From: Methyloligellaceae bacterium
GTDB taxonomy: Bacteria; Pseudomonadota; Alphaproteobacteria; Rhizobiales; CBDHHC01
Assembly: GCA_050633205.1 (NCBI GenBank)
Contig: JBOEGA010000046.1
Location: forward strand, 12,535 to 76,534
Reading direction: 5' to 3'
DNA: 64,000 nt
The translations under genes were made by a program, and so were the position numbers. The notes under the pieces are model-generated. The model saw only the letters and a list, made by a program, of their open reading frames with translations, was not told the DNA's origin and made no database searches. This document shows, piece after piece, positions 1-64,000 of this stretch (the first letter of the stretch is position 1; each line of letters starts with the position of its first letter).

Positions 1-1171
1 TAACAAACAGGGTGGTTAAGCCAAGCAGGCTGGTGGTTGTGGTGATCAGCAGTACAGAAGCGCCCAGTTTGTGCAGCATCAGAGCGAATACGAATGGGGC
101 TGCTGCCATGCCAAGTCTTCTTGGTACAGTGAGAATTCCCTGCCTCCATCCATAGCCTTTTGAGCCGAAAAGCAGGAGCGGGACAGTTCCCATTGCTGTT
201 GTCAGGATGCCGTTTCCAACGCCATGCAACACGACAAATACGATTGCGGCGGGTGCGCCGAATATCAGGATCGAGATTGCACCGATGGGGTGGAAAAGGA
301 AGGCGAACCTTACTGCGTAGAATGGATGGAATCGTGATGACAGGAAGAGGTCCAGTGAACGGCCCAGAATCTGGGATGGTCCAAAAAGAGCTGCGGCTAT
401 GATTGCCAGTGTCGGGTCAACATGAAGTGCTGCAATAAGTCTTGGCAGGTTTGTGGATGTGCCTGCTGCCGTCAGAGAAATGAAGACGAACATGAGCGCA
501 ACCAGCGCCATTGTTATCATGTCGTTGGTTGAATGAACGGTTTCTTCCATTTCCTTAACAAGAGAAGATTTTGTCTGGGTTGTATGAGGTACATCTGACG
601 TCGGGTTCGGTAGTAACCGATAGAGTGGGAAGCATATGGTCAGGTGTAATGCTGCCCAGATGAAGCAGGTTATTCTCCAGCCAAATTTCACTTCAAGATA
701 AGCTGAAAGCGGAAAACAGATGACACTTGCCAGTCCGCCAATAAGTGTGACTCCTACCATTGCGGAGCGGGAATCCCTGCCATAGATCCGGGCGACGGTT
801 GAGAAGGCTATGTCATAGAGGCCCATAGACATTCCAAGGCCGATAAAGATCCAGCTCATGTAGAACAGATATTGATTTTCCGCCAGGCCCATTGATATCA
901 GGCCTGTTGCAATAAGCAGGCTTGAAGTGGACATAACTGTTCTGCCGCCAAACATGTCTATTTTTCTACCCATGAATGGTGAGAGTATTGCCGAGATGAC
1001 AAGCGCACCTGACAGGCAGGCATAGATGTCAGTGTCGCTGATTTTCAGGTCAGCGCTCATGGTGTCGGACAGGATTGCCGGCAGGAAAAATGTTGAACCC
1101 CAAGTGACCATCTGGGCGATGCCCAGTTTTGTTACGACTAAAAGTTTTTGATTTTTCAGGTGTCGGATCAT
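1..1171 (-). CDS. MFS-family transporter (3' end runs off the window start)
   Basis: Absent from the ORF track because no stop lies inside the window. My reverse-strand translation from the ATG (complement of 1169-1171) reads MIRHLKNQKLLVVTKLGIAQMVTWGSTFFLPAILSD... and stays open to base 1. It has many hydrophobic spans and an MFS motif-A-like loop (SPFMGRKIDMFGGR). Confidence 0.75.
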   Translation of the reverse strand, partial: MIRHLKNQKLLVVTKLGIAQMVTWGSTFFLPAILSDTMSADLKISDTDIYACLSGALVISAILSPFMGRKIDMFGGRTVMSTSSLLIATGLISMGLAENQYLFYMSWIFIGLGMSMGLYDIAFSTVARIYGRDSRSAMVGVTLIGGLASVICFPLSAYLEVKFGWRITCFIWAALHLTICFPLYRLLPNPTSDVPHTTQTKSSLVKEMEETVHSTNDMITMALVALMFVFISLTAAGTSTNLPRLIAALHVDPTLAIIAAALFGPSQILGRSLDLFLSSRFHPFYAVRFAFLFHPIGAISILIFGAPAAIVFVVLHGVGNGILTTAMGTVPLLLFGSKGYGWRQGILTVPRRLGMAAAPFVFALMLHKLGASVLLITTTTSLLGLTTLFV

Positions 1172-1589
1172 AGGGGTCTGTGCGTTAAATAAGAGAAACC
1201 CTGCATTTATTTTCTGCAGGATGTCGGATTGTCGCGCTTAGGATGGAACTAAAGTTGGTGTTCTGTCAAGTTTGGTTGTTCCGGGTTGTTGAACAATGTG
1301 GGGTGTTGGGTGGTGAATTTTTTCCTGAACCACAGGGTAACATGGGTGTTGTGAAGGGGGATAAGTTCTATTGTGATTTTGTGGTCTGATTTGATAAAAC
1401 GGCTGTTTTTGTGAAAATAAAAGTTATTCCCCTTCGGCATTGTTGCGATTTGCTCCGGAAATTACGAAATACAGTTACGTTTTGTTTGGGTTTTATGCCG
1501 TTTTAGTTACGCAGTAATCCCGTAAAGTTACCTGCCAGTCACCTGTATTCACGTTTTATTTCAGGCCGGTGTTTTTGATTTGTGAGCCG

Positions 1590-1697
1590 TGGTTGTGTTG
1601 GTTTGGTACAATGGTTGTTTTTGGTTTTGTCTGTTGAAAATGGTTGCATTTGCAATAATATTGTTTTGCTGTAGTAACACAATTACCTTCGGTGGTT
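1590..1697 (+). repeat. Cluster of six TGGTT pentamers inside a C-depleted, GT-rich spacer
   Basis: TGGTT starts at 1590, 1599, 1612, 1622, 1641 and 1693. The first four are about one helical turn apart. The surrounding plus strand (about 1250-1700) is visibly poor in C. Confidence 0.5.
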
Positions 1698-1751
1698 ACT
1701 GGGTTGCCCGATCAAGTCGGGCAATGACAGTGGAGAGGGGAGTGTGGGGGG
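1693..1751 (+). repeat. Small intergenic repeat element, copy A (TGGTTACTGG box, hairpin, ATGACA box, G-rich tail)
   Basis: TGGTTACTGG at 1693-1702. Hairpin TTGCCCGA (1704-1711) / TCGGGCAA (1717-1724). ATGACA at 1724-1729. G-rich tail gtggagaggggagtgtgggggg. The layout matches copy B at 5277-5328. Confidence 0.55.
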
Positions 1752-1897
1752 ATAGTTTGTTAGTGCATAAGGATTGTAAGACCCGTCCAGAGAAGTATAT
1801 CCTGCAGGATATCGTATTGAGGGGTTTGCATGAATTATGGGGGCGAGCTACAAGCTCTGCCCGCGAAGGAAAACCCGCCCACACAGTTCATGTCAGT

Positions 1898-2389
1898 CTA
1901 TCCCTGATGCACAATGATGCAAAAACCTTCATCATCAGTCGGCGCTTCAAAATACCGGGTAAACAAATCAAAATCTTCCTCACCAGGAGCAAAAGCATGT
2001 GCCCCTTCAGCATTCCGCTCCCGCAAACGCACCTTGCAAACCTCATCAGCTACATCAAAATAATGTAACTCTTGGCGGGCAACCGCACTCTCAGAAATGC
2101 TGCGCATCCACGCACGTGAGGCTCTCGTATTTGCCTGAAAATCCAGAACTACAGACATACCGGCCTTAAGCAGGCTCACAACATGTTCACCAACAACATC
2201 TCTTATGCGCTTGGAACATCGCACAAAATCCTCCAGCGAATGAACCTCTTCCGGATACAGTTTCGATAACCAGATATCTTCGCTAATCAGAATATGCGAA
2301 GGCTTAAGTGACACGCTTTTGGCAAATGTAGATTTACCTGATGCAATCTTCCCGCACATCAGATACAGAACAGGCTCGGAAACAGACAT
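1898..2389 (-). CDS. P-loop NTPase / small kinase-like ATP-binding protein (AAA_33-like)
   Basis: 163-aa ORF with an N-terminal Walker A motif (LMCGKIASGKST). Size and layout are typical of small P-loop kinases. Confidence 0.6.
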   Translation of the reverse strand: MSVSEPVLYLMCGKIASGKSTFAKSVSLKPSHILISEDIWLSKLYPEEVHSLEDFVRCSKRIRDVVGEHVVSLLKAGMSVVLDFQANTRASRAWMRSISESAVARQELHYFDVADEVCKVRLRERNAEGAHAFAPGEEDFDLFTRYFEAPTDDEGFCIIVHQG

Positions 2390-2650
2390 ATTTATCTCTC
2401 CGTTAAGAAAATTCTTTTATAGGAAACAGGTTTTAACCCCCGGCCTGAAAGTCAGACCGGGCAGATAATTCGAGAAATATTATCTTCGATAAGAAGGGAA
2501 TCTGTTAGAGCTCTCTTTGTCATCCTCAATGATATAACACATACAATGTAAACAATAAATATTAGGTCCCCCTTCATACAACATTAACCAACCCCGCTAA
2601 ACCAACCTTCATCCAAACATGAAATAATGGACTATTATCCGGGGTAAAGC

Positions 2651-4666
2651 GTGTTGGAAATCATGGGCATCTCAAAAAAATGGTCTGAGAGCAGAAAGAA
2701 GATTTACGCTTTCCTGGACATACTCATGGATGTCCGCATAGATGAAGCCAGAAATGTCGCAGAACCGGCTAATACGGTAGCACTGTTGAATACATCAAGT
2801 GCTGTCATCCTCACTATTGCAACCTGGGAAGAGCTAAACAGAACATTTCTTATCTCCTGGCTGGCATGCTCGATATTTATATTTTTCTTTATTTGCAACT
2901 ATAATCGAAGATATATCAATAAGCTGACGGAAAAATACCTTACTCCTGGAAATATTATAAAGCTCACCATCCTAATATCTTTGATTGCTGTGCCCTGGAC
3001 AGTTATAGCTTATCCTATTTTAGGATCCGGAAGCCTTCGAAACAGCCTGCTTATTTTTTCTATAAGCATCGGCGCTGCGTCCGGTGGATGCTTCATGTTA
3101 TTCCGCATACCTCTTGCTGCATTTTTATATATTTTTGTTGCTGTGCAAGGCATTGGGGTGACGATTGTCCTGAAACATTTCGATGACCTCTGGCCAATAT
3201 TTTTCTGTGCCATCGGATATAGTATCTTTCTTATGATCGCAGTTATTTTATCCTGGCGCGTAGCAAGAGAGAGTGAAAACAACTTCATCCGGGCTTCCAA
3301 AGCAAATAAAAAACTGAGAAAGGCAAATAACGAAATCAGACAGATGGCCAGCCACGATTCTTTAACTGGTTTATTGAATAGAAAAGCATTTATAGAAAAA
3401 CTGGAACGGCGAATTGCCCAAAAAGGGAAAGAACCATTCGCTGTCTTTCTCCTGGATCTTTATCGCTTCAAAAACATCAATGACAGCATCGGACATGGCG
3501 CTGGTGATATGCTCCTCAAAATAATATCGGAACGACTGCAAAATGCCGTTACGCATAACGATATAATTGCCCGTTTTGGAGGAGATGAATTTGCCCTGAT
3601 AATTGAAATCAGCAACCACTCCAGCCAGGCCACAGATATAGCAGATAAAATACTGGCAGGTCTGAACAGGTCAGTAACAATAGAACGCTCTGTAATTCAC
3701 CCCAATGCAAGCATTGGAATAGCTTTTTTCCCAAATCAGTCAGAAACCGCAGAAGAGTTTATCAGCCAGGCCGATATGGCACTCCATCACGCAAAGGAAA
3801 ATGGCAGAGGGCAGTATCAGCTTTATAGTGGGGAAATGGCAGCCTATCTTGAGCATGCTGATAAAATAGAAAATACTCTGAGAGAGGCTATAGATGCAGG
3901 CAGAATAGAAGTCTGGTACCAGCCCAAAATTGACCTGAAAACCCAATCCATAGCCGGTGCTGAAGCTTTGTTAAGGTGCTTTGATACTCGGGGTAATATC
4001 ATCCCCACTGAGGAAATTCTCAATATAGCTGGAGATCGTGGAATAATCCCTCAGATAAGCAAAACAGTATTTGAAAAAATCAAAACCGACATCAAAAGCT
4101 GGCGCACTCAAAATGTAAAAATTGTACCAATTGCAATAAATATACACGACTTTGACTTAAAAACATCAGATTGGCTCATAAGCCAACTCAAAGACATGCT
4201 CAATGATGGTATCGATAAAAGCGATATCCAGCTTGAAGTTACAGAAGGCTGTTTCGTTGGTCGGGGATCTGATGCTGCTGCAGCTGCATTGGATATGATA
4301 GATGAAATGGGTATCAGGCTTTCACTGGATGACTTTGGTACAGGACATGCTGCACTATCTCATCTGAAAAGACTTCCCGTAAGTGAAATTAAAATAGATC
4401 AGGAATTTATAAAAGGTATCAATCAAAACGCCAGCGATGAAGCAATCACTTATGCAGCGGTTGAAATTGCCAGACGTATGGGAATTACCTGTGTTGCAGA
4501 AGGTGTCGAGAAAAAAGAGCAACTGGAACTCCTCGAAAGTCTTCTTCAGGATGGCACAACAATAATCGGTCAGGGCCACTACTGGGCCCCGCCAATGTCG
4601 GTAAACGACTTCATTAGCTTCATCGAGAGTTGGCAGCAATCAGATACACACAGCGAGGTTGGATAG
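2651..4666 (+). CDS. Membrane-anchored GGDEF-EAL protein (diguanylate cyclase/phosphodiesterase)
   Basis: 671 aa with a GTG start. The N-terminal third is multi-TM. GGDEF motifs are intact (RFGGDEFALI). EAL motifs are intact (GAEALLR, EVTE, DDFGTG, KID, AEGVE, GQG). Confidence 0.9.
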   Translation: MLEIMGISKKWSESRKKIYAFLDILMDVRIDEARNVAEPANTVALLNTSSAVILTIATWEELNRTFLISWLACSIFIFFFICNYNRRYINKLTEKYLTPGNIIKLTILISLIAVPWTVIAYPILGSGSLRNSLLIFSISIGAASGGCFMLFRIPLAAFLYIFVAVQGIGVTIVLKHFDDLWPIFFCAIGYSIFLMIAVILSWRVARESENNFIRASKANKKLRKANNEIRQMASHDSLTGLLNRKAFIEKLERRIAQKGKEPFAVFLLDLYRFKNINDSIGHGAGDMLLKIISERLQNAVTHNDIIARFGGDEFALIIEISNHSSQATDIADKILAGLNRSVTIERSVIHPNASIGIAFFPNQSETAEEFISQADMALHHAKENGRGQYQLYSGEMAAYLEHADKIENTLREAIDAGRIEVWYQPKIDLKTQSIAGAEALLRCFDTRGNIIPTEEILNIAGDRGIIPQISKTVFEKIKTDIKSWRTQNVKIVPIAINIHDFDLKTSDWLISQLKDMLNDGIDKSDIQLEVTEGCFVGRGSDAAAAALDMIDEMGIRLSLDDFGTGHAALSHLKRLPVSEIKIDQEFIKGINQNASDEAITYAAVEIARRMGITCVAEGVEKKEQLELLESLLQDGTTIIGQGHYWAPPMSVNDFISFIESWQQSDTHSEVG

Positions 4667-4787
4667 GGCATTTCCAACAACACTGATACGCAGAGCTATG
4701 TGGTTCGGCATTCTTGGCGACCAGCACCAAATTCAATTTCCGAAGAATCGTTTGCAAGAACTGTGGGAGCGAGTTACAATCTCTGCC

Positions 4788-5135
4788 TCACGGATGGGGT
4801 GCCGGGAAGCCGTGTCTTTCTGAGAGGGCAGTCAGGATTTTGTCTTTGTCTGCAATGAAAGGCTGGCCTGCGTGTGTTCCGGTTTGATGGGAGAAGGTTT
4901 CTTTGTTGGCGAGAAGTAGTAGTGGTACTGACTGGTTGTCTTCGCCGACAACCTCGATCAGCTCGTGTCGTGGGCGGGGCCAGGCGATACGTTTAACTTC
5001 GAGGCGCGTGGCAAGTTCCGGGAATGAGGCCAGGACTCCTTCCAGCAAGGCGCAGTGCCAGCAATAAAACCGCTGGCCAGGATAGGCGGGATCTTCAAAG
5101 TCTGGTTGCAAAAGATAAAGTCTATCGCGCTGCAT
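4788..5135 (-). CDS. Small conserved protein, DUF3088-like
   Basis: 115-aa ORF (MQRDRLYLLQPDFEDPAYPGQRFYCWHCALLEGVLASFPEL...). It resembles my recollection of the DUF3088 family. The family assignment is from memory only. Confidence 0.5.
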   Translation of the reverse strand: MQRDRLYLLQPDFEDPAYPGQRFYCWHCALLEGVLASFPELATRLEVKRIAWPRPRHELIEVVGEDNQSVPLLLLANKETFSHQTGTHAGQPFIADKDKILTALSERHGFPAPHP

Positions 5136-5276
5136 GAATTCCTCCGGGTTTTATAGAAACTGATGCACAAGCTATTGGGGTCAGGGTCTTTTTCTATCGC
5201 ATGTACTGTCACTATAATCGGGGCGGGGCTCGAAGTCTGTAAATAATAGGTGGCAACTTAAAACAACAGGTTCATG

Positions 5277-5328
5277 TGGTTACTGGATACCTGCCTGCGC
5301 AGGTATGACAAGGGTAGTGGGGGGGGGG
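5277..5328 (+). repeat. Small intergenic repeat element, copy B, ending in a G10 homopolymer
   Basis: TGGTTACTGG at 5277-5286. Hairpin ATACCTGC (5287-5294) / GCAGGTAT (5299-5306). ATGACA at 5305-5310. Tail agggtagt followed by G10 (5319-5328). Confidence 0.55.
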
Positions 5329-5448
5329 CTTGCTTTTATGATTAATTTTTATTGTTTTTCATTAAATTTCTTTTTGCCATAAAAAGTTCCAAGGAAATCT
5401 GTAGTTGTCACGTCTTATATATAAACAAGGTATGGCAGATGGTAGATC

Positions 5449-6000
5449 GTGGCTAAAGAAGAGCAGGAAGAGCAGCGTCTTATCGAGCGAGCGGTTAGCG
5501 GAGACCGGGCGGCTTTTGGTGCGCTTGTGGGGATATTTTATCCTCGTATTTTTCGTATTGCCTATAAGTGGTGTGGTAACAAAATGGATGCCGAAGATAT
5601 CGCGCAGGATGTTTGTATCAAGCTTGGTTCTGCTATCCGGAAGTTTGAAGGGAATGCCAGTTTTTCGTCCTGGGTTTACCGGATAACGCTTAATACTGTT
5701 CGGGATTTGCAGCGGTCCAATAAGAGCCATGAGAACAAGGTATCTGCTATGGCTCTGGTGTCGGAGGAGGTTTTTGCTGCGGATCAGGAAAGCGAACTGA
5801 CGCGAAGTCAGGTCTGGCAGCGGGTGACGCAATTGCCGGACAAGCAGCGGGAGGCTGTGTTTCTGATTCATGCAGAAGGGTTAAGTCATAAGGAAGCTTC
5901 GGATGTTATGGAGTGTTCCGAGAGTACAGTGTCCTGGTATATTCATGAGGCCAAGAAACAGTTGAAGTCTTTGCTGGGCGCGGATCAGGTGGCGATATGA
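5449..6000 (+). CDS. ECF-type RNA polymerase sigma-70 family factor
   Basis: 183 aa with a GTG start. Region 2 (DAEDIAQDVCIKL...SFSSWVYRITLN) and region 4 (LPDKQREAVFLIHAEGLSHKEASDVMECSESTVSWYIHEAKKQL) are recognisable. Confidence 0.9.
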   Translation: MAKEEQEEQRLIERAVSGDRAAFGALVGIFYPRIFRIAYKWCGNKMDAEDIAQDVCIKLGSAIRKFEGNASFSSWVYRITLNTVRDLQRSNKSHENKVSAMALVSEEVFAADQESELTRSQVWQRVTQLPDKQREAVFLIHAEGLSHKEASDVMECSESTVSWYIHEAKKQLKSLLGADQVAI

Positions 6001-8174
6001 ATGAGAACGAACTGGATATCCTGAAAGAGATGGAGACTGTTGAACCTTCCGAGCAAGCGCGCGAGAAGGCTATTTATGCTGCCATGATGGCATTTGATGA
6101 AGCTGCAAAAGAAAATACCTCAGAAAGTAAAAAAAGTTTCCAAGGAATATTGTCGCCGCTGCGTCTTCTAATCAACGGACTGGAAAAAACAGGAGAGTTG
6201 ATTATGAGGAAACGTATTTTGGCTGGGGCGATGGCTTCGGTTGTTGTTGCTGTGCCGGTTGCGCTGGTTATGTTTCAGAGTGAAGTCGTTTTTGATAAAG
6301 GTGCAAATACAATATCATCTAATGATGCAGCACCAAATACTACGAAAAAAGATGACAAGTCTAAAGGATTTGCTAGTGGGGGTGGGCTTTCATCAATGAT
6401 CAAGCCTGGCCAGAAACATGAAGTTACAACAGGACAGCAAGCCGGAAGAAAAAAAGTGCCAGTTGAATTAAAACCTCAGGATATTGTTGTGGCCAAAGAT
6501 AAGGCCCGAGCGCAAAGAGGAGCTGCTGTCGAAGACAGGGCAGATGGAATAGTTCGGCAATCGCTTTCGAAACCAGCCCCGAAAAAAGAAATCAAAGCTT
6601 TTGCTCCGGCGGTGGTTCAGGAACGTTCAAGGAAGAAGCATTCGTATCTAACAGCAAGCGAGACGTCTGCACCTCAACATTTTGGAGGTTCGATTGGTGG
6701 GGATATTGAAGAGGAAGTTGACGACAGAGCCGAAGTAAAGAATCGTGACAGGTTTTCTCAGGTAAAAGATCAATCTGTTGTTTCTGTTGGTGAGAAGCCT
6801 GTTTCTACATTTTCTATTGATGTTGATACGTCGTCCTATTCGTTTATGAGGCGTACGCTTAATGGTGGGCGGATGCCGCGTAAGGACAGTATCCGGGTTG
6901 AGGAACTGATTAATTATTTCAAGTATGATTATCAGCGTCCGGAGACTGCTGAGGTTCCGTTTAAGGCAAATGTTGCGGTTTATCCTACACCGTGGAACAA
7001 GAATACCAAGTTGCTGCATATCGGGATTAAAGGACATGATATTGTTCATGCAACCAAGCCTCGTTCAAACCTTGTGTTTCTGATTGATGTGTCAGGATCT
7101 ATGGGGCAGAAGGACAAGCTTCCACTGTTGAAGAGTGCGTTTAAGATATTTGTGAACAAGCTTGATAAGGAAGACAGGGTAGCGATTGTTGTTTATGCAG
7201 GCAGGTCAGCGACTGTTCTTGAGCCTACCAGGGTTGCTGACAAGGGTAAGATATTGAGTGCGCTGAATGGGTTGAATTCCGGTGGTTCTACTGCTGGAGC
7301 ACAAGGTATTCAGAAGGCCTATGCGCTGGCGCGCAAGCATTTTGACAAGGATGGTGTTAACCGGGTCATTCTTGCGACTGATGGTGATTTCAATGTTGGT
7401 ATGACGGGCAATGATGACCTGAAGACCTATATTGAGAAGCAGCGCAAGAGCGGTATTTTTCTGTCGATCCTCGGGTTTGGGCAGGGGAATTATAATGACT
7501 CTCTTATGCAGGTTCTTGCGCAGAATGGTAATGGTACGGCCGCCTATATTGACAGCCTGAAGGAAGCGCAAAAGGTGCTTGTTGATGAGGCGAGTTCGAC
7601 TTTGTTTACTATTGCCAAGGATGTGAAAATTCAGGTTGAGTTTAATCCGGCCCAGGTTTCGGAATATCGCCTGATTGGTTATGAGACACGTGCTCTGAAG
7701 CGTGAGGATTTTAACAATGACAAGGTTGATGCCGGGGATATCGGGTCTGGCCATACGGTGACCGTAATTTATGAGATTGTGCCTGCTGGTGCTCCATCAT
7801 TGCGGTTTGACAAACTGCGTTATGGTGCAAAGAAAGATGAGGCTCAATCTGAAGGTGAGAAAAAATCCGGTGAGTATGCGTTTTTGAAAATGCGTTACAA
7901 GTTGCCAAAGGAAGACAAGAGCAAGCTGGTTACTTTTCCAATTACCAGTGAGCATGAGAAGAAAGAGGTTGCGGAAGTTTCTGCTGATATGAGGTTTGCA
8001 GCGAGTGTTGCAGCTTTTGGTCAGAAGCTTCGTGATAACAGGTTTTTGTCTGATTATAGTTTCGATGATATTCGCAAGCTTGCTGCTGGTTCGCGTGGTG
8101 AGGATGCTTATGGATATCGGAGTGAGTTTCTCGGGCTGGTAGGGCTGGCAAAGTCGCTGGAAAAGTCTGAGTAG
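5997..8174 (+). CDS. Membrane anti-sigma-like protein with an extracytoplasmic YfbK-like VWA domain
   Basis: 725 aa. The start overlaps the sigma stop (ATGA at 5997-6000). It has a short N-terminal cytoplasmic segment, one TM (ILAGAMASVVVAVPVALVMF) and a K/A/P-rich linker. The conserved pre-VWA region is STFSIDVDTSSYSFMRRTLNGGRMP...EELINYF. The VWA domain has a MIDAS DVSGS (7086-7100). A long C-terminal region resembles DUF3520. Confidence 0.8.
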   Translation: MNENELDILKEMETVEPSEQAREKAIYAAMMAFDEAAKENTSESKKSFQGILSPLRLLINGLEKTGELIMRKRILAGAMASVVVAVPVALVMFQSEVVFDKGANTISSNDAAPNTTKKDDKSKGFASGGGLSSMIKPGQKHEVTTGQQAGRKKVPVELKPQDIVVAKDKARAQRGAAVEDRADGIVRQSLSKPAPKKEIKAFAPAVVQERSRKKHSYLTASETSAPQHFGGSIGGDIEEEVDDRAEVKNRDRFSQVKDQSVVSVGEKPVSTFSIDVDTSSYSFMRRTLNGGRMPRKDSIRVEELINYFKYDYQRPETAEVPFKANVAVYPTPWNKNTKLLHIGIKGHDIVHATKPRSNLVFLIDVSGSMGQKDKLPLLKSAFKIFVNKLDKEDRVAIVVYAGRSATVLEPTRVADKGKILSALNGLNSGGSTAGAQGIQKAYALARKHFDKDGVNRVILATDGDFNVGMTGNDDLKTYIEKQRKSGIFLSILGFGQGNYNDSLMQVLAQNGNGTAAYIDSLKEAQKVLVDEASSTLFTIAKDVKIQVEFNPAQVSEYRLIGYETRALKREDFNNDKVDAGDIGSGHTVTVIYEIVPAGAPSLRFDKLRYGAKKDEAQSEGEKKSGEYAFLKMRYKLPKEDKSKLVTFPITSEHEKKEVAEVSADMRFAASVAAFGQKLRDNRFLSDYSFDDIRKLAAGSRGEDAYGYRSEFLGLVGLAKSLEKSE

Positions 8175-8190
8175 TAAGCTGCAAGTGGAG

Positions 8191-8228
8191 CTGCAGGCGG
8201 GGGGCGTGATTTATTGCGTCCCCTGCAG
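8191..8228. terminator. Imperfect hairpin between convergent genes
   Basis: CTGCAGG (8191-8197) pairs with CCTGCAG (8222-8228), plus a few inner G-C pairs. It overlaps the last codons of the minus-strand GGDEF-EAL gene. There is no clear T-tract. Confidence 0.35.
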
Positions 8229-9671
8229 TTTTATCGGGGTTGATATATTTTCAGTTGGCAGCAAACCGTCTTTTCGTTGTTGTTCCAGGAAGTGAATAAA
8301 TTCATTAAATGGCATTGGTTTGGCCCAGAGATATCCCTGGCCGATTAATGACATGTTCTGGTGGTCCATTTTTCTGAGTGCTTCGGCCTGTTGTTCGGTC
8401 TCTATACCTTCTGCAACACAATCAATTTCCAGACATCTCGTGATTTCCAGAGCAGCCATTGTGATTGCCTGATCACGGCGGTCGTGACAGATGCCGTTTA
8501 TAAATTCGCGGTCTACTTTCAGCTCACTGACTGGCAGGCGCTTCAGGTGGGACAAAGCGGCATGACCGGTTCCGAAGTCATCAAGTGACAGTTTTATTCC
8601 CATTTCATTGATTGTATCCAGAATATGGGTGGCTTCATCTGATCCACGGCCAACGAAACAGCCTTCAGTTACTTCCAGAATTATATCAGATTTTTTTACA
8701 CCGCTATTCATCATGCTTTTCAGTCGTTCCATGAGCAATTCGGGTGTTTTCAGGTCGAATGGATGGATATTGATTGATATGGGTCTGATCATCAGTTCCA
8801 TGGACTGAAGTTTTAAAATATCTTCTGCGGCTCTGCCAAATACAAAGCTGCTAATTTGTGGAACCATGCCCCTTTCTTCAGCTACGTCGAAAAGATCAAT
8901 TGTTGAGGTTTTTATAGTGTTATCTACAAACCAGCGCAGGAGGGCTTCAGCGCCCATGATTGCACCTGTTCGGATGTCAACCTTCGGCTGGTAATATAAT
9001 TGCATTTGCTGCTCAGACAAAGCTTGCCGAAGTGCAATCTCAATTTCATCAACACGAGCAAGAGATACAGCCATTCTGGTGTCGTATATTCTATAGCGTC
9101 CGCGACCTGATTTTTTAGCTGCGTGCAGGGCTATGTCTGCCAGGCGAATAAATTCAAGTGCTGAATGAGCATGGTCAGGGTAGAGGGCTATGCCTATGCT
9201 TGCATTAGGGTGAATAAGGGCGGCTTCAATTAAAACGGGGGCTACCAGGTTAGAAAGGATTCTGTCAGCAACAATTGAGGGCATTTTTTCATTGTCGTAA
9301 ATATCGATGATCAGAGCAAATTCATCTCCACCAAGGCGTGCAACTATATCAGTGTTTCTGACTGCCTTGATCAGGCGTTCCGTAACGATCCTCAGCAGCT
9401 CATCTCCTGCGCCGTGACCTATGCTGTCGTTAACATTTTTAAAGTTATCGAGATCAAGAAGAAAGACGGCAAACTTTTCGTCTTTTCTATTTTTTATACG
9501 TGCTTCCAGGTTTTCCAGGAATGCTTCCCGGTTTGCCAGTTCAGTAAGAGGGTCTCTCATAGCCATTTTTTTTATTTGTTTATTGGCTTCTATGAGTTCC
9601 GAGTTGGCGCTTGCGGCTTTCAGGAGGCTTTCTTCCCGGTCTCTGGCAATTTGCCAGGAATTCAGAACCAT
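8211..9671 (-). pseudogene. GGDEF-EAL protein, C-terminal fragment of a frameshifted paralog of 2651-4666
   Basis: 486-aa ORF with intact GGDEF (RLGGDEFALI) and EAL motifs (GAEALLR, EVTE, DDFGTG, AEGIE). Its frame stays open upstream to about 9782 and there encodes TM helices collinear with the paralog. Confidence 0.8.
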
Positions 9672-9742
9672 TGTTACAAGTATAGCGCCGAAGGTGACGG
9701 CATAAATCGTAACGGGCCAGAACTCAGAGAATTTATAAATTG

Positions 9743-10237
9743 TTAAAATACTGATGACCGAGAGAATGATACTTCCTGTAAAGCTGCAAGAGGAACGCGG
9801 TACAGCATTATGCTGCCACCGGCAGACATTCCGATGGCTACTAACAGTATTAATATTGTATTGCGTGGATCTTCGGTTCCAAGAAAAGCAATTGTGAGAA
9901 TGACCCAGGGGGATGCCGAAACTAGCGTAAAGATAACCAGCCGGTTTATAGCTTTTTTAGAAACTCTGGTAATTTTGCGTGGTAAGGCCTGTGTTGATCT
10001 TTTGGCAATTAATGCGAATAAGGTGCTGGAACCGGCAAGCCAGTAAAAAAGGAAAATTGCGTTTTCTTCTGACCACAGGCAGAGCGCAATTAATAAGGCA
10101 TTTAGCGTTGCAAGAAATGCTCCCAAACGGCTGGATTTTACAATGCTAACTGCTTCTTCAGGACGGACATCCAGAAGCAACTTTAACACAGGACCAGCTT
10201 TTCCGGTGAATGTCTGCCAAATATTCAAGATATTCAT
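9743..10237 (-). pseudogene. N-terminal membrane fragment of the same frameshifted GGDEF-EAL gene
   Basis: 164-aa ORF collinear with residues 1-165 of the 2651-4666 protein (LLDVRPEEA vs LMDVRIDEA; GMSAGGSIMLYRVPLAA vs GAASGGCFMLFRIPLAA). One missing base near the AAA run at 9780-9782 would rejoin it with 8211-9671 into about 675 aa. Confidence 0.8.
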
Positions 10238-10312
10238 AACGGTTTACGCACTTTTTTGAGAGTGTTTATTGTTACAAATATACGTGAATATATAATTTAA
10301 TTTTCCGGAAAT

Positions 10313-10332
10313 GCCCCGCTCTGGAGCGGGGC
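10313..10332 (-). terminator. GC-rich hairpin downstream of the oxidoreductase gene
   Basis: GCCCCGC (10313-10319) / GCGGGGC (10326-10332) with a 6-nt loop. It lies 21 nt past the stop. The T-tract is weak. Confidence 0.45.
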
Positions 10333-10352
10333 AGGCTTATTGTTGTCAGCAG

Positions 10353-10979
10353 TTAGTAGGCCAATGTGAATATTTTACCGGAATGAGCAGGAGTTTCCAG
10401 TTCGTTTACCAATGCATGAGCGTAATCACCGGCGCTGATTTTGCTTGCTCCATCCGAGTCAGCAAGGACGGTGTCACCTCCAAGGCGGTATTGCTCTGTT
10501 TTAGCTCCAGGCTGAATAAGTGGAGGAGGAGCAAGGAAAGTCCAGTCGATATTGCTGTTTTGCAAGAGAGTGTAGACATTCTTCATTGCTCTTGCTTCCG
10601 ACTGAATAAAGTCAGGCAGTTTATCCAGTAAAGCCCCTCCGTCAGGCGTGTTCAGGGTGCCTGCACCACCAACCACGATAAGGCGTTTTCCGGTTTTTTC
10701 AGCGGCTTTTATCAGGGCATTAGCTATTGATGCAGCCTCATTAAAAGGTTCTCCGGTGCTGCGCGGGCTCACGGCTGAAACGATAGCATCGACATTTTCG
10801 GCATATTGCGAAATTTCGTCTTCATTGTCTGCGTTCAGTTTTACTGCCGTGACATTGTCGTGAGCAGATATTTTTTCCGGATTTCTTGAAGCAGCCACTA
10901 TTTCGTGGCCTCTTGAAGTGGCTTCATCAAGGATATGAGAGCCAATCATTCCAGATGCTCCAATCAATAATACTTTCAT
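10353..10979 (-). CDS. NAD(P)H-binding atypical SDR / NmrA-like oxidoreductase
   Basis: The ORF track gives 10353-11042. I place the start at the internal ATG (complement of 10977-10979), giving MKVLLIGASGMIGSHIL with the Rossmann GxxGxxG at the N-terminus. Confidence 0.8.
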   Translation of the reverse strand: MKVLLIGASGMIGSHILDEATSRGHEIVAASRNPEKISAHDNVTAVKLNADNEDEISQYAENVDAIVSAVSPRSTGEPFNEAASIANALIKAAEKTGKRLIVVGGAGTLNTPDGGALLDKLPDFIQSEARAMKNVYTLLQNSNIDWTFLAPPPLIQPGAKTEQYRLGGDTVLADSDGASKISAGDYAHALVNELETPAHSGKIFTLAY

Positions 10980-11104
10980 GTTTTCTCTCTTCCGTATTTC
11001 AGAATTCTGTTTTTTGCTTACTATAAGTAAGTATGTTATCATTCGTTATCGTGCTGTAAATACGCATTATATTGTCAGGTAGTTACCTGGAGGGAACTAA
11101 CGGT

Positions 11105-11473
11105 ATGGTTGTAGATATTCAGAAAACAGGTAAGAGCCAGTGCCCTGTGAGAGAGGTTCTGGATCAGATCGGGGATGCCTGGACAGTTGTGGTTCTGCTG
11201 GAACTGACGAAAGGCCCATGCCGGTTTAATGCACTTTGCCGCTCTGTGCGGGGAATTTCGCAGAGGATGCTTACAGTTACGCTGCGCCAGCTTGAGAGGA
11301 ATGGTCTGGTTGAGCGGGTTGTTTTTCCCTGTTCACCACCAAGGGTCGAGTATTCGTTAACGGAGCTGGGGGCGTCGCTGCAGGAGCAGGTTCACGGGTT
11401 GCATCTGTGGGCGGTGGATCATCAGAAGGCGATCCATACGGCACGGGCGGAGTATGATGAGCGGGGGGAGTAG
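11105..11473 (+). CDS. HxlR-family transcriptional regulator
   Basis: CPVREVLDQIGDAWTVVVLLEL...RFNAL...ISQRMLTVTLRQLERNGLVER is a typical HxlR wHTH. The ATG at 11105 follows GGAGGG (11090-11095). The gene is divergent from the oxidoreductase, a classic pairing. Confidence 0.85.
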   Translation: MVVDIQKTGKSQCPVREVLDQIGDAWTVVVLLELTKGPCRFNALCRSVRGISQRMLTVTLRQLERNGLVERVVFPCSPPRVEYSLTELGASLQEQVHGLHLWAVDHQKAIHTARAEYDERGE

Positions 11474-11495
11474 GTAGTGGTTCTACAAATGCTAA

Positions 11496-11513
11496 GCCCC
11501 GCCGGAGCGGGGC
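11496..11513 (+). terminator. GC-rich hairpin downstream of the HxlR gene
   Basis: GCCCCGC (11496-11502) / GCGGGGC (11507-11513) with a 4-nt loop. No T-tract. Confidence 0.4.
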
Positions 11514-11627
11514 CAGGACAGTTTGACAGTATCTAGACTACCCGGTGCTTGTCATTGCGAGTTGGGTAGCCTGCCTAGTAATCTAGGTCTTAATGCCCGA
11601 TGACCGGGATACACTGTATAATATAAG

Positions 11628-12077
11628 TTAGTTCGAGGGATCTAGCAAGTGGCTCATGCCAAGAGCATGAATAATTCCCTCTCTTACATTACCTAAATCT
11701 TCTTGAGAAAGTGTTGGGTAAGTATATTTTCTTCTTCCGACTTTAAATGCCGTTAATCTTTGTAAAGAAATATTTAACACCATGTCACATTTGGCCCATG
11801 AAGGGAGTTCATCACTTTCTGCTGGGTGGTAATTGTGACTTAGGCGGACAACATAGGGGAGGTCGTGTTTTGGTTCCGTCAGACTAATTGGGACAATAGT
11901 GGCTATTTGGCTTCTGTAAGGCAGTCTTGGAGATACAATGATTACCGGATAAAGATATTTGTAAGAACCATAATTGCCCTTCATTGTCCTCAATTTGTGT
12001 AGTTGATCATGGCTTTTGGTACAGGAATAAAGAAAAACGTACCTGTATGGAGTCGCGAAAGGATCATCCTTAACCAA
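11628..12077 (-). CDS. MazF/PemK-fold toxin-like protein (orphan)
   Basis: 149-aa ORF in an AT-rich islet. Its motif order parallels E. coli MazF as I recall it: YPVIIVSP ~ RPAVVLSP, ATIVPISLT ~ LCVPCTTQ, PYVVRL ~ PFEVVL, AKCDMVLNISLQRL ~ ALADQVKSIAWRAR, LSQEDLGNVREGI ~ VAPEELQLIKAKI. The N-terminal 40 aa are atypical, so the true start is uncertain. Confidence 0.55.
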   Translation of the reverse strand: MVKDDPFATPYRYVFLYSCTKSHDQLHKLRTMKGNYGSYKYLYPVIIVSPRLPYRSQIATIVPISLTEPKHDLPYVVRLSHNYHPAESDELPSWAKCDMVLNISLQRLTAFKVGRRKYTYPTLSQEDLGNVREGIIHALGMSHLLDPSN

Positions 12078-12375
12078 AAAGGGGATGAAGTTTTGGTATT
12101 TATAAGTGCAATAATGAATTCTTATAAAAAGACTCTAGATCTAAGAGGTCATCCAAGAATTGGAAATTACTATATGAAGGGGATTGAATTGGATGAATTC
12201 ATGTAGTTGACACCCTCCCCCCTCTCCTCTATTGTTCAAACCCAAATTCAATGAAAAGCTTGAAAATTCAGGCGCTGCTCTACACATGGTGTATATATTG
12301 CCGGGAGGTAGAGGGGTTAACGTCCGTCGGCGAGGTTCGCTCACGGGCGCTTTTTGCGTTGCTCTCTTTTTTTGA

Positions 12376-12460
12376 CGTTCAAGCGCCACGCAGAAGTTTT
12401 AGTTTTGCGTTCAAGCGCCACGCAGGAGTTTTTAGTTTTGCGTTCAAGCGCCACGCAGGC
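12376..12460. repeat. Tandem direct repeat, 32-33-bp unit, 2.6 copies
   Basis: Unit cgttcaagcgccacgcag[a/g]agtttt(t)agttttg at 12376-12407 and 12408-12440, plus a partial copy at 12441-12460. It is followed by GGCGCC-tcaat-GGCGCC (12463-12479). Confidence 0.9.
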
Positions 12461-12619
12461 TGGGCGCCTCAATGGCGCCAGTCCTCAGAAAAATACATTT
12501 GTATTTTTCTTTGTCCGTTGTACGGGCAGGTTTAGGGAGCAGGCGAGCAAGTTATAAGGAACCGTTACAGGTTTTTTTGTTGGGTTTATTTGAAGTGCTG
12601 ATGCGGAATGGGTTGATTT

Positions 12620-14110
12620 ATGTTTGAAACGTTATCCGATCGTTTATCCAGTGTATTTGACAAGCTTACGGGGCGTGGGTCGCTTAGTGAGTCTGATGTT
12701 AATTCTGCCATGCGTGAAGTCCGTCGGGCTTTGCTTGAGGCGGATGTGGCGCTGGAAGTGGTTAAAGACTTTACCGATAAGGTGAAGGAAAAGGCGGTTG
12801 GTAAGGAAGTCCTGCGCTCTGTTTCTCCAGGACAGATGGTCGTCAAGATTGTGCATGACGAGCTGGTTGCGATGCTTGGTTCGGATGCGCAGCCGATTGA
12901 TCTGAATGCGCCTGCACCTGTTACCATTATGATGGTTGGTTTGCAGGGGTCTGGTAAGACGACGACAACTGCAAAGATTTCAAAGCGTTTAACTGAAAAA
13001 CAGAATAAAAAAGTACTTATGGCTTCGCTGGATACGAGACGTCCGGCGGCGCAGGAGCAGTTGCGTGTTCTTGGTGAGCAGATTTCGGTAGATACACTGC
13101 CGATCGTCGCTGGCCAAAATCCGGTTCAGATCGCGAAGCGTGCTAAAGATGCAGCGCGGCTGGGTGGATATGATGTTGTTATGCTGGATACGGCGGGTCG
13201 TCTTCATATTGATGAAGAGCTTATGGCCGAGACTGTGTCTATCCGTGATAATACCGGGCCTCATGAGACGCTGCTTGTTGCGGACAGTCTGACTGGTCAG
13301 GATGCTGTTAATCTGGCGAAGAGCTTTGATGACCGTGTTGGTATTACCGGTATCGTCCTGACCCGTGTGGATGGTGACGGCCGTGGTGGTGCTGCGCTTT
13401 CAACACGTGGTGTTACCGGCAAGCCGATCAAGCTTATCGGTGTCGGTGAGGGCGTTGACGAGCTGGAAGATTTCCACCCTGAGCGAATCGCCGGGCGTAT
13501 TCTTGGTATGGGGGATGTGGTTTCTCTTGTTGAGAAAGCTGCTGAAACTATCGATGCTGCCAAAGCAGAGAAGATGGCCAGGAAGATGCAGAAAGGGACC
13601 TTCGATCTGGAGGACCTGTCTGAGCAGTTGAAGCAGATGCAAAAACTTGGTGGAATGTCCAGCCTGATGGGAATGATTCCCGGTGTTGGCAAGATGAAGA
13701 AGCAGCTAGATGCAGCTAATCTTGATGATTCAATCTTCAAGAGACAGCAGGCCATTATTTCTTCCATGACGAGGAAAGAGCGCCGCTCGCCAAAGGTATT
13801 GAATGCTTCGCGCAAGAAGCGTGTTGCAGCAGGTTCGGGGACGAGTGTGCAGGATGTTAACAAGCTCCTGAAAATGCATCGCCAGATGGCGGATATGATG
13901 AAAAAAATGGGTAAAAAAGGTGGCCTTGCTTCCATGTTTGGTGGTGGCGGGATGCCGGATATGCCGCCTGAAGCTATGGAAGAAATGGCTAAAAGTGGCA
14001 AAGGAATGCCCGGTTTACCGCCTGGAGGTCTGGGCGGACTTGGTGGGCTAGGAGGCCTTGGTGGTGGTTTACCACGCGGGTTGCCTGGATTGCCGGGGAA
14101 AAAGAAGTAA
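12620..14110 (+). CDS. ffh: Signal recognition particle protein Ffh
   Basis: 496 aa. It has the NG domain (GLQGSGKTTT, DTAGR) and a Met-rich M domain, with a Gly-Leu-rich C-terminal tail. Confidence 0.97.
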   Translation: MFETLSDRLSSVFDKLTGRGSLSESDVNSAMREVRRALLEADVALEVVKDFTDKVKEKAVGKEVLRSVSPGQMVVKIVHDELVAMLGSDAQPIDLNAPAPVTIMMVGLQGSGKTTTTAKISKRLTEKQNKKVLMASLDTRRPAAQEQLRVLGEQISVDTLPIVAGQNPVQIAKRAKDAARLGGYDVVMLDTAGRLHIDEELMAETVSIRDNTGPHETLLVADSLTGQDAVNLAKSFDDRVGITGIVLTRVDGDGRGGAALSTRGVTGKPIKLIGVGEGVDELEDFHPERIAGRILGMGDVVSLVEKAAETIDAAKAEKMARKMQKGTFDLEDLSEQLKQMQKLGGMSSLMGMIPGVGKMKKQLDAANLDDSIFKRQQAIISSMTRKERRSPKVLNASRKKRVAAGSGTSVQDVNKLLKMHRQMADMMKKMGKKGGLASMFGGGGMPDMPPEAMEEMAKSGKGMPGLPPGGLGGLGGLGGLGGGLPRGLPGLPGKKK

Positions 14111-14194
14111 CGAGATTTACGCTTGTTTTGCTGAAGGTAGCAGGAGAAGCGGTTCAGAATTACAGATATTGAGATAGACAGAAGGAATAAACGA

Positions 14195-14560
14195 ATGTCA
14201 TTGAAAATCAGATTGTCCCGTGGTGGGGCGAAAAAGCGTCCTTATTACCGTATTGTTGTTGCAGATGCACGCGCACCACGTGATGGTCGTTTTATTGAGA
14301 AAGTTGGTACTTACAACCCACTTCTTCCTAAAGACAGCGAAGAGCGTTTTACTATTAAAGAAGAGCGCATTCAGTACTGGTTGTCTAAAGGTGCGCAGCC
14401 TACCGATCGTGTAAAGCGTTTCCTTGATAATGCTGGTCTGTTGAAGCGTGAAGCTCGCAATAACCCTAAAAAAGCATTGCCTGGTAAAAAAGCTCAAGAG
14501 CGTATTGAAGCTGCCAAGCAGGCGGAAGAAGATGCAAAAGCTGAAGCAGCTGCCGAGTAA
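14195..14560 (+). CDS. rpsP: 30S ribosomal protein S16
   Basis: [42 protein letters not shown], with an alphaproteobacterial-style charged C-terminal extension. Confidence 0.97.
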
Positions 14561-14570
14561 TATCGTTTTT

Positions 14571-14608
14571 ACATTGTTCGGCCTTTTTATTATAAGGCCG
14601 AACAATGT
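14571..14608 (+). repeat. 13-bp perfect inverted repeat (stem-loop) between rpsP and rimM
   Basis: ACATTGTTCGGCC (14571-14583) / GGCCGAACAATGT (14596-14608) with a 12-nt loop. No T-tract follows. It contains the ATG at 14605 used by the ORF track. Confidence 0.85.
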
Positions 14609-14634
14609 ACAGCTCCCTACAGGGTTTGCAGTTT

Positions 14635-15198
14635 ATGGCTGACGCAAGTAAAAATACGCTGGTTTGTCTGGGTGTTATTTCGGATGCTCACGGAACCAAT
14701 GGTGAGGTTCTGGTTAAAGCCTATACCGAGTATTGGGAAGATGTTGCTGCCTATGGGGCACTTTTTGACGAGAACGGCAAAGAGCTTTTTGAGCTGAAAG
14801 ATGTCCGTGTTGTCAAAAAAGGTGTCATTGCAAAGATCAAGGGTATTCGCTACCGGGATCAGGCAGAGGCATTGAAAGGGCAGGAGCTCTTTGTTGACCG
14901 TTCAAGTCTGCCGTCCGAGGATGATGAGGAAACATGGTACCATGTGGATCTTATCGGGCTAAAGGCAGTGGATGCGGAAGGCGTTGAGTTTGGTGAAGTG
15001 CTGGCTATTCCAAATTTTGGTGCCGGAGATCTTGTCGAAGTCAGGTTGTCAGAAAGTGGCAAGACTATTCTTGTTCCATTTACTAAAGAGTGCGTTCCCA
15101 CTGTAGATATTGCAGGTGGAGTTATGGCTGTCATTGAGCCAGAAGACGATGGTGATGACGGGCATGGTGAAGCTGCCGATCCGGAAGAGCAGGTATAG
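14635..15198 (+). CDS. rimM: 16S rRNA processing protein RimM
   Basis: MADASKNTLVCLGVISDAHGTNGEVLVKAY... matches RimM/PRC-barrel. I prefer the ATG at 14635 to the track start at 14605, which lies inside the hairpin arm. Confidence 0.88.
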   Translation: MADASKNTLVCLGVISDAHGTNGEVLVKAYTEYWEDVAAYGALFDENGKELFELKDVRVVKKGVIAKIKGIRYRDQAEALKGQELFVDRSSLPSEDDEETWYHVDLIGLKAVDAEGVEFGEVLAIPNFGAGDLVEVRLSESGKTILVPFTKECVPTVDIAGGVMAVIEPEDDGDDGHGEAADPEEQV

Positions 15199-15201
15199 AT
15201 T

Positions 15202-16305
15202 TCAAGCAGCCTGAGTTGGAATATTCAGGGCTATCGGTTTGAAGGCTTTGAGAAGTTCCATATCCAGTTTGCCTTCCATTTTTTCCATTATGCTGAGAGC
15301 TTCTTCTCCGGTCATACTTTTTTTGTATGCGCGCTGGTCAACCAGTGCAGAAAAGATATCTATAATGGTCAGCATTCTAATGCTGTCTGATATTTCGTTT
15401 CCTTTCAGACCTTCGGGATAACCGGAACCGTCCAGCATCTCATGATGGTATAAGGCAAGGTTTATTATGAAATCATCGAACTGTTTATCCATACGCAGTA
15501 TTTCGGCACTGTGTACAGGGTGAGTTTTGATAAGTTCTATTTCTTTTTCATCTAATTTTCCCGGCTTATCAAGAATGCTCAGGGGGATTTTAATTTTTCC
15601 TATATCGTGCATCAAAGCGCCGGTGGCCAGTCTGGCTATCTCGGATTTTGGCATATTGAAATGCATTCCAAAGGCGATGGCGAGCCCGGTTACTGTTATT
15701 GAATGGCGGTGGGTATAGCTGTGATGGGTTTTTACTGCATCCAGCCAGGTGCCTATACAGGCCTCATTCAGAGAAGTAATGAGCTGGTCACAGCAGGTTT
15801 CGACTTTATCTACCGGGATACTATCTCCTGACAGTATGGAATCCATTATCTGGTTATTAATGGAGTTTATCTGCTGGAGGGCTTCACGCTGGTGCGCAGG
15901 TAATTCTGTCCAGAGATTCTGTGTTGATTTATTAACCAATTCATTCAGGCAGGCTTCCAGATCCTGCAGTTCCTGGGATTCCTTTACTGCATCATAAAGA
16001 CCTGCGGGGCGGCGTAGAATGCGGTCGGCGCCCAGAGCATGTGCTTTTGCTGATGAGGGGTGGTTCAGGTCGTTGACCAGAAAGATAATTGTCGTGGGAG
16101 GAAGTTTCTGCAGATAGTGTTCAGTCTTCACTATGTTATCAGGGTTTTCAAGGTGAATATTAACGATTACAAGCAGGGGGTGGTCTTCAAGTTCAGATGG
16201 GTCACAGTCCATAGTGTGATGAACGAAATTATATTTGTGTTCGAGCAACTCTGCAAAGATACTACTATTCAGTGTTTTTTCGAGAATGATAACTGGCTTC
16301 GACAT
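15202..16305 (-). CDS. HD-GYP domain protein with a degenerate receiver-like N-terminus
   Basis: The HD-GYP signature is intact (HSITV...MHDIGK...HHEMLDGSGYPEGL). The N-terminal ~110 aa have a receiver-like beta/alpha pattern but carry Asn at the expected phospho-Asp position (LLVIVNIHL). The start is either 16305 (MSKPVIILE) or 16317. Confidence 0.85.
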   Translation of the reverse strand: MSKPVIILEKTLNSSIFAELLEHKYNFVHHTMDCDPSELEDHPLLVIVNIHLENPDNIVKTEHYLQKLPPTTIIFLVNDLNHPSSAKAHALGADRILRRPAGLYDAVKESQELQDLEACLNELVNKSTQNLWTELPAHQREALQQINSINNQIMDSILSGDSIPVDKVETCCDQLITSLNEACIGTWLDAVKTHHSYTHRHSITVTGLAIAFGMHFNMPKSEIARLATGALMHDIGKIKIPLSILDKPGKLDEKEIELIKTHPVHSAEILRMDKQFDDFIINLALYHHEMLDGSGYPEGLKGNEISDSIRMLTIIDIFSALVDQRAYKKSMTGEEALSIMEKMEGKLDMELLKAFKPIALNIPTQAA

Positions 16306-16361
16306 CAAACAGACCACTTTTGAATTTATGGAACAGCGGTCAGTCTACTATAATAATATTA

Positions 16362-16389
16362 ACCCGAACTTTCTAATGAAAGTCCGGGT
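16362..16389 (-). terminator. Hairpin downstream of ppa
   Basis: ACCCGAACTTT (16362-16372) / AAAGTCCGGGT (16379-16389) with one mismatch. An A/T-rich tail follows on the minus strand. Confidence 0.45.
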
Positions 16390-16397
16390 GTGAAATA

Positions 16398-16928
16398 CTA
16401 TTTGTGTTTTGCAATTTCGATAGATTTCGCAATCATCAGTTTTGCTTCTTCAGCATCACCCCAACCAGTGATTTTTACCCACTTGTTTTTTTCAAGGTCT
16501 TTGTAATGTTCGAAAAAGTGAGCAATACGGTTGCGCAACAACTCAGGCAGGTCGTTAATTGAGTTTGTATTGTCATACATGCCGGAGATTTTCTGAGAAG
16601 GGACTGCGATGATTTTCTCATCCTGGCCTGCTTCGTCTTCCATTTTCAGAACGCCTATTGGGCGGCAGTTCATAATAGCGCCAGGGATGACCTGTCTGTT
16701 ATTTGCTACAAGCACGTCAACAGGGTCGCCATCATCTGAAAGAGTATGAGGAATGAAACCGTAGTTTCCCGGATATGCCATGGAAGTATAGAGAAAGCGG
16801 TCCACAATCATTGTGCCGGAGTCTTTATCCATTTCATATTTGATTGGATCCCCGCCAATAGGAACTTCAATAATCACATTAATATCTTCAGGAGGATTAT
16901 CACCTATGGCGATAGCATCTATACGCAT
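16398..16928 (-). CDS. ppa: Inorganic pyrophosphatase (family I)
   Basis: 176 aa with [19 protein letters not shown]...[23 protein letters not shown], the canonical PPase signature. Confidence 0.97.
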
Positions 16929-17070
16929 ATTAGCCTCTTTATTCTTAGAGCAATTTTTTGTTCAGTACTGTGTTAAAGCGCTGAGAAATAATTTAAATAC
17001 CACAGAATGTCACAGCATTCAGTAAATACAGGGTTATTTTTAAAAGGTATCTATAAAAGATAAAAATAAA

Positions 17071-17101
17071 ACGGCATGAGAAAGAATTATGCTCATGCCG
17101 T
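17071..17101 (-). terminator. Rho-independent terminator of the phasin gene
   Basis: ACGGCATGAG (17071-17080) / CTCATGCCGT (17092-17101), a 10-bp perfect stem. On the minus strand it is followed by TTTTATTTTT. Confidence 0.8.
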
Positions 17102-17118
17102 CAGGGAGGAATTTTAAA

Positions 17119-17565
17119 TTATTTAGACTGTTCAAAGGCTTTAGATGTTGCCTTGTTAATATTCTGAGTTGCCTCAGTAGCCAGCTTGTTAGTCAGCTCA
17201 TAGATTTCTTTTGACTGATTACCAAAAATCTCCATTTGCTTTTTTAAGAACTCAGACTGGATCTGAAACGCTTCAGGTACTGATTTGGTCTGAACCATAG
17301 CTTCTGCGGCTTCAAAGGCTGCTGCAGTGTTTTCAGATGCCTGATTCAGGATTTTGTCAGTAATTTTCTTTGTGCTCTTCTGAGTTGTCTCATATGCTTT
17401 TTCCAAAGCCTTATTTGCTTCCTGAGCACTGTCTGTAAGCTTTGAATAAGCTTTTTTGCCTTGTGTCAGGCCGTCTTCAAGGGCTTTCTGGATTCCTTCC
17501 GGAACAGCCATATCCTGAGCAGCTTTAAACATTTCTTCTGTTTGTTTTGTAAAATCAGTGGTCAT
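17119..17565 (-). CDS. Phasin-family (PHA granule-associated) protein
   Basis: MTTDFTKQTEEMFKAAQDMAVPEGIQKALEDGL...SEFLKKQMEIFGNQSKEIYELTNK is helical, Ala/Lys/Glu-rich and phasin-like. The start at 17565 follows GGAGA. The N-terminal 67 aa of the track ORF look non-coding. Confidence 0.75.
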   Translation of the reverse strand: MTTDFTKQTEEMFKAAQDMAVPEGIQKALEDGLTQGKKAYSKLTDSAQEANKALEKAYETTQKSTKKITDKILNQASENTAAAFEAAEAMVQTKSVPEAFQIQSEFLKKQMEIFGNQSKEIYELTNKLATEATQNINKATSKAFEQSK

Positions 17566-17606
17566 TCTGGTCTCCATCACTTTAAATCCGGGGGACATTT
17601 GTTCTC

Positions 17607-17667
17607 TGCAAATAATATAGGCACAACTTTTGTGCGATGCAATATATATTTTTGCGCTGCAATGTAT
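17607..17667 (-). promoter_or_regulatory. Three TGCAA(T/A) direct repeats upstream of the phasin gene (candidate operator/promoter region)
   Basis: tgcaaataat (17607), tgcaatatat (17638) and tgcaatgtat (17658). The last two are embedded in GCGaTGCAAT / GCGcTGCAAT, 20 bp apart and 42-100 bp upstream of the start. Confidence 0.3.
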
Positions 17668-17902
17668 TTCGCGGTAAATATGAATGAAATTGGTTACGAT
17701 TATGTGAAATTTGTTAAGGGCAGAGCTACGAAAAAATTTATGTAAATTAATCATGACAGAGGGCATGTTATGAAAACTAATTGCATATGCATAATACTAA
17801 AAAACAATATAAGCCGGTGTGCTGATTGATATTCATGTCGAATTTTCCCTGTAATGTAAGCTGTTAACTTTTAGTACAATTATTAGTTGAGGGGATTTTC
17901 AG

Positions 17903-18889
17903 ATGGGAATATTTGATTTTATTGGTGGGTGGGGCAACAGGACGATCTACGGAACGAGACGGGCTGACAATATCAGCGATACTGATCGATCTGACACGAT
18001 CAAGGCCAGGGGAGGTAATGATACGATCTCTCTGACTTATGGTGATGATCAGGTACATGGCGGCGATGGGAATGATACGGTAGAGGTCATGGGTGCCTTG
18101 AGTGAATATGAGATTATCATTCCGCAGTTTCTTGTAGCGCCTCCACCAGATGAAAAGATGCTGATTTTATCTCACCCTGAATATGGTGAGAAAACCATTC
18201 GTTATGTTGAAAATATTATTGATGAACAGGGGGGCTTACATCGTGTTGATCTGCTTTTTCAAAACAGGATATGGGGAACAGATGGAGATGATGTAATTCA
18301 GGACAGTAATATTGATGATTTTATCAGTACTCATGGGGGAGATGATCAGATCTCCCTGACATATGGTGATGATACGGTTTATGGGGGGCAGGGACTTGAT
18401 ATTGTTACTGTTGCCGGAGAGTTGTCTGATTATATCGATTTACCGCCACAAAACCCCAACCTTCCGGTTGTGCCGGATGTGCGTATTCGTCATGAAGAGT
18501 ATGGCACAAAAAACCTGACTACATCAGTAGAACTTGTTCAGGATAAAGACGGTGATATCAGGCAGCTACAGATCATTGATATTGCAGGATCAACGCAAGG
18601 CGACAGGCTGGTTGATACTGCCTGGGACGATTATTTAAACGGGCAGGCAGGTGATGATATGCTTTACCTGACTACCGGGAAGGACAATGCCTATGGCGGG
18701 GAAGGTTATGATATCGCACATGTTTCGGGCAGTCTTGATGACTATATAATTTCGGCTGAAGATTTTGGCTGGCTTGAGCTTGTTGTTCATATGTATAGTG
18801 AGGAATATGGAGACAAGACGCTGAGTAATATTGAGACCATTATGAGTGAAGATGGCGGGGTGTTGAACTCTGCAGATTTACTGGCCTAG
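17903..18889 (+). CDS. Internally triplicated RTX-like (hemolysin-type Ca-binding repeat) protein
   Basis: 328 aa made of three ~105-aa modules. Each has degenerate GGxGxD nonapeptides (GGNDTISLTYGDDQVHGGDGNDTV; GGDDQISLTYGDDTVYGGQGLDIV; AGDDMLYLTTGKDNAYGGEGYDIA). Each is followed by a (L)S(D/E)Y-I...EEYG-K(T)L...(V/I)E.I beta-segment. There is no N-terminal signal peptide. Confidence 0.65.
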   Translation: MGIFDFIGGWGNRTIYGTRRADNISDTDRSDTIKARGGNDTISLTYGDDQVHGGDGNDTVEVMGALSEYEIIIPQFLVAPPPDEKMLILSHPEYGEKTIRYVENIIDEQGGLHRVDLLFQNRIWGTDGDDVIQDSNIDDFISTHGGDDQISLTYGDDTVYGGQGLDIVTVAGELSDYIDLPPQNPNLPVVPDVRIRHEEYGTKNLTTSVELVQDKDGDIRQLQIIDIAGSTQGDRLVDTAWDDYLNGQAGDDMLYLTTGKDNAYGGEGYDIAHVSGSLDDYIISAEDFGWLELVVHMYSEEYGDKTLSNIETIMSEDGGVLNSADLLA

Positions 18890-18911
18890 CCCTGAGTTCA
18901 GGTGATGAAAG

Positions 18912-18934
18912 CAGGCTCTTTTCGCAAGAGCCTG
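18912..18934. terminator. Bidirectional hairpin terminator between convergent genes
   Basis: CAGGCTCTT (18912-18920) / AAGAGCCTG (18926-18934), a 9-bp perfect stem. Flanking near-palindromes CCTGAGTTCAGG / CCTGAATTCAGG can extend the stem. Confidence 0.65.
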
Positions 18935-18941
18935 TCTGAAT

Positions 18942-19328
18942 TCAGGAAAAATATCCAACACAGGAGAGGTATCCTCCGAGGATCACGAAGAGAACTCCCG
19001 GTATAAAAATCATAGGAGTTTTCTGCAGCATTATCTGTCCAATATTTTTCAATGTTCTTGTAAGCGTCAAGCGGGCTACACCAGCCAGGATGCACAGCCA
19101 GCCGAAGATTGTGATGATCAGGCGCCAATCCGGCTCCCAGATGTTATGAGTGAGAGCAATCGCAATTCCTGTGGGAAGAGTGAGGATGCCTGACAGAAAT
19201 ATCAGAGCTTCACTTTCAATAAACTCCTGAGCAATGCGTTTTACTGCAGCAGGGTTCAAGGTTATCAGCAATCCCAGGACAAACAGTACAGGGCCAATTA
19301 ATTTAGCAAGGAAAATGGATGTTTCCAT
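18942..19328 (-). CDS. Small integral membrane protein, unknown function
   Basis: 128 aa with four hydrophobic spans. No family recognised. Confidence 0.5.
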   Translation of the reverse strand: METSIFLAKLIGPVLFVLGLLITLNPAAVKRIAQEFIESEALIFLSGILTLPTGIAIALTHNIWEPDWRLIITIFGWLCILAGVARLTLTRTLKNIGQIMLQKTPMIFIPGVLFVILGGYLSCVGYFS

Positions 19329-19407
19329 TGCGTTGTTCCTTTCGGTAAGTGAATGCCGAAAGAGGAGTATACACTGTTTTTAAGGGTAATAGCGGGAAAG
19401 AAATATT

Positions 19408-19434
19408 GTGAGTTGGGCCGAAAGCCCAACTCAC
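19408..19434 (-). terminator. Hairpin terminator downstream of typA
   Basis: GTGAGTTGGGC (19408-19418) / GCCCAACTCAC (19424-19434), an 11-bp perfect stem lying 16 nt past the stop. Confidence 0.7.
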
Positions 19435-19449
19435 AAATCTGTATGTCAA

Positions 19450-21273
19450 TTATTCAGCAGCAGCACGTTTTTCGGCTCTTTTGCGCTCATGTGGATCGAG
19501 ATGGCGCTTTCTGAGGCGGATAGATTCAGGTGTAACTTCTACGAGTTCCTGATCCGTGATGTATGATAGTGCACGTTCCAGAGACAGCTTCATAGGAGGT
19601 GTAAGCTGGATGGCATCGTCTTTACCTGATGCCCGAACGTTGGAGAGCTTTTTGCCTTTCAGGACGTTTACTTCCAGGTCGTTGCCCCTTGAATGTTCGC
19701 CGATGATCATGCCCTCGTAAACTTTTGTCTGGGGGTCGATCATCAGAGGCCCACGGTCTTCCAGATTCCAAAGAGCATAAGCAACTGCATCTCCCTGTGC
19801 ATTGGAAATCAGAACTCCGGTGCGGCGTCCCTGGATGGTGCCTTTGTGCAGGGCCCAGTCATGGAAGACACGGTTCATGATTGCTGTGCCACGTGTATCA
19901 GACAGAAGCTCACCCTGATAGCCGATCAGGCCGCGTGTCGGTACATGCAGAACAAGTCTCTGACGGTTGCCGCCTGAAGGTTTCATTTCAAGCAGGTCGC
20001 CCTTGCGTTCAGAAAGCTTTTGCACGACGTTACCGGAGAACTCCTCGTCAACGTCGATGATAACTTCCTCGATTGGCTCCCAGCGATTGCCTTCCTCGTC
20101 AGTTTTGATAACAACGCGTGGGCGGGAAACTGTCAGTTCGAAACCTTCACGACGCATTGTTTCGATCAAAACGGAAAGCTGAAGCTCACCACGTCCTGCA
20201 ACTTCGAATGCATCCTTGTCTTCTGTTTCGATAATTTTAAGAGCTACGTTGCCTTCAGCTTCTGAAAGCAAGCGGTCACGAATTACGCGGCTTTGTACCT
20301 TGTCGCCTTCTGTTCCAGCAAGTGGTCCATCGTTAATACGGAAGGTCATAGACAGGGTTGGAGGGTCAATTGGTTGAGCAGGAATAGGCTCGTTTATGGA
20401 TGTATCGCAAATTGTGTCTGCCACAGTTGCTGTGGTCAAACCTGCTATAGATACAATATCTCCGGCAATACCCTCGTCAATTGGCTGACGCTCAAGTCCA
20501 CGGAATGCAAGAACTTTTGAAATACGGCCCTGTTCAACAACTTTACCTTCACGGGAAAGGGCTTTTACCGCCATGTTTGGTTTTACGACCCCGGCTTTTA
20601 CGCGGCCTGTCAGAATACGACCAAGGAATGGATCTGATTCGATTGTTGTAGCCAGTAGCGAAAATTCACCTTCGTCTACGCGTGGCACAGGAACATGATC
20701 AATAACCATATCAAAAAGGGCGTCCATGTTGTCCTGTGGACCTTCGGGCTTGTCTGACATCCATTCCTGTTTCGCTGATCCATAGAGGACAGGGAAATCA
20801 AGCTGGTGCTCATCTGCATCCAGAGAAGCGAACAGATCGAAGACTTCGTCTATTACTGCTTCGTGGCGTTCTTCCGGCTTATCGATCTTGTTGATTGCTA
20901 CAATTGGGCGAAGGCCAATTTTCAGGGCTTTTGAAACAACGAATTTTGTTTGAGGCATTGGGCCTTCAGCGGCATCGACAAGAACGATAACACCGTCAAC
21001 CATGCTCAGGATGCGCTCGACCTCTCCACCGAAGTCAGCGTGGCCTGGAGTGTCGATGATATTGATGCGTGTGCCTTTCCACTCAAGGCTCGTGCATTTG
21101 GCCAGAATGGTAATGCCACGTTCTTTTTCAATATCGTTAGAGTCCATTGCCCGTTCAGCAACACGCTGATTATCGCGGAATGCGCCAGACTGTTTTAGAA
21201 GAACATCGATAAGTGTAGTTTTGCCGTGGTCGACGTGTGCGATTATGGCAATATTTCGCAATTCGGTAGTCAT
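19450..21273 (-). CDS. typA: Translational GTPase TypA/BipA
   Basis: 607 aa with [28 protein letters not shown] and NKIDK, and an EF-G-like domain order. Confidence 0.97.
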
Positions 21274-21459
21274 CTGTTTTTTTATCCGATTTTGAAGCCT
21301 GAACCCATCCAGAGAAAATTCTGCTCGACATCAAACATCAAGCGCGATGATCGTTGTTTTGTTTTCCGGGAAGTTCGCTAATTCCTAATGATTTGCGCTT
21401 CCCGTAGCACATTGTATGGAGGATGGCTAGGCTTGAGCGGGTTTAAAGAGGTATTGAGA

Positions 21460-21987
21460 TTAATTTTCCCAACCAAAACCGATTTTGTTTACCTGAGACT
21501 GGCCGAACTGACCTTCCTCGGTTGCGACAATCTGTCCACCCATATGCCTGTAGAAATCTATAGCTGAATGGTTGTCTTCAAGTGTCCATAAAAGCATACC
21601 GCGGAAGCCATAGCTTTTAAGTTGCTTCCTGGCCATGCGGAAGAGTTTTGAGCCGAATCCCAGACCGTGATAGTCCGGGTGGATATAAAGTTCCATAATT
21701 TCCCCGTGATATGGCAATTTATGGTTCTCATTTTCACCGATTGAGGCATAGCCGATCAGGTTGTTGTCAAAATTGAGTACCAGGATATCAGGGTCTTTTT
21801 TCAAGAAGTTACGCCACCATAATGAGCCTCTTCGGGCTATATAGCGTTCAAGATCCAAACAAGGCAGCATTCCTGTGTACGCATATCTCCAGGCGGCTTC
21901 CAGAGTTTCAGCCAGAGAGGGAGCGTCAAGCGGTGATGCCGCGCGTATACTGGTGCAATGTATATCCATGGTAGTGAGTATAACCAT
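21460..21987 (-). CDS. GNAT-family N-acetyltransferase
   Basis: The acetyl-CoA motif region is YIHPDYHGLGFGSKLFRMARKQLKSYG. The start is ambiguous (21987 or the internal ATG at 21969). Confidence 0.8.
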   Translation of the reverse strand: MVILTTMDIHCTSIRAASPLDAPSLAETLEAAWRYAYTGMLPCLDLERYIARRGSLWWRNFLKKDPDILVLNFDNNLIGYASIGENENHKLPYHGEIMELYIHPDYHGLGFGSKLFRMARKQLKSYGFRGMLLWTLEDNHSAIDFYRHMGGQIVATEEGQFGQSQVNKIGFGWEN

Positions 21988-22035
21988 ATTCCTGATTTTG
22001 GGGAGGGGGTAATATGGTGAATTGGTTAATGCTGT

Positions 22036-22812
22036 TTATGGTGTGTCGGATTTTCCATACAAACTTCCCTTTAACCAGTGTTTATGGTGCCACTCTTCGC
22101 GGATATCCCAGAGCTTTTCACTGAAGTCCTGATCGCTTGTGTTCAGAAGAAGCCATTTTGCGAATGATGCTACAGTTTCTGCTGTTGAGAGTTTTCCCGT
22201 TGCTATTATGTTTTTGTATTCCTCTACCGCCGGGAATATTTCTGTTGGGGCCTGAATGAAGGTTTTTACCATATCAGTCTCTACCAGCCCTGGCTTGAAT
22301 GCAGTCACTGAAATATTCTGTTGTTTTAATTCCAGCTTCAGGGCTTCTGCAAGTGTTTGAGAGGCTGCCTGGGCAATTGAATATGTGCTCGCTCCAAGGC
22401 GGATATTTTTAGCAGCATCCGAACCAATAAAAAGTACGCGGCCCTGTGGTAAGCGGGGGAGGAGCTTTTGTGTTAAAGCCAGCCTTGCAGTTACATTTAT
22501 ATTAAATGAACTTTGCCAGTTCTCCATGGATATTTCCGAGAGTTTATTTATTTGATAAACGCCTGCTCCGTGGAAGATTCCGAGGGGCAAAGGTAAATTT
22601 TCTGACATGCTATGAATATTGTTCAATTCTTCTTCGTGACTTACATCTGCGGAAAGGAATTTAATTTTCTGCGGATTGTGAGATGCAGTTTCCTGAAGTG
22701 CGGAGATACGTCTTCCAATAGCAAGTACATGAATGTTCTGATCCGCGAGTTGTATTGCCAGAGACCTGCCTATACCAGATCCAGCGCCGGTAATTATAAT
22801 TGATTTAATCAT
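22036..22812 (-). CDS. Short-chain dehydrogenase/reductase (SDR)
   Basis: The start chosen at 22812 gives MIKSIIITGAGSGIGRSLA (TGxxxGxG). The catalytic YSIAQAA matches YxxxK-like spacing. The track ORF extends 11 codons further upstream. Confidence 0.85.
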   Translation of the reverse strand: MIKSIIITGAGSGIGRSLAIQLADQNIHVLAIGRRISALQETASHNPQKIKFLSADVSHEEELNNIHSMSENLPLPLGIFHGAGVYQINKLSEISMENWQSSFNINVTARLALTQKLLPRLPQGRVLFIGSDAAKNIRLGASTYSIAQAASQTLAEALKLELKQQNISVTAFKPGLVETDMVKTFIQAPTEIFPAVEEYKNIIATGKLSTAETVASFAKWLLLNTSDQDFSEKLWDIREEWHHKHWLKGSLYGKSDTP

Positions 22813-22874
22813 CTGATATCCTTTGAAATCACTGTTTTTAATCAACTGGTTTATCGATATGGCACAGTGATTAA

Positions 22875-23732
22875 TTGAAAACTTATTTAAATCTATATTA
22901 TTTTCTTTTTGCTAGTTTGTCCGTTCATTCATGTGTTCTGGGCTTATCGAGTATGTATTTTTTTATCGCAGCGTTGATATTGATACTGGATGCGGCCACT
23001 GGTTCTGTTATTGCAAGCTCCGGTGTTGTTACGCCCGAGCAGCTTGCCGAACTGCGTAATGATCTGAACAGGTTTGCGGAAGAGCAGCAAAGACACGCCG
23101 ACTTTGTGAGGGTGCTGGATTGTATTGCTCTGGTCATGTTTATGCAGGTTGGTTTTCTTCTTGTTGAAGCGGGCTTTGTGCGGACAAAAAATACGATCAA
23201 TGTTGCTCTGAAAAATTTCAGTGATTTCTTTATTGCTGTTGTCTGTTTTTATATGGTTGGCTTCACATTTATGTTCAGTGGCAGCCTTGGTGGTGTAATC
23301 GGGTTTGACTGGTCGTATATTTCAAAGGTTTTTAAATCCAACTGGGATCTGGCGTATTTTACATATCATGCAATGTTTATTGGTACGGCGGCTACAATAG
23401 TATCCGGTGCGGTTGCAGAACGCATGAAGTTTTCGGGTTATTGCCTGCTTACAGTCGTACTATCCTCCCTGATTTACCCGATGTTCGGGCACTGGGTCTG
23501 GGGGAATATATTTGTTACAGAAAATATTCCGCTTTTAAAAAGCGCGGGATTTATGGATTTTGCCGGGGGGACAGTTGTCCACGCTTTGGCTGGCTGGTTA
23601 TCACTGGCAGCAATAGTTGTTGTTGGTCCACGAATTGGAAAATTTGCGGAAGATGGTACTCCTGTTAAAATTCCCGGCCACAGTATGTTCTTGCCTCAAC
23701 AGGAGCGCTTATTCTTTTTGTCGGCTGGATAG
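22875..23732 (+). pseudogene. Amt ammonium-channel domain, fragment 1 of a disrupted Amt-HAMP-MCP gene
   Basis: It carries LVEAGFVRTKN, TIVSGAVAERMKF, GHWVWG, DFAGGTVVH and PGHS. The frame is then lost and a stop follows at 23730-23732. The start is uncertain (TTG 22875 or ATG 22953). Confidence 0.85.
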
Positions 23733-23782
23733 GATTTAATGCCGGTTCTACCCGAGCATCTTCCTCCGACCTTGCTCTTATC

Positions 23783-24424
23783 ATGATGAATACGATTATA
23801 GCGGGCTCTACAGGTGGCCTTGCTGCAATGGTTACAGGGCGCTTTTTCGAGAAGACGTTTCATGCCGAGACTATGATTAATGGTGTTCTGGCAGGGCTTG
23901 TTACAGTTACTGCGGGATGCAATGTCTTTTCTCCAAATGCTGCAGCTATTGTGGGCATTATTGGTGGTGTGGTGTGTATGGGGTCCTGCGTTGTTATTGA
24001 AAGAAAATTCAAGCTTGATGATGCTATCGGAGCTGTTTCAGTTCATGGTGTCTGCGGGTCACTTGGAGCGCTGTTGATACCGTTTTTTGCTGCTTCTGAG
24101 AAAATGCTTGCCGGTGGGATGTTTACCCAGGCTGGTTCGCAATTAATCGGGGTAAGTGTCTGTTTCGCACTTGCTTTTGGTGGCGGGTATATCGTGTTGA
24201 AGCTTATCAGTGTAACAATCGGAGTTCGTGTAAGTGAAGAGGCAGAGATTAATGGCCTTAATCGCTCAGAGCATGATTCTACGATGGGGTCCTATGATAT
24301 ACAGAACGCCCTGCTTAAAATTGCAAAAGGTGAAGCTGATTTATCGACCAGGCTGGATGAGAAAACAGGGGATGAATCTGCTGATATTGCCAAGCTGATC
24401 AATTCTTTTCTGGTAAGGTTTTAA
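23783..24424 (+). pseudogene. Amt domain C-terminal half plus HAMP-like connector, fragment 2
   Basis: This frame is open from 23669 and reads ...VLASTGALILFVGWIGFNAGS..., the canonical Amt motif missing from fragment 1. Then come SVHGVCGSLGAL, the last TMs and IAKGEADLSTRLDEKTGDESADIAKLINSFLVRF. It ends at a TAA (24422-24424). Confidence 0.85.
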
Positions 24425-24490
24425 GAGCTTGTTGGCAGTGTATCGGATACCTCCAATACACTATCGAGAGACCTTGAACTAATTTCATCC

Positions 24491-25378
24491 GTGGTGAAGG
24501 ATAGTGCCAATTCTCTCAAAGATAATTCCGGTGGGGTTGAAGAGGCATCCCTGGTCGTGAATGCCAGTGCGACTGCGGCGGCTGAGCAGGCAGAAGTTAT
24601 TACGAATGATACGCGGAGAATTGCAGGAACTGCCAGAACAGTTTCTACGACTATTCGTGAGCTGGCTAATGTTATTGATAATTTATCCGGCTCAATCACT
24701 TCTATTGATGAGTCCGCAGCTAGTGCGGATTCTATTTCCAAGGAAGCTGTTAGTCTGGCAGATAATGCCCAGAAGACGATTGCCAGTCTTTCGAAAGCTG
24801 CTGAGGAGATTGACAGTGTTGTGGCACTGATCGAGGATGTTCAGAATAAAACCAATCTGCTGGCACTTAATGCAACAATTGAATCCGAACGTGCAGGGGA
24901 ATATGGTCTTGGTTTTGCTGTGGTTGCACAGGAAGTCAAAACATTATCCCAGAGTGCTGCCGGGGCAACTGATGAAATTCGCAAATGTCTTGGCGAGATA
25001 CAGGAAACTTCCAAAAGCGCGGCAGATATTCTCAGCAGAGTTGGTGAGACTGTAGGAGTTATTAATAAATCAGTTTCAGATATCAGGGTTACAGCCAGCA
25101 GAGAAACTCAGGCTATTCAGGAAATTTCCTCGGGTGTTATCGAGTCTGCGAACAATGTAGTCGGGGTTTCTGATGAGATTTCACAATTGTCTGATCAGGT
25201 CAGTCTGTTTTCAGAGAATGTGAGAGAGGCGGCAGATAAATCAAAGGATGGGCTGGATGTGGTTGCCTGCCTGAAGGATGAAGTTGCGAATAGTCTGCAA
25301 ACAGCACAAATGGTTGAAAAATCTTCGCAAAAGCTAACGGGGCTTGCGGATAAGCTGAATAAAACCAGTGGAAATTAA
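24491..25378 (+). pseudogene. Methyl-accepting chemotaxis protein signalling domain, fragment 3 (same frame as fragment 2)
   Basis: KTNLLALNATIESERAGEYGLGFAVVAQEVKTLSQ is the MCP hairpin-tip signature. The frame is continuous with fragment 2 across the single TAA, and codons 24425-24490 read ELVGSVSDTSNTLSRDLELISS. Confidence 0.85.
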
Positions 25379-25397
25379 GTTGATAAGCTTTGTAAAA

Positions 25398-25428
25398 ACG
25401 GCCTGACTTTGGAAATGAGTCAGGCCGT
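25398..25428. terminator. Bidirectional rho-independent terminator
   Basis: ACGGCCTGACT (25398-25408) / AGTCAGGCCGT (25418-25428), an 11-bp perfect stem. An A-run lies upstream and a T-run downstream. It sits between the convergent MCP fragment and maeB. Confidence 0.85.
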
Positions 25429-25437
25429 TTTTTCTAT

Positions 25438-27711
25438 TTATGATCCGGTGATGTCGTAAGCAGTCAGTGCTGCAATATTTACAAGTTCAGATGTTTTCGA
25501 CCCAAGTGGTACGATCTGTACAGACTTTGACAGACCGACCAGAAGTGGTCCGATGATTGTGCTGCCGCCAAGTTCCCGAAGCATATTTGTCGAGATGCTT
25601 GCCGAGTGGAATGCTGGCATTACCAGAACGTTGGCAGTATCTGATAAACGGCAGAACGGATATTTCTCCAATGCTTCTGCATTGAGTGCTACGTCTGCTG
25701 CCATTTCACCATCATATTCAAAATCGACACCCTCACCATCCAGAATTTCCACGGCTTCGCGGACGCGTTCTGAACGTTCTCCTTTTGGATTGCCGAAAGT
25801 TGAGTAGGCAAGCATTGCTACGCGCGGTTCGTAACCAAGGCGACGGGCAACTCTTGCGGCTTCCTTGGCAATATTTGCCAGTTCGCGGGAATTTGGCATG
25901 TCATGGATTGAAGTATCTGCGATCAGAACTGTGCGTCCGCGGCAAATGGCGATGGACAATCCAATGACTGTGTGATCAGGGGCAGGGTCGAGAACCTGCG
26001 TGATATCGGTGTAGGCAGTACCCCAGTTTCTTGTTGTACCGGTGATCATGCCATCGGCGTGGCCCATTGAGACCATACATGCACCAAAGATGTTTCTGTC
26101 GTTGAGAACCATACGGCGGCAGTCGCGCTCAAGATAACCTTTTCTTTGCAGGCGGCTGTAAAGCAGCTCGGTGTATTCATCGTTGAACTCACCCTGTCTT
26201 GCATTAATGATCTGGATTTCAGGACGATATTCAAGGCCCGCATCCTCGAAGGCTTTCATTATGCGTTCCTGGCGTCCGATCAGTACCGGCTGGCCAAGGT
26301 TGTTATTCAGGAAGCTGTAAGCAGCGCGAACAACCTGCTCTTCTTCGCCTTCAGCAAATACAACGCGTTTCGGGTTCATGCGAACCTGACTGAAGATACC
26401 CTGCAGCCAGCCTGCTACCGGATCGAGACGCGCATTAAGGCGTTCGATATAGGCATCAATATCTGCGATTGGTTTCTGAGCTACGCCTGTGTCCATTGCC
26501 GCTTTTGCGACTGCTGGCGGTACAAAACCGTTCAGCCTTGGATCAAACGGAGCCGGTATGATGTAGTTGCGGCCATATTGCGGGTGGTAGCCCTGATTGG
26601 CAGCGGCAACTTCGTCGGGCACATCTGCGCGGGCCAGTTCGGCAATTGCATTGACTGCTGCAATTTTCATTTCATCGTTGATTGTGCTGGCCTGAACGTC
26701 AAGTGCTCCACGGAAAATATACGGGAAACCAAGAACGTTATTTACCTGATTAGGATAGTCGGAACGGCCAGTTGCCATGATGGCATCGCTACGAACTTCT
26801 TCAACTTCTTCAGGTGTGATTTCCGGGTCAGGGTTGGCCATAGCAAAAATGATCGGATTATCATTCATGCTTTTTACCATGTCTTTTGTTAAGGCGCCTT
26901 TGGCTGACAATCCGAAAAATGCATCTGCACCATCAACAGCTTCGGCAAGAGTACGCTTGCTAGTGTCAATTGCGTGAGCTGATTTCCACTGGTTCATGCC
27001 TTCTGAACGGCCACTGTAAATTACGCCTTTAGTGTCACAAAGAATGGCATTGTTGTGGGGCAGGCCCATTTTTTTAAGGAGATCCAGACATGCAATTCCG
27101 GCTGCGCCGGCTCCGTTAAATACAACCTTGAGATCTTCAATGTTACGATTGGTCAGGTGCAGAGCATTTACAAGGCCTGCAGCAGCAATAATTGCTGTGC
27201 CGTGCTGGTCATCATGGAATACCGGGATGTCCATTAATTCCTTCAGGCGCTCTTCAATGATGAAGCAATCCGGACCTTTAATGTCTTCCAGGTTTATTCC
27301 GCCAAATGATGGGCCAAGGAAACGCACACAGTTTATGAATTCTTCAGCGTCTTTTGTATCAACTTCAAGATCTATTGCATCGATGTCAGCAAAGCGTTTG
27401 AATAACGCACCTTTACCTTCCATAACCGGTTTGGAAGCAAGGGCGCCAAGATCACCAAGTCCGAGAATTGCTGTGCCGTTAGATATGACAGCAACCAGGT
27501 TGCCTTTATTAGTGTAATCATAGGCGGTTTGCGGGTTCTCTGCGATGGCCCGGACCGGGACGGCCACACCAGGTGAATAGGCGAGAGACAGGTCTCGCGT
27601 TGTCGCAAGAGGCTTTGTTGGTGTGATTTCCAACTTGCCTGGTTTTCCGCGTTGGTGGAACTCAAGAGCTTCTTGGTCCGTGTAGCTTGTTTTCTCGAAC
27701 TTAAGGGGCAT
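25438..27711 (-). CDS. maeB: NADP-dependent malic enzyme (malic enzyme plus phosphotransacetylase-like domain)
   Basis: 757 aa. The N-terminal malic enzyme domain has LSLAYSPGVA and VFNGAGAAG. The C-terminal ~330 aa are PTA-like. Confidence 0.93.
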   Translation of the reverse strand: MPLKFEKTSYTDQEALEFHQRGKPGKLEITPTKPLATTRDLSLAYSPGVAVPVRAIAENPQTAYDYTNKGNLVAVISNGTAILGLGDLGALASKPVMEGKGALFKRFADIDAIDLEVDTKDAEEFINCVRFLGPSFGGINLEDIKGPDCFIIEERLKELMDIPVFHDDQHGTAIIAAAGLVNALHLTNRNIEDLKVVFNGAGAAGIACLDLLKKMGLPHNNAILCDTKGVIYSGRSEGMNQWKSAHAIDTSKRTLAEAVDGADAFFGLSAKGALTKDMVKSMNDNPIIFAMANPDPEITPEEVEEVRSDAIMATGRSDYPNQVNNVLGFPYIFRGALDVQASTINDEMKIAAVNAIAELARADVPDEVAAANQGYHPQYGRNYIIPAPFDPRLNGFVPPAVAKAAMDTGVAQKPIADIDAYIERLNARLDPVAGWLQGIFSQVRMNPKRVVFAEGEEEQVVRAAYSFLNNNLGQPVLIGRQERIMKAFEDAGLEYRPEIQIINARQGEFNDEYTELLYSRLQRKGYLERDCRRMVLNDRNIFGACMVSMGHADGMITGTTRNWGTAYTDITQVLDPAPDHTVIGLSIAICRGRTVLIADTSIHDMPNSRELANIAKEAARVARRLGYEPRVAMLAYSTFGNPKGERSERVREAVEILDGEGVDFEYDGEMAADVALNAEALEKYPFCRLSDTANVLVMPAFHSASISTNMLRELGGSTIIGPLLVGLSKSVQIVPLGSKTSELVNIAALTAYDITGS

Positions 27712-28165
27712 TGTGAATAGGCCTTAATTTGAGTTGAGGTCTGTAAACGTTCAGCGCCTTTTCAGGTTAGGCCAGGAACAGGCAAGCGCGTCCGGTAAAC
27801 ATGTACCCTGTACGTATTTCGTGTTCCAGCTATCAAAGACAGGTATCATTCGGTGTCCAATTACCGAAGGTTACAGACTCAGATTATGTCATCAGAGTTT
27901 ATCTAAGAGGAAACACGCAGGAAGGATAGTGAATTACGGCAACGACGCACTGTTTTCAAGGAATTTTATACATGCAAGAGAGAAAATAGTTAATTTATGT
28001 TGCTTCTGAATAGCCCTGTTGTTTGTTCCTGTGTCGTTTGGCAATATGTTTTGTGGAGAAATGGTAGATAGATATAAGTATCTGCTTAGCTCTGTTCTCA
28101 GTCTATGGGGATTGATGTTAGTTTGATTTCGAATCGAAAAAAAATCCGGCTGAGGTTACAGAGTT

Positions 28166-30904
28166 ATGTCAAGCGCTGTCAGAAAAAAACAAAGTCAAGA
28201 AACTTCAGATAACACTCAGGCCCATAAGGCCATGACACCCATGATGGTGCAGTATACGACAATCAAGGCATCCCATTCAGATTGCCTGCTGTTTTACCGT
28301 ATGGGTGATTTTTATGAGTTGTTTTTTGAGGATGCCGAGCTGGCAGCGCAGGCCTTGGGGATTCAGCTTACCAAGCGGGGCAAACATCAGGGAGCTGATA
28401 TTCCAATGTGCGGGGTTCCTGTACATTCAGCCGATGAGTATCTGCACCAGTTGATACGAAAGGGATTTCGGGTTGCCGTCTGTGAGCAGACCGAGGATCC
28501 GGCGGAAGCAAAGAAGCGTGGTGCAAAGTCTGTTGTTAATCGTGATGTGGTGAGGATTGTAACGCCGGGAACACTGACAGAGGATAATCTGTTGAGTGTG
28601 GGGCAGAACAATTTTCTGACTGCCATATTCAAAAACCCGAAAGGGGACCTGTTTTCTTTTGCCTCGATTGATATATCGACCGGTGAGTTTTTGATTTCCG
28701 AGGTTTCTATTACGGACCTTCCGGGGGAAGTGGTTCGGTTGTCTCCGAGTGAAGTTCTTGTCTCTGATGGCATAATCAGAGATGAAGAGATGATTTTGCT
28801 GGCTGAGACCACGACATTAACACCATTGCCCAATGCCTATTATGACAGTCAGGCGGGTATCAGGGATCTTAAAACCCTGCTGAATGTATCAGTCCTTGAT
28901 GGTGTGGGAACATTTTCGCGTGGGGAAATGGCGGCTGTTGGAGCTTTGCTGAAATATATTGAGCTGACGCAGCTTGGCAAGCAACCTGCTATTCGTATGC
29001 CAAAGCGGCAGGGGAATAATTCTGTTCTTGTTATTGATGCTGCTACCAGGGTGAATCTTGAGCTTGTGAAGTCAATGCAGGGAGAGCGGAAAGGAAGCCT
29101 TCTTGATGCTGTTGACCGGACAGTTACAGGGGCCGGAGCACGGGAGCTTGCAACCCGGCTTGCCAGTCCGCTTGGAGAGTGTGCGCGTATCAGTGAAAGG
29201 CAGGATGTTGTTGCCTGTTTTCTGAAACAGGGTGGGCTTCGGAGTCAGTTAAGGAAAACCTTACGGAAGGCAACTGATCCGGCAAGGGCATTTTCGAGGC
29301 TTGCGCTGGGGCGAGGAGGGCCACGGGATATGGGAGCCCTGAGGGACAGTCTGAAACTTGCCAGTGAGCTTTATGAAATGATGGTTTCTGCAAAAAGCCT
29401 TGCGGGGGAGCCAGTGCTGCTTTCTCATATTCTGTCCAGTTTAAAAGGTGCAAATTGTGCTTTGGCTGAACATCTGGACAAGGCTCTTGGTGAGGACCTG
29501 CCGTTTCTTAAACGGGATGGCGGATTTGTTCGTACCGGTTACCGGGAGGATCTGGATGAGGTCAGAAAGCTTAGGGATGAGAGCCGTCAGGTTCTGGCTG
29601 CCCTGCAGGCACGGTATGTGGAAGAGACACAGGTTAAGTCTCTGAAGATCAGGCACAATAATGTGCTTGGCTATTTTGTTGATGTTACGGCTTCTCATGG
29701 CAAGACCCTGATGGAGGGGGCTTTGAGTGAGGTTTTTATTCATCGGCAGACACTGGCAAATGCGGTTCGTTTTACGACTGTTGAGCTGAATGATATTCAG
29801 ACAAAGATACATTCTGCTGCGGAACGGTCTCTTGCTATTGAGCAGGAGGTGTTTGATGTTCTGCAGGCCGAGATTATTGCCAATGAGGAAATGCTGATTG
29901 CGCTTGCTGATGGTCTGGCGCAACTGGATGTCTATCTCGCGCTTGCTGAGTTGGCTGAAGAGCAGAATTATGTAAGGCCGACAGTTGATGAAAGTTTCTG
30001 TTTCGAGATTACTGGTGGCCGTCACCCGGTGGTTGATATTGCATTGAAGGCTCAGGGGCAGGGGCCGTTTATCGAGAATGACTGCATTCTGACAAGTGAT
30101 AAACAACAGGATACAGAAATCGGGAAGTTATGGATACTTACAGGGCCGAATATGGCTGGTAAGTCTACTTTTTTACGGCAGAATGCACTGATTACCATTC
30201 TTGCCCAGATGGGATCATTTGTTCCTGCGCAATCGGCACATATCGGTCTGGTGGACAGGTTGTTCAGTCGCGTTGGGGCGTCTGATGATCTGGCGCGAGG
30301 GCGATCTACATTTATGGTGGAGATGGTCGAGACGGCGGCTATTCTTAATCAGGCAACCGAGCGTTCTTTTGTTATTCTGGATGAGATTGGCCGGGGGACT
30401 GCGACGTTTGATGGATTGTCGATTGCCTGGGCTACTGTTGAATATCTGCATGAACAAATCAAAAGCCGTTCTTTGTTTGCTACGCACTATCATGAACTGA
30501 CTGCTCTATCGGAGAAACTTGGCGAGGTTATTAATATGACTATCCAGGTGAAAGAGTGGAAAGATGATATTGTTTTCCTGCACAAAGTTATACCAGGTGC
30601 GGCAGATCGCTCCTATGGGGTGCAGGTTGCGAAGCTTGCCGGGTTGCCTGCTCCGGTTATCGGCAGGGCCTCGGAAGTGTTGGATATTCTGGAAAACAGT
30701 GATGCTAAAACTGGTGGTCAGGACCTGATTGAGGAACTGCCTCTTTTTGCGGCATCACGTCCAAAGGTCTCAGAAGGCGGGGCAGAGGGGTTCGCGGAAG
30801 AGGATTCTGCTGTTAGACTGCTGCTTGATCAGACTAACCCCGATGAACTGACGCCTAAATCTGCACTGGATCTTGTTTATCAATTGAAGAGTCTTAATTC
30901 TTAA
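28166..30904 (+). CDS. mutS: DNA mismatch repair protein MutS
   Basis: 912 aa with TPMMVQY...YRMGDFYELFFEDA, Walker A GPNMAGKST and TFMVEM. Confidence 0.98.
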   Translation: MSSAVRKKQSQETSDNTQAHKAMTPMMVQYTTIKASHSDCLLFYRMGDFYELFFEDAELAAQALGIQLTKRGKHQGADIPMCGVPVHSADEYLHQLIRKGFRVAVCEQTEDPAEAKKRGAKSVVNRDVVRIVTPGTLTEDNLLSVGQNNFLTAIFKNPKGDLFSFASIDISTGEFLISEVSITDLPGEVVRLSPSEVLVSDGIIRDEEMILLAETTTLTPLPNAYYDSQAGIRDLKTLLNVSVLDGVGTFSRGEMAAVGALLKYIELTQLGKQPAIRMPKRQGNNSVLVIDAATRVNLELVKSMQGERKGSLLDAVDRTVTGAGARELATRLASPLGECARISERQDVVACFLKQGGLRSQLRKTLRKATDPARAFSRLALGRGGPRDMGALRDSLKLASELYEMMVSAKSLAGEPVLLSHILSSLKGANCALAEHLDKALGEDLPFLKRDGGFVRTGYREDLDEVRKLRDESRQVLAALQARYVEETQVKSLKIRHNNVLGYFVDVTASHGKTLMEGALSEVFIHRQTLANAVRFTTVELNDIQTKIHSAAERSLAIEQEVFDVLQAEIIANEEMLIALADGLAQLDVYLALAELAEEQNYVRPTVDESFCFEITGGRHPVVDIALKAQGQGPFIENDCILTSDKQQDTEIGKLWILTGPNMAGKSTFLRQNALITILAQMGSFVPAQSAHIGLVDRLFSRVGASDDLARGRSTFMVEMVETAAILNQATERSFVILDEIGRGTATFDGLSIAWATVEYLHEQIKSRSLFATHYHELTALSEKLGEVINMTIQVKEWKDDIVFLHKVIPGAADRSYGVQVAKLAGLPAPVIGRASEVLDILENSDAKTGGQDLIEELPLFAASRPKVSEGGAEGFAEEDSAVRLLLDQTNPDELTPKSALDLVYQLKSLNS

Positions 30905-30964
30905 GAAAGACTGTGGTTGTAAACAGATACAGTAGTCAGTTCCAAATACGAAGAGTGCCCATCT

Positions 30965-33724
30965 GTGTTGATAAATGCTAAAAAAGTTGTCTATCCCCCT
31001 TTATTTGACGCAGAGGAGCTGGATCGGGACCTGCAAGCTCTGGTTATTGAGCATAAAGGCAATGATACCGAATTGCGGTCAACAGTATTGGCTCGCCTGA
31101 AGAATCTTCTGGCATCTGTATATGAGAAGGCCGAAGCCGAGCTTATTGAGAGCGGTGATGGTCCAGGGTGTGCGGAGGCTTTATCTCTGTTTCAGGATCA
31201 GCTGATCGGAATCCTGTATGATTTTACAGTTAAAAATGTCTATCTGGCTGATAATCCTTCACGTAGTGAGCATATGGCTATTATTGCGACTGGCGGCTAT
31301 GGTCGGGGACTGCTTGCTCCAAAATCTGATATCGATCTGCTGTTTCTTTTGCCGTACAAGCAGACTGCGTGGGGTGAAAGCGTTGTTGAGTATATCCTGT
31401 ATTTTCTATGGGACCTCGGGTTTAAGGTTGGTCATGCGACCCGTTCGATAGATCAGTGTATTCAGCTTTCACGATCAGACTTTACAATCAGAACGGCAAT
31501 TCTTGATGCGCGCCTGATATGGGGTGATGCAAGTCTGTTTAATGAGCTGAAAGAGCGCTTTGACGGTGATGTTGTTGAGGGGTCGGGGCGCGAATTTATT
31601 GAAGCCAAGCTTGATGAGCGTGATGCGCGCCATGAGCAATCAGGGCAAACCCGTTATCTGGTTGAGCCTAATATCAAAGATGGCAAGGGTGGTCTGCGTG
31701 ATCTGCATACATTGTACTGGATCAGCAAGTATGTGACTGAAGCTGAGCGGGCTGCTGACTTTATTCAGGCGGGGATTTTCTCGCCTAAGGAATATAAGAA
31801 TTTTGTCCGTTGTGAGCATTTTCTCTGGACGGTCCGCTGTCATCTACATTTTCTGACAGGACGTCCGGAAGAACGACTTACATTTGATATTCAGCAGGAG
31901 ATGGCTGCAAGGCTGAACTATCAGGATCGTGGTGGCGAGCGCGCCATGTATGCTGTTGAGCGCTTTATGCGCCATTATTTTCTGATTGCAAAAGAAGTTG
32001 GTGCGCTCACCAGGGTTGTCTGTCTTAGCCTTGAAATAAAAGAGCTTAAGGGAGCGCCTACTTTCAATCGCGTGCTGAAAAGCAGTTTCTGGCTGCCAAA
32101 GAAGAAAATTGATCTTGGATCAGATGATTTTGTGCTGATTAATGATCGTCTTGCTGTGGCTGATGATGGGGTTTTCAAAAAAGATCCGGTTAATATTATT
32201 CGTCTGTTTCATATCGCGGAAACATATAAGACGCTTTTCCATCCAGACACTATCCGTCTTGTTCGTGCTTCATGGCGTTTGATTGATGATGATTTAAGAG
32301 AGAACAAGGAAGCAAACCGTATTTTTCTTGAACTGCTTTGTTCGCAAACTAACTCCGAAAGCGTTCTCAGAAAGATGAACGAGGTTGGTGTTCTTGGCAG
32401 GTTTATCAAGGATTTTGGGCGTGTGGTGTGTATGATGCAGTTTAATATGTATCATCATTACACGGTTGATGAGCATCTTATCCGGGCGGTCGGTATTCTT
32501 AATCAGATTGAAACCGGGGCCGCTGAGGAAGATCACCCTGTAATCAGCCGGGTTATTCAGAGGGTTCATTATAAGCGGGCTCTCTATGTGGCAGTGCTGC
32601 TGCATGATATTGCCAAGGGGCGCGAAGAGGATCATTCTATTGCAGGCGCAAGAATAGCACGTGAGTTGTGTCCCAGGTTTGGTTTGTCAAAAATTGAAAC
32701 TGAAACTGTTGCGTGGTTGATTGAAAACCATCTGGTTATGAGCCAGACTGCTCAGAGTCGGGACTTGAATGACCCTAAAACCATTCGGGATTTCGCGGAT
32801 ATGGTGCAGACGCGAGAGCGGTTGATGCTTTTACTGATATTGACAGTCTGTGATATTCGCGCTGTGGGCCCTGGCGTCTGGAATGGCTGGAAGAGGCAAC
32901 TTATCCGGTCTCTGTATTTTTCTACGCAGCCATTGCTTGCGGGTGGTTATTCTGATGTCAGTCAGGAATCCCAGATTGCCAAAGCGAAAGAGCTTGTCCG
33001 AATAGAGCTTAAGGACTGGAGTGAGGCGGAGCAAAACAGTTTCATTAACAGGCATTCTGATAATTACTGGGTACGGACAGAGTTAAAACATCAGATTCTT
33101 CATGCTGAGTTATTGAAGCAATGGGATGCTGAAAAGCAGATGCTGGTTTTTAATATAAATGTAGATGAAAATTCCGGTGTTACTGAAATAACAGTTGTTA
33201 CTAAGGGAATTAAGCAGCTACTTACTAATATCTCGGGTGCCTGTGCCAGTTCAGGGGCTAATATTGTGGGAGCCCAGATTTCAACGACACTGGATGGGCT
33301 TGCACTTGATACTATTGTAATCAAGAGAGAGTTTCCACGCAGCGAGGATGAGAAGCGGCGTGCGAATCGAATCATCAAGATGTTAGGCAGTTTGCTATCC
33401 GGAGAGCAGAAAATTGATCAAATCACTGTGGATAAGGGGCGTAAGGCACAGCTAGTAGATGTTTTCTCTGTCGACCCGGAAGTTATTATTGATGACAACT
33501 TATCTGAAGAATTTACAGTATTGGAGTTTAATGCCCCAGATCAGGCTGGGCTTTTATTTCATGTTATGAAAGTATTGGCTAAGTATAAGTTGATAATTTC
33601 TTCTGCACATATTGCTACATTTGGTGAAAAAGCTGTAGATGTTTTTTATATAAGTAATTTTAAATCAAGAAATATTAATAAAGAAAATCTTGTTGAAGAA
33701 CTTATAGACATTGTTGATGATTAG
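30965..33724 (+). CDS. glnD: Bifunctional PII uridylyltransferase/uridylyl-removing enzyme GlnD
   Basis: 919 aa with a GTG start. It has the nucleotidyltransferase motif (ATGGYGRGLLAPKSDIDLLFL), an HD domain (HYTVDEH...LLHDIAKG) and two C-terminal ACT-like segments. Confidence 0.95.
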   Translation: MLINAKKVVYPPLFDAEELDRDLQALVIEHKGNDTELRSTVLARLKNLLASVYEKAEAELIESGDGPGCAEALSLFQDQLIGILYDFTVKNVYLADNPSRSEHMAIIATGGYGRGLLAPKSDIDLLFLLPYKQTAWGESVVEYILYFLWDLGFKVGHATRSIDQCIQLSRSDFTIRTAILDARLIWGDASLFNELKERFDGDVVEGSGREFIEAKLDERDARHEQSGQTRYLVEPNIKDGKGGLRDLHTLYWISKYVTEAERAADFIQAGIFSPKEYKNFVRCEHFLWTVRCHLHFLTGRPEERLTFDIQQEMAARLNYQDRGGERAMYAVERFMRHYFLIAKEVGALTRVVCLSLEIKELKGAPTFNRVLKSSFWLPKKKIDLGSDDFVLINDRLAVADDGVFKKDPVNIIRLFHIAETYKTLFHPDTIRLVRASWRLIDDDLRENKEANRIFLELLCSQTNSESVLRKMNEVGVLGRFIKDFGRVVCMMQFNMYHHYTVDEHLIRAVGILNQIETGAAEEDHPVISRVIQRVHYKRALYVAVLLHDIAKGREEDHSIAGARIARELCPRFGLSKIETETVAWLIENHLVMSQTAQSRDLNDPKTIRDFADMVQTRERLMLLLILTVCDIRAVGPGVWNGWKRQLIRSLYFSTQPLLAGGYSDVSQESQIAKAKELVRIELKDWSEAEQNSFINRHSDNYWVRTELKHQILHAELLKQWDAEKQMLVFNINVDENSGVTEITVVTKGIKQLLTNISGACASSGANIVGAQISTTLDGLALDTIVIKREFPRSEDEKRRANRIIKMLGSLLSGEQKIDQITVDKGRKAQLVDVFSVDPEVIIDDNLSEEFTVLEFNAPDQAGLLFHVMKVLAKYKLIISSAHIATFGEKAVDVFYISNFKSRNINKENLVEELIDIVDD

Positions 33725-34066
33725 GTTTGAATTTATTTCAGAAAAAAATAATTGTTGTTGCTGGTGACCTTTCTTTGGCATGATTTATTCTTTTAATTCT
33801 CAATGCTAACTTTAGAGTTATTGAGAGTGTAAATATTTTAAAAAAAGTTGCTGTTTCATATATGCAACGCGGTATTATTATGTTGTCATAATTTCTTCTT
33901 ATGGTTGCAATGTAGACTTATTCACACATACCCTTCGCGATTATGCGGCCATGTTTTCTCTCGCCTTATTATCTGGTGGTACAGGAGACATGCACAATTT
34001 ATCCGTGGCAGAAATGTATTGATAGTACTGCGCTAAAAGAAAAAACTCTTTGAGCGGAGATGAATC

Positions 34067-35326
34067 ATGGGATTCGGGTTAAGTAATTTTCGATCAGCAG
34101 CGATTGCTACGATCGGAACTCTGGTAGGTGGTTTTGGTGTTGCGCAAGCAGGAGGAGCTGTCGGTGGGAACTGTTGTTCTGACCTTGAGGTGCGTGTTGC
34201 AGAGCTGGAAGCATCTACAGTAAGAAAAGGAAACCGGAAGGTTTCATTGAAGATTTCAGGGTATGTCAACAAAATGCTCCTGATCTGGGATGATGGTGCG
34301 GAAAGTGGGAGTTATGTTCTTGATAACTCCACTTCAGCCAGTCGTTTCAGGTTTAAAGGATCTGCTGCTGTCAGCGCAGATCTCAAGGCAGGCTTTCTGG
34401 TAGAATTTGAACTGGCTGATGCGGCATCCATGTATGCTGATCAGGATAGCTCTCAAAATGGAATGGACGTGCTGTCTGTTCGCAAAGCTGCCTGGTTTTT
34501 GAAGTCAAAAAAATATGGCAAGCTGACTGTCGGGCAGTATTCTCAGGCTACTGATGATATAATTCTGATGAGTTATGGCGGCACAGGTGCTGCTGCAACG
34601 GCTGACACTGAAGCATGGAACAGAGGTTTTTCTATCGGAAACTCTGTGAATGGTAATAGCTGGGGGCATGTTCTTTCCGGCGGTCTGGGGCTGGATACAA
34701 AGCGTGGCGATGTTGTTCGGTATGACTCACCAACCATATCAGGGTTTATGTTGAGTGCAGCCTGGGGTGATCAGGATGTCTGGGATGTGGCTTTGAAGTG
34801 GAAAGGCGCATTTGGTCATTTTCGTGTAGCTGCGGGCGTAGGATACTACAGTAACGAAGGTGAGCAGCTTATTGTCGACGGTGTGACCAGAGATGTTGAT
34901 TTTAATGAAATCAAGGGTTCGACTTCAGTTGTTCATGTTCCGACAGGGGTATTCCTGACAGGTGCCTATCTTGGTCGTGAGCGTGATGTTGCCGGCGGTG
35001 GCAGTCTGGCAGATTCCAGAATGTATTATATACAGGCTGGTATTAAAAAGCGTGTACTTGCGCTGGGTGCGACAACAATTTTTACCGAATATTCCAATAA
35101 TGAAGATTTTGGTACCGGTGTAGATTTTGATGGCAATGGTTCCAGAGATTATGCGTCAAGCGAAGTTGATGTCTGGGGACTTGGTGTTGTGCAGCGCGTT
35201 GACCGGGCTGGTATGGAAGTTTATGCGGTTTACCGGAATTATGACGCCGAGATTACCAATGATAAGGCAAATGCTGATGAAGAAGATTTCAGCTCAGTTG
35301 CTGTCGGTGCCCGAATTAAGTTTTAG
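34067..35326 (+). CDS. Outer-membrane porin (alphaproteobacterial Porin_2-like)
   Basis: 419 aa. The signal peptide ends in AQA. Next comes CCSDLEVRVAELEASTVRKGNRKVSLKISGYVN, typical of RopA/Omp2-type porins. Alternating beta-strand patterns run to a C-terminal F. GGAGA lies 6 nt upstream of the start. Confidence 0.8.
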   Translation: MGFGLSNFRSAAIATIGTLVGGFGVAQAGGAVGGNCCSDLEVRVAELEASTVRKGNRKVSLKISGYVNKMLLIWDDGAESGSYVLDNSTSASRFRFKGSAAVSADLKAGFLVEFELADAASMYADQDSSQNGMDVLSVRKAAWFLKSKKYGKLTVGQYSQATDDIILMSYGGTGAAATADTEAWNRGFSIGNSVNGNSWGHVLSGGLGLDTKRGDVVRYDSPTISGFMLSAAWGDQDVWDVALKWKGAFGHFRVAAGVGYYSNEGEQLIVDGVTRDVDFNEIKGSTSVVHVPTGVFLTGAYLGRERDVAGGGSLADSRMYYIQAGIKKRVLALGATTIFTEYSNNEDFGTGVDFDGNGSRDYASSEVDVWGLGVVQRVDRAGMEVYAVYRNYDAEITNDKANADEEDFSSVAVGARIKF

Positions 35327-35375
35327 GCCCTGCTGGACATTATTCAGAATCCGGGTATTTACATAAAAAAACAAG

Positions 35376-35405
35376 AAGCCGCTTTCCATAATAAGCGGCT
35401 TTTTT
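35376..35405 (+). terminator. Rho-independent terminator of the porin gene
   Basis: AAGCCGCTT (35376-35384) / AAGCGGCTT (35393-35401) followed by a T-run. Confidence 0.85.
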
Positions 35406-35544
35406 CGTTGTAGTTCAATATTACAGGCATAATCAGTGATGTTCGCTCTGTATCGCAGTCTGGGGTATAGTAATTTCAGCATAAGCCCTCTATTATCGCG
35501 CAAAATAAATAATTAGCCATTGTGCTTATTCCGGGCATGCTTTT

Positions 35545-37119
35545 ATGAAACTTTATCGTTCTTTTGCCACCGTTGGTGGTATGACCATGTTGAGCCGCGT
35601 ACTTGGTTTTGTTCGCGAGATTATGATTGCCTTCTTTTTCGGGGCAGGATCTGTTGCGGATGTTTTCTTTGTCGCTTTCAGATTTCCTAACCTGTTTCGC
35701 AGGATATTTGCTGAAGGGGCTTTTAACTCGGCATTTGTCCCACTTTTTACGAAAAAGCTTGAGAATGATAACCGCAGTAAAGCAAAGCAGTTTGCAGAAG
35801 AAGCGATGGCTTTGCTGCTGACAGCTCTGCTTATTTTGCTGGCTGTTGCAGAGCTGTCAATGCCATGGCTCATACATTATATTGCTCCCGGATTTTCTGA
35901 TAATGATTTCAAAGTTGATCTCGCTGTTACGCTTAGCCAGATAATGTTTCCCTACCTGCTTTTTGTTTCCATAGCAGCTCTGTTGTCGGGAATTCTCAAT
36001 GCTTTGGGGCGTTTTGCAGTTGCAGCGGCTGCTCCTGTTGTTCTCAATGTCGTGCTGGTTGGTGTGTTGATGGTCGCCTACTATTCGGGTGTTGTGGCTC
36101 AGGTAGACGCAGTAATATATCTGTCGTGGGGCGTGTTTATTGCCGGTGTTCTGCAGTTATTGATGCTGGTATATGCGGTGCAACTGGTAGGGCTGAGGCT
36201 GGAGTTCAGATTGCCGCGTCTGACGCCTGATATGCGGAAGTTTATTATTCTGGCTATTCCTGGAATTCTGGTTGGAGCTGTTACACAGATCAATATCGTT
36301 ATCGGGCAGGTTATTGTCAGCTTTCAGGACGGGGCGATTTCTGTTCTTTCCTATGCGGACAGGATTTATCAGTTACCGCTCGGGATAATTGGTATTGCTA
36401 TCGGTGTTGTTCTGCTTCCTGATTTATCAGGCAAGTTGCGTTCGGGGGATATGAGAGCGGTCCATAATAGTCAAAACAGGTCTCTGGAATTTTCCATGTT
36501 ATTGACTTTGCCTGCTGCGGTGGCGCTGTTTGTTGCTCCGGAACCGATTGTACGAGTTCTGTTTGAGCGTGGTGCTTTTAATGTTGCGAATACGCAGGCA
36601 ACAGCACTGGCGCTTTCAGCGTTTGCCTGGGGGTTACCATCGTTTGTTCTGATAAAGGTATTTACTCCGGCATTTTTTGCCAGAGAAGATACCAGAACCC
36701 CTATGATGTATGCGATTGCAGGCATGGTCTGTAATACTGTGCTTTCATTTATATTGTTCGGTTATTTCGGGATGGGCTTTTTGGGGATTGCCATAGCTAC
36801 TACCGTTGCCGGGTGGGTTACGACTGGTTTGCTCTGGCATAAACTGTTGCGTATGGGGTATTTTAAAGCTGATAATCAGTTATTGATGTCTATTGGGCCT
36901 ATTGTGGTGTCCTGTGTTATTATGGGGTGCCTGATCTGGTTTGGTGTGCATATTTTTGAACATTTATTTGCGTCTGAACAGGCTACAATTGTGCAGATTA
37001 TATCTCTAGGTGTTCTGGTTCTGATCGGGTTCTTTTCTTATGCAGCATCTGCACATTTTACAGGTGCGATACATATACCGACATTTTTGAAAATGCTCAC
37101 AAAGCGTAGAATGGCCTAA
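35545..37119 (+). CDS. murJ: Lipid II flippase MurJ (MviN)
   Basis: 524 aa. The N-terminus SRVLGFVREIMIAFFFGAGSVADVFFVAFRFPNLFRRIFAEGAFNSAFVP is diagnostic of MurJ. Confidence 0.95.
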   Translation: MKLYRSFATVGGMTMLSRVLGFVREIMIAFFFGAGSVADVFFVAFRFPNLFRRIFAEGAFNSAFVPLFTKKLENDNRSKAKQFAEEAMALLLTALLILLAVAELSMPWLIHYIAPGFSDNDFKVDLAVTLSQIMFPYLLFVSIAALLSGILNALGRFAVAAAAPVVLNVVLVGVLMVAYYSGVVAQVDAVIYLSWGVFIAGVLQLLMLVYAVQLVGLRLEFRLPRLTPDMRKFIILAIPGILVGAVTQINIVIGQVIVSFQDGAISVLSYADRIYQLPLGIIGIAIGVVLLPDLSGKLRSGDMRAVHNSQNRSLEFSMLLTLPAAVALFVAPEPIVRVLFERGAFNVANTQATALALSAFAWGLPSFVLIKVFTPAFFAREDTRTPMMYAIAGMVCNTVLSFILFGYFGMGFLGIAIATTVAGWVTTGLLWHKLLRMGYFKADNQLLMSIGPIVVSCVIMGCLIWFGVHIFEHLFASEQATIVQIISLGVLVLIGFFSYAASAHFTGAIHIPTFLKMLTKRRMA

Positions 37120-37238
37120 AATACGAGACTTGCTGATCCGGGAAAGGATGTGTATTGAGTTGCATTTCCATTTTCCATATCAGGATCTATAAAATTGCTG
37201 CCTTGTTTGCTGCGGTGATAATTTCAGGGGGAATTGAG

Positions 37239-38273
37239 ATGAAAATTGAAGAGCGGGTTTTTTCCGGTGTGCAGCCGACGGGGAATCTCCACCTTGGTAA
37301 CTATCTTGGTGCTATTACGAAGTTTGTGGCATTGCAGGAAAAGCATCAGTGCCTTTATTGTGTTGTTGATCTTCATGCAATTACGGTCTGGCAGGATCCT
37401 GATGAGCTTTTGAAAAGTACGAGAGAAGTTGCTGCGGCGTTTATTGCTTCTGGTGTTGATGCCGAGAAGAATATCATCTTCAATCAGAGTCAGGTTTCCG
37501 GCCATGCCGAGCTTGCGTGGATCTTTAATTGTGTTGCGCGTATGGGCTGGTTGAATCGTATGACCCAGTTCAAGGAAAAAGCCGGCAAGCATAAAGAAAA
37601 TGCATCGGTAGGCCTGTTTGCCTACCCTAACCTGATGGCAGCCGATATTCTGCTTTACAGGTCAACACATGTTCCGGTTGGGGATGACCAGAAACAGCAT
37701 CTGGAACTTGCACGGGATATTGCGCAGAAATTCAATGTTGATTTTGCGGATTCAATTGCAAAAGCGGGCTGTGGCGACGAGTTCTTTCCATTGCCTGAGC
37801 CTCTTATTACAGGCCCTGCAACGCGGGTTATGTCCCTGAAGGATGGCTCTAAGAAGATGAGTAAGTCTGACCCATCTGAGTTATCCCGTATTAATCTTTC
37901 TGATGATGCAGATACAATTGCAAAGAAAATTAAAAAAGCCAAAACTGACCCAGAGCCTTTGCCGAGTGAAGTCGATGGTCTTGAGGGACGCCCTGAGGCA
38001 GATAATCTGGTCGGGATTTTTGCTGCGCTTTCAGAGCGTACTAAAGCCGATGTATTGAAACAATATGGTGGTGGGCAGTTCTCAGGATTCAAACAGGATC
38101 TGGCTGAGGTGGTTGTAGAAAAATTATCTCCTATTACTAAAGAAATAGTACGTTTAATGGATGATGTTTCACATATTGATAAAGTATTGGTTGATGGTGC
38201 AGATAAAGCCCGCACGATTTCAGAGCCTATCTATGATAAAGTAAGAGAAATCGTTGGTTTTATTAGGAAATAG
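37239..38273 (+). CDS. trpS: Tryptophan--tRNA ligase
   Basis: The start at ATG 37239 gives [24 protein letters not shown] (HIGH-type motif). KMSKS is present. The 28 extra N-terminal codons of the track ORF look non-coding. Confidence 0.95.
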
Positions 38274-38394
38274 TCAGTCAATTTATGGTAAATAATATTT
38301 CATTATTAAGAAATCCTAGCATATTTTATAGTTTGTGTTAAAACTACTGTTAAAGGTTTCTGAATTTTAAATGAAATAGTTATGGCTTTTGTGA

Positions 38395-38904
38395 ATGACT
38401 GAAACAAGAAGAAGACGTGTTTTCGAAGAAGGACGTTTAAGAAAGTTTCTGGTAGTTCTTGATGAAACTACTGAATGTGAAGGCGCCATGGCGTTTGCAG
38501 CTAACCGGGTTCGCAGAACCGGGGGACGTATTACATTTCTCTATGTAGTTGAACCTGGTGATTTTCAACACTGGCTCGGTGTTAAAGAGATTGCCAGGGA
38601 AGAGGCTTTTACAAAAGCTCGTGCGGTTTTTCGGCTTTACACCCGAAAGTTGAAAAATATGGGCTTTGAGGAGCTTGAGCCAGAAGAAATTATTCGTGAA
38701 GGCCAGAGGGCGGAAGAAATTCTTAAGCTTATAGAAGAGGACAGGGATATTGCTATCCTTGTTCTTGGGGCTTCCGAAGAACCAAATGGTCCAGGACCGC
38801 TGGTTTCCTCATTTGCTGCCGGGCAACATGCCGGGCGTTTTCCTATCCCCATTTCAATAGTTCCCGGCCATTTGTCACCTGAAGAGATTGAAGGCTTGGC
38901 ATAG
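38395..38904 (+). CDS. Universal stress protein (UspA-family)
   Basis: 169 aa with the pattern FLVVLDETTE...ILVLGAS...G...S, typical of Usp alpha/beta domains. Confidence 0.75.
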   Translation: MTETRRRRVFEEGRLRKFLVVLDETTECEGAMAFAANRVRRTGGRITFLYVVEPGDFQHWLGVKEIAREEAFTKARAVFRLYTRKLKNMGFEELEPEEIIREGQRAEEILKLIEEDRDIAILVLGASEEPNGPGPLVSSFAAGQHAGRFPIPISIVPGHLSPEEIEGLA

Positions 38905-39049
38905 CGCTTTATTACCACTATATATTTCCTATAATTTCAGTGCCTTAATGTCTTATGATGTCAGGGGTATCGATTTTTGTAGAAATTTCAGGAACGGTTC
39001 GTTAAACTGATGAAAACTAGAATCGTTCTAAAGTAGCGTAGGTGCTCAA

Positions 39050-39610
39050 ATGTTTATACAAACAGAGGCAACTCCAAATCCGGTTACATTGAAGTTTATT
39101 CCGGGTAAGGCAGTGCTGGATAGCGGAACACGGGATTTTCGTAGTGCTGAAGAGGCAAGCGGATCTCCATTAGCCACGCGTTTATTCGAAATTAACGGTG
39201 TTACTGGCGTATTTCTTGGCTCAGATTTTATATCTGTTACCAAGGAAGAAGGAGAATGGCAGCATCTGAAGCCTTCAATTCTCGGTGTTATTATGGAGCA
39301 TTACATGTCTGGTGCGCCTGTTGTTGATGACGGGTCTGTCGGGGCGGAAAGTGCTTCAGAAGAGGATTTTGATCCTGCTGATGGCGAGATCGTAGATACT
39401 ATCAAAGAACTTCTGGAAACCAGAGTTCGACCTGCAGTTGCACAGGATGGTGGTGATATTGTATTCAGGCGATATCAGGAAGGTATTGTGTATCTTCATA
39501 TGCAAGGTGCATGTGCGGGTTGCCCAAGTTCCACGGCAACACTTCGTCATGGTATTGAAAACCTTCTTAAACATTTCATTCCTGAAATTCAGGAAGTTCG
39601 TCCGGTTTAA
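39050..39610 (+). CDS. NifU-like Fe-S cluster scaffold/carrier (Nfu_N plus NifU C-terminal domain)
   Basis: MFIQTEATPNPVTLKFIPG marks the Nfu_N domain. The C-terminal part has GGDIVFRRYQEGIVYLHMQGACAGCPSS with the CxxC motif. Confidence 0.9.
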   Translation: MFIQTEATPNPVTLKFIPGKAVLDSGTRDFRSAEEASGSPLATRLFEINGVTGVFLGSDFISVTKEEGEWQHLKPSILGVIMEHYMSGAPVVDDGSVGAESASEEDFDPADGEIVDTIKELLETRVRPAVAQDGGDIVFRRYQEGIVYLHMQGACAGCPSSTATLRHGIENLLKHFIPEIQEVRPV

Positions 39611-39637
39611 CCTGTTGCAAGAGGCAAGATCTGCTTT

Positions 39638-40324
39638 ATGAATATACTTGCCTTTGATACTACCATGCAGGCCTGTTCTGCAGCTGTGCTGACAGAAGCT
39701 GGTGGATGTTTTTCCATCCTTCGGGAAATTGAGCGGGGTCATGCAGAGGCACTTATGCCCATGGTGCTTGAAGTCCTTGAGCAGGCGCAGGTTACTTTTC
39801 AGGATATAGATTGTGTTGCAGTGACGCTGGGGCCGGGAGCCTTTACGGGTGTTCGGGTTGGTGTCGCTACGGCTCGTGGGCTTGGTGTTGCGCTGGATAA
39901 ACCTGTTTATGGATATTCCAGCCTGCATGTTATGGCGGCTCAAGCAGTTGCAGAAGCATGTGTGTCGGAGTTTGAGCAGATTGTTGTAACAACAGATGCC
40001 CGGCGCGGTGAGTTATATGCCCAGATTTTTGATCCGGGACTACAGGCAATTGACCTTCCCTTTATGACCACAGCAGAAAAACTCAGCGAGCTTATACTGT
40101 CCAGAGAAACTCTGGTGATTGGGAGTGGTGGGGCTGATTTAGCTTCTGCGATAGCAAATGAAGGCGGCACGCAGTGGATTATGCCTGAACTCTTGCCTGA
40201 TGCGGCTGCTCTTGTGCGTCTTGCGGGGTCTGAGGTTGGGCGCCAACAGGATATTTCTCCTTTATATCTACGTGCTCCTGATGCAAAGCCACAGGTGGGG
40301 AAGCACGTTCTCCGGGCCAGTTAG
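39638..40324 (+). CDS. tsaB: tRNA t6A biosynthesis protein TsaB
   Basis: MNILAFDTT...VTLGPGAFTGVRVGVATARGL is the TsaB/YeaZ signature. Confidence 0.9.
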   Translation: MNILAFDTTMQACSAAVLTEAGGCFSILREIERGHAEALMPMVLEVLEQAQVTFQDIDCVAVTLGPGAFTGVRVGVATARGLGVALDKPVYGYSSLHVMAAQAVAEACVSEFEQIVVTTDARRGELYAQIFDPGLQAIDLPFMTTAEKLSELILSRETLVIGSGGADLASAIANEGGTQWIMPELLPDAAALVRLAGSEVGRQQDISPLYLRAPDAKPQVGKHVLRAS

Positions 40325-40339
40325 CGGAGGCTGTTGTTA

Positions 40340-40822
40340 ATGTCTTTTGATATTTCAGCCATAAAGCCAAGACCTATTGATAATATATCAGATGAGTGGG
40401 TTGCTGCATTAGCTCAGGTCCATGGAAATCTGTTTTCTGATGGGTGGTCAGAGCAGGATTTTATTCGCTTTATAGAAAATCAATCAGATATTGTGATCGC
40501 AGCAATTGATGAAAATCTTCATATTCTTGCCGGGTTTTTAATTCTTCGTATAGTTATTGATGAGGCAGAAATTCTAACTATCGGAGTTGCTGCGGATTAT
40601 CAAGGGCGTGGTGTTGCTTCACTGCTCTGTAAGGACTTGCTTGATACTGCTACAAAGGATGGGGTGAAGAAGATATTTCTGGAAGTTCGTGCAGATAATG
40701 TAAAGGCTTTAAGTCTGTATGAAAAACAAGGATTTGATCTTGTGGCAACCCGTGAAGGTTATTATAAAAATCATAAAGAGGCCGGTAGAATTGATGGTTT
40801 AGTAATGCAGAAGTCTATATAG
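40340..40822 (+). CDS. rimI: Ribosomal-protein-alanine N-acetyltransferase RimI
   Basis: GNAT motif IGVAADYQGRGVASLL. Its position directly after tsaB is conserved. The start is ATG 40340 or TTG 40334. Confidence 0.85.
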   Translation: MSFDISAIKPRPIDNISDEWVAALAQVHGNLFSDGWSEQDFIRFIENQSDIVIAAIDENLHILAGFLILRIVIDEAEILTIGVAADYQGRGVASLLCKDLLDTATKDGVKKIFLEVRADNVKALSLYEKQGFDLVATREGYYKNHKEAGRIDGLVMQKSI

Positions 40823-40889
40823 ACAATATTTCTTCTGTTTTCGATGGGCGATTTATTCTAACATAGTCAAACTATATTTAGTTGAATCC

Positions 40890-41339
40890 ATGAGGGATGG
40901 TGGAATAGTGTCGGAAAACTTTAGTAAGCTTGAACAGTTGTGTGCGGAAAAAGGTATGCGTATGACCGACCAGCGTCGGGTTATTGCGCGTGTTCTGTCT
41001 GAAGCACTGGATCACCCCGATGTCGAAGAAGTCCATCGGCGGGTGAATGAGCTTGATAATCGTATTTCGCTTTCTACCGTTTACCGTACTGTCAGAATGT
41101 TTGAAGAAGAAGGCATTATAGAGCGGCATGATTTTGGTGATGGCCGTGCCAGATATGAGCAGGCTGATACGGAGCACCATGATCATCTGATTGATATTAA
41201 ATCGGGTAAGGTTATTGAGTTTCGCAATGAGCAGATCGAGCGGTTGCAGGAAGTTGTTGCCAGAGAACTCGGATATAAGCTTGTTGACCATAAACTTGAA
41301 TTATATGGAATACCACTTAGCGACAAAAAGAACCCGTGA
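40890..41339 (+). CDS. fur: Fur-family metalloregulator (alphaproteobacterial Fur/Mur type)
   Basis: RMTDQRRVIARVL...LSTVYRTVRMFEEEGII...HHDHLIDIKSGKVIEF. It is the Cys-less C-terminal variant seen in alphaproteobacterial Fur/Mur. Confidence 0.85.
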   Translation: MRDGGIVSENFSKLEQLCAEKGMRMTDQRRVIARVLSEALDHPDVEEVHRRVNELDNRISLSTVYRTVRMFEEEGIIERHDFGDGRARYEQADTEHHDHLIDIKSGKVIEFRNEQIERLQEVVARELGYKLVDHKLELYGIPLSDKKNP

Positions 41340-41412
41340 TAAAGCTAGAGTAGACAAACTCTGAATAAAAATAATAGATTACAATTTTAATCTGGAGTTA
41401 GGGCATACGGAA

Positions 41413-42207
41413 ATGCAGTCTATTCGCGGTACCCTTGTTGCTATGGGCTTTTTGCTATTTACTTTACCATTGATGCCGTTTCAGTGGTTTCTGCTGGCAG
41501 TAAATTCCAAATACCGGATTAACTTCCCCAGATGGTACCATCAGATGGTATGCAGGATTATTGGGCTGAAAGTTCATATGAGCGGGGAGTTCCAGAAAGA
41601 GGGAGCTGTTTTTCTTGTCTCCAATCACACTTCCTGGCTTGATATTACTGTTCTGGCTTCGGTTAAACCATTGTCGTTTGTTGCTAAGAAGGAAGTTGCC
41701 GGATGGCCTTTATTCGGTTGGCTAGCCAAGCTTCAGAGAACAGTATTTGTTGACCGGCAGAGAAAAACTGCAAGCGGTAAAACAACAGGCGAAGTTGCTT
41801 CAAGGTTGCTGAAAGGTGATACTATTGTACTTTTTGCCGAAGGGACCAGTAGTGATGGCAATGGAGTTCTACCCTTTAAAACAGCTCTTTTTGCTGCTGC
41901 CGAAGTCCAAAATCATGCCGAATATACGGAAGATTCTCCTCCAATATATGTGCAGACTGCTGCTATTGCCTATACAAGGCAGTTAGGGTTGCCATTGTGT
42001 CGTCATGGTCGCCCCCGGGTTGCCTGGTATGGTGATATGGATCTGATGGATCATATGTGGGGCGTATTTAAAGGTGGACCGTTTGATGTTCATGTTAAAA
42101 TTGGTGAGCCGATTGCCATGGACAAGATTAAAGACCGCAAGGAACTTGCCAAGCTGAGTGAGGAAGCTGTTCGCCGTGATGTGGTTTCTCTTCTCAGGCA
42201 GGGATGA
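41413..42207 (+). CDS. Lysophospholipid (1-acyl-sn-glycerol-3-phosphate) acyltransferase
   Basis: N-terminal TM, the HX4D motif (SNHTSWLD) and FAEGTSS. Confidence 0.85.
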   Translation: MQSIRGTLVAMGFLLFTLPLMPFQWFLLAVNSKYRINFPRWYHQMVCRIIGLKVHMSGEFQKEGAVFLVSNHTSWLDITVLASVKPLSFVAKKEVAGWPLFGWLAKLQRTVFVDRQRKTASGKTTGEVASRLLKGDTIVLFAEGTSSDGNGVLPFKTALFAAAEVQNHAEYTEDSPPIYVQTAAIAYTRQLGLPLCRHGRPRVAWYGDMDLMDHMWGVFKGGPFDVHVKIGEPIAMDKIKDRKELAKLSEEAVRRDVVSLLRQG

Positions 42208-42348
42208 GCCTCATTAGCAGCGCAGAAGCAGGCTTTCCCGGACCTGTTTATCGTGATATGGGTCTTGATCTTCTTTCAGGGTATTATCCCTATGCACCCT
42301 GAAGAGGGTTTATCGAAATAAATTTAATGCGATTGTAAAGTGTGAAAT

Positions 42349-43731
42349 ATGACAGGACGCAATAAAAAGCTTCATATTAAAACTTTTGGCTGCCAGATGA
42401 ATGTCTATGATTCCGAGCGTATGGCGGAGGCTTTAGCGCCTGAGGGATATGATGAGACAGGCGCAATTGATGATGCGGATGTGATTGTTCTGAATACCTG
42501 TCATATTCGTGAAAAGGCTGCTGAAAAGGTTTATTCAGACCTTGGCCGTATTAAGCAGCTTAAGAAAGACCGGGCTGAGCAGGGCAAGGAAACATTTATT
42601 GCTGTTGCCGGTTGTGTTGCGCAGGCAGAGGGTAATGAAATTCTGAGGCGGGCTCCTGTTGTTGATCTGGTCATTGGTCCCCAGAGCTATCAGCGTTTGC
42701 CAGAGCTGGTTTCCAAGGCGAAGTCAGAGAAGACTCGTATTGTTGAGACGGAATTTCCGGAAGAGGATAAATTCAAAAGCCTGCCGAAACGAGTATTGAA
42801 GCGAGCTCCGACGGCATTTCTGACAGTGCAGGAAGGGTGTGATAAATTCTGCACGTTCTGTGTCGTACCATATACGCGGGGAGTCGAGTTTTCCCGTCCG
42901 GTTAAAGAGGTGGTTGATGAAGCCGTATCTCTGGTTGAAACCGGTGTAAGGGAAATTACACTGCTCGGGCAGAATGTGAATGCCTATCACGGTGTTGGTA
43001 GCGATGATAAAAGCCGCTCTCTGGCCCAGCTTATTGAGTTGCTGGCAGAGGTTGACGGATTGGAGCGGATCAGATTTACGACCAGCCATCCGAATGACAT
43101 GAGTGATGATCTTATTCAGGTCTTTGCAGATTGTGATAAACTGATGCCTTATCTTCATCTGCCATTTCAGGCGGGGTCAGATCGTATTCTTAAGGCGATG
43201 AACCGAAAGCATACTCAGGCAGAGTATTACGAAGTTATTGAGCGCATACGTAATGCCAGACCTGATCTGGCCTTATCTACCGATATTATTGTCGGTTTTC
43301 CGGGAGAAAGTGAAGCTGACTTTGAGGAAACAATGAATGTTGTCCGTGAAGTGACGTTTGCTCAGGCCTATTCATTTAAATACAGCTCTCGTCCGGGGAC
43401 ACCTGCAGCAGAGCTTGACGGGCAGCTTGAAGAGGCAGTTAAAACGGAAAGGCTGCACCGTCTACAGGCGCTTCTTAATGAACAGCAGCACAGTTTTAAT
43501 CAGTCCTGCATGGGACGTGAGTTTCCGGTTCTTTTTGACAGAAAGGGCAGGGAAGAAGGTTTTCTGGTAGGCCGTTCGCCATATTTACAGTCAGTTCATG
43601 CGAGATGTGATGAAAATGACCTTGGTGAAATAAAAATTGTAAAAATTAACCAGGCCGGGCCAAATAGCCTTAAGGGTGTCATAAAACCCTTTAAAGATTC
43701 TGCTAGCAAGGAAGACCGCGCTGTTTTGTGA
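42349..43731 (+). CDS. miaB: tRNA-2-methylthio-N6-dimethylallyladenosine synthase MiaB
   Basis: FGCQMN, the radical-SAM motif [11 protein letters not shown], and a C-terminal TRAM domain. Confidence 0.95.
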
Positions 43732-43791
43732 TAAGAAAATCATAAGGATTCAGGCGGAAAATAAAATTGCTGGTATCAGAGGAGTAAATAT

Positions 43792-44823
43792 TTGGCAGGC
43801 GTTCAAAAACAAAGGTCTTCAGGTCGCATGAAACAAACAGGAAAAGCCCGTGAGAAGGGCCTCTTATCCGTATCTTTTGAGGATAATCATCTTGTCGCCC
43901 ATCTGCTGGGAGAGTTTGATGCCAATCTGGCCCTTATAGAAGAACGGTTGGGAATCGAGGCTATAGCCCGTGGTAATACAGTTTTATTAAAGGGAGCTGA
44001 GGATAGTTGTGCAATCGGGCAGGCTGTGCTTCTCACTCTTTATGACCGTCTTGCCAAGGGTGAGCAAATTGGTTCCGGTGAGATTGATGGAGCTATAAGA
44101 CATATGCTTGTCAGTCATTCTCCTACACATGGTGGTGAAAACAAGGTTCAGGAAGCTGACGTATTAGCTCAGGCCCAGATCCGTACCAGAAAACGTGTTA
44201 TTTCCGGCCGGACAGTAACGCAGTCGGAATATATCCGGACGTTGCATCGCGATGATCTTGTATTTGCGACAGGGCCTGCGGGTACTGGTAAAACCTACCT
44301 GGCTGTTGCTTATGCAGCTTCGTGCTGGGAGCGTGGCGAGACTGAAAGAATTATCCTGTCCCGCCCTGCTGTTGAAGCCGGGGAAAGGCTGGGCTTTTTG
44401 CCTGGAGATATGCGTGACAAGGTGGATCCATATCTTCGCCCGTTGTATGACGCTTTATATGATGTCCTGCCTCCAGAACGGGTTGAGCGTGGTTTGGAAA
44501 GTGGTGAAATTGAAATAGCACCGCTCGCTTTTATGCGTGGGCGTACACTATCCAATGCTTTTGTCATTCTTGATGAGGCGCAGAACTGTACGACCATGCA
44601 AATGAAAATGTTCCTCACCAGACTTGGTGAAAAAAGTAAAATGGTCGTCACTGGCGATCCAACACAAATAGATTTGCCCAAAGGAATGCTTTCCGGTCTT
44701 ACTGATGCAGTTGGCCTGCTTGAGGGAGTTGAAGGTATCGGGCGTGTGAATTTTTCCAGATCTGATGTTGTACGTAGAGATCTGGTTGCAAGGATCGTCG
44801 AGGCCTATGACAAGGGTCAATAG
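43792..44823 (+). CDS. ybeZ: PhoH-like ATPase (YbeZ)
   Basis: Walker A GPAGTGKTYLAV, RPAVEAGERLGFLPGD, and ILDEAQN. The start is uncertain (TTG 43792 or the ATG 12 codons downstream). Confidence 0.92.
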   Translation: MAGVQKQRSSGRMKQTGKAREKGLLSVSFEDNHLVAHLLGEFDANLALIEERLGIEAIARGNTVLLKGAEDSCAIGQAVLLTLYDRLAKGEQIGSGEIDGAIRHMLVSHSPTHGGENKVQEADVLAQAQIRTRKRVISGRTVTQSEYIRTLHRDDLVFATGPAGTGKTYLAVAYAASCWERGETERIILSRPAVEAGERLGFLPGDMRDKVDPYLRPLYDALYDVLPPERVERGLESGEIEIAPLAFMRGRTLSNAFVILDEAQNCTTMQMKMFLTRLGEKSKMVVTGDPTQIDLPKGMLSGLTDAVGLLEGVEGIGRVNFSRSDVVRRDLVARIVEAYDKGQ

Positions 44824-44828
44824 GACAG

Positions 44829-45365
44829 ATGGAAAATTCGAAGGTATTTTTGGAAAACGAATGGGAATACAACCTGCTTGAAATTGATGAGGGTTCTCAA
44901 AATTTAAAAGTAGAGGTTGAAATTGTTTATCACTCAAACGAGTGGAATAAACTGAATAATCTTGAAGATGGCATACTGAAAGCGGTTCATGCCACGTTTA
45001 GCCGTGTTAAGCTGGAAGAAGAGAGACCAATTCTTGTGTCTCTCGCGTTTTCAGATGATGCTGAAGTGCACAGGCTAAATAAAACTTTTCGAGGTAAGGA
45101 CAAGTCCACCAATGTGTTGTCATTTCCTGCCGGGCAGGATGAATGGGCGCCACAGGACGGGCCGTTGTCAATAGGTGACGTTATTCTGGCATATGAGACT
45201 GTTGCTAAAGAAGCTCAGGAACAAAAGCTGGAGCTTCGGGATCATATTCATCATCTGGTTATTCACGGGATTCTGCATGTACTCGGATTTGATCATGAGG
45301 ATGATGAAGAAGCCGAGGTGATGGAAGGTCTGGAAAGAGAAATTCTTGCCAGTTTAAAGGCGTAG
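44829..45365 (+). CDS. ybeY: rRNA maturation endoribonuclease YbeY
   Basis: It carries HHLVIHGILHVLGFDH, the zinc-binding motif. Confidence 0.93.
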   Translation: MENSKVFLENEWEYNLLEIDEGSQNLKVEVEIVYHSNEWNKLNNLEDGILKAVHATFSRVKLEEERPILVSLAFSDDAEVHRLNKTFRGKDKSTNVLSFPAGQDEWAPQDGPLSIGDVILAYETVAKEAQEQKLELRDHIHHLVIHGILHVLGFDHEDDEEAEVMEGLEREILASLKA

Positions 45366-45641
45366 ATGCGTTAAGCCGGCATGGAGCTTTGGGATATAGC
45401 TATTGAAGGCTCGCAAAATGTGATTATATAGTAAAAGCTTTATTCTGATCTTTTGTATCAATATTTATATATACATGGTGTTTTGACACTTTTTATATTT
45501 ATTCTGATATAGAGACTGGTTGTTAAGGCTGTTTAAATTGAGAACTATTAAGCAATCAATTTCTGCTATCATGCTTTTGAGATGATGTTCAATACACCAC
45601 GGAGCAATCTTTCAGGGCGAATTCTGAGGCTCCATTTTTAG

Positions 45642-46679
45642 ATGACCAATACAGACGTGCTAAAAAACAACTCCTACCTTCAAACGACCGGGAATGATGA
45701 CGGATCTTCCCAGGACGGGTGGCTAGACAAGATAAAGAATACACTCGGTCTGGAAGAGGATGATGTTTCTCTTCGGGACAAGATCAGCGATACATTGCAG
45801 GTTGACAGTCAGGGTGATACGTCATTCAAGCCGCAGGAACGGGCTATGTTGCTTAATATCCTGCGTGTTGGAGCGCTTCGCGTTGATGATGTTATGGTTC
45901 CCCGTGCCGATATTATCGCAATTGATGAGAACGAGAGTGTTTCCGAACTTTTGCAGATGTTTGAAAGGGCAGGTCACTCCCGCATTCCACTTTACAGGGA
46001 CACACTTGATGACCCCATGGGAATGGTTCACATCAAGGATCTTATGCAGTGGATTACAAATTATTCGCGTGAAGTAAGCGGCAAGAGTTCAGGTTCTGGT
46101 GTTGATCTGACTCCGGTTGATCTGAAAACCACAATTGCATTAACCAAGATACGCCGTGATGTTCTGTTTGTTCCTCCTTCCATGAGCGTGGTTGATCTTT
46201 TACTCAGGATGCAGACAACGCGTGTTCATATGGCACTTGTTATTGATGAATATGGCGGGACAGACGGGCTTGTTACTATTGAAGATCTGGTTGAAGAGAT
46301 TGTCGGTGAGATTGAAGATGAACATGACCATGAGGACAAACCTCTGATTTCGGAGGCTTCTGACGGAACGCTTGTCGCAAATGCACGAACACCTGTTTCG
46401 GATCTGGAAGAGAGGCTGGATAAGTCTCTGATTATTGCAGAGCGAGAGGATGAAGTTGATACGATTGGTGGGCTGGTGTTTTCTATTGTTGGCCGAGTTC
46501 CTGTTAAGGGTGAGATTGTGCGGCATCCTAATGGAATTGAATTTGAAATTCTGGATGCCGATCCAAGACGTATCAAACAACTTAAAATAGATGCCAACCC
46601 GACTGATAAAAAAATAGCCAAGAAGAAGGCTGTACCTCCAGCTTCTCAAAAGCGTGCCCAGGAACAGGATTTAAATTAA
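45642..46679 (+). CDS. corC: CBS-pair plus CorC_HlyC domain protein (CorC/YbeX, TlyC-like)
   Basis: VDDVMVPRADI..., a CBS pair and a C-terminal transporter-associated domain. Its position after ybeY is conserved. Confidence 0.88.
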   Translation: MTNTDVLKNNSYLQTTGNDDGSSQDGWLDKIKNTLGLEEDDVSLRDKISDTLQVDSQGDTSFKPQERAMLLNILRVGALRVDDVMVPRADIIAIDENESVSELLQMFERAGHSRIPLYRDTLDDPMGMVHIKDLMQWITNYSREVSGKSSGSGVDLTPVDLKTTIALTKIRRDVLFVPPSMSVVDLLLRMQTTRVHMALVIDEYGGTDGLVTIEDLVEEIVGEIEDEHDHEDKPLISEASDGTLVANARTPVSDLEERLDKSLIIAEREDEVDTIGGLVFSIVGRVPVKGEIVRHPNGIEFEILDADPRRIKQLKIDANPTDKKIAKKKAVPPASQKRAQEQDLN

Positions 46680-46754
46680 CCCTGAGTGTATCCTGATTTT
46701 TTTGAATGTGATATTAGCTCTGCCAGATTATATTAAGGTAAGAGATGGTATAGC

Positions 46755-48386
46755 ATGAGCAGGGCTCTGGAACTCGATACTCAGGAAAACTTTATTGGTG
46801 CTGTTAAGCGTGCGGGAAAGCGCACGCGATATGGCATTTCCTTTCTGTCCGGAGCTTTCTCGGTATTATCTCTGGCGCCGTTTTTCTTTTGGCCAATCCT
46901 GTTTGTTACTTTTCCTGTTTTGCTGCTTATGCTTGAGGCGGAATTGCGTGAAGTATCTAACAGCCCAAAAAAAGCCAGTTTTTTTAGCAGCAGATTTTTT
47001 CGTGTGGGCATTATCGGGTGGTTCTTCGGCTTTGGATATTTTGTTGCCGGGCTTTACTGGTTTGCTCATGCCTTTCTGGTGGAAGCCGACCGGTTTGCAT
47101 TGCTGATACCCCTGGCTGTGCTGGTTATGCCGGCTTTTCTCTCATTTTTTTACGGGCTGGCAGTTGTTGCTGTCTGTTTTGTTTCCGGCCGTGTTGCACG
47201 GTATTTTGCGCTGGTTGTCGGCTTTGGAATTGCCGAGTGGCTCAGGGGGCATGTGCTTACAGGGTTTCCATGGAACGCGATTGGTTATGGGGTTACAGCC
47301 AATGATGGATTGTTACAGCTTGCGTCTCTTTTCGGGTTGTATGGTCTGAATTTTCTTGCAGTTCTGTTTTTTGCTGCTCCATTTCTTCTTATAGATAGCG
47401 CGGAGGAAGGGCACAGGAGCCGTTCCAGAGTTATCTTTGCTATCGTGGCTGCACTGGCTGTCGCTGGGATGTCCTGGGGATATTACCGTTTGAGTGTGGA
47501 GCGTAAGCCTGCTTTCGCTGAAGGGGTACGCTTACGGCTGGTTCAGCCGAATATTCCGCAGGTTAAAAAGATGGATGTTAGCTATATTCCCTGGAATTTC
47601 GGGGAGCTGCTGAGATATTCCCAAACCACTGATGGCAAAGACAATCTGACAGGCGTGACGCATGTAATCTGGCCTGAGGTTGCTGTCAGGGCACCTTTGG
47701 CCGAGTGGCCTGATGCTTTGTCAGAAATTGCAAGAATATTGCCCAAGGGGACAAGTCTGATTGCGGGGACTCTAAGGAGAGAGCAGGGCAAGGAATATTA
47801 CAGGGCTTATAACAGTCTTATGGTTTTTGATAATGCAGCGATACTGAAAGCTACATATGATAAAATACATCTGGTTCCATTTGGTGAGTATCTGCCGATG
47901 CAGTGGTTACTTGAGAGTATCGGGCTTGAGCAGATTACAAGACAAAAAGGCGGGTTTTCTGCAGGAGATGGTACCAGATGGGTGAAAGCTGCAGGGCTGC
48001 CACCCTTTAGTCCGTTGATTTGTTATGAGGCTGTGTTTCCGGGCAAGGTGTATCAGGCGGGCAAGAGGCCGGAATGGCTTCTGAATGTTACCAATGATGC
48101 CTGGTTTGGAGACAGCACTGGGCCCTATCAGCATTTTCATCAATCAAGAGTGCGTGCTGTTGAGGAGGGACTGCCTATGGTTCGGGTTGCCAATACGGGG
48201 ATCTCCGGGGTTATTGATGCCTATGGTGTTGTGTTGAAAAAACTACCATATGGTGTTGGAGGTTCTTTTGATCACAAACTGCCTAAAGCTATCCCATTAA
48301 CTCATTATAGCTGGTGGAGATATTTTATTTTCCCTTTTTTCGCATTGCTCGGCATACTACTTATGGTAGCATCAAATAAAAGATAA
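46755..48386 (+). CDS. lnt: Apolipoprotein N-acyltransferase
   Basis: 543 aa with an N-terminal polytopic region (GFPWN) and a C-N hydrolase domain (WPE...LICYE...NDAWFG). Confidence 0.93.
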   Translation: MSRALELDTQENFIGAVKRAGKRTRYGISFLSGAFSVLSLAPFFFWPILFVTFPVLLLMLEAELREVSNSPKKASFFSSRFFRVGIIGWFFGFGYFVAGLYWFAHAFLVEADRFALLIPLAVLVMPAFLSFFYGLAVVAVCFVSGRVARYFALVVGFGIAEWLRGHVLTGFPWNAIGYGVTANDGLLQLASLFGLYGLNFLAVLFFAAPFLLIDSAEEGHRSRSRVIFAIVAALAVAGMSWGYYRLSVERKPAFAEGVRLRLVQPNIPQVKKMDVSYIPWNFGELLRYSQTTDGKDNLTGVTHVIWPEVAVRAPLAEWPDALSEIARILPKGTSLIAGTLRREQGKEYYRAYNSLMVFDNAAILKATYDKIHLVPFGEYLPMQWLLESIGLEQITRQKGGFSAGDGTRWVKAAGLPPFSPLICYEAVFPGKVYQAGKRPEWLLNVTNDAWFGDSTGPYQHFHQSRVRAVEEGLPMVRVANTGISGVIDAYGVVLKKLPYGVGGSFDHKLPKAIPLTHYSWWRYFIFPFFALLGILLMVASNKR

Positions 48387-48550
48387 AACCAATACGTGCT
48401 GTTCTTTGAGTATTATGTCACTAATACTGCGTGTATTGTGAAAATACATGGGAAAAACTATGTTTTTTTATAAGTATTTTCCGCATATTGAATGAAAATT
48501 AAGTCCTGAGGCTTATATTGCTGTCTATATATAGTAATTGGGGGACCTCG

Positions 48551-48991
48551 GTGGCAGAGCATATTGAAAACGGCGGCGTTAAGAAGCCCAATCCGATTGA
48601 CATACATGTTGGCAGTCGATTGCGCTTACGTCGTATGATGCTTGGTATCAGCCAAGAGAAGTTAGGGGATAGGCTGGGGCTTACTTTCCAGCAAATTCAG
48701 AAATACGAAAAAGGTACAAACAGAATTGGAGCAAGCCGTTTGTTTACGCTTGCACAGGTTCTGGATGTTAATGTGCAGTTCTTTTTTGACGAGTTTGTAT
48801 CCAGTGGTGAAAATGGAGCCAATGGTGATAGTGCTCAACCGGAAAAAGAGAGCTATGTGCTCGAATTTTTGAACAGCCGGGAAGGGCTGGAATTAAATCG
48901 TGCATTTGTACAAATTCCTGATCAGAAAGTTCGCCGCAAGCTTATCGAACTGGTGCGTGCGATGGCTCAGGAGGAAGCAGATAGTCGGTAA
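48551..48991 (+). CDS. XRE-family helix-turn-helix transcriptional regulator
   Basis: VGSRLRLRRMMLGISQEKLGDRLGLTFQQIQKYEKGTNRIGASRL. I prefer the GTG at 48551, five nt after GGGGGA, to the TTG at 48518. Confidence 0.8.
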   Translation: MAEHIENGGVKKPNPIDIHVGSRLRLRRMMLGISQEKLGDRLGLTFQQIQKYEKGTNRIGASRLFTLAQVLDVNVQFFFDEFVSSGENGANGDSAQPEKESYVLEFLNSREGLELNRAFVQIPDQKVRRKLIELVRAMAQEEADSR

Positions 48992-49264
48992 TCTTCTCGA
49001 TTACCGGTTATTTCGCATCATGATATTGTTTTAATATTCTCTTTAGTTGAGTGTTTTTATTCTCCTCATAGTTGTATCCTGATACAGTTGATGCGATAAA
49101 GGGTCGCACACTGTTGTTGAGCTATAATGAATTTTGGGGCTTGCGCAGGGTTTTTGTTCGAAATTGGCACTTGACCATTTGGCAAAAGGTTGCGAGAAGG
49201 CCACATATTCAAGTCTTAACCAGACCTACAACCTATAAAGTGCTTTGTATAGCAGGGGGATCTC

Positions 49265-50434
49265 GTGACTCGAGGAAATTACCTATTTACTAGTGAATCT
49301 GTTTCTGAAGGACATCCTGATAAAGTTTGTGACAGGATATCCGACGCCGTTGTTGATTGTTACCTTGATGCGGACCCTCTTTCGCGTGTTGCAGTTGAAA
49401 CTCTCGTAACTACAAACAAGATTGTTCTAGCCGGTGAAGTGCGTTGTTCAAAAGAGATTTCGAAAGATACTCTTGAGAAGCTGGCGCGTGAATGTGTTAA
49501 AGATATCGGTTATGAGCAGGAAGGATTCCACTGGGAAAATGCCAGTGTTGATGTTTATGTTCATGAGCAGTCTGTTGATATTGCACAAGGTGTTGATGCC
49601 AGCGGCAATAAGGATGAAGGTGCTGGCGACCAAGGCATTATGTTTGGCTACGCATGTACTGAAACTGACGTGTACATGCCTGCTCCGATTTATTACTCTC
49701 ACCGTATTCTGCAGGATATGGCAAACAGCCGTCATTCCGGTTCAGTTACTGAATTTGGCCCAGACTCAAAAAGTCAGGTCACTTTGAAATATGAAAATGG
49801 CAAGCCAGTTGGTGCAACTTCCGTAGTTGTTTCTACGCAGCATGGCGAAGATGTTCCTCAGGAGCGTATCCGTGAGCTTGTTCGTGGATTTGTTGAGAAT
49901 GCTCTTCCTGATGGATGGATGTGTCCTGATGATGAGCTTTATGTAAATCCGACAGGGAAGTTTGTAATCGGTGGACCTGATGGTGATGCAGGGCTGACTG
50001 GTCGTAAAATTATCGTTGATACATATGGTGGTGCTGCTCCTCATGGTGGTGGTGCATTCTCTGGTAAAGACCCTACCAAGGTTGACCGTTCTGCTGCTTA
50101 TGCTTCCCGCTATCTTGCGAAGAATGTTGTTGGTGCCGGTCTTGCTGAGAAGTGCACATTGCAGGTTGCATATGCAATTGGTGTTTCCAAACCATTATCT
50201 CTTTATGTAGATCTTCATGGTACAGGGACTGTTTCCGAAGAGAAGCTTGCTGGTGTACTTAATGAAGTTATGGATCTGAGCCCGCGCGGCATTCGTGAGC
50301 ATCTTCAGTTGAACCGCCCTGTTTACGAGCGTACAGCTGCTTATGGCCACTTTGGCCGTGTGCCTGACAATGATGGCGGTTTCTCATGGGAACGCCTGAG
50401 TCTTGTAGAAGCAATTAAATCTGCTCTTACATAA
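49265..50434 (+). CDS. metK: S-adenosylmethionine synthase
   Basis: [20 protein letters not shown] and [19 protein letters not shown] start preceded by GGGGGA. Confidence 0.98.
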
Positions 50435-50500
50435 GAACAAATTTATATTTGGGAGCGCCTTTAATCGGGCATTCCCAAATCTCATGCCCAAGATAGAACG

Positions 50501-51184
50501 ATGATCATCCCAGAACGTAAGCTGTATGGCAGAAATAAAGGACACAAGCTAAGCGTCCGCCAGACAGAGCTTTCCGAGACGCTTCTCCCAAGGCTACGTA
50601 TCGACCTGAGTATTCCGGCCCCTGAAGATATTTCTACATTATTTGAAGTTCCTGTTTCAGAGATTCATTTTGAGATAGGTTTTGGCGGTGGAGAGCATCT
50701 TGCGTGGCAGGCTGGCAGGAAGCCAAATACTGGTTTTATTGGTTGCGAACCATTTGTGAATGGTGTGGCCAAGCTTTTAATGCAGGTTGAGGATGATGAG
50801 CTGAATAATGTTCGTGTCTTTGATGATGATGCACGCTTTATTCTGGATTGGCTGCCAGAAGGGTGTATTGACCATATGTACATTCTTTTTCCTGACCCAT
50901 GGCATAAAAAAAGACATCATAAAAGGCGTTTTGTTTCCACAGAAAATCTGGATAAACTGGCAAGAGTTTTAAAAAAAGGTGCCCAACTTTATCTTGCTAC
51001 TGACATCGGGGATTATATGCGCAGCAGTCTGATAGCATTTACGAGCCATAATCAGTTCTTATGGATTGATGAATGTGTTTCTGACTGGCGTCAACGACCA
51101 GATAACAGACCAGTAACCCGTTATGAGCAAAAAGCATTTGATGCGGCCCGTAAGCCTGCTTATCTCACATTTGTGCGCAGGTAA
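50501..51184 (+). CDS. trmB: tRNA (guanine-N7)-methyltransferase
   Basis: EIGFGGGEHL...FPDPWHKKRHHKRR is the TrmB signature. Confidence 0.93.
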   Translation: MIIPERKLYGRNKGHKLSVRQTELSETLLPRLRIDLSIPAPEDISTLFEVPVSEIHFEIGFGGGEHLAWQAGRKPNTGFIGCEPFVNGVAKLLMQVEDDELNNVRVFDDDARFILDWLPEGCIDHMYILFPDPWHKKRHHKRRFVSTENLDKLARVLKKGAQLYLATDIGDYMRSSLIAFTSHNQFLWIDECVSDWRQRPDNRPVTRYEQKAFDAARKPAYLTFVRR

Positions 51185-51365
51185 AATCCTGGAAGTAGAT
51201 TTTTATTGATGTGATCATGTTGCGATATAGAATGGTGAATACCATATTAACTATATCGTTAATAATTTCTGTTTTTAGTAATTTGGTTGTTTTTTTACAA
51301 TTCTGGCCTTGCCTGATTGGATCAAGCTGCGTATTGTGTGTTTGCTCATGACAATCTTACATCGC

Positions 51366-51398
51366 AGAGTGGGTCCCACGGGTCCGCTCTTTTTGTTT
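51366..51398 (+). terminator. Terminator-shaped hairpin plus T-tract in the trmB-rimP spacer
   Basis: AGAGTGGGTCC (51366-51376) pairs with GGGTCCGCTCT (51380-51390), allowing G-U pairs, and is followed by TTTTGTTT (51391-51398). It is either the trmB terminator or a leader attenuator of the rimP-nusA-infB operon. Confidence 0.55.
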
Positions 51399-51499
51399 AG
51401 GTGATCGAGTAACCATACCGGTGTTACCCGAAGCAAAATAATTTAAGGGGCAACGCTATTCAAAGTCAGATAGAAGAACGATTTGTCCGAGAGACTGGT

Positions 51500-52003
51500 G
51501 TGGCAGCGGATGTTGCACAGTTGGTTGAGCCTGTGGCTCAGGAACTCGGGTTACGTCTTGTGCGCGTGATAGTTTCAGGTCGCGACGGATGTACAGTACA
51601 GATTATGGTAGATCGACAGAATGGTGGCATTTCTGTTGATGATTGCGCAAAGCTATCTCGCCGTTTGTCGCCGGTTCTGGATGTTGACAGTCCAATATCG
51701 GGGAAATACAGGCTGGAGATTTCTTCGCCGGGAATTGACCGCCCGCTTGTCCGATTAACCGATTTCGTTGATTGGGCCGGGTATGAAGCAAAAATAGAGA
51801 TGCTTGAATTGATCGAGGGCCGCAAGCGGTTCCGGGGTATCATTGAAGGTATTGAAGGCACTGAAGTCCGCTTACAGGTTGAACTTGAGGGATATGACGG
51901 AGTTCAGGTTATTGGTCTTCAGATAGATATGATTGAAAGTGCGAAGCTGGTGATGTCAGATGAATTGATCAAGGCAGCGTTGGCTCAGAGTAAAACGGAT
52001 TAG
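51500..52003 (+). CDS. rimP: Ribosome maturation factor RimP (true start probably upstream, see findings)
   Basis: LVEPVAQELGLRLVRV...LEISSPGIDRPL. The first canonical start is the GTG at 51500. The same frame is open from 51413 and encodes IEERFVRETG, which looks like conserved RimP N-terminus. Confidence 0.88.
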   Translation: MAADVAQLVEPVAQELGLRLVRVIVSGRDGCTVQIMVDRQNGGISVDDCAKLSRRLSPVLDVDSPISGKYRLEISSPGIDRPLVRLTDFVDWAGYEAKIEMLELIEGRKRFRGIIEGIEGTEVRLQVELEGYDGVQVIGLQIDMIESAKLVMSDELIKAALAQSKTD

Positions 52004-52072
52004 AACATCTTTAAGTAAGATGTTGTTAAGATATTGATTAGTCATTCGGACTGAATTGGAGACTTATAGGCT

Positions 52073-53716
52073 ATGGTTCAGGCAGGTATTAGCGCCAACC
52101 GTTTAGAGCTTTTGCAAATTGCAGATGCTGTCGCTCGTGAAAAAGCGATTGATCGAGATGTTGTTATCCAGGCCATGGAAGATGCGATTCAAAAGGCCGC
52201 GAAATCCCGATATGGCAGCGAGAATGAGATCCGCGCCGAGATAGATCCGAAAACCGGTGAGATACGTCTGGCGCGTTTGCTGGAAGTTGTTGAAGCTGTT
52301 GAATTCGAAGCGACCCAGATTTCTATGAAAGAGGCGCGCAAACGTAATCCGGCTGCTGAACTTGGAGATTTTATCTCAGAGGAACTGCCACCACTGGATT
52401 TCGGTCGTGTTGCAGCTCAAAATGCTAAACAGGTTATCGTTCATAAAGTTCGGGAAGCTGAGCGCGAGCGTCAGTATAACGAATATAAAGACCGTATCGG
52501 TGATGTCGTTAATGGCGTTGTCAAACGGGTTGAATACGGAAATGTGATCGTCGATCTAGGTAAAGCCGAAGCTATTGTACGCAGAGACGAAGGTCTGCCG
52601 CGCGAGAATTTTCGGTATGGTGACAGAATACGTGCTTTCATATATGATGTTAAGCATGAACAAAGAGGGCCTCAGATCTTTTTGTCGAGAACCCGTCCTG
52701 AATTTATGGCTAAGCTGTTTGGACAGGAAGTTCCCGAGATTTACGATAATATCGTAGAGATTAAGTCTGTTTCCCGTGATCCAGGTAGCCGGGCGAAGAT
52801 TGCAGTGAATTCAAGTGATTCATCAATTGATCCGGTTGGAGCCTGTGTTGGTATGCGCGGTGCGCGTGTTCAGGCGGTTGTTAACGAACTTCAGGGTGAG
52901 AAAATTGATATTATTCAATGGTCTCCTGATGCGGCGACATTTATTGTCAATGCGCTTGCCCCTGCCGAGGTTGTGAAGGTCGTTCTGGATGAAGATGCCG
53001 AGCGGATTGAGGTTGTTGTTCCTGATGAGCAGCTCAGCCTTGCTATTGGCCGTAAAGGGCAGAATGTACGTCTGGCCTCTCAGTTAACCGGGTGGGATAT
53101 CGACATTCTGACTGAGGCAGAAGAGTCCGAGCGCAGACAGAAAGAATTTGCTGAACGTTCAGAGATGTTTATGTCTGATCTGGATGTTGATGAGGTTATT
53201 GCTCAGCTACTTGCGTCAGAAGGCTTTGCTTCGGTTGAAGAGGTTGCTTTCGTTGATGAATCCGAGGTCGAGTCGATTGAAGGCTTTGATGAGGAGACTG
53301 CCAGCGAGATTCAGACCCGCGCAAGAGAATATCTGGAGCGACTTCAGGCAGAGCTTGAAGAAAAACGCAAAAGCCTTGGTATTGATGATGAACTTGCCGA
53401 ACTGGATGGTATGACGACTGCTATGGTTGTCAGACTGGGCGAGAATGATATTAAGACAGTTGAACATCTTGCAGAATGCGCGACTGATGACCTTACCGGA
53501 TGGTATGAAAAAACTGAGACCGAGAATAAGTTTTTTGAAGGTTATTTTGATAAGATTGATGTAAGCCGCGATGAGGCTGAAGCATTAATCATGTCTGCAA
53601 GAGTAAAAATTGGATGGATTACCGAGGAAGAACTCGCTTCTGCGGATAATTCGGAAGAAGATGAAGAAGAAGTCGAAGACTCTGAAGAAGCAGTTAGCGA
53701 AAAAGCTGCTGAGTGA
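52073..53716 (+). CDS. nusA: Transcription termination/antitermination factor NusA
   Basis: 547 aa with the N-terminal domain, S1, two KH domains (GACVGMRGARVQ; AIGRKGQNVRLA) and an acidic C-terminal repeat region. Confidence 0.98.
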   Translation: MVQAGISANRLELLQIADAVAREKAIDRDVVIQAMEDAIQKAAKSRYGSENEIRAEIDPKTGEIRLARLLEVVEAVEFEATQISMKEARKRNPAAELGDFISEELPPLDFGRVAAQNAKQVIVHKVREAERERQYNEYKDRIGDVVNGVVKRVEYGNVIVDLGKAEAIVRRDEGLPRENFRYGDRIRAFIYDVKHEQRGPQIFLSRTRPEFMAKLFGQEVPEIYDNIVEIKSVSRDPGSRAKIAVNSSDSSIDPVGACVGMRGARVQAVVNELQGEKIDIIQWSPDAATFIVNALAPAEVVKVVLDEDAERIEVVVPDEQLSLAIGRKGQNVRLASQLTGWDIDILTEAEESERRQKEFAERSEMFMSDLDVDEVIAQLLASEGFASVEEVAFVDESEVESIEGFDEETASEIQTRAREYLERLQAELEEKRKSLGIDDELAELDGMTTAMVVRLGENDIKTVEHLAECATDDLTGWYEKTETENKFFEGYFDKIDVSRDEAEALIMSARVKIGWITEEELASADNSEEDEEEVEDSEEAVSEKAAE

Positions 53717-53789
53717 GTCTGAACAATAAGGAGTATTTAATAAGGGCAGCATTTTATTCGGGACGTCCGAATGGATCTGATATAAAGTT

Positions 53790-54434
53790 ATGGAGAAGAG
53801 TTCTGATACATTAAGACAGTGCGTTGTAACGCGCGAAAAACTGGATGTTAACGAACTTGTTAGATTTGTGTTAGATCCTAATGGTTTGGTGGTTCCGGAT
53901 TTAAAGCGTAAGCTACCGGGTCGTGGCGTTTGGGTTACGGCAAAAGCGGACAAGATTGAGATTGCGTTAAAAAAAGGCGTATTTAAGAAAGCATTTCGTC
54001 AATCTGTTGAGGTAGCTGATGATCTTGTAGAGCAAATTGATCGACTAATGCGTACTGCGGCTTTACAAAGACTTGCGCTGACCAATAAAGCGGGACAGTT
54101 AATTCTTGGTTTTGCCAAGGTTGATGCTGCATTAAGCAAAAAGAGTATACTAGCATTGATACATGCTTCTTCGGCAAGTTCAGATAGTCGAAGTAAGCTG
54201 AGCAATAAGTGGCGCGGCCTTCAAGGTGATAAGAGAAGTAGTCAGCGCACTGTGGAATGCTTTAGTGGTGAACAACTCAGTGTGGCGCTCGGTAAGCCCA
54301 ATGTTGTTCATGGGGCCCTTGTATCAGGTGGTGCAAGCGGTTCGTTTCTTGAAGCAGTATCACGGATAGAAAGCTATAATTTAGTCAGTCAGGTCAACTT
54401 GATAAAGAATGGCCAAAAATCGGAAGAAGTATGA
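53790..54434 (+). CDS. YlxR/DUF448 RNA-binding protein with a C-terminal L7Ae-like region
   Basis: [24 protein letters not shown]...LPGRGVWV is the DUF448 motif. It lies between nusA and infB as usual. Confidence 0.85.
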
Positions 54435-57208
54435 GCGAAACTAAAGAAACAGACGACAAAGACACTCAGAAATCAAGGAAGACAATGACCTTGAGTCTGA
54501 AACGGACAGTGGAGTCTGGGCATGTCCGCCAGAACTTTAGTCATGGCCGTTCCAAATCTGTGTTAGTTGAAAAGAAGAAAAAACGGTCGATTGGTTCGGG
54601 TGAAGGCGAAGCCTCATCCGAGAAAACGACTCAACCGCAATCCAAAGCAGCTACATCAAAGGCTGCGACAGAGGATAAAGCGGCCAGCAAGCCACAGGGG
54701 CGTCAGCAACGATCCGCCAAAGGTGGTGGTCGTGGTCGTGGCTCCAAATCTTCAGGTAAGGGTGAGCAGCGTTCAGGTAATGTGCTGAAGGCTTTGTCCA
54801 GTGAGGAAAAAGATGCCCGGGCAAGGGCTCTCACAATGGCGCGTGCCCGTGCTGTAGAAGAAGAAAAGCAGGCAAAGGTAGAGGCTGCCCGACAGGCCGT
54901 TCTCGCAGCACAGCGAGCTGAAGAAGAAAAAGTTCGCGCTGTTGAAGAAGCTGCTGCCAAGGAGAAAGCTGAAGCTGAACGCAAAGTTCAGGAAGCTGAA
55001 GCTAAGAAAAAAGCTGAAGCAGAAGCTGCAAAAGCCCCAGCCAAGAAGAGTGAAGCTCCAAAGAGAAGTGAAACTCGTGGCCGGAAAGATGACAGCTCTT
55101 CAAAAGAGGCTGCTCCACGCCGTGATAATCGTGAGAAGCGTCCGTCTACAGGTCGTCCTGCTCCAGCAAGAAATGCCGGTGCAGATCGTGATGCTCCTGC
55201 AAAGCCTGAGATCAGTAAACGTGCTGAAAAGCCAAGAGGCGCACATGACCAGGCTTCTGATGACAGAAACAAAAAAGCCAAAGTTGATCGTGCAGCAGTG
55301 CGTAAAGCGCCTGAGCGCGTTAAAGGCAAGCTTACAATTACGAATGCGTTAAATGATGGGCAAAGAGAGAGATCTCTGGCTTCCCTGAAACGTAAGAGAG
55401 ATCGTATTAAGAAGCAAAATATGGGGGTTCAGGTTGAACGTGAAAAAATCTCCAGGGAAGTTATTATCCCTGAGGTTATCACGATCCAGGAACTTGCAAA
55501 CCGTATGGCCGAGCGTGGCGTGGATATTATCAAATTCCTTATGAAGCAAGGTCAGATGCACAAGATTAATGATATCATTGATACTGATACTGCCGAGCTT
55601 ATTGTTGAGGAGTTTGGACACACTGCCAAACGTGTATCTGAAGCTGATGTGGAAGATGGCTTTATTGGAGATGAAGACAGCGATGATGATCTTCAGTCCA
55701 GAGCTCCGGTTGTAACTATCATGGGACACGTTGACCACGGTAAAACTTCATTGCTTGACGCATTGCGTCAGGAGAATGTTGTATCCGGCGAGGCGGGTGG
55801 AATTACCCAGCATATCGGTGCCTACCAGGTTCAGACAGATGCTGGTGACAAAATCACCTTTATTGATACGCCTGGTCACGAAGCCTTTACTGCGATGAGA
55901 GCGCGTGGTGCGAAAGTTACCGATATGGTAATTCTGGTTGTTGCTGCTGATGACGGGGTTATGCCTCAAACTGTAGAAGCAATTAACCATGCCAAGGCCG
56001 GTGATGTTCCAATCATTGTAGCTATTAATAAAATGGATAAGCCTTCGGCTGAACCAAACAGGGTTCGTACTGATCTTCTTCAGCATGAAATTGTTGTTGA
56101 GAGTATGAGCGGTGATGTTCTTGAGGTTGAGGTTTCTGCTAAAGAGCGCCTGAATCTTGATAAACTTCTTGAAGGCATTGTTCTTCAATCAGAGGTTATG
56201 GAGCTGAAAGCCAATCCTGACAGATCTGCGGAAGGTGTGGTTGTTGAAGCCAAACTTGATAAAGGTCGTGGTCCGGTTGGAACCGTGCTTATTCAACGTG
56301 GTACTCTGCGTGTTGGTGATATTGTTGTTGCCGGACGTGCATGGGGTAAGGTTCGTGCTCTGATTAATGATCAGGGAGAGCAGGTTCAGGAGGCTGGTCC
56401 TTCAGTACCTGTAGAAATCCTAGGGTTTGGTTCTGCTCCAGAAGCTGGCGATCAGCTTGCAGTTGTAGAGAGTGAAGCCAAGGCACGTGAAATTACCGGA
56501 TATCGTGTGCGTAAGCGTCGTGATACTCATGCCGTTGGTGTTGGTTCAGGTCTGTCACTTGAGCAGATGATGTCTCAGCTTAAAGAGCAGGGACGCCAGG
56601 AGTTTCCGCTTCTGATCAAAGGTGATGTGCAGGGTTCTGTAGAAGCCATTTCGGCTGCTCTTGAAAAGCTGGGTACTGATGAAGTCGGTGCGCGGATTGT
56701 TCATGCGGCAGTAGGTGGTATTACAGAGTCAGATATTACTCTTGCGACAGCGTCGAATGCTCCAATTCTGGGCTTTAATGTTCGTGCCAATGTGCAGGCC
56801 AGAGAAGCTGCGGAGCGTGATGGTATCGAGGTACGTTATTACTCGGTTATTTATGACCTGGTTGATGACATCAAAGCTGCCATGTCCGGAATGCTTTCTC
56901 CTGAAATGCGTGAGACATTCCTTGGTAATGCCGAGATACTGGAAGTCTTCCATATATCCAAAGTTGGTAAGGTTGCCGGTTGTCGCGTTACAGAAGGTAA
57001 GGTTGAACGTGGTGCGAAGGTACGGCTTATTCGTGATAACGTTGTTATTCACGAAGGTGAGCTATCAACACTGAAACGCTTTAAGGACGAAGTTAAAGAG
57101 GTTCAGACTGGTCAGGAATGTGGAATGGCCTTCACTAATTATCAGGATATGCGTCCGGGTGATGTGATCGAGTGCTTCCATGTTGAAGAGATCATTCGCA
57201 CACTTTAG
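54431..57208 (+). CDS. infB: Translation initiation factor IF-2
   Basis: 925 aa. The start overlaps the ylxR stop (ATGA). It has a charged low-complexity N-terminal region and the G domain ([26 protein letters not shown]). Confidence 0.98.
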
Positions 57209-57364
57209 TTCTCTGATTGAGAGAACGGGTATTTGGCTATAAACCAGATTTGTTATTTGAACCCCTCATATAGCAGGGGAAAGTGAAGGGAACATTTTTG
57301 TTCCCTTTGCCATATAGGCTATCATTTGTTTGATATAGCCTTATTTAGAAGGTAATTCAGTAAA

Positions 57365-57742
57365 ATGCATTCAGCAAAAGGCCCTAGTCAGCGCCAGTTG
57401 CGGATAGGTGAGTTGATCCGGAAGGCGCTCGCAGAGATCTTTATTCGAATTGATATTCGGGATCAGGATCTTACAGGTGTTGTTTGGACTGTCTCTGAAG
57501 TGAGTATCAGTCCTGATGCGAAGAACGCGCAGGTTTTTGTTTTCCCCTTTGGTGGTGGTGAACCGGAAATAGCGGTTGCAGCTCTTAATCGTCATGCAAA
57601 GTTTTTGCGTGGTGAGGTAACCCGCAAAGTTAATCTCAAGCATACACCGCAACTGAAATTTCAGATTGATAATTCGTTTGATTATTCAGAACGTATTGAT
57701 CAGGTTCTGAAGTCTGATGAAGTTTCCAAGGACCTGGACTAG
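57365..57742 (+). CDS. rbfA: Ribosome-binding factor A
   Basis: RQLRIGELIRKALAEIF...TVSEVSISPDAKNAQVFV. Confidence 0.93.
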   Translation: MHSAKGPSQRQLRIGELIRKALAEIFIRIDIRDQDLTGVVWTVSEVSISPDAKNAQVFVFPFGGGEPEIAVAALNRHAKFLRGEVTRKVNLKHTPQLKFQIDNSFDYSERIDQVLKSDEVSKDLD

Positions 57743-57849
57743 GTCCGGGGAATTAAAAATGCCGGGATACCGGCTGACATTTCTATTCTGGAGAGATTGA
57801 AATTTATCAGGAGTTTCATCTCTTCAATTTTCAAAAAGAGAATAAGACT

Positions 57850-58779
57850 ATGGCACGTCGAAAAGGCAATCCGGTTAACGGGTGGCTTGTACTTGATAAA
57901 GATGAAGGGATTACGTCTACACAGGCTGTCGGTAAAGCGCGTCGAATATTTAATGCGCAAAAGGCAGGACATGCGGGGACTCTTGATCCTCTCGCGACAG
58001 GAATTTTACCGATTGCGTTTGGTGAGGCTACCAAGACTGTACCCTATTTAATGGATTCCGAGAAAACCTACAGATTTACGATTGCCTGGGGGGCTGAAAC
58101 AGACACGGATGATGAGCAGGGGACTGTTGTTGCCCGTAACGATGAAAGACCGGAGCCTTCTGCAGTAGAAGAAGCTATCAAAAGTTTTGTTGGCGATATT
58201 ATGCAGGTCCCTCCTCAATATTCAGCGATCAAAGTTGACGGGGCCAGAGCTTATGACCTTGCGAGAGAAGGTGAGGAATTTGAGCTTAAGGCCCGGCAGA
58301 TCAGGATTGATCGTCTGGAAATTACAGTTTGTGAGCAGGATTTTTGCGTATTAGAAGCTGATTGCGGCAAAGGGACCTACGTGAGGTCTATTGCTCGTGA
58401 TCTTGGCCGTCAGCTTGGCTGTCTTGGTCATATTACGCAATTAAGAAGGACACGGGTCGGCATATTTAGAGAAAATGATGCGATTTCATTTGACAAAATA
58501 CTGGAAACGCAAGAAGAGTTGCGTCAGAGTGGCGCTGAGCCTGCCATTTTGACTGAACAGCTTCGACCTGTTGAGACCGCGCTGGACGACATCCCGGCGC
58601 TGGCCGTTGACGGGAACGATGCACAAAGGCTCAAACGGGGGCAGTCTGTGCTAATACGCGGACGAGATGCTCCAATCATAAAAGGACCTTGCTATGCAAT
58701 TTCACGAGGAGTTCTTGTGGCTTTGGGTGAGGTTATTCGTGGTGAACTGAAACCGACACGTGTTTTCAATTTGCCTTAG
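57850..58779 (+). CDS. truB: tRNA pseudouridine(55) synthase
   Basis: NGWLVLDKDEGITSTQAV...GHAGTLDPLATGILPI, including the catalytic Asp motif. Confidence 0.95.
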   Translation: MARRKGNPVNGWLVLDKDEGITSTQAVGKARRIFNAQKAGHAGTLDPLATGILPIAFGEATKTVPYLMDSEKTYRFTIAWGAETDTDDEQGTVVARNDERPEPSAVEEAIKSFVGDIMQVPPQYSAIKVDGARAYDLAREGEEFELKARQIRIDRLEITVCEQDFCVLEADCGKGTYVRSIARDLGRQLGCLGHITQLRRTRVGIFRENDAISFDKILETQEELRQSGAEPAILTEQLRPVETALDDIPALAVDGNDAQRLKRGQSVLIRGRDAPIIKGPCYAISRGVLVALGEVIRGELKPTRVFNLP

Positions 58780-58809
58780 TAAAATTAACAGATACCAATA
58801 GGAGATCCG

Positions 58810-59079
58810 ATGTCGGTAACTGCAGAACGTAAACAAGAACTTATTAAAGAATTTGCTACCAAAGACGGTGATACAGGTTCACCTGAGGTCCAGGTTGCTG
58901 TTTTGACTGAACGCATAGTAAATCTTACTGAACACTTCAAAACTCATAAAAAAGATAACCACTCACGTCGTGGCCTGTTGAAAATGGTTAGCCAGCGTCG
59001 CCGCTTGCTTGACTATGTCAAAGCCAATGATGATGCGCGTTATCAGGACCTTATTAAAAGACTTGGTCTACGCCGTTAA
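58810..59079 (+). CDS. rpsO: 30S ribosomal protein S15
   Basis: 89 aa with [36 protein letters not shown]. Confidence 0.97.
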
Positions 59080-59344
59080 GGTACTCTCCCGGTTTTATCG
59101 GGGTTATTTAAGGTTATGCAAGAAACATTGAAGAATAAATGCAGAAATGTGTTTCTTTAACTGCAAAACCATGTATGTTTTATGAGCTTATAAGATAAGC
59201 CTTAAACTTTAATGGGAGATATTCTCTCCTTTACTTTGGGCGGCAATCCGGCTGCCCAGAGATACGTATGAATAGATGGATGATATTGATTTGACATGAG
59301 GCGTTACTTTCGATTCATTTCATCTATAAGAAATGAGATAAAAT

Positions 59345-61471
59345 ATGTTTGATATACATACCGAAGAAGTTGAATGGGGTGGTCGGACACTCAAATTTGA
59401 AACCGGCCGCATTGCCAGACAAGCTCACGGTTCAGTGCTGGTTACTTATGGAGATACCAGCGTTTTGGCAACGGTTACTGCCGCAAAAGACGTGAAGCCA
59501 GGAATTGACTTCTTTCCCCTCACTGTAAATTACCAGGAAAAAACGTATGCCGCCGGAAAGATTCCAGGCGGTTATTTTAAACGTGAAGGCCGTCCTTCAG
59601 AGAAAGAAACTCTTGTTTCACGCCTGATTGACCGTCCTATCCGTCCGCTATTTGCACCAGGGTTTAAAAACGAGACCCAGGTTATTACGACTGTTCTGTC
59701 GCATGATATGGAAAATGATCCTGATGTTGTAGCTATGGTTGCAGCTTCTGCTGCACTGACAATATCCGGAGTTCCTTTCCTTGGTCCGATCGGCGCTGCA
59801 CGTGTTGGCTATATTGATGGCGAATATATTCTGAATCCGCTTATGGATGAGATGGAAAGCACTACGCTTGATCTTGTTGTTGCCGGTACACAGGATGCAG
59901 TCCTGATGGTGGAATCCGAAGCTCAGGAGCTTAACGAAGACATCATGCTTGGTGCGGTTGTCTTTGGCCAGAAAGAATTCCAGACAGTCATCAATGCTGT
60001 GATCAATCTTGCTGAAAAGGCTGCCAAAGAGCCGTGGGATCTTGTTGAAGTTGACAAATCCAAATATGAAAGCAGAGTTCGCGAGATGGCTGAAGAAGGT
60101 CTTCGCGCGGCTTACGAAAATCCTGAGAAAAAGAAACGTCAGGATGCGATCGGCGAAATTAAAGACAAAGTTTTTGCCGAGCTAATGCCTGATGAGGATG
60201 ACGGGTCAGAGAAAGTTCTTCTTGGCTCTGTATTCAAAGGTCTGGAAAGCGAGATTGTTCGCGGAAACATTATCAAAACGAAAGTTCGTATTGATGGTCG
60301 TGACCTGACAACAGTTCGCCCGATTGTTTCTGAAGTGGGAGTTTTACCAAGAGCACATGGTTCATCCCTGTTTACTCGTGGTGAAACGCAGGCACTGGTT
60401 GTTGCTACACTTGGTACTGGTGAAGATGAGCAGATTATTGATGCTCTTGAAGGTACTTACAGAGAGCCATTCCTTCTTCATTATAATTTCCCTCCTTACT
60501 CAGTTGGTGAAGTTGGACGTGTTGGTTTTACCGGCCGTCGTGAAATTGGTCATGGCAAGCTTGCATGGCGTGCAATGCACCCTGTTCTGCCTACTAAAGA
60601 AGAGTTTCCTTATACGCTTCGTGTGGTTTCTGAAATCACTGAATCTAACGGTTCTTCTTCTATGGCGACAGTTTGTGGTACGTCTCTAGCACTAATGGAT
60701 GCGGGTGTTCCTCTGAAACGTCCTGTTGCAGGTATTGCGATGGGTCTGATTAAAGAAGAAGACGGCTTTGCGGTTCTGTCTGATATTCTTGGTGATGAAG
60801 ATCATCTGGGTGACATGGACTTTAAAGTTGCTGGTACTGCAGATGGTATTACGTCTCTTCAGATGGATATCAAGATTACCGGTATTACTGAAGATATTAT
60901 GCGCATCGCACTTGATCAGGCGAGAGACGGTCGTGTTCATATTCTTGGTGAGATGAATAAGGCTCTTACTGAAGCTCGCCCTGAGCTTGGTGAGTTTGCT
61001 CCACGTATTGAGACACTGACTATTCCTACTGACAAGATCCGTGAAGTTATCGGTTCTGGTGGTTCGGTTATTCGCGGTATCGTGGAAGAAACCGGAGCCA
61101 AGATTGATATTTCTGATGATGGTGTTGTTAAGGTTGCAGCTTCTGACGGAGCTTCAATTAATGCTGCTATCAAGATGATCAAAGAGATTGCGTCAGAACC
61201 AGAAGTTGGAATGATATACAAAGGTAAGGTCGTCAAGATCATGGACTTTGGTGCATTTGTAAACTTCTTTGGTGCCCGTGATGGTCTGGTTCATATTTCT
61301 CAACTTGCTGATCGTCGTGTGGCGAATGTCAGCGAGATTGTTTCTGAAGGCCAGGAAGTTTTCGTTAAACTTCTCGGAATTGATGACCGTGGCAAGGTTC
61401 GCCTGTCAATGAAGGTTGTTGATCAGGAAACTGGTTCTGAGAAAGCTAAAGAAGAGGAAGATGCGGAATAA
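59345..61471 (+). CDS. pnp: Polyribonucleotide nucleotidyltransferase (PNPase)
   Basis: 708 aa with two RNase PH domains, a KH domain and an S1 domain ([17 protein letters not shown]). Confidence 0.98.
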
Positions 61472-61508
61472 GGTGTAAGCTGATTTCGTTATTTTCTAAA
61501 TGAATTGG

Positions 61509-61535
61509 AAAGGCTCGCTCAGGCGGGCCTTTTTA
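61509..61535 (+). terminator. Rho-independent terminator of pnp
   Basis: AAAGGCTCGC (61509-61518) pairs with GCGGGCCTTT (61523-61532) with one G-U pair. The T-run continues to 61534. Confidence 0.75.
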
Positions 61536-61539
61536 TTGT

Positions 61540-61923
61540 GTGGTGGTGATGTTGATGATTAAAATATTTTTTAGGATTTTTCTGGCTGTATTTATGATTA
61601 CAGCTGGTGTTCTGCATTTTATTTCCACTGACGGGTTTGCCCAAATTGTTCCGGCATGGTTGCCCTGGCCAAGGGAGCTGGTGCTAATCAGTGGGGTATT
61701 CGAGATTGCCGGCGGACTTGGTCTGCTGTTGCCATTGACACGGAAATGGGCCGGATATGGGTTGATCCTGCTTTATATTGCTGTGTTGCCTGCTAATATT
61801 AATATGGCTATCTATCGAATTCAGCCGCTTGATTTTGAAATACCGGATTCTGTTTTATGGGCGCGTATTCCGTTTCAACTGGTGTTTATAGTCTGGGCAT
61901 GGTGGGTATCACGCGAAGTCTGA
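61540..61923 (+). CDS. DoxX-like small membrane protein
   Basis: 127 aa with four TM spans. The pattern ITAGVLHF...GVFEIAGGLGLL is reminiscent of DoxX-like proteins. The start is ambiguous (GTG 61540 or a nearby ATG). Confidence 0.55.
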   Translation: MVVMLMIKIFFRIFLAVFMITAGVLHFISTDGFAQIVPAWLPWPRELVLISGVFEIAGGLGLLLPLTRKWAGYGLILLYIAVLPANINMAIYRIQPLDFEIPDSVLWARIPFQLVFIVWAWWVSREV

Positions 61924-62799
61924 CTGGTGCTGTTTGAAGAGTTTGTACAGCGCGTTTTTTGTTTTTCGGATATGGCTCCGGGTTTTTGCTTCCTCGTGAC
62001 TGACAAGCCATTGGGTATGGGTGAGTTCGTCTATTGTGTCTGAGCACTTTTCCAGTTGGGGGATGGCGTTTCCGATAAAGCACGGAAGGATTGTAAGTCC
62101 TGCTCCCTGCATTATTGCTTCAAGAAGGATCTGGCGACTATCGCAGGTGATTTTTGCTATGCCTCCCAGATGCTGGTGGAGCCAGAAGGCTGATGAACCG
62201 GCAGCCCCCGCTTTTGATGGCAAGATCCAGTCGCATTCGCTGAAACGCTTATCGGTAAAGGCAGCAGGGTGGGATGCCAGATAGTTTTTTTCTCCGAAGA
62301 TGGCGAAGCTGACCTGCCCCATGCGTCTTCTGATCAGTCCCTGCTGATTGGGCATCTGATTTCGTATTCCAATATCTGCTTCACGGCGAAGTAAATTTAG
62401 AAATGATGTGTCACTGATTAGCTGGAGTCGGATATTTGTTGCCTGCATAAGTGTGTGTAAATGCCGGGAGATGAAGAGGCTCGTCCAGGTTCCGGCAGTT
62501 ACTTTTACCATTGGTCTTGGGTCGAGATTCTGGTGCCAGCTTTGTATCAGTCCTGCCTGTATGTCCATTTCGCTGACTTTTGCCAGTAGTTCATGACCAT
62601 GAGATGTAAGAGTGAAGCCCGTTTTATGGCGGTCGAACAGTTTTACCCCCATATCGGTTTCAAGCTGGCTTATTCGTCTGCTCAGGGTTGGTATGCTTGC
62701 TCGTGTTTCATGTGCTGCTCCGGCAAGTCCGTTTGATTTTGCGACTGCCAGAAACAGTCGCAGGTCATCCCAGTTCAGTGTTTCATTTTTGAAAGGCAT
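61909..62799 (-). CDS. LysR-family transcriptional regulator
   Basis: N-terminal wHTH (LRLFLAVAKSNGLAGAAHETRASIPTLSRRISQLE) plus a substrate-binding domain. It is divergent from the ABM gene. Confidence 0.9.
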   Translation of the reverse strand: MPFKNETLNWDDLRLFLAVAKSNGLAGAAHETRASIPTLSRRISQLETDMGVKLFDRHKTGFTLTSHGHELLAKVSEMDIQAGLIQSWHQNLDPRPMVKVTAGTWTSLFISRHLHTLMQATNIRLQLISDTSFLNLLRREADIGIRNQMPNQQGLIRRRMGQVSFAIFGEKNYLASHPAAFTDKRFSECDWILPSKAGAAGSSAFWLHQHLGGIAKITCDSRQILLEAIMQGAGLTILPCFIGNAIPQLEKCSDTIDELTHTQWLVSHEEAKTRSHIRKTKNALYKLFKQHQSDFA

Positions 62800-62897
62800 A
62801 TTTCTATTTCTTGTATTTATTTGCTGAAGTTTGAGCCTGATAGTCAGCCATTATAAAGATATCATAGTTTTTGAAAATGAATTAAAAAAAGGAAAAT

Positions 62898-63197
62898 ATG
62901 ACGATGTCAGATAATGTGAAGGTTGTTGTGACGTTTGATGTTCTGGAAGAGAAGCTGGAAATTTTTGAAGGTATTATGACTTCTCTGAAGACAGATCTTC
63001 CAAAAGTGGATGGGTGTAACAGTATTGTTATTCACAGAGATCAGGATGATGCCAGTGTTTTTGTTCTGGTTGAAGACTGGGACAGCCGGGAAATACATGA
63101 CGCTCATATAGCGACTGTGGTTGAATCCGGTGGGTGGGCGACAATAGAGGCTATGCTTAAAAGTGCTCCTGTTACACGAAATATGAGCGTGTACTAG
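62898..63197 (+). CDS. ABM-domain (antibiotic biosynthesis monooxygenase-like) protein
   Basis: 99 aa with a ferredoxin-like fold pattern (VVVTFDV...VFVLVEDWDSREIHDAH). Confidence 0.65.
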   Translation: MTMSDNVKVVVTFDVLEEKLEIFEGIMTSLKTDLPKVDGCNSIVIHRDQDDASVFVLVEDWDSREIHDAHIATVVESGGWATIEAMLKSAPVTRNMSVY

Positions 63198-63365
63198 AGT
63201 ATGTCGCGTTTAGTCAGATTCATTTTGCGGGAATTTTTACGTTATTATCTACGTTTTAAAGTATCGAAAATACTCCAGTATTCCCGGAACTTTAAAACTT
63301 AATTCCTTCCTCGGCAAAGTGAACCCGATTAAACACTACAAGCTCCAGGTGCAACCAAAAGAGCT

Positions 63366-63755
63366 TTACTGTATTTTTTTTAATGCCAGTTCAGCTGCTT
63401 TTCTGATCCAGAGGTGATTATCTTTTTTTGCCCTGATCAGGTGAGGGACTGCCTTTTTGCTTTTCATCTCTCCCAGCAACCAGGCAGCCCGCATTCCTGA
63501 TCCAGCCGCTGTGGATTGTGTGAGAATAATGATTAGTTTTTGTTCCAGATATTCTTTAGCAGGTGGGGATTGGGTCAACTTTTTTATTGTAGTGAGAAAC
63601 TTACCGGTGTTCAGGTGTTTGCGCTGCATTTCTGACAGAAGGTTATTCAGGTTTTCTTTTGTTTCCTGATTGAGATTGTCTGAATGGGCTGAGTGAAAAA
63701 AGGTCAGGGTAAGCAGAATTGTTATTATGATGAGAGTCACTTTATTTGTTTTCAC
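63366..63755 (-). CDS. Exported small protein with a HEAT-like repeat
   Basis: 129 aa with a signal peptide (LTLTFFHSAHS). The C-terminus AAWLLGEMKSKKAVPHLIRAKKDNHLWIRKAAELALKKI is HEAT/PBS-lyase-repeat-like. Confidence 0.45.
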   Translation of the reverse strand: MKTNKVTLIIITILLTLTFFHSAHSDNLNQETKENLNNLLSEMQRKHLNTGKFLTTIKKLTQSPPAKEYLEQKLIIILTQSTAAGSGMRAAWLLGEMKSKKAVPHLIRAKKDNHLWIRKAAELALKKIQ

Positions 63756-63858
63756 AAGATGGGTCCCTGACAGTTTTTATTACCTCTCAGGTAATTGATA
63801 CAGTTTTGTGGCGGTTATAGGTTTGTGCCTGATGAGTAATTTTTTGCAGGAGCCTGTA

Positions 63859-64000
63859 ATGCATATTCTGTCTGGTGCCATGTTGTTTATTGTGGGCGTT
63901 ATCCATTTATTGCCTGTCACCGGTGTTTTAGGTGCAGGGCGCCTTTCTGCTTTGTACGGCATCGAGGTTGTTGATCCGAATCTGCTTATTCTTATGCAGC
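63859..64000 (+). CDS. Hypothetical membrane protein, N-terminal part only (runs off the window end)
   Basis: The ATG at 63859 lies 7 nt after AGGAG. It reads MHILSGAMLFIVGVIHLLPVTGVLGAGRLSALYGIEVVDPNLLILMQ and is open to the window end. It is absent from the ORF track because no stop is present. Confidence 0.45.
   Translation, partial: MHILSGAMLFIVGVIHLLPVTGVLGAGRLSALYGIEVVDPNLLILMQ

Follow-up and report, generated by a model that had tools for sequence, protein, structure and literature searches.

The DNA analysed here (the window) is a stretch of 64,000 nt on contig JBOEGA010000046.1 of a Methyloligellaceae MAG. On its forward strand, an ECF sigma factor gene is directly followed by the gene of a large membrane protein, referred to below as the partner. 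The features of the pair and of its surroundings are as follows.

5389–5417, + strand: P1, an ECF289-type promoter matching the motif exactly, with a -35 element CCAAGGAA (5389–5396), a 14-nt spacer and a -10 element CGTCTTA (5411–5417)
5449–6000, + strand: ECF sigma factor gene, ECF289, GTG start, 183 aa
5997–6000, + strand: ATGA overlap of the sigma stop codon (TGA, 5998–6000) with the partner start codon (ATG, 5997–5999), indicative of translational coupling
5997–8174, + strand: full-length partner, 725 aa, a putative single-pass anti-sigma factor with a YfbK-type ectodomain
5997–6119, + strand: two-helix cytoplasmic module, residues 1–41, the presumed sigma-binding part, from an alignment of 74 N-termini
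6140–6168, + strand: P2, an internal copy of the sigma factor's promoter matching the motif exactly, with a -35 element CCAAGGAA (6140–6147) and a -10 element CGTCTTC (6162–6168)
6191–6196, + strand: Shine-Dalgarno-like site AGGAGA, 7–8 nt before the internal ATG, at conserved spacing
6204–8174, + strand: nested ORF for a predicted short isoform, residues 70–725, with Met, RKR, the TM helix, tether and YfbK module and without the cytoplasmic module
6216–6275, + strand: single TM helix, residues 74–93, ILAGAMASVVVAVPVALVMF, predicted N-in by the positive-inside rule
6276–6737, + strand: disordered periplasmic tether, K/A/S/G-rich, residues 94–247, by composition and a pLDDT of about 30
6738–7019, + strand: pre-VWA domain (vWF_A, PF12450), residues 248–341, Pfam 8e-35
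7068–7568, + strand: VWA domain (PF00092) with complete MIDAS, residues 358–524, Pfam 5e-20
7596–8159, + strand: YfbK_C/DUF3520 domain (PF12034), residues 534–721, Pfam 2.5e-72
8197–8226, + strand: terminator-like hairpin of 13 pairs followed by a T-run, between the partner gene and a convergent GGDEF-EAL gene, from a consensus scan only

In profile searches, the sigma ORF matched Sigma70_r2 (1.8e-16), Sigma70_r4_2 (2.6e-13) and the sigma70-ECF model TIGR02937 (1.5e-28); the latter, at 99.5 bits against a cutoff of 42.9, was the sole NCBIfam model above cutoff and assigns the protein at superfamily level. By these domain matches the protein consists of regions sigma2 and sigma4 only, as expected of an ECF-type factor, and its translation places C42 and C56 within sigma2, the cysteines looked for in ECF289. 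The solved structures nearest to it were those of AlgU, SigW, RpoE and CnrH, among which CnrH (4cxf) was a distant match (1.9e-12) and the other three were closer.

The sections on ECF289 in the 2021 classification of ECF sigma factors and its bioRxiv supplement (Casas-Pastor et al. 2021, NAR; PMC7826278) describe a +1 partner with DUF3520 and VWA domains and one TM helix, a promoter predicted ahead of the sigma gene with the motif CCCAAGGA-Xn-CGTCTxA, and a taxonomic distribution that is 100% proteobacterial. The same sections treat the anti-sigma role of the +1 protein as only putative, and state that VWA neighbours were not counted as anti-sigma factors in the original classification of 2009. 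The window pair is alike in its ECF core, its one-TM VWA-DUF3520 +1 gene, its promoter and its proteobacterial host (a protein identical to the partner is annotated to a Methyloligellaceae MAG), and the pair itself shows no difference from the description; it matches ECF289, an assignment made by description, promoter and partner. The pairing was thus catalogued in 2021 and is no discovery, and the regulator that the ECF289 literature names, if putatively, is of the very type that the earlier note had proposed. Our literature search yielded no experimental work on ECF289, on DUF3520 in association with sigma factors, or on the function of YfbK.

The promoter agreed with this assignment. The window sequence reads tCCAAGGAA-N14-CGTCTTA at 5388–5417, 60 nt before the sigma start and just 3' of an A-rich tract (5381–5385). 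A de novo motif search recovered CCAAG-N17-CGTC from 58 of 69 upstream regions, where it lay 36–106 nt ahead of the sigma gene, at a median of about 45 nt; this motif is the published CCCAAGGA-Xn-CGTCTxA, recovered independently. A scan for sigma-70-type promoters gave no enrichment across the region.

The partner is YfbK-type by its Pfam matches, which scored 119.2 (PF12450), 72.8 (PF00092) and 243.3 bits (PF12034) against gathering cutoffs of 25, 23.8 and 25, respectively. DVSGS at 7086–7100 supplies D364-x-S366-x-S368 of the MIDAS, T432 is encoded at 7290–7292, and D462 (7380–7382) belongs to ATDGDFNVG at 7374–7400; all five residues were invariant in 74 homologs. Matches and invariant residues together bear out the pre-VWA block, the intact-MIDAS VWA domain and the DUF3520-like tail that had been proposed from the letters of the window, and the VWA domain carries a complete MIDAS, for which metal or ligand binding is putative. 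A comparison of the ectodomain with solved structures returned generic VWA relatives only (ArnB, ITIH1, BatB and 4fx5), and with them no clue to a ligand. RKR stands directly N-terminal to the hydrophobic helix, which is similar to the signal peptide of the partner's sigma-less lipoprotein relatives, although the lipobox Cys is lacking. The linker that follows, called K/A/P-rich in the earlier note, is indeed long (154 aa) and rich in K (12%) and A (12%), but with about 5% Pro it is K/A/S/G-rich instead; its length differs between homologs.

Of 80 related loci, 74 had an ECF sigma gene immediately before the partner gene and in the same orientation, an arrangement far beyond chance. The pair was found across Alphaproteobacteria, Gammaproteobacteria and Magnetococcales, and also at two loci of Thermodesulfobacteriota MAGs, which lie outside the entirely proteobacterial distribution stated for ECF289. 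The earlier note had made its reading depend on the two genes being kept as neighbours, and they are, in groups beyond Alphaproteobacteria as well; the ATGA overlap it had placed at 5997–6000 is also there. From sigma stop to partner start, the distance was -4 in 31 and -8 in 12 of 70 scored sigma-linked loci. Within the neighbourhoods surveyed, which reached 4 kb to either side of every locus and would miss distant regulon members, only the sigma and partner genes were kept: no third conserved gene accompanied the pair, nor any conserved tolQ/tolR-like motor gene.

The second copy of the promoter, P2, is positioned in partner codons 48–57, where it encodes F48-Q49-G50...R56-L57 and again has an A-tract upstream. 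Exact matches to the motif pattern occurred within the partner gene in 67 of 80 loci; over 685 kb of related loci there were 131 matches against about 1.3 expected, nearly all of which fell either on P1 or between +655 and +745 relative to the sigma start. At the protein level the site appears as a motif, [QK]G-x5-R, in 114 of 120 protein homologs. The spacing of P2 was invariant in 74/74 loci, and its codons were xxC in 74/74 (37% gene-wide for the same category), CAA in 70/74 (30%), GGA in 67/74 (9%), CGT in 74/74 (13%) and C-first in 74/74 (22%); these statistics treat related loci as independent, a kinship effect that is answered in part by the nearby protein-conserved A29, F33 and R22, at which all synonymous codons were in use. 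Because its codons are fixed while nearby conserved residues use synonymous codons freely, the apparent protein motif QG-x5-R is, judged from codon choice, really promoter P2. The -35 variant CAAAGG was common to P1 and P2 of the same genomes, including the two Thermodesulfobacteriota loci (Fisher p=2e-4); beyond the -35 core, the spacers and the three bases after CGTC were no closer within genomes than in permutations. P2 would accordingly be read by the same sigma factor as P1, a promoter activity that we infer from these correspondences.

Three further points concern the motif. Two Micavibrio-like loci carry extra motif sites 63 nt before other ORFs. A third match in the window, at 60200–60225 on the minus strand, has one mismatch and no ORF within 400 nt; with 0.74 chance matches expected, it was rejected as chance. 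RNA polymerase at P2 could, instead of initiating, be a roadblock.

Downstream of P2, an in-frame internal ATG just before the TM helix (6204 in the window) was found in 74/74 loci, 32–50 nt from the P2 -10 element; in R. etli CFN42 (pair RHE_RS23540/RHE_RS23545) this position is occupied by GTG, which encodes Val but can likewise initiate translation, and a GGAGC site precedes it. Nearly all listed homolog sequences, inspected by eye and not by a scripted count, also had a Met ahead of the basic/TM stretch. Among the 72 loci having a core of at least 4 nt, 67 showed one of GGAG type 6–8 nt ahead of the internal start codon, and a first-pass count of Shine-Dalgarno sites gave 51/74 against 12.5% expected (binomial p 4e-29). 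The residues encoded by this site vary (WS, RR by the rare AGG AGA codons, GR, GE and WR), and selection therefore acts on the DNA. P2, the Shine-Dalgarno site and the start codon are all under DNA-level selection. The active sigma factor thus probably also expresses a short isoform comprising residues 70–725, which would be sigma-blind because the cytoplasmic module, its sigma-binding end, is missing.

The earlier note had counted residues 48–70 as part of a cytoplasmic N-terminus and overlooked the internal promoter, the ribosome-binding site and the start codon contained in the DNA that encodes them.

We consider it somewhat more probable than the contrary that the anti-sigma gene is a nested gene, which holds in frame the sigma factor's promoter, a ribosome-binding site and a start; the system would then work as a homeostat, on the principle "sensor equals output", for a VWA/MIDAS protein that spans the periplasm. 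The nested design appears to be conserved from Alpha- and Gammaproteobacteria to Thermodesulfobacteriota. The published sections on ECF289 cover autoregulation only, and the internal promoter copy, internal start and short isoform are absent from them; for ECF signalling we came across no account of this kind of design, nor any report of an intragenic promoter in an anti-sigma gene that yields a truncated isoform. What is new lies inside the partner gene. The search likewise returned no transcription-start data for R. etli p42c.

Autoregulation alone would also be consistent with an ordinary ECF289 pair, in which the internal motif, Shine-Dalgarno-like site and ATG would either be a relic left by an ancestral gene boundary or form a holoenzyme site that attenuates read-through into the anti-sigma gene, with no separate product; intragenic repression by ECF sigma factors is on record for another system (PMC10771440). 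We regard this as unlikely. In a relic, single codons would not stay fixed in 67–74 of 74 lineages with neighbouring synonymous sites saturated, nor would a start codon (ATG, or GTG in R. etli) and a correctly spaced GGAG core be kept by way of different residues and rare Arg codons; a roadblock would need neither the Shine-Dalgarno site nor the start codon.

The remaining alternatives concern the N-terminal end of the partner. Alignment of 74 N-termini gave the consensus L..L...P.P..AR..A..AAM.AF(D/E) for the module, and an AF2 model placed helices at residues 3–11 and 19–41 with pLDDT 84–90. Conservation of residues 1–41 is at the amino-acid level, with synonymous codons varying freely. Residues 1–73 contain no Cys and no His, and hence no zinc-binding (ZAS, HxxxCxxC) motif, as the earlier note had correctly remarked. 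When 43 N-modules were used as a profile, nothing meaningful was retrieved from PDB sequences or Pfam (best E 0.13), a Pfam search of the 43 modules gave no match at E up to 10, and there was no natural sigma/anti-sigma fusion among the best 120 matches to the concatenated sigma factor and partner. The module and TM helix were confined to sigma-linked copies; the five full-length sigma-less loci (L062, L067, L073, L075 and L076) instead start with lipoprotein signal peptides that have the lipobox Cys.

That the module matches no anti-sigma family could mean that the partner is a sigma-dependent envelope protein and no anti-sigma factor at all, its N-module having a FecR-like pro-sigma role or targeting it to the membrane while the sigma factor is controlled elsewhere. 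P2 indeed marks the ectodomain itself as a target, and the caution of the classification's authors and the exclusion of VWA neighbours in 2009, as given in the sections cited above, point the same way. The restriction of module and TM helix to copies with a sigma gene, and their absence from sigma-less lipoproteins, argue against this, as do the start/stop overlaps, which imply roughly 1:1 co-synthesis, and the lack of any other candidate regulator conserved within 4 kb on each side; N-in orientation, a single TM helix and an extracytoplasmic sensor are, moreover, the topology of known membrane anti-sigma factors. We hold this alternative to be slightly less likely than the preceding one. The reading of the partner as an anti-sigma factor, already that of the earlier note, is supported, and residues 1–41 would be what binds the sigma factor.

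It is highly improbable that the internal ATG (6204) is the only true gene start and that the 207 nt before it were added by mis-annotation or form a small ORF of their own, as could be taken from database entries beginning at the internal Met (P0090, P0095) and from the mention of a subgroup with a "truncated" ASD in the classification's sections on the group. In all 74 sigma-linked loci the reading frame continues from the sigma stop past the internal ATG with no stop or frame change, residues 1–41 bear the signature of translated sequence (conserved as protein, free at synonymous sites), and most loci have a partner start that overlaps the stop of the sigma gene.

The reading that we prefer, with a probability of roughly 0.6, is that of a self-contained two-gene ECF289 cassette. 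The sigma factor would be kept at the inner membrane by the two-helix module of its co-translated partner. The ectodomain (pre-VWA, VWA with MIDAS and YfbK_C), held on a disordered tether of about 150 aa that would be long enough for crossing the periplasm, would bind some envelope ligand. Upon inactivation of the partner, free sigma factor would fire both copies of its own promoter; from P1, more sigma factor and more full-length partner would be made, whereas the short transcript from P2, with its own Shine-Dalgarno site and ATG at codon 70, would yield a membrane-anchored ectodomain lacking the sigma-binding end. As the pair has no other conserved target in its vicinity, what the sigma factor mainly produces would be a sigma-blind copy of its own sensor, such that sensor and output share one ectodomain. 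The most likely logic would be homeostatic feedback, in which induction stops once the ectodomain suffices, and the short isoform may either perform an envelope function or compete for the inducing ligand or protease. The existence and role of this isoform, as well as the mechanism of sigma release, are proposed here from sequence.

Several known systems resemble parts of this cassette. A short, two-helix cytoplasmic part free of zinc motifs would, according to the model of the N-module, be common to the partner and to the class II domains, short peptides wrapping sigma2 and sigma4, of NepR and of CnrY in the CnrH-CnrY system (ECF291, also split from the old ECF20); a comparison of the N-module with the sequences of solved chains detected no similarity. 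The gene of CnrY lies at -2, and sensing falls to a separate protein, CnrX, whereas here the sensor is fused to the N-module. The anti-sigma factors of ECF226 (Acidobacteria, Planctomycetes and Verrucomicrobia) combine a ZAS with DUF3520 and VWA; they thus have a zinc-binding domain, in contrast to the window protein with its lack of cytoplasmic Cys and His. With E. coli YfbK and the lipoprotein or periplasmic YfbK-type VWA proteins, the partner shares the three-domain ectodomain (PF12450, PF00092 and PF12034), its TM helix corresponding approximately to their signal peptide; unlike the partner, YfbK-type lipoproteins have a lipobox Cys, no cytoplasmic module and no sigma neighbour.

A single-pass N-in topology with an extracytoplasmic sensor is common to the partner and to the anti-sigma factors of the RsiV/SigV, RseA/RpoE and RsiW/SigW pairs, which regulated proteolysis removes, and we know of none among these in which the sigma factor's promoter and an internal start lie inside the anti-sigma gene. 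RsiV undergoes site-1 cleavage of the signal-peptidase type; by analogy, such cleavage is conceivable for the partner because its TM helix derives from a signal peptide. In topology and in its YfbK-like vWA domain, the partner also resembles the inner-membrane-tethered vWA force transducers, which have a TolA/TonB-like arrangement of TM helix, disordered linker and YfbK-like vWA domain (PMC12204202). There was no SHLS/His motif of TolA/TonB-like transducers in the TM helix ILAGAMASVVVAVPVALVMF, and no motor gene conserved nearby.

Among the means of bacterial signal transduction, ECF sigma factors form a major class, and ECF289 is among the many groups without a studied member. The nested promoter and start suggest that the purpose of the system is to control the amount of its own YfbK-type ectodomain, which would narrow the search for the signal to whatever the VWA/MIDAS module binds. 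They also predict, concretely and in a form that is cheap to test, that transcription starts at a second site and that the protein runs as two bands, in the window of roughly 79 and 71 kDa; culturable, genetically tractable hosts exist, including Rhizobium etli CFN42 and the plasmids of R. leguminosarum. There is a methodological warning as well: what looked like an invariant protein motif, QG-x5-R together with the Met ahead of the TM helix, proved to be a signal in the DNA, and it may be worth screening other anti-sigma genes and conserved short-linker motifs for embedded binding sites of their regulators.

The operon's main features were recovered by domain searches and from the sequence.

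5449-6000, + strand: ECF sigma factor gene, GTG start, 183 aa (Sigma70_r2 1.8e-16, Sigma70_r4_2 2.6e-13, TIGR02937 1.5e-28)
5997-8174, + strand: partner gene, ATG start, 725 aa
5997-6000, + strand: ATGA overlap of the sigma TGA stop and the partner ATG
Partner residues 248-341: vWF_A/PF12450
Partner residues 358-524: VWA/PF00092
Partner residues 534-721: YfbK_C/PF12034 (formerly DUF3520)
7086-7100: DVSGS, the MIDAS motif, in the partner gene
7374-7400: ATDGDFNVG, in the partner gene
5389-5417, + strand: P1, the window's copy of the promoter motif, upstream of the sigma gene

These matches bear out the earlier note's ECF assignment and its YfbK-type module of pre-VWA block, VWA domain and DUF3520-like tail, all three partner domains scoring far over the gathering threshold; the ATGA overlap is present in both the ORF table and the sequence. 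The MIDAS, claimed to be intact, has its motifs in place, and none of D364, S366, S368, T432 and D462 varied among 74 aligned homologs. A cytoplasmic N-terminus of about 70 residues followed by one TM helix was likewise confirmed, with RKR just before a 20-residue hydrophobic helix (74-93); residues 1-73 contain neither Cys nor His, in keeping with the reported absence of HxxxCxxC. Of the long K/A/P-rich linker, the length (154 residues, predicted to be disordered) and K/A richness stood, but Pro makes up only about 5% and the segment is better called K/A/S/G-rich. The database entry identical to the partner is a vWA-domain protein from a Methyloligellaceae MAG (alphaproteobacterium). In fold comparison, the ectodomain's relatives (ArnB, inter-alpha-inhibitor heavy chain, BatB) were nothing more specific than generic adhesin-like VWA proteins. 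For other YfbK-like vWA proteins tethered to the membrane, a role as periplasm-spanning, TolA/TonB-like force transducers has been proposed (PMC12204202); those have a TM motif and motor genes, whereas the window partner has neither.

A scan with one genome per species yielded 583 relatives of the partner, and the best 80 loci were examined. In 74 of these 80 the gene immediately upstream, in the same orientation, encodes an ECF sigma factor with 30-59% identity to that of the window, so that the pair is conserved as neighbours in related genomes. Measured from sigma stop to partner start, the spacing was -4 in 31 and -8 in 12 of the 70 scorable loci, and within 17 nt in all but two. Carriers include Hyphomicrobiales, Rhizobiaceae, Micavibrio, Rhodospirillales, Magnetococcales, Methylococcales, Cellvibrionaceae and Azotobacter, as well as two Thermodesulfobacteriota MAGs. 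Rhizobium etli CFN42, a genetically tractable carrier, has the same pair on plasmid p42c (NC_007764.1 148583-151203, RHE_RS23540/RHE_RS23545), and Rhizobium was the source of 113/162 matching plasmid records. A search for mapped transcription starts in a carrier species (p42c of Rhizobium etli) returned none.

Upstream of the sigma genes, CCAAG-N17-CGTC was found de novo in 58/69 regions, with the consensus CCCAAGGA(A/T)T..CC...CGTC(T/C)nA. This motif was derived before the published one was looked up; the Casas-Pastor et al. supplement (PMC7826278) gives CCCAAGGA-Xn-CGTCTxA as the predicted target promoter of sigma group ECF289, and lists Proteobacteria hosts and a partner with one TM helix. 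The sigma/partner arrangement itself is already described there. The window sigma factor agreed with ECF289 on every feature compared (ECF-type core, one-TM partner with VWA and DUF3520, autoregulatory promoter, proteobacterial host, Cys in sigma2), and the pair is a member of this described, experimentally unstudied group; searches of the literature turned up no experiments on ECF289 or on YfbK function. Together with the conserved neighbourhood, this match supports the anti-sigma reading of the partner. ECF289 as published is 100% proteobacterial, whereas the pair also occurs outside Proteobacteria (L082, Thermodesulfobacteriota MAG JBFLWU010000030.1; L083, JGI Ga0104751_1001530), where both promoter copies described here are CAAAGGA variants.

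The window contains two exact CCAAGGA-N15-CGTC matches, P1 and a second at 6140-6165 within the partner gene, here called P2; a third motif match (60200-60225, - strand) is most likely due to chance. Across the 80 loci (685 kb), 131 occurrences were counted against about 1.3 expected, and, P1 sites aside, almost all fell between +655 and +745 relative to the sigma start, inside the partner gene; 67/80 loci had such an internal match. P2 encodes a seemingly invariant protein motif, Q49-G50-x5-R56 ([QK]G-x5-R in 114/120 database homologs), in which codon usage was as follows.

Codon 48, third base C: 74/74 loci (gene-wide 37%)
Gln49 as CAA: 70/74 loci, never CAG (gene-wide 30%)
Gly50 as GGA: 67/74 loci (gene-wide 9%)
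Arg56 as CGT: 74/74 loci (gene-wide 13%)
Codon 57 (Leu, Pro or Gln), first base C: 74/74 loci (gene-wide 22%)

The -35/-10 spacing was identical in 74/74 loci. Control residues conserved as amino acids varied their codons freely: Ala29 used GCC 30, GCG 25, GCT 10 and GCA 8 times, Phe33 used TTC 37 and TTT 33 times, and Arg22 used five different codons. Synonymous sites are thus saturated in the sample, and shared ancestry therefore leaves the fixed P2 codons unexplained, an argument that answers kinship only in part. At P2 itself it is the DNA that is conserved, not the protein. P1 and P2 also co-vary, a CAAAGG variant at one tending to accompany the same at the other (4+59 concordant vs 3+1 discordant; Fisher p=2e-4, loci taken as independent); both Thermodesulfobacteriota loci are among the CAAAGG-concordant ones. 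Both window copies share an upstream A-tract, AAAAAGTT-CCAAGGAA, resembling the UP-like element that the supplement (PMC7826278) reports for some subgroups of ECF289. In Rhizobium etli CFN42, P1 lies at locus positions 2273-2298 and P2 at 2993-3018.

An in-frame ATG (codon 70; 6204 in the window) was present in 74/74 loci, 32-50 nt 3' of the P2 -10 element and 4-8 residues ahead of the TM helix. Among 72 loci with a GGAG-type core of at least 4 nt, 67 carried it 6-8 nt upstream of this ATG; a stricter count gave 51/74, where the rate at the remaining in-frame positions of these genes was 12.5% (p about 4e-29, loci taken as independent). The residues encoded by the core differ between lineages (Trp-Ser, Arg-Arg with the rare codons AGG AGA, Gly-Arg, Gly-Glu, Trp-Arg), so that here too selection acts on the nucleotides. 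A Met precedes the TM helix in nearly all listed database homologs, as read by eye; since Rhizobium etli CFN42 has GTG (Val in the long protein), preceded by GGAGC, the conserved feature is a start codon and not a methionine. Q49, G50, R56 and M70 (6140-6206; same place in L001-L083, the loci carrying relatives) are DNA signals, namely promoter -35, -10 and start codon; anyone working only from protein alignments would mistake them for a functional peptide motif. P2 could still be non-productive, a relic or a roadblock, but the ribosome-binding site and start codon behind it speak against this. The predicted short product (residues 70-725) would consist of Met, a basic stretch, the hydrophobic helix, tether and ectodomain.

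Six of the 80 loci lacked the sigma gene; one was a truncated contig, and in the remaining five this same ectodomain is preceded by a lipoprotein signal peptide (..LLAGC..) and the cytoplasmic module is absent. The layout of these precursors is that of the predicted short product, and the partner's TM helix resembles their signal peptide. Because the sigma-less versions are lipoproteins, the module plus TM helix co-occurs strictly with the sigma gene; this, and the start/stop overlaps, argue against the partner being a sigma target or positive regulator, as it could otherwise be. The long form could be an annotation artefact, but a frame open in 74/74 loci speaks against this, as does the amino-acid conservation of residues 1-41, which, judged from sequence, are translated in their own right. 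AlphaFold2 predicted helices at 3-11 and 19-41 (pLDDT 84-90), then a low-confidence stretch (42-52) coinciding with the start of P2. The module matched no known family or structure (Pfam, PDB sequences), and no natural sigma-partner fusion was found among the best 120 matches to the concatenated sequence. The N-terminal anti-sigma domain described as 'truncated' in subgroup ECF289s6 (supplement, PMC7826278) might stem from gene calls at the internal start, as in the database homologs P0090 and P0095.

The cassette's surroundings are listed below.

2651-4666, + strand: GGDEF-EAL gene, flanking the cassette
4788-5135, - strand: DUF3088 protein gene (1.1e-45), divergent from the sigma operon
5319-5328: 10-G run, intergenic between the DUF3088 gene and P1
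8197-8226: 13-pair hairpin then T-run, downstream of the partner stop and reaching into the 3' end of the convergent GGDEF-EAL gene
8211-9671, - strand: GGDEF-EAL gene, flanking the cassette, without the N-terminal membrane part
9743-10237, - strand: 164-aa ORF just upstream of 8211-9671, resembling the membrane N-terminus of the 2651-4666 paralog

The last two may be one split or frameshifted gene; the hairpin could be a bidirectional terminator, and the 10-G run a slippage-prone tract or assembly artefact. The DUF3088 gene is not conserved beside the pair in other loci, nor was any third gene in the loci examined. Extra exact motif copies occur in two Micavibrio-like MAGs (L019 position 896 and L050 position 2603, both + strand), each 63 nt ahead of another ORF. 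The two ORFs, of 470 aa and 240 aa, both have a hydrophobic segment at the N-terminus and are possible lineage-specific regulon members.

The data support three elements: autoregulation of an ECF289 sigma factor from P1, its co-translation with a single-pass membrane partner whose VWA/MIDAS ectodomain sits on a long, flexible tether, and a second in-frame copy of the sigma promoter that brings translation signals of its own. From this we infer that residues 1-41 would bind and inhibit the sigma factor, that active sigma would transcribe from P2 to give a short, sigma-blind isoform, and, since no other gene near the pair is conserved, that this isoform would be the principal output. The circuit would then work by feedback, with one ectodomain shared between sensor and product. 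Regulated proteolysis is the common inactivation route for single-pass anti-sigma topologies; by analogy, RsiV-like signal-peptidase cleavage of the long form is conceivable, because the TM helix derives from a signal peptide. The short form could be the working envelope protein or, equally, a decoy competing for the inducing ligand or protease. The nested promoter, ribosome-binding site and start codon, of which no description was found in the literature, are conserved across the whole group; they are what is added to the known pair, and they open direct, inexpensive experimental tests.
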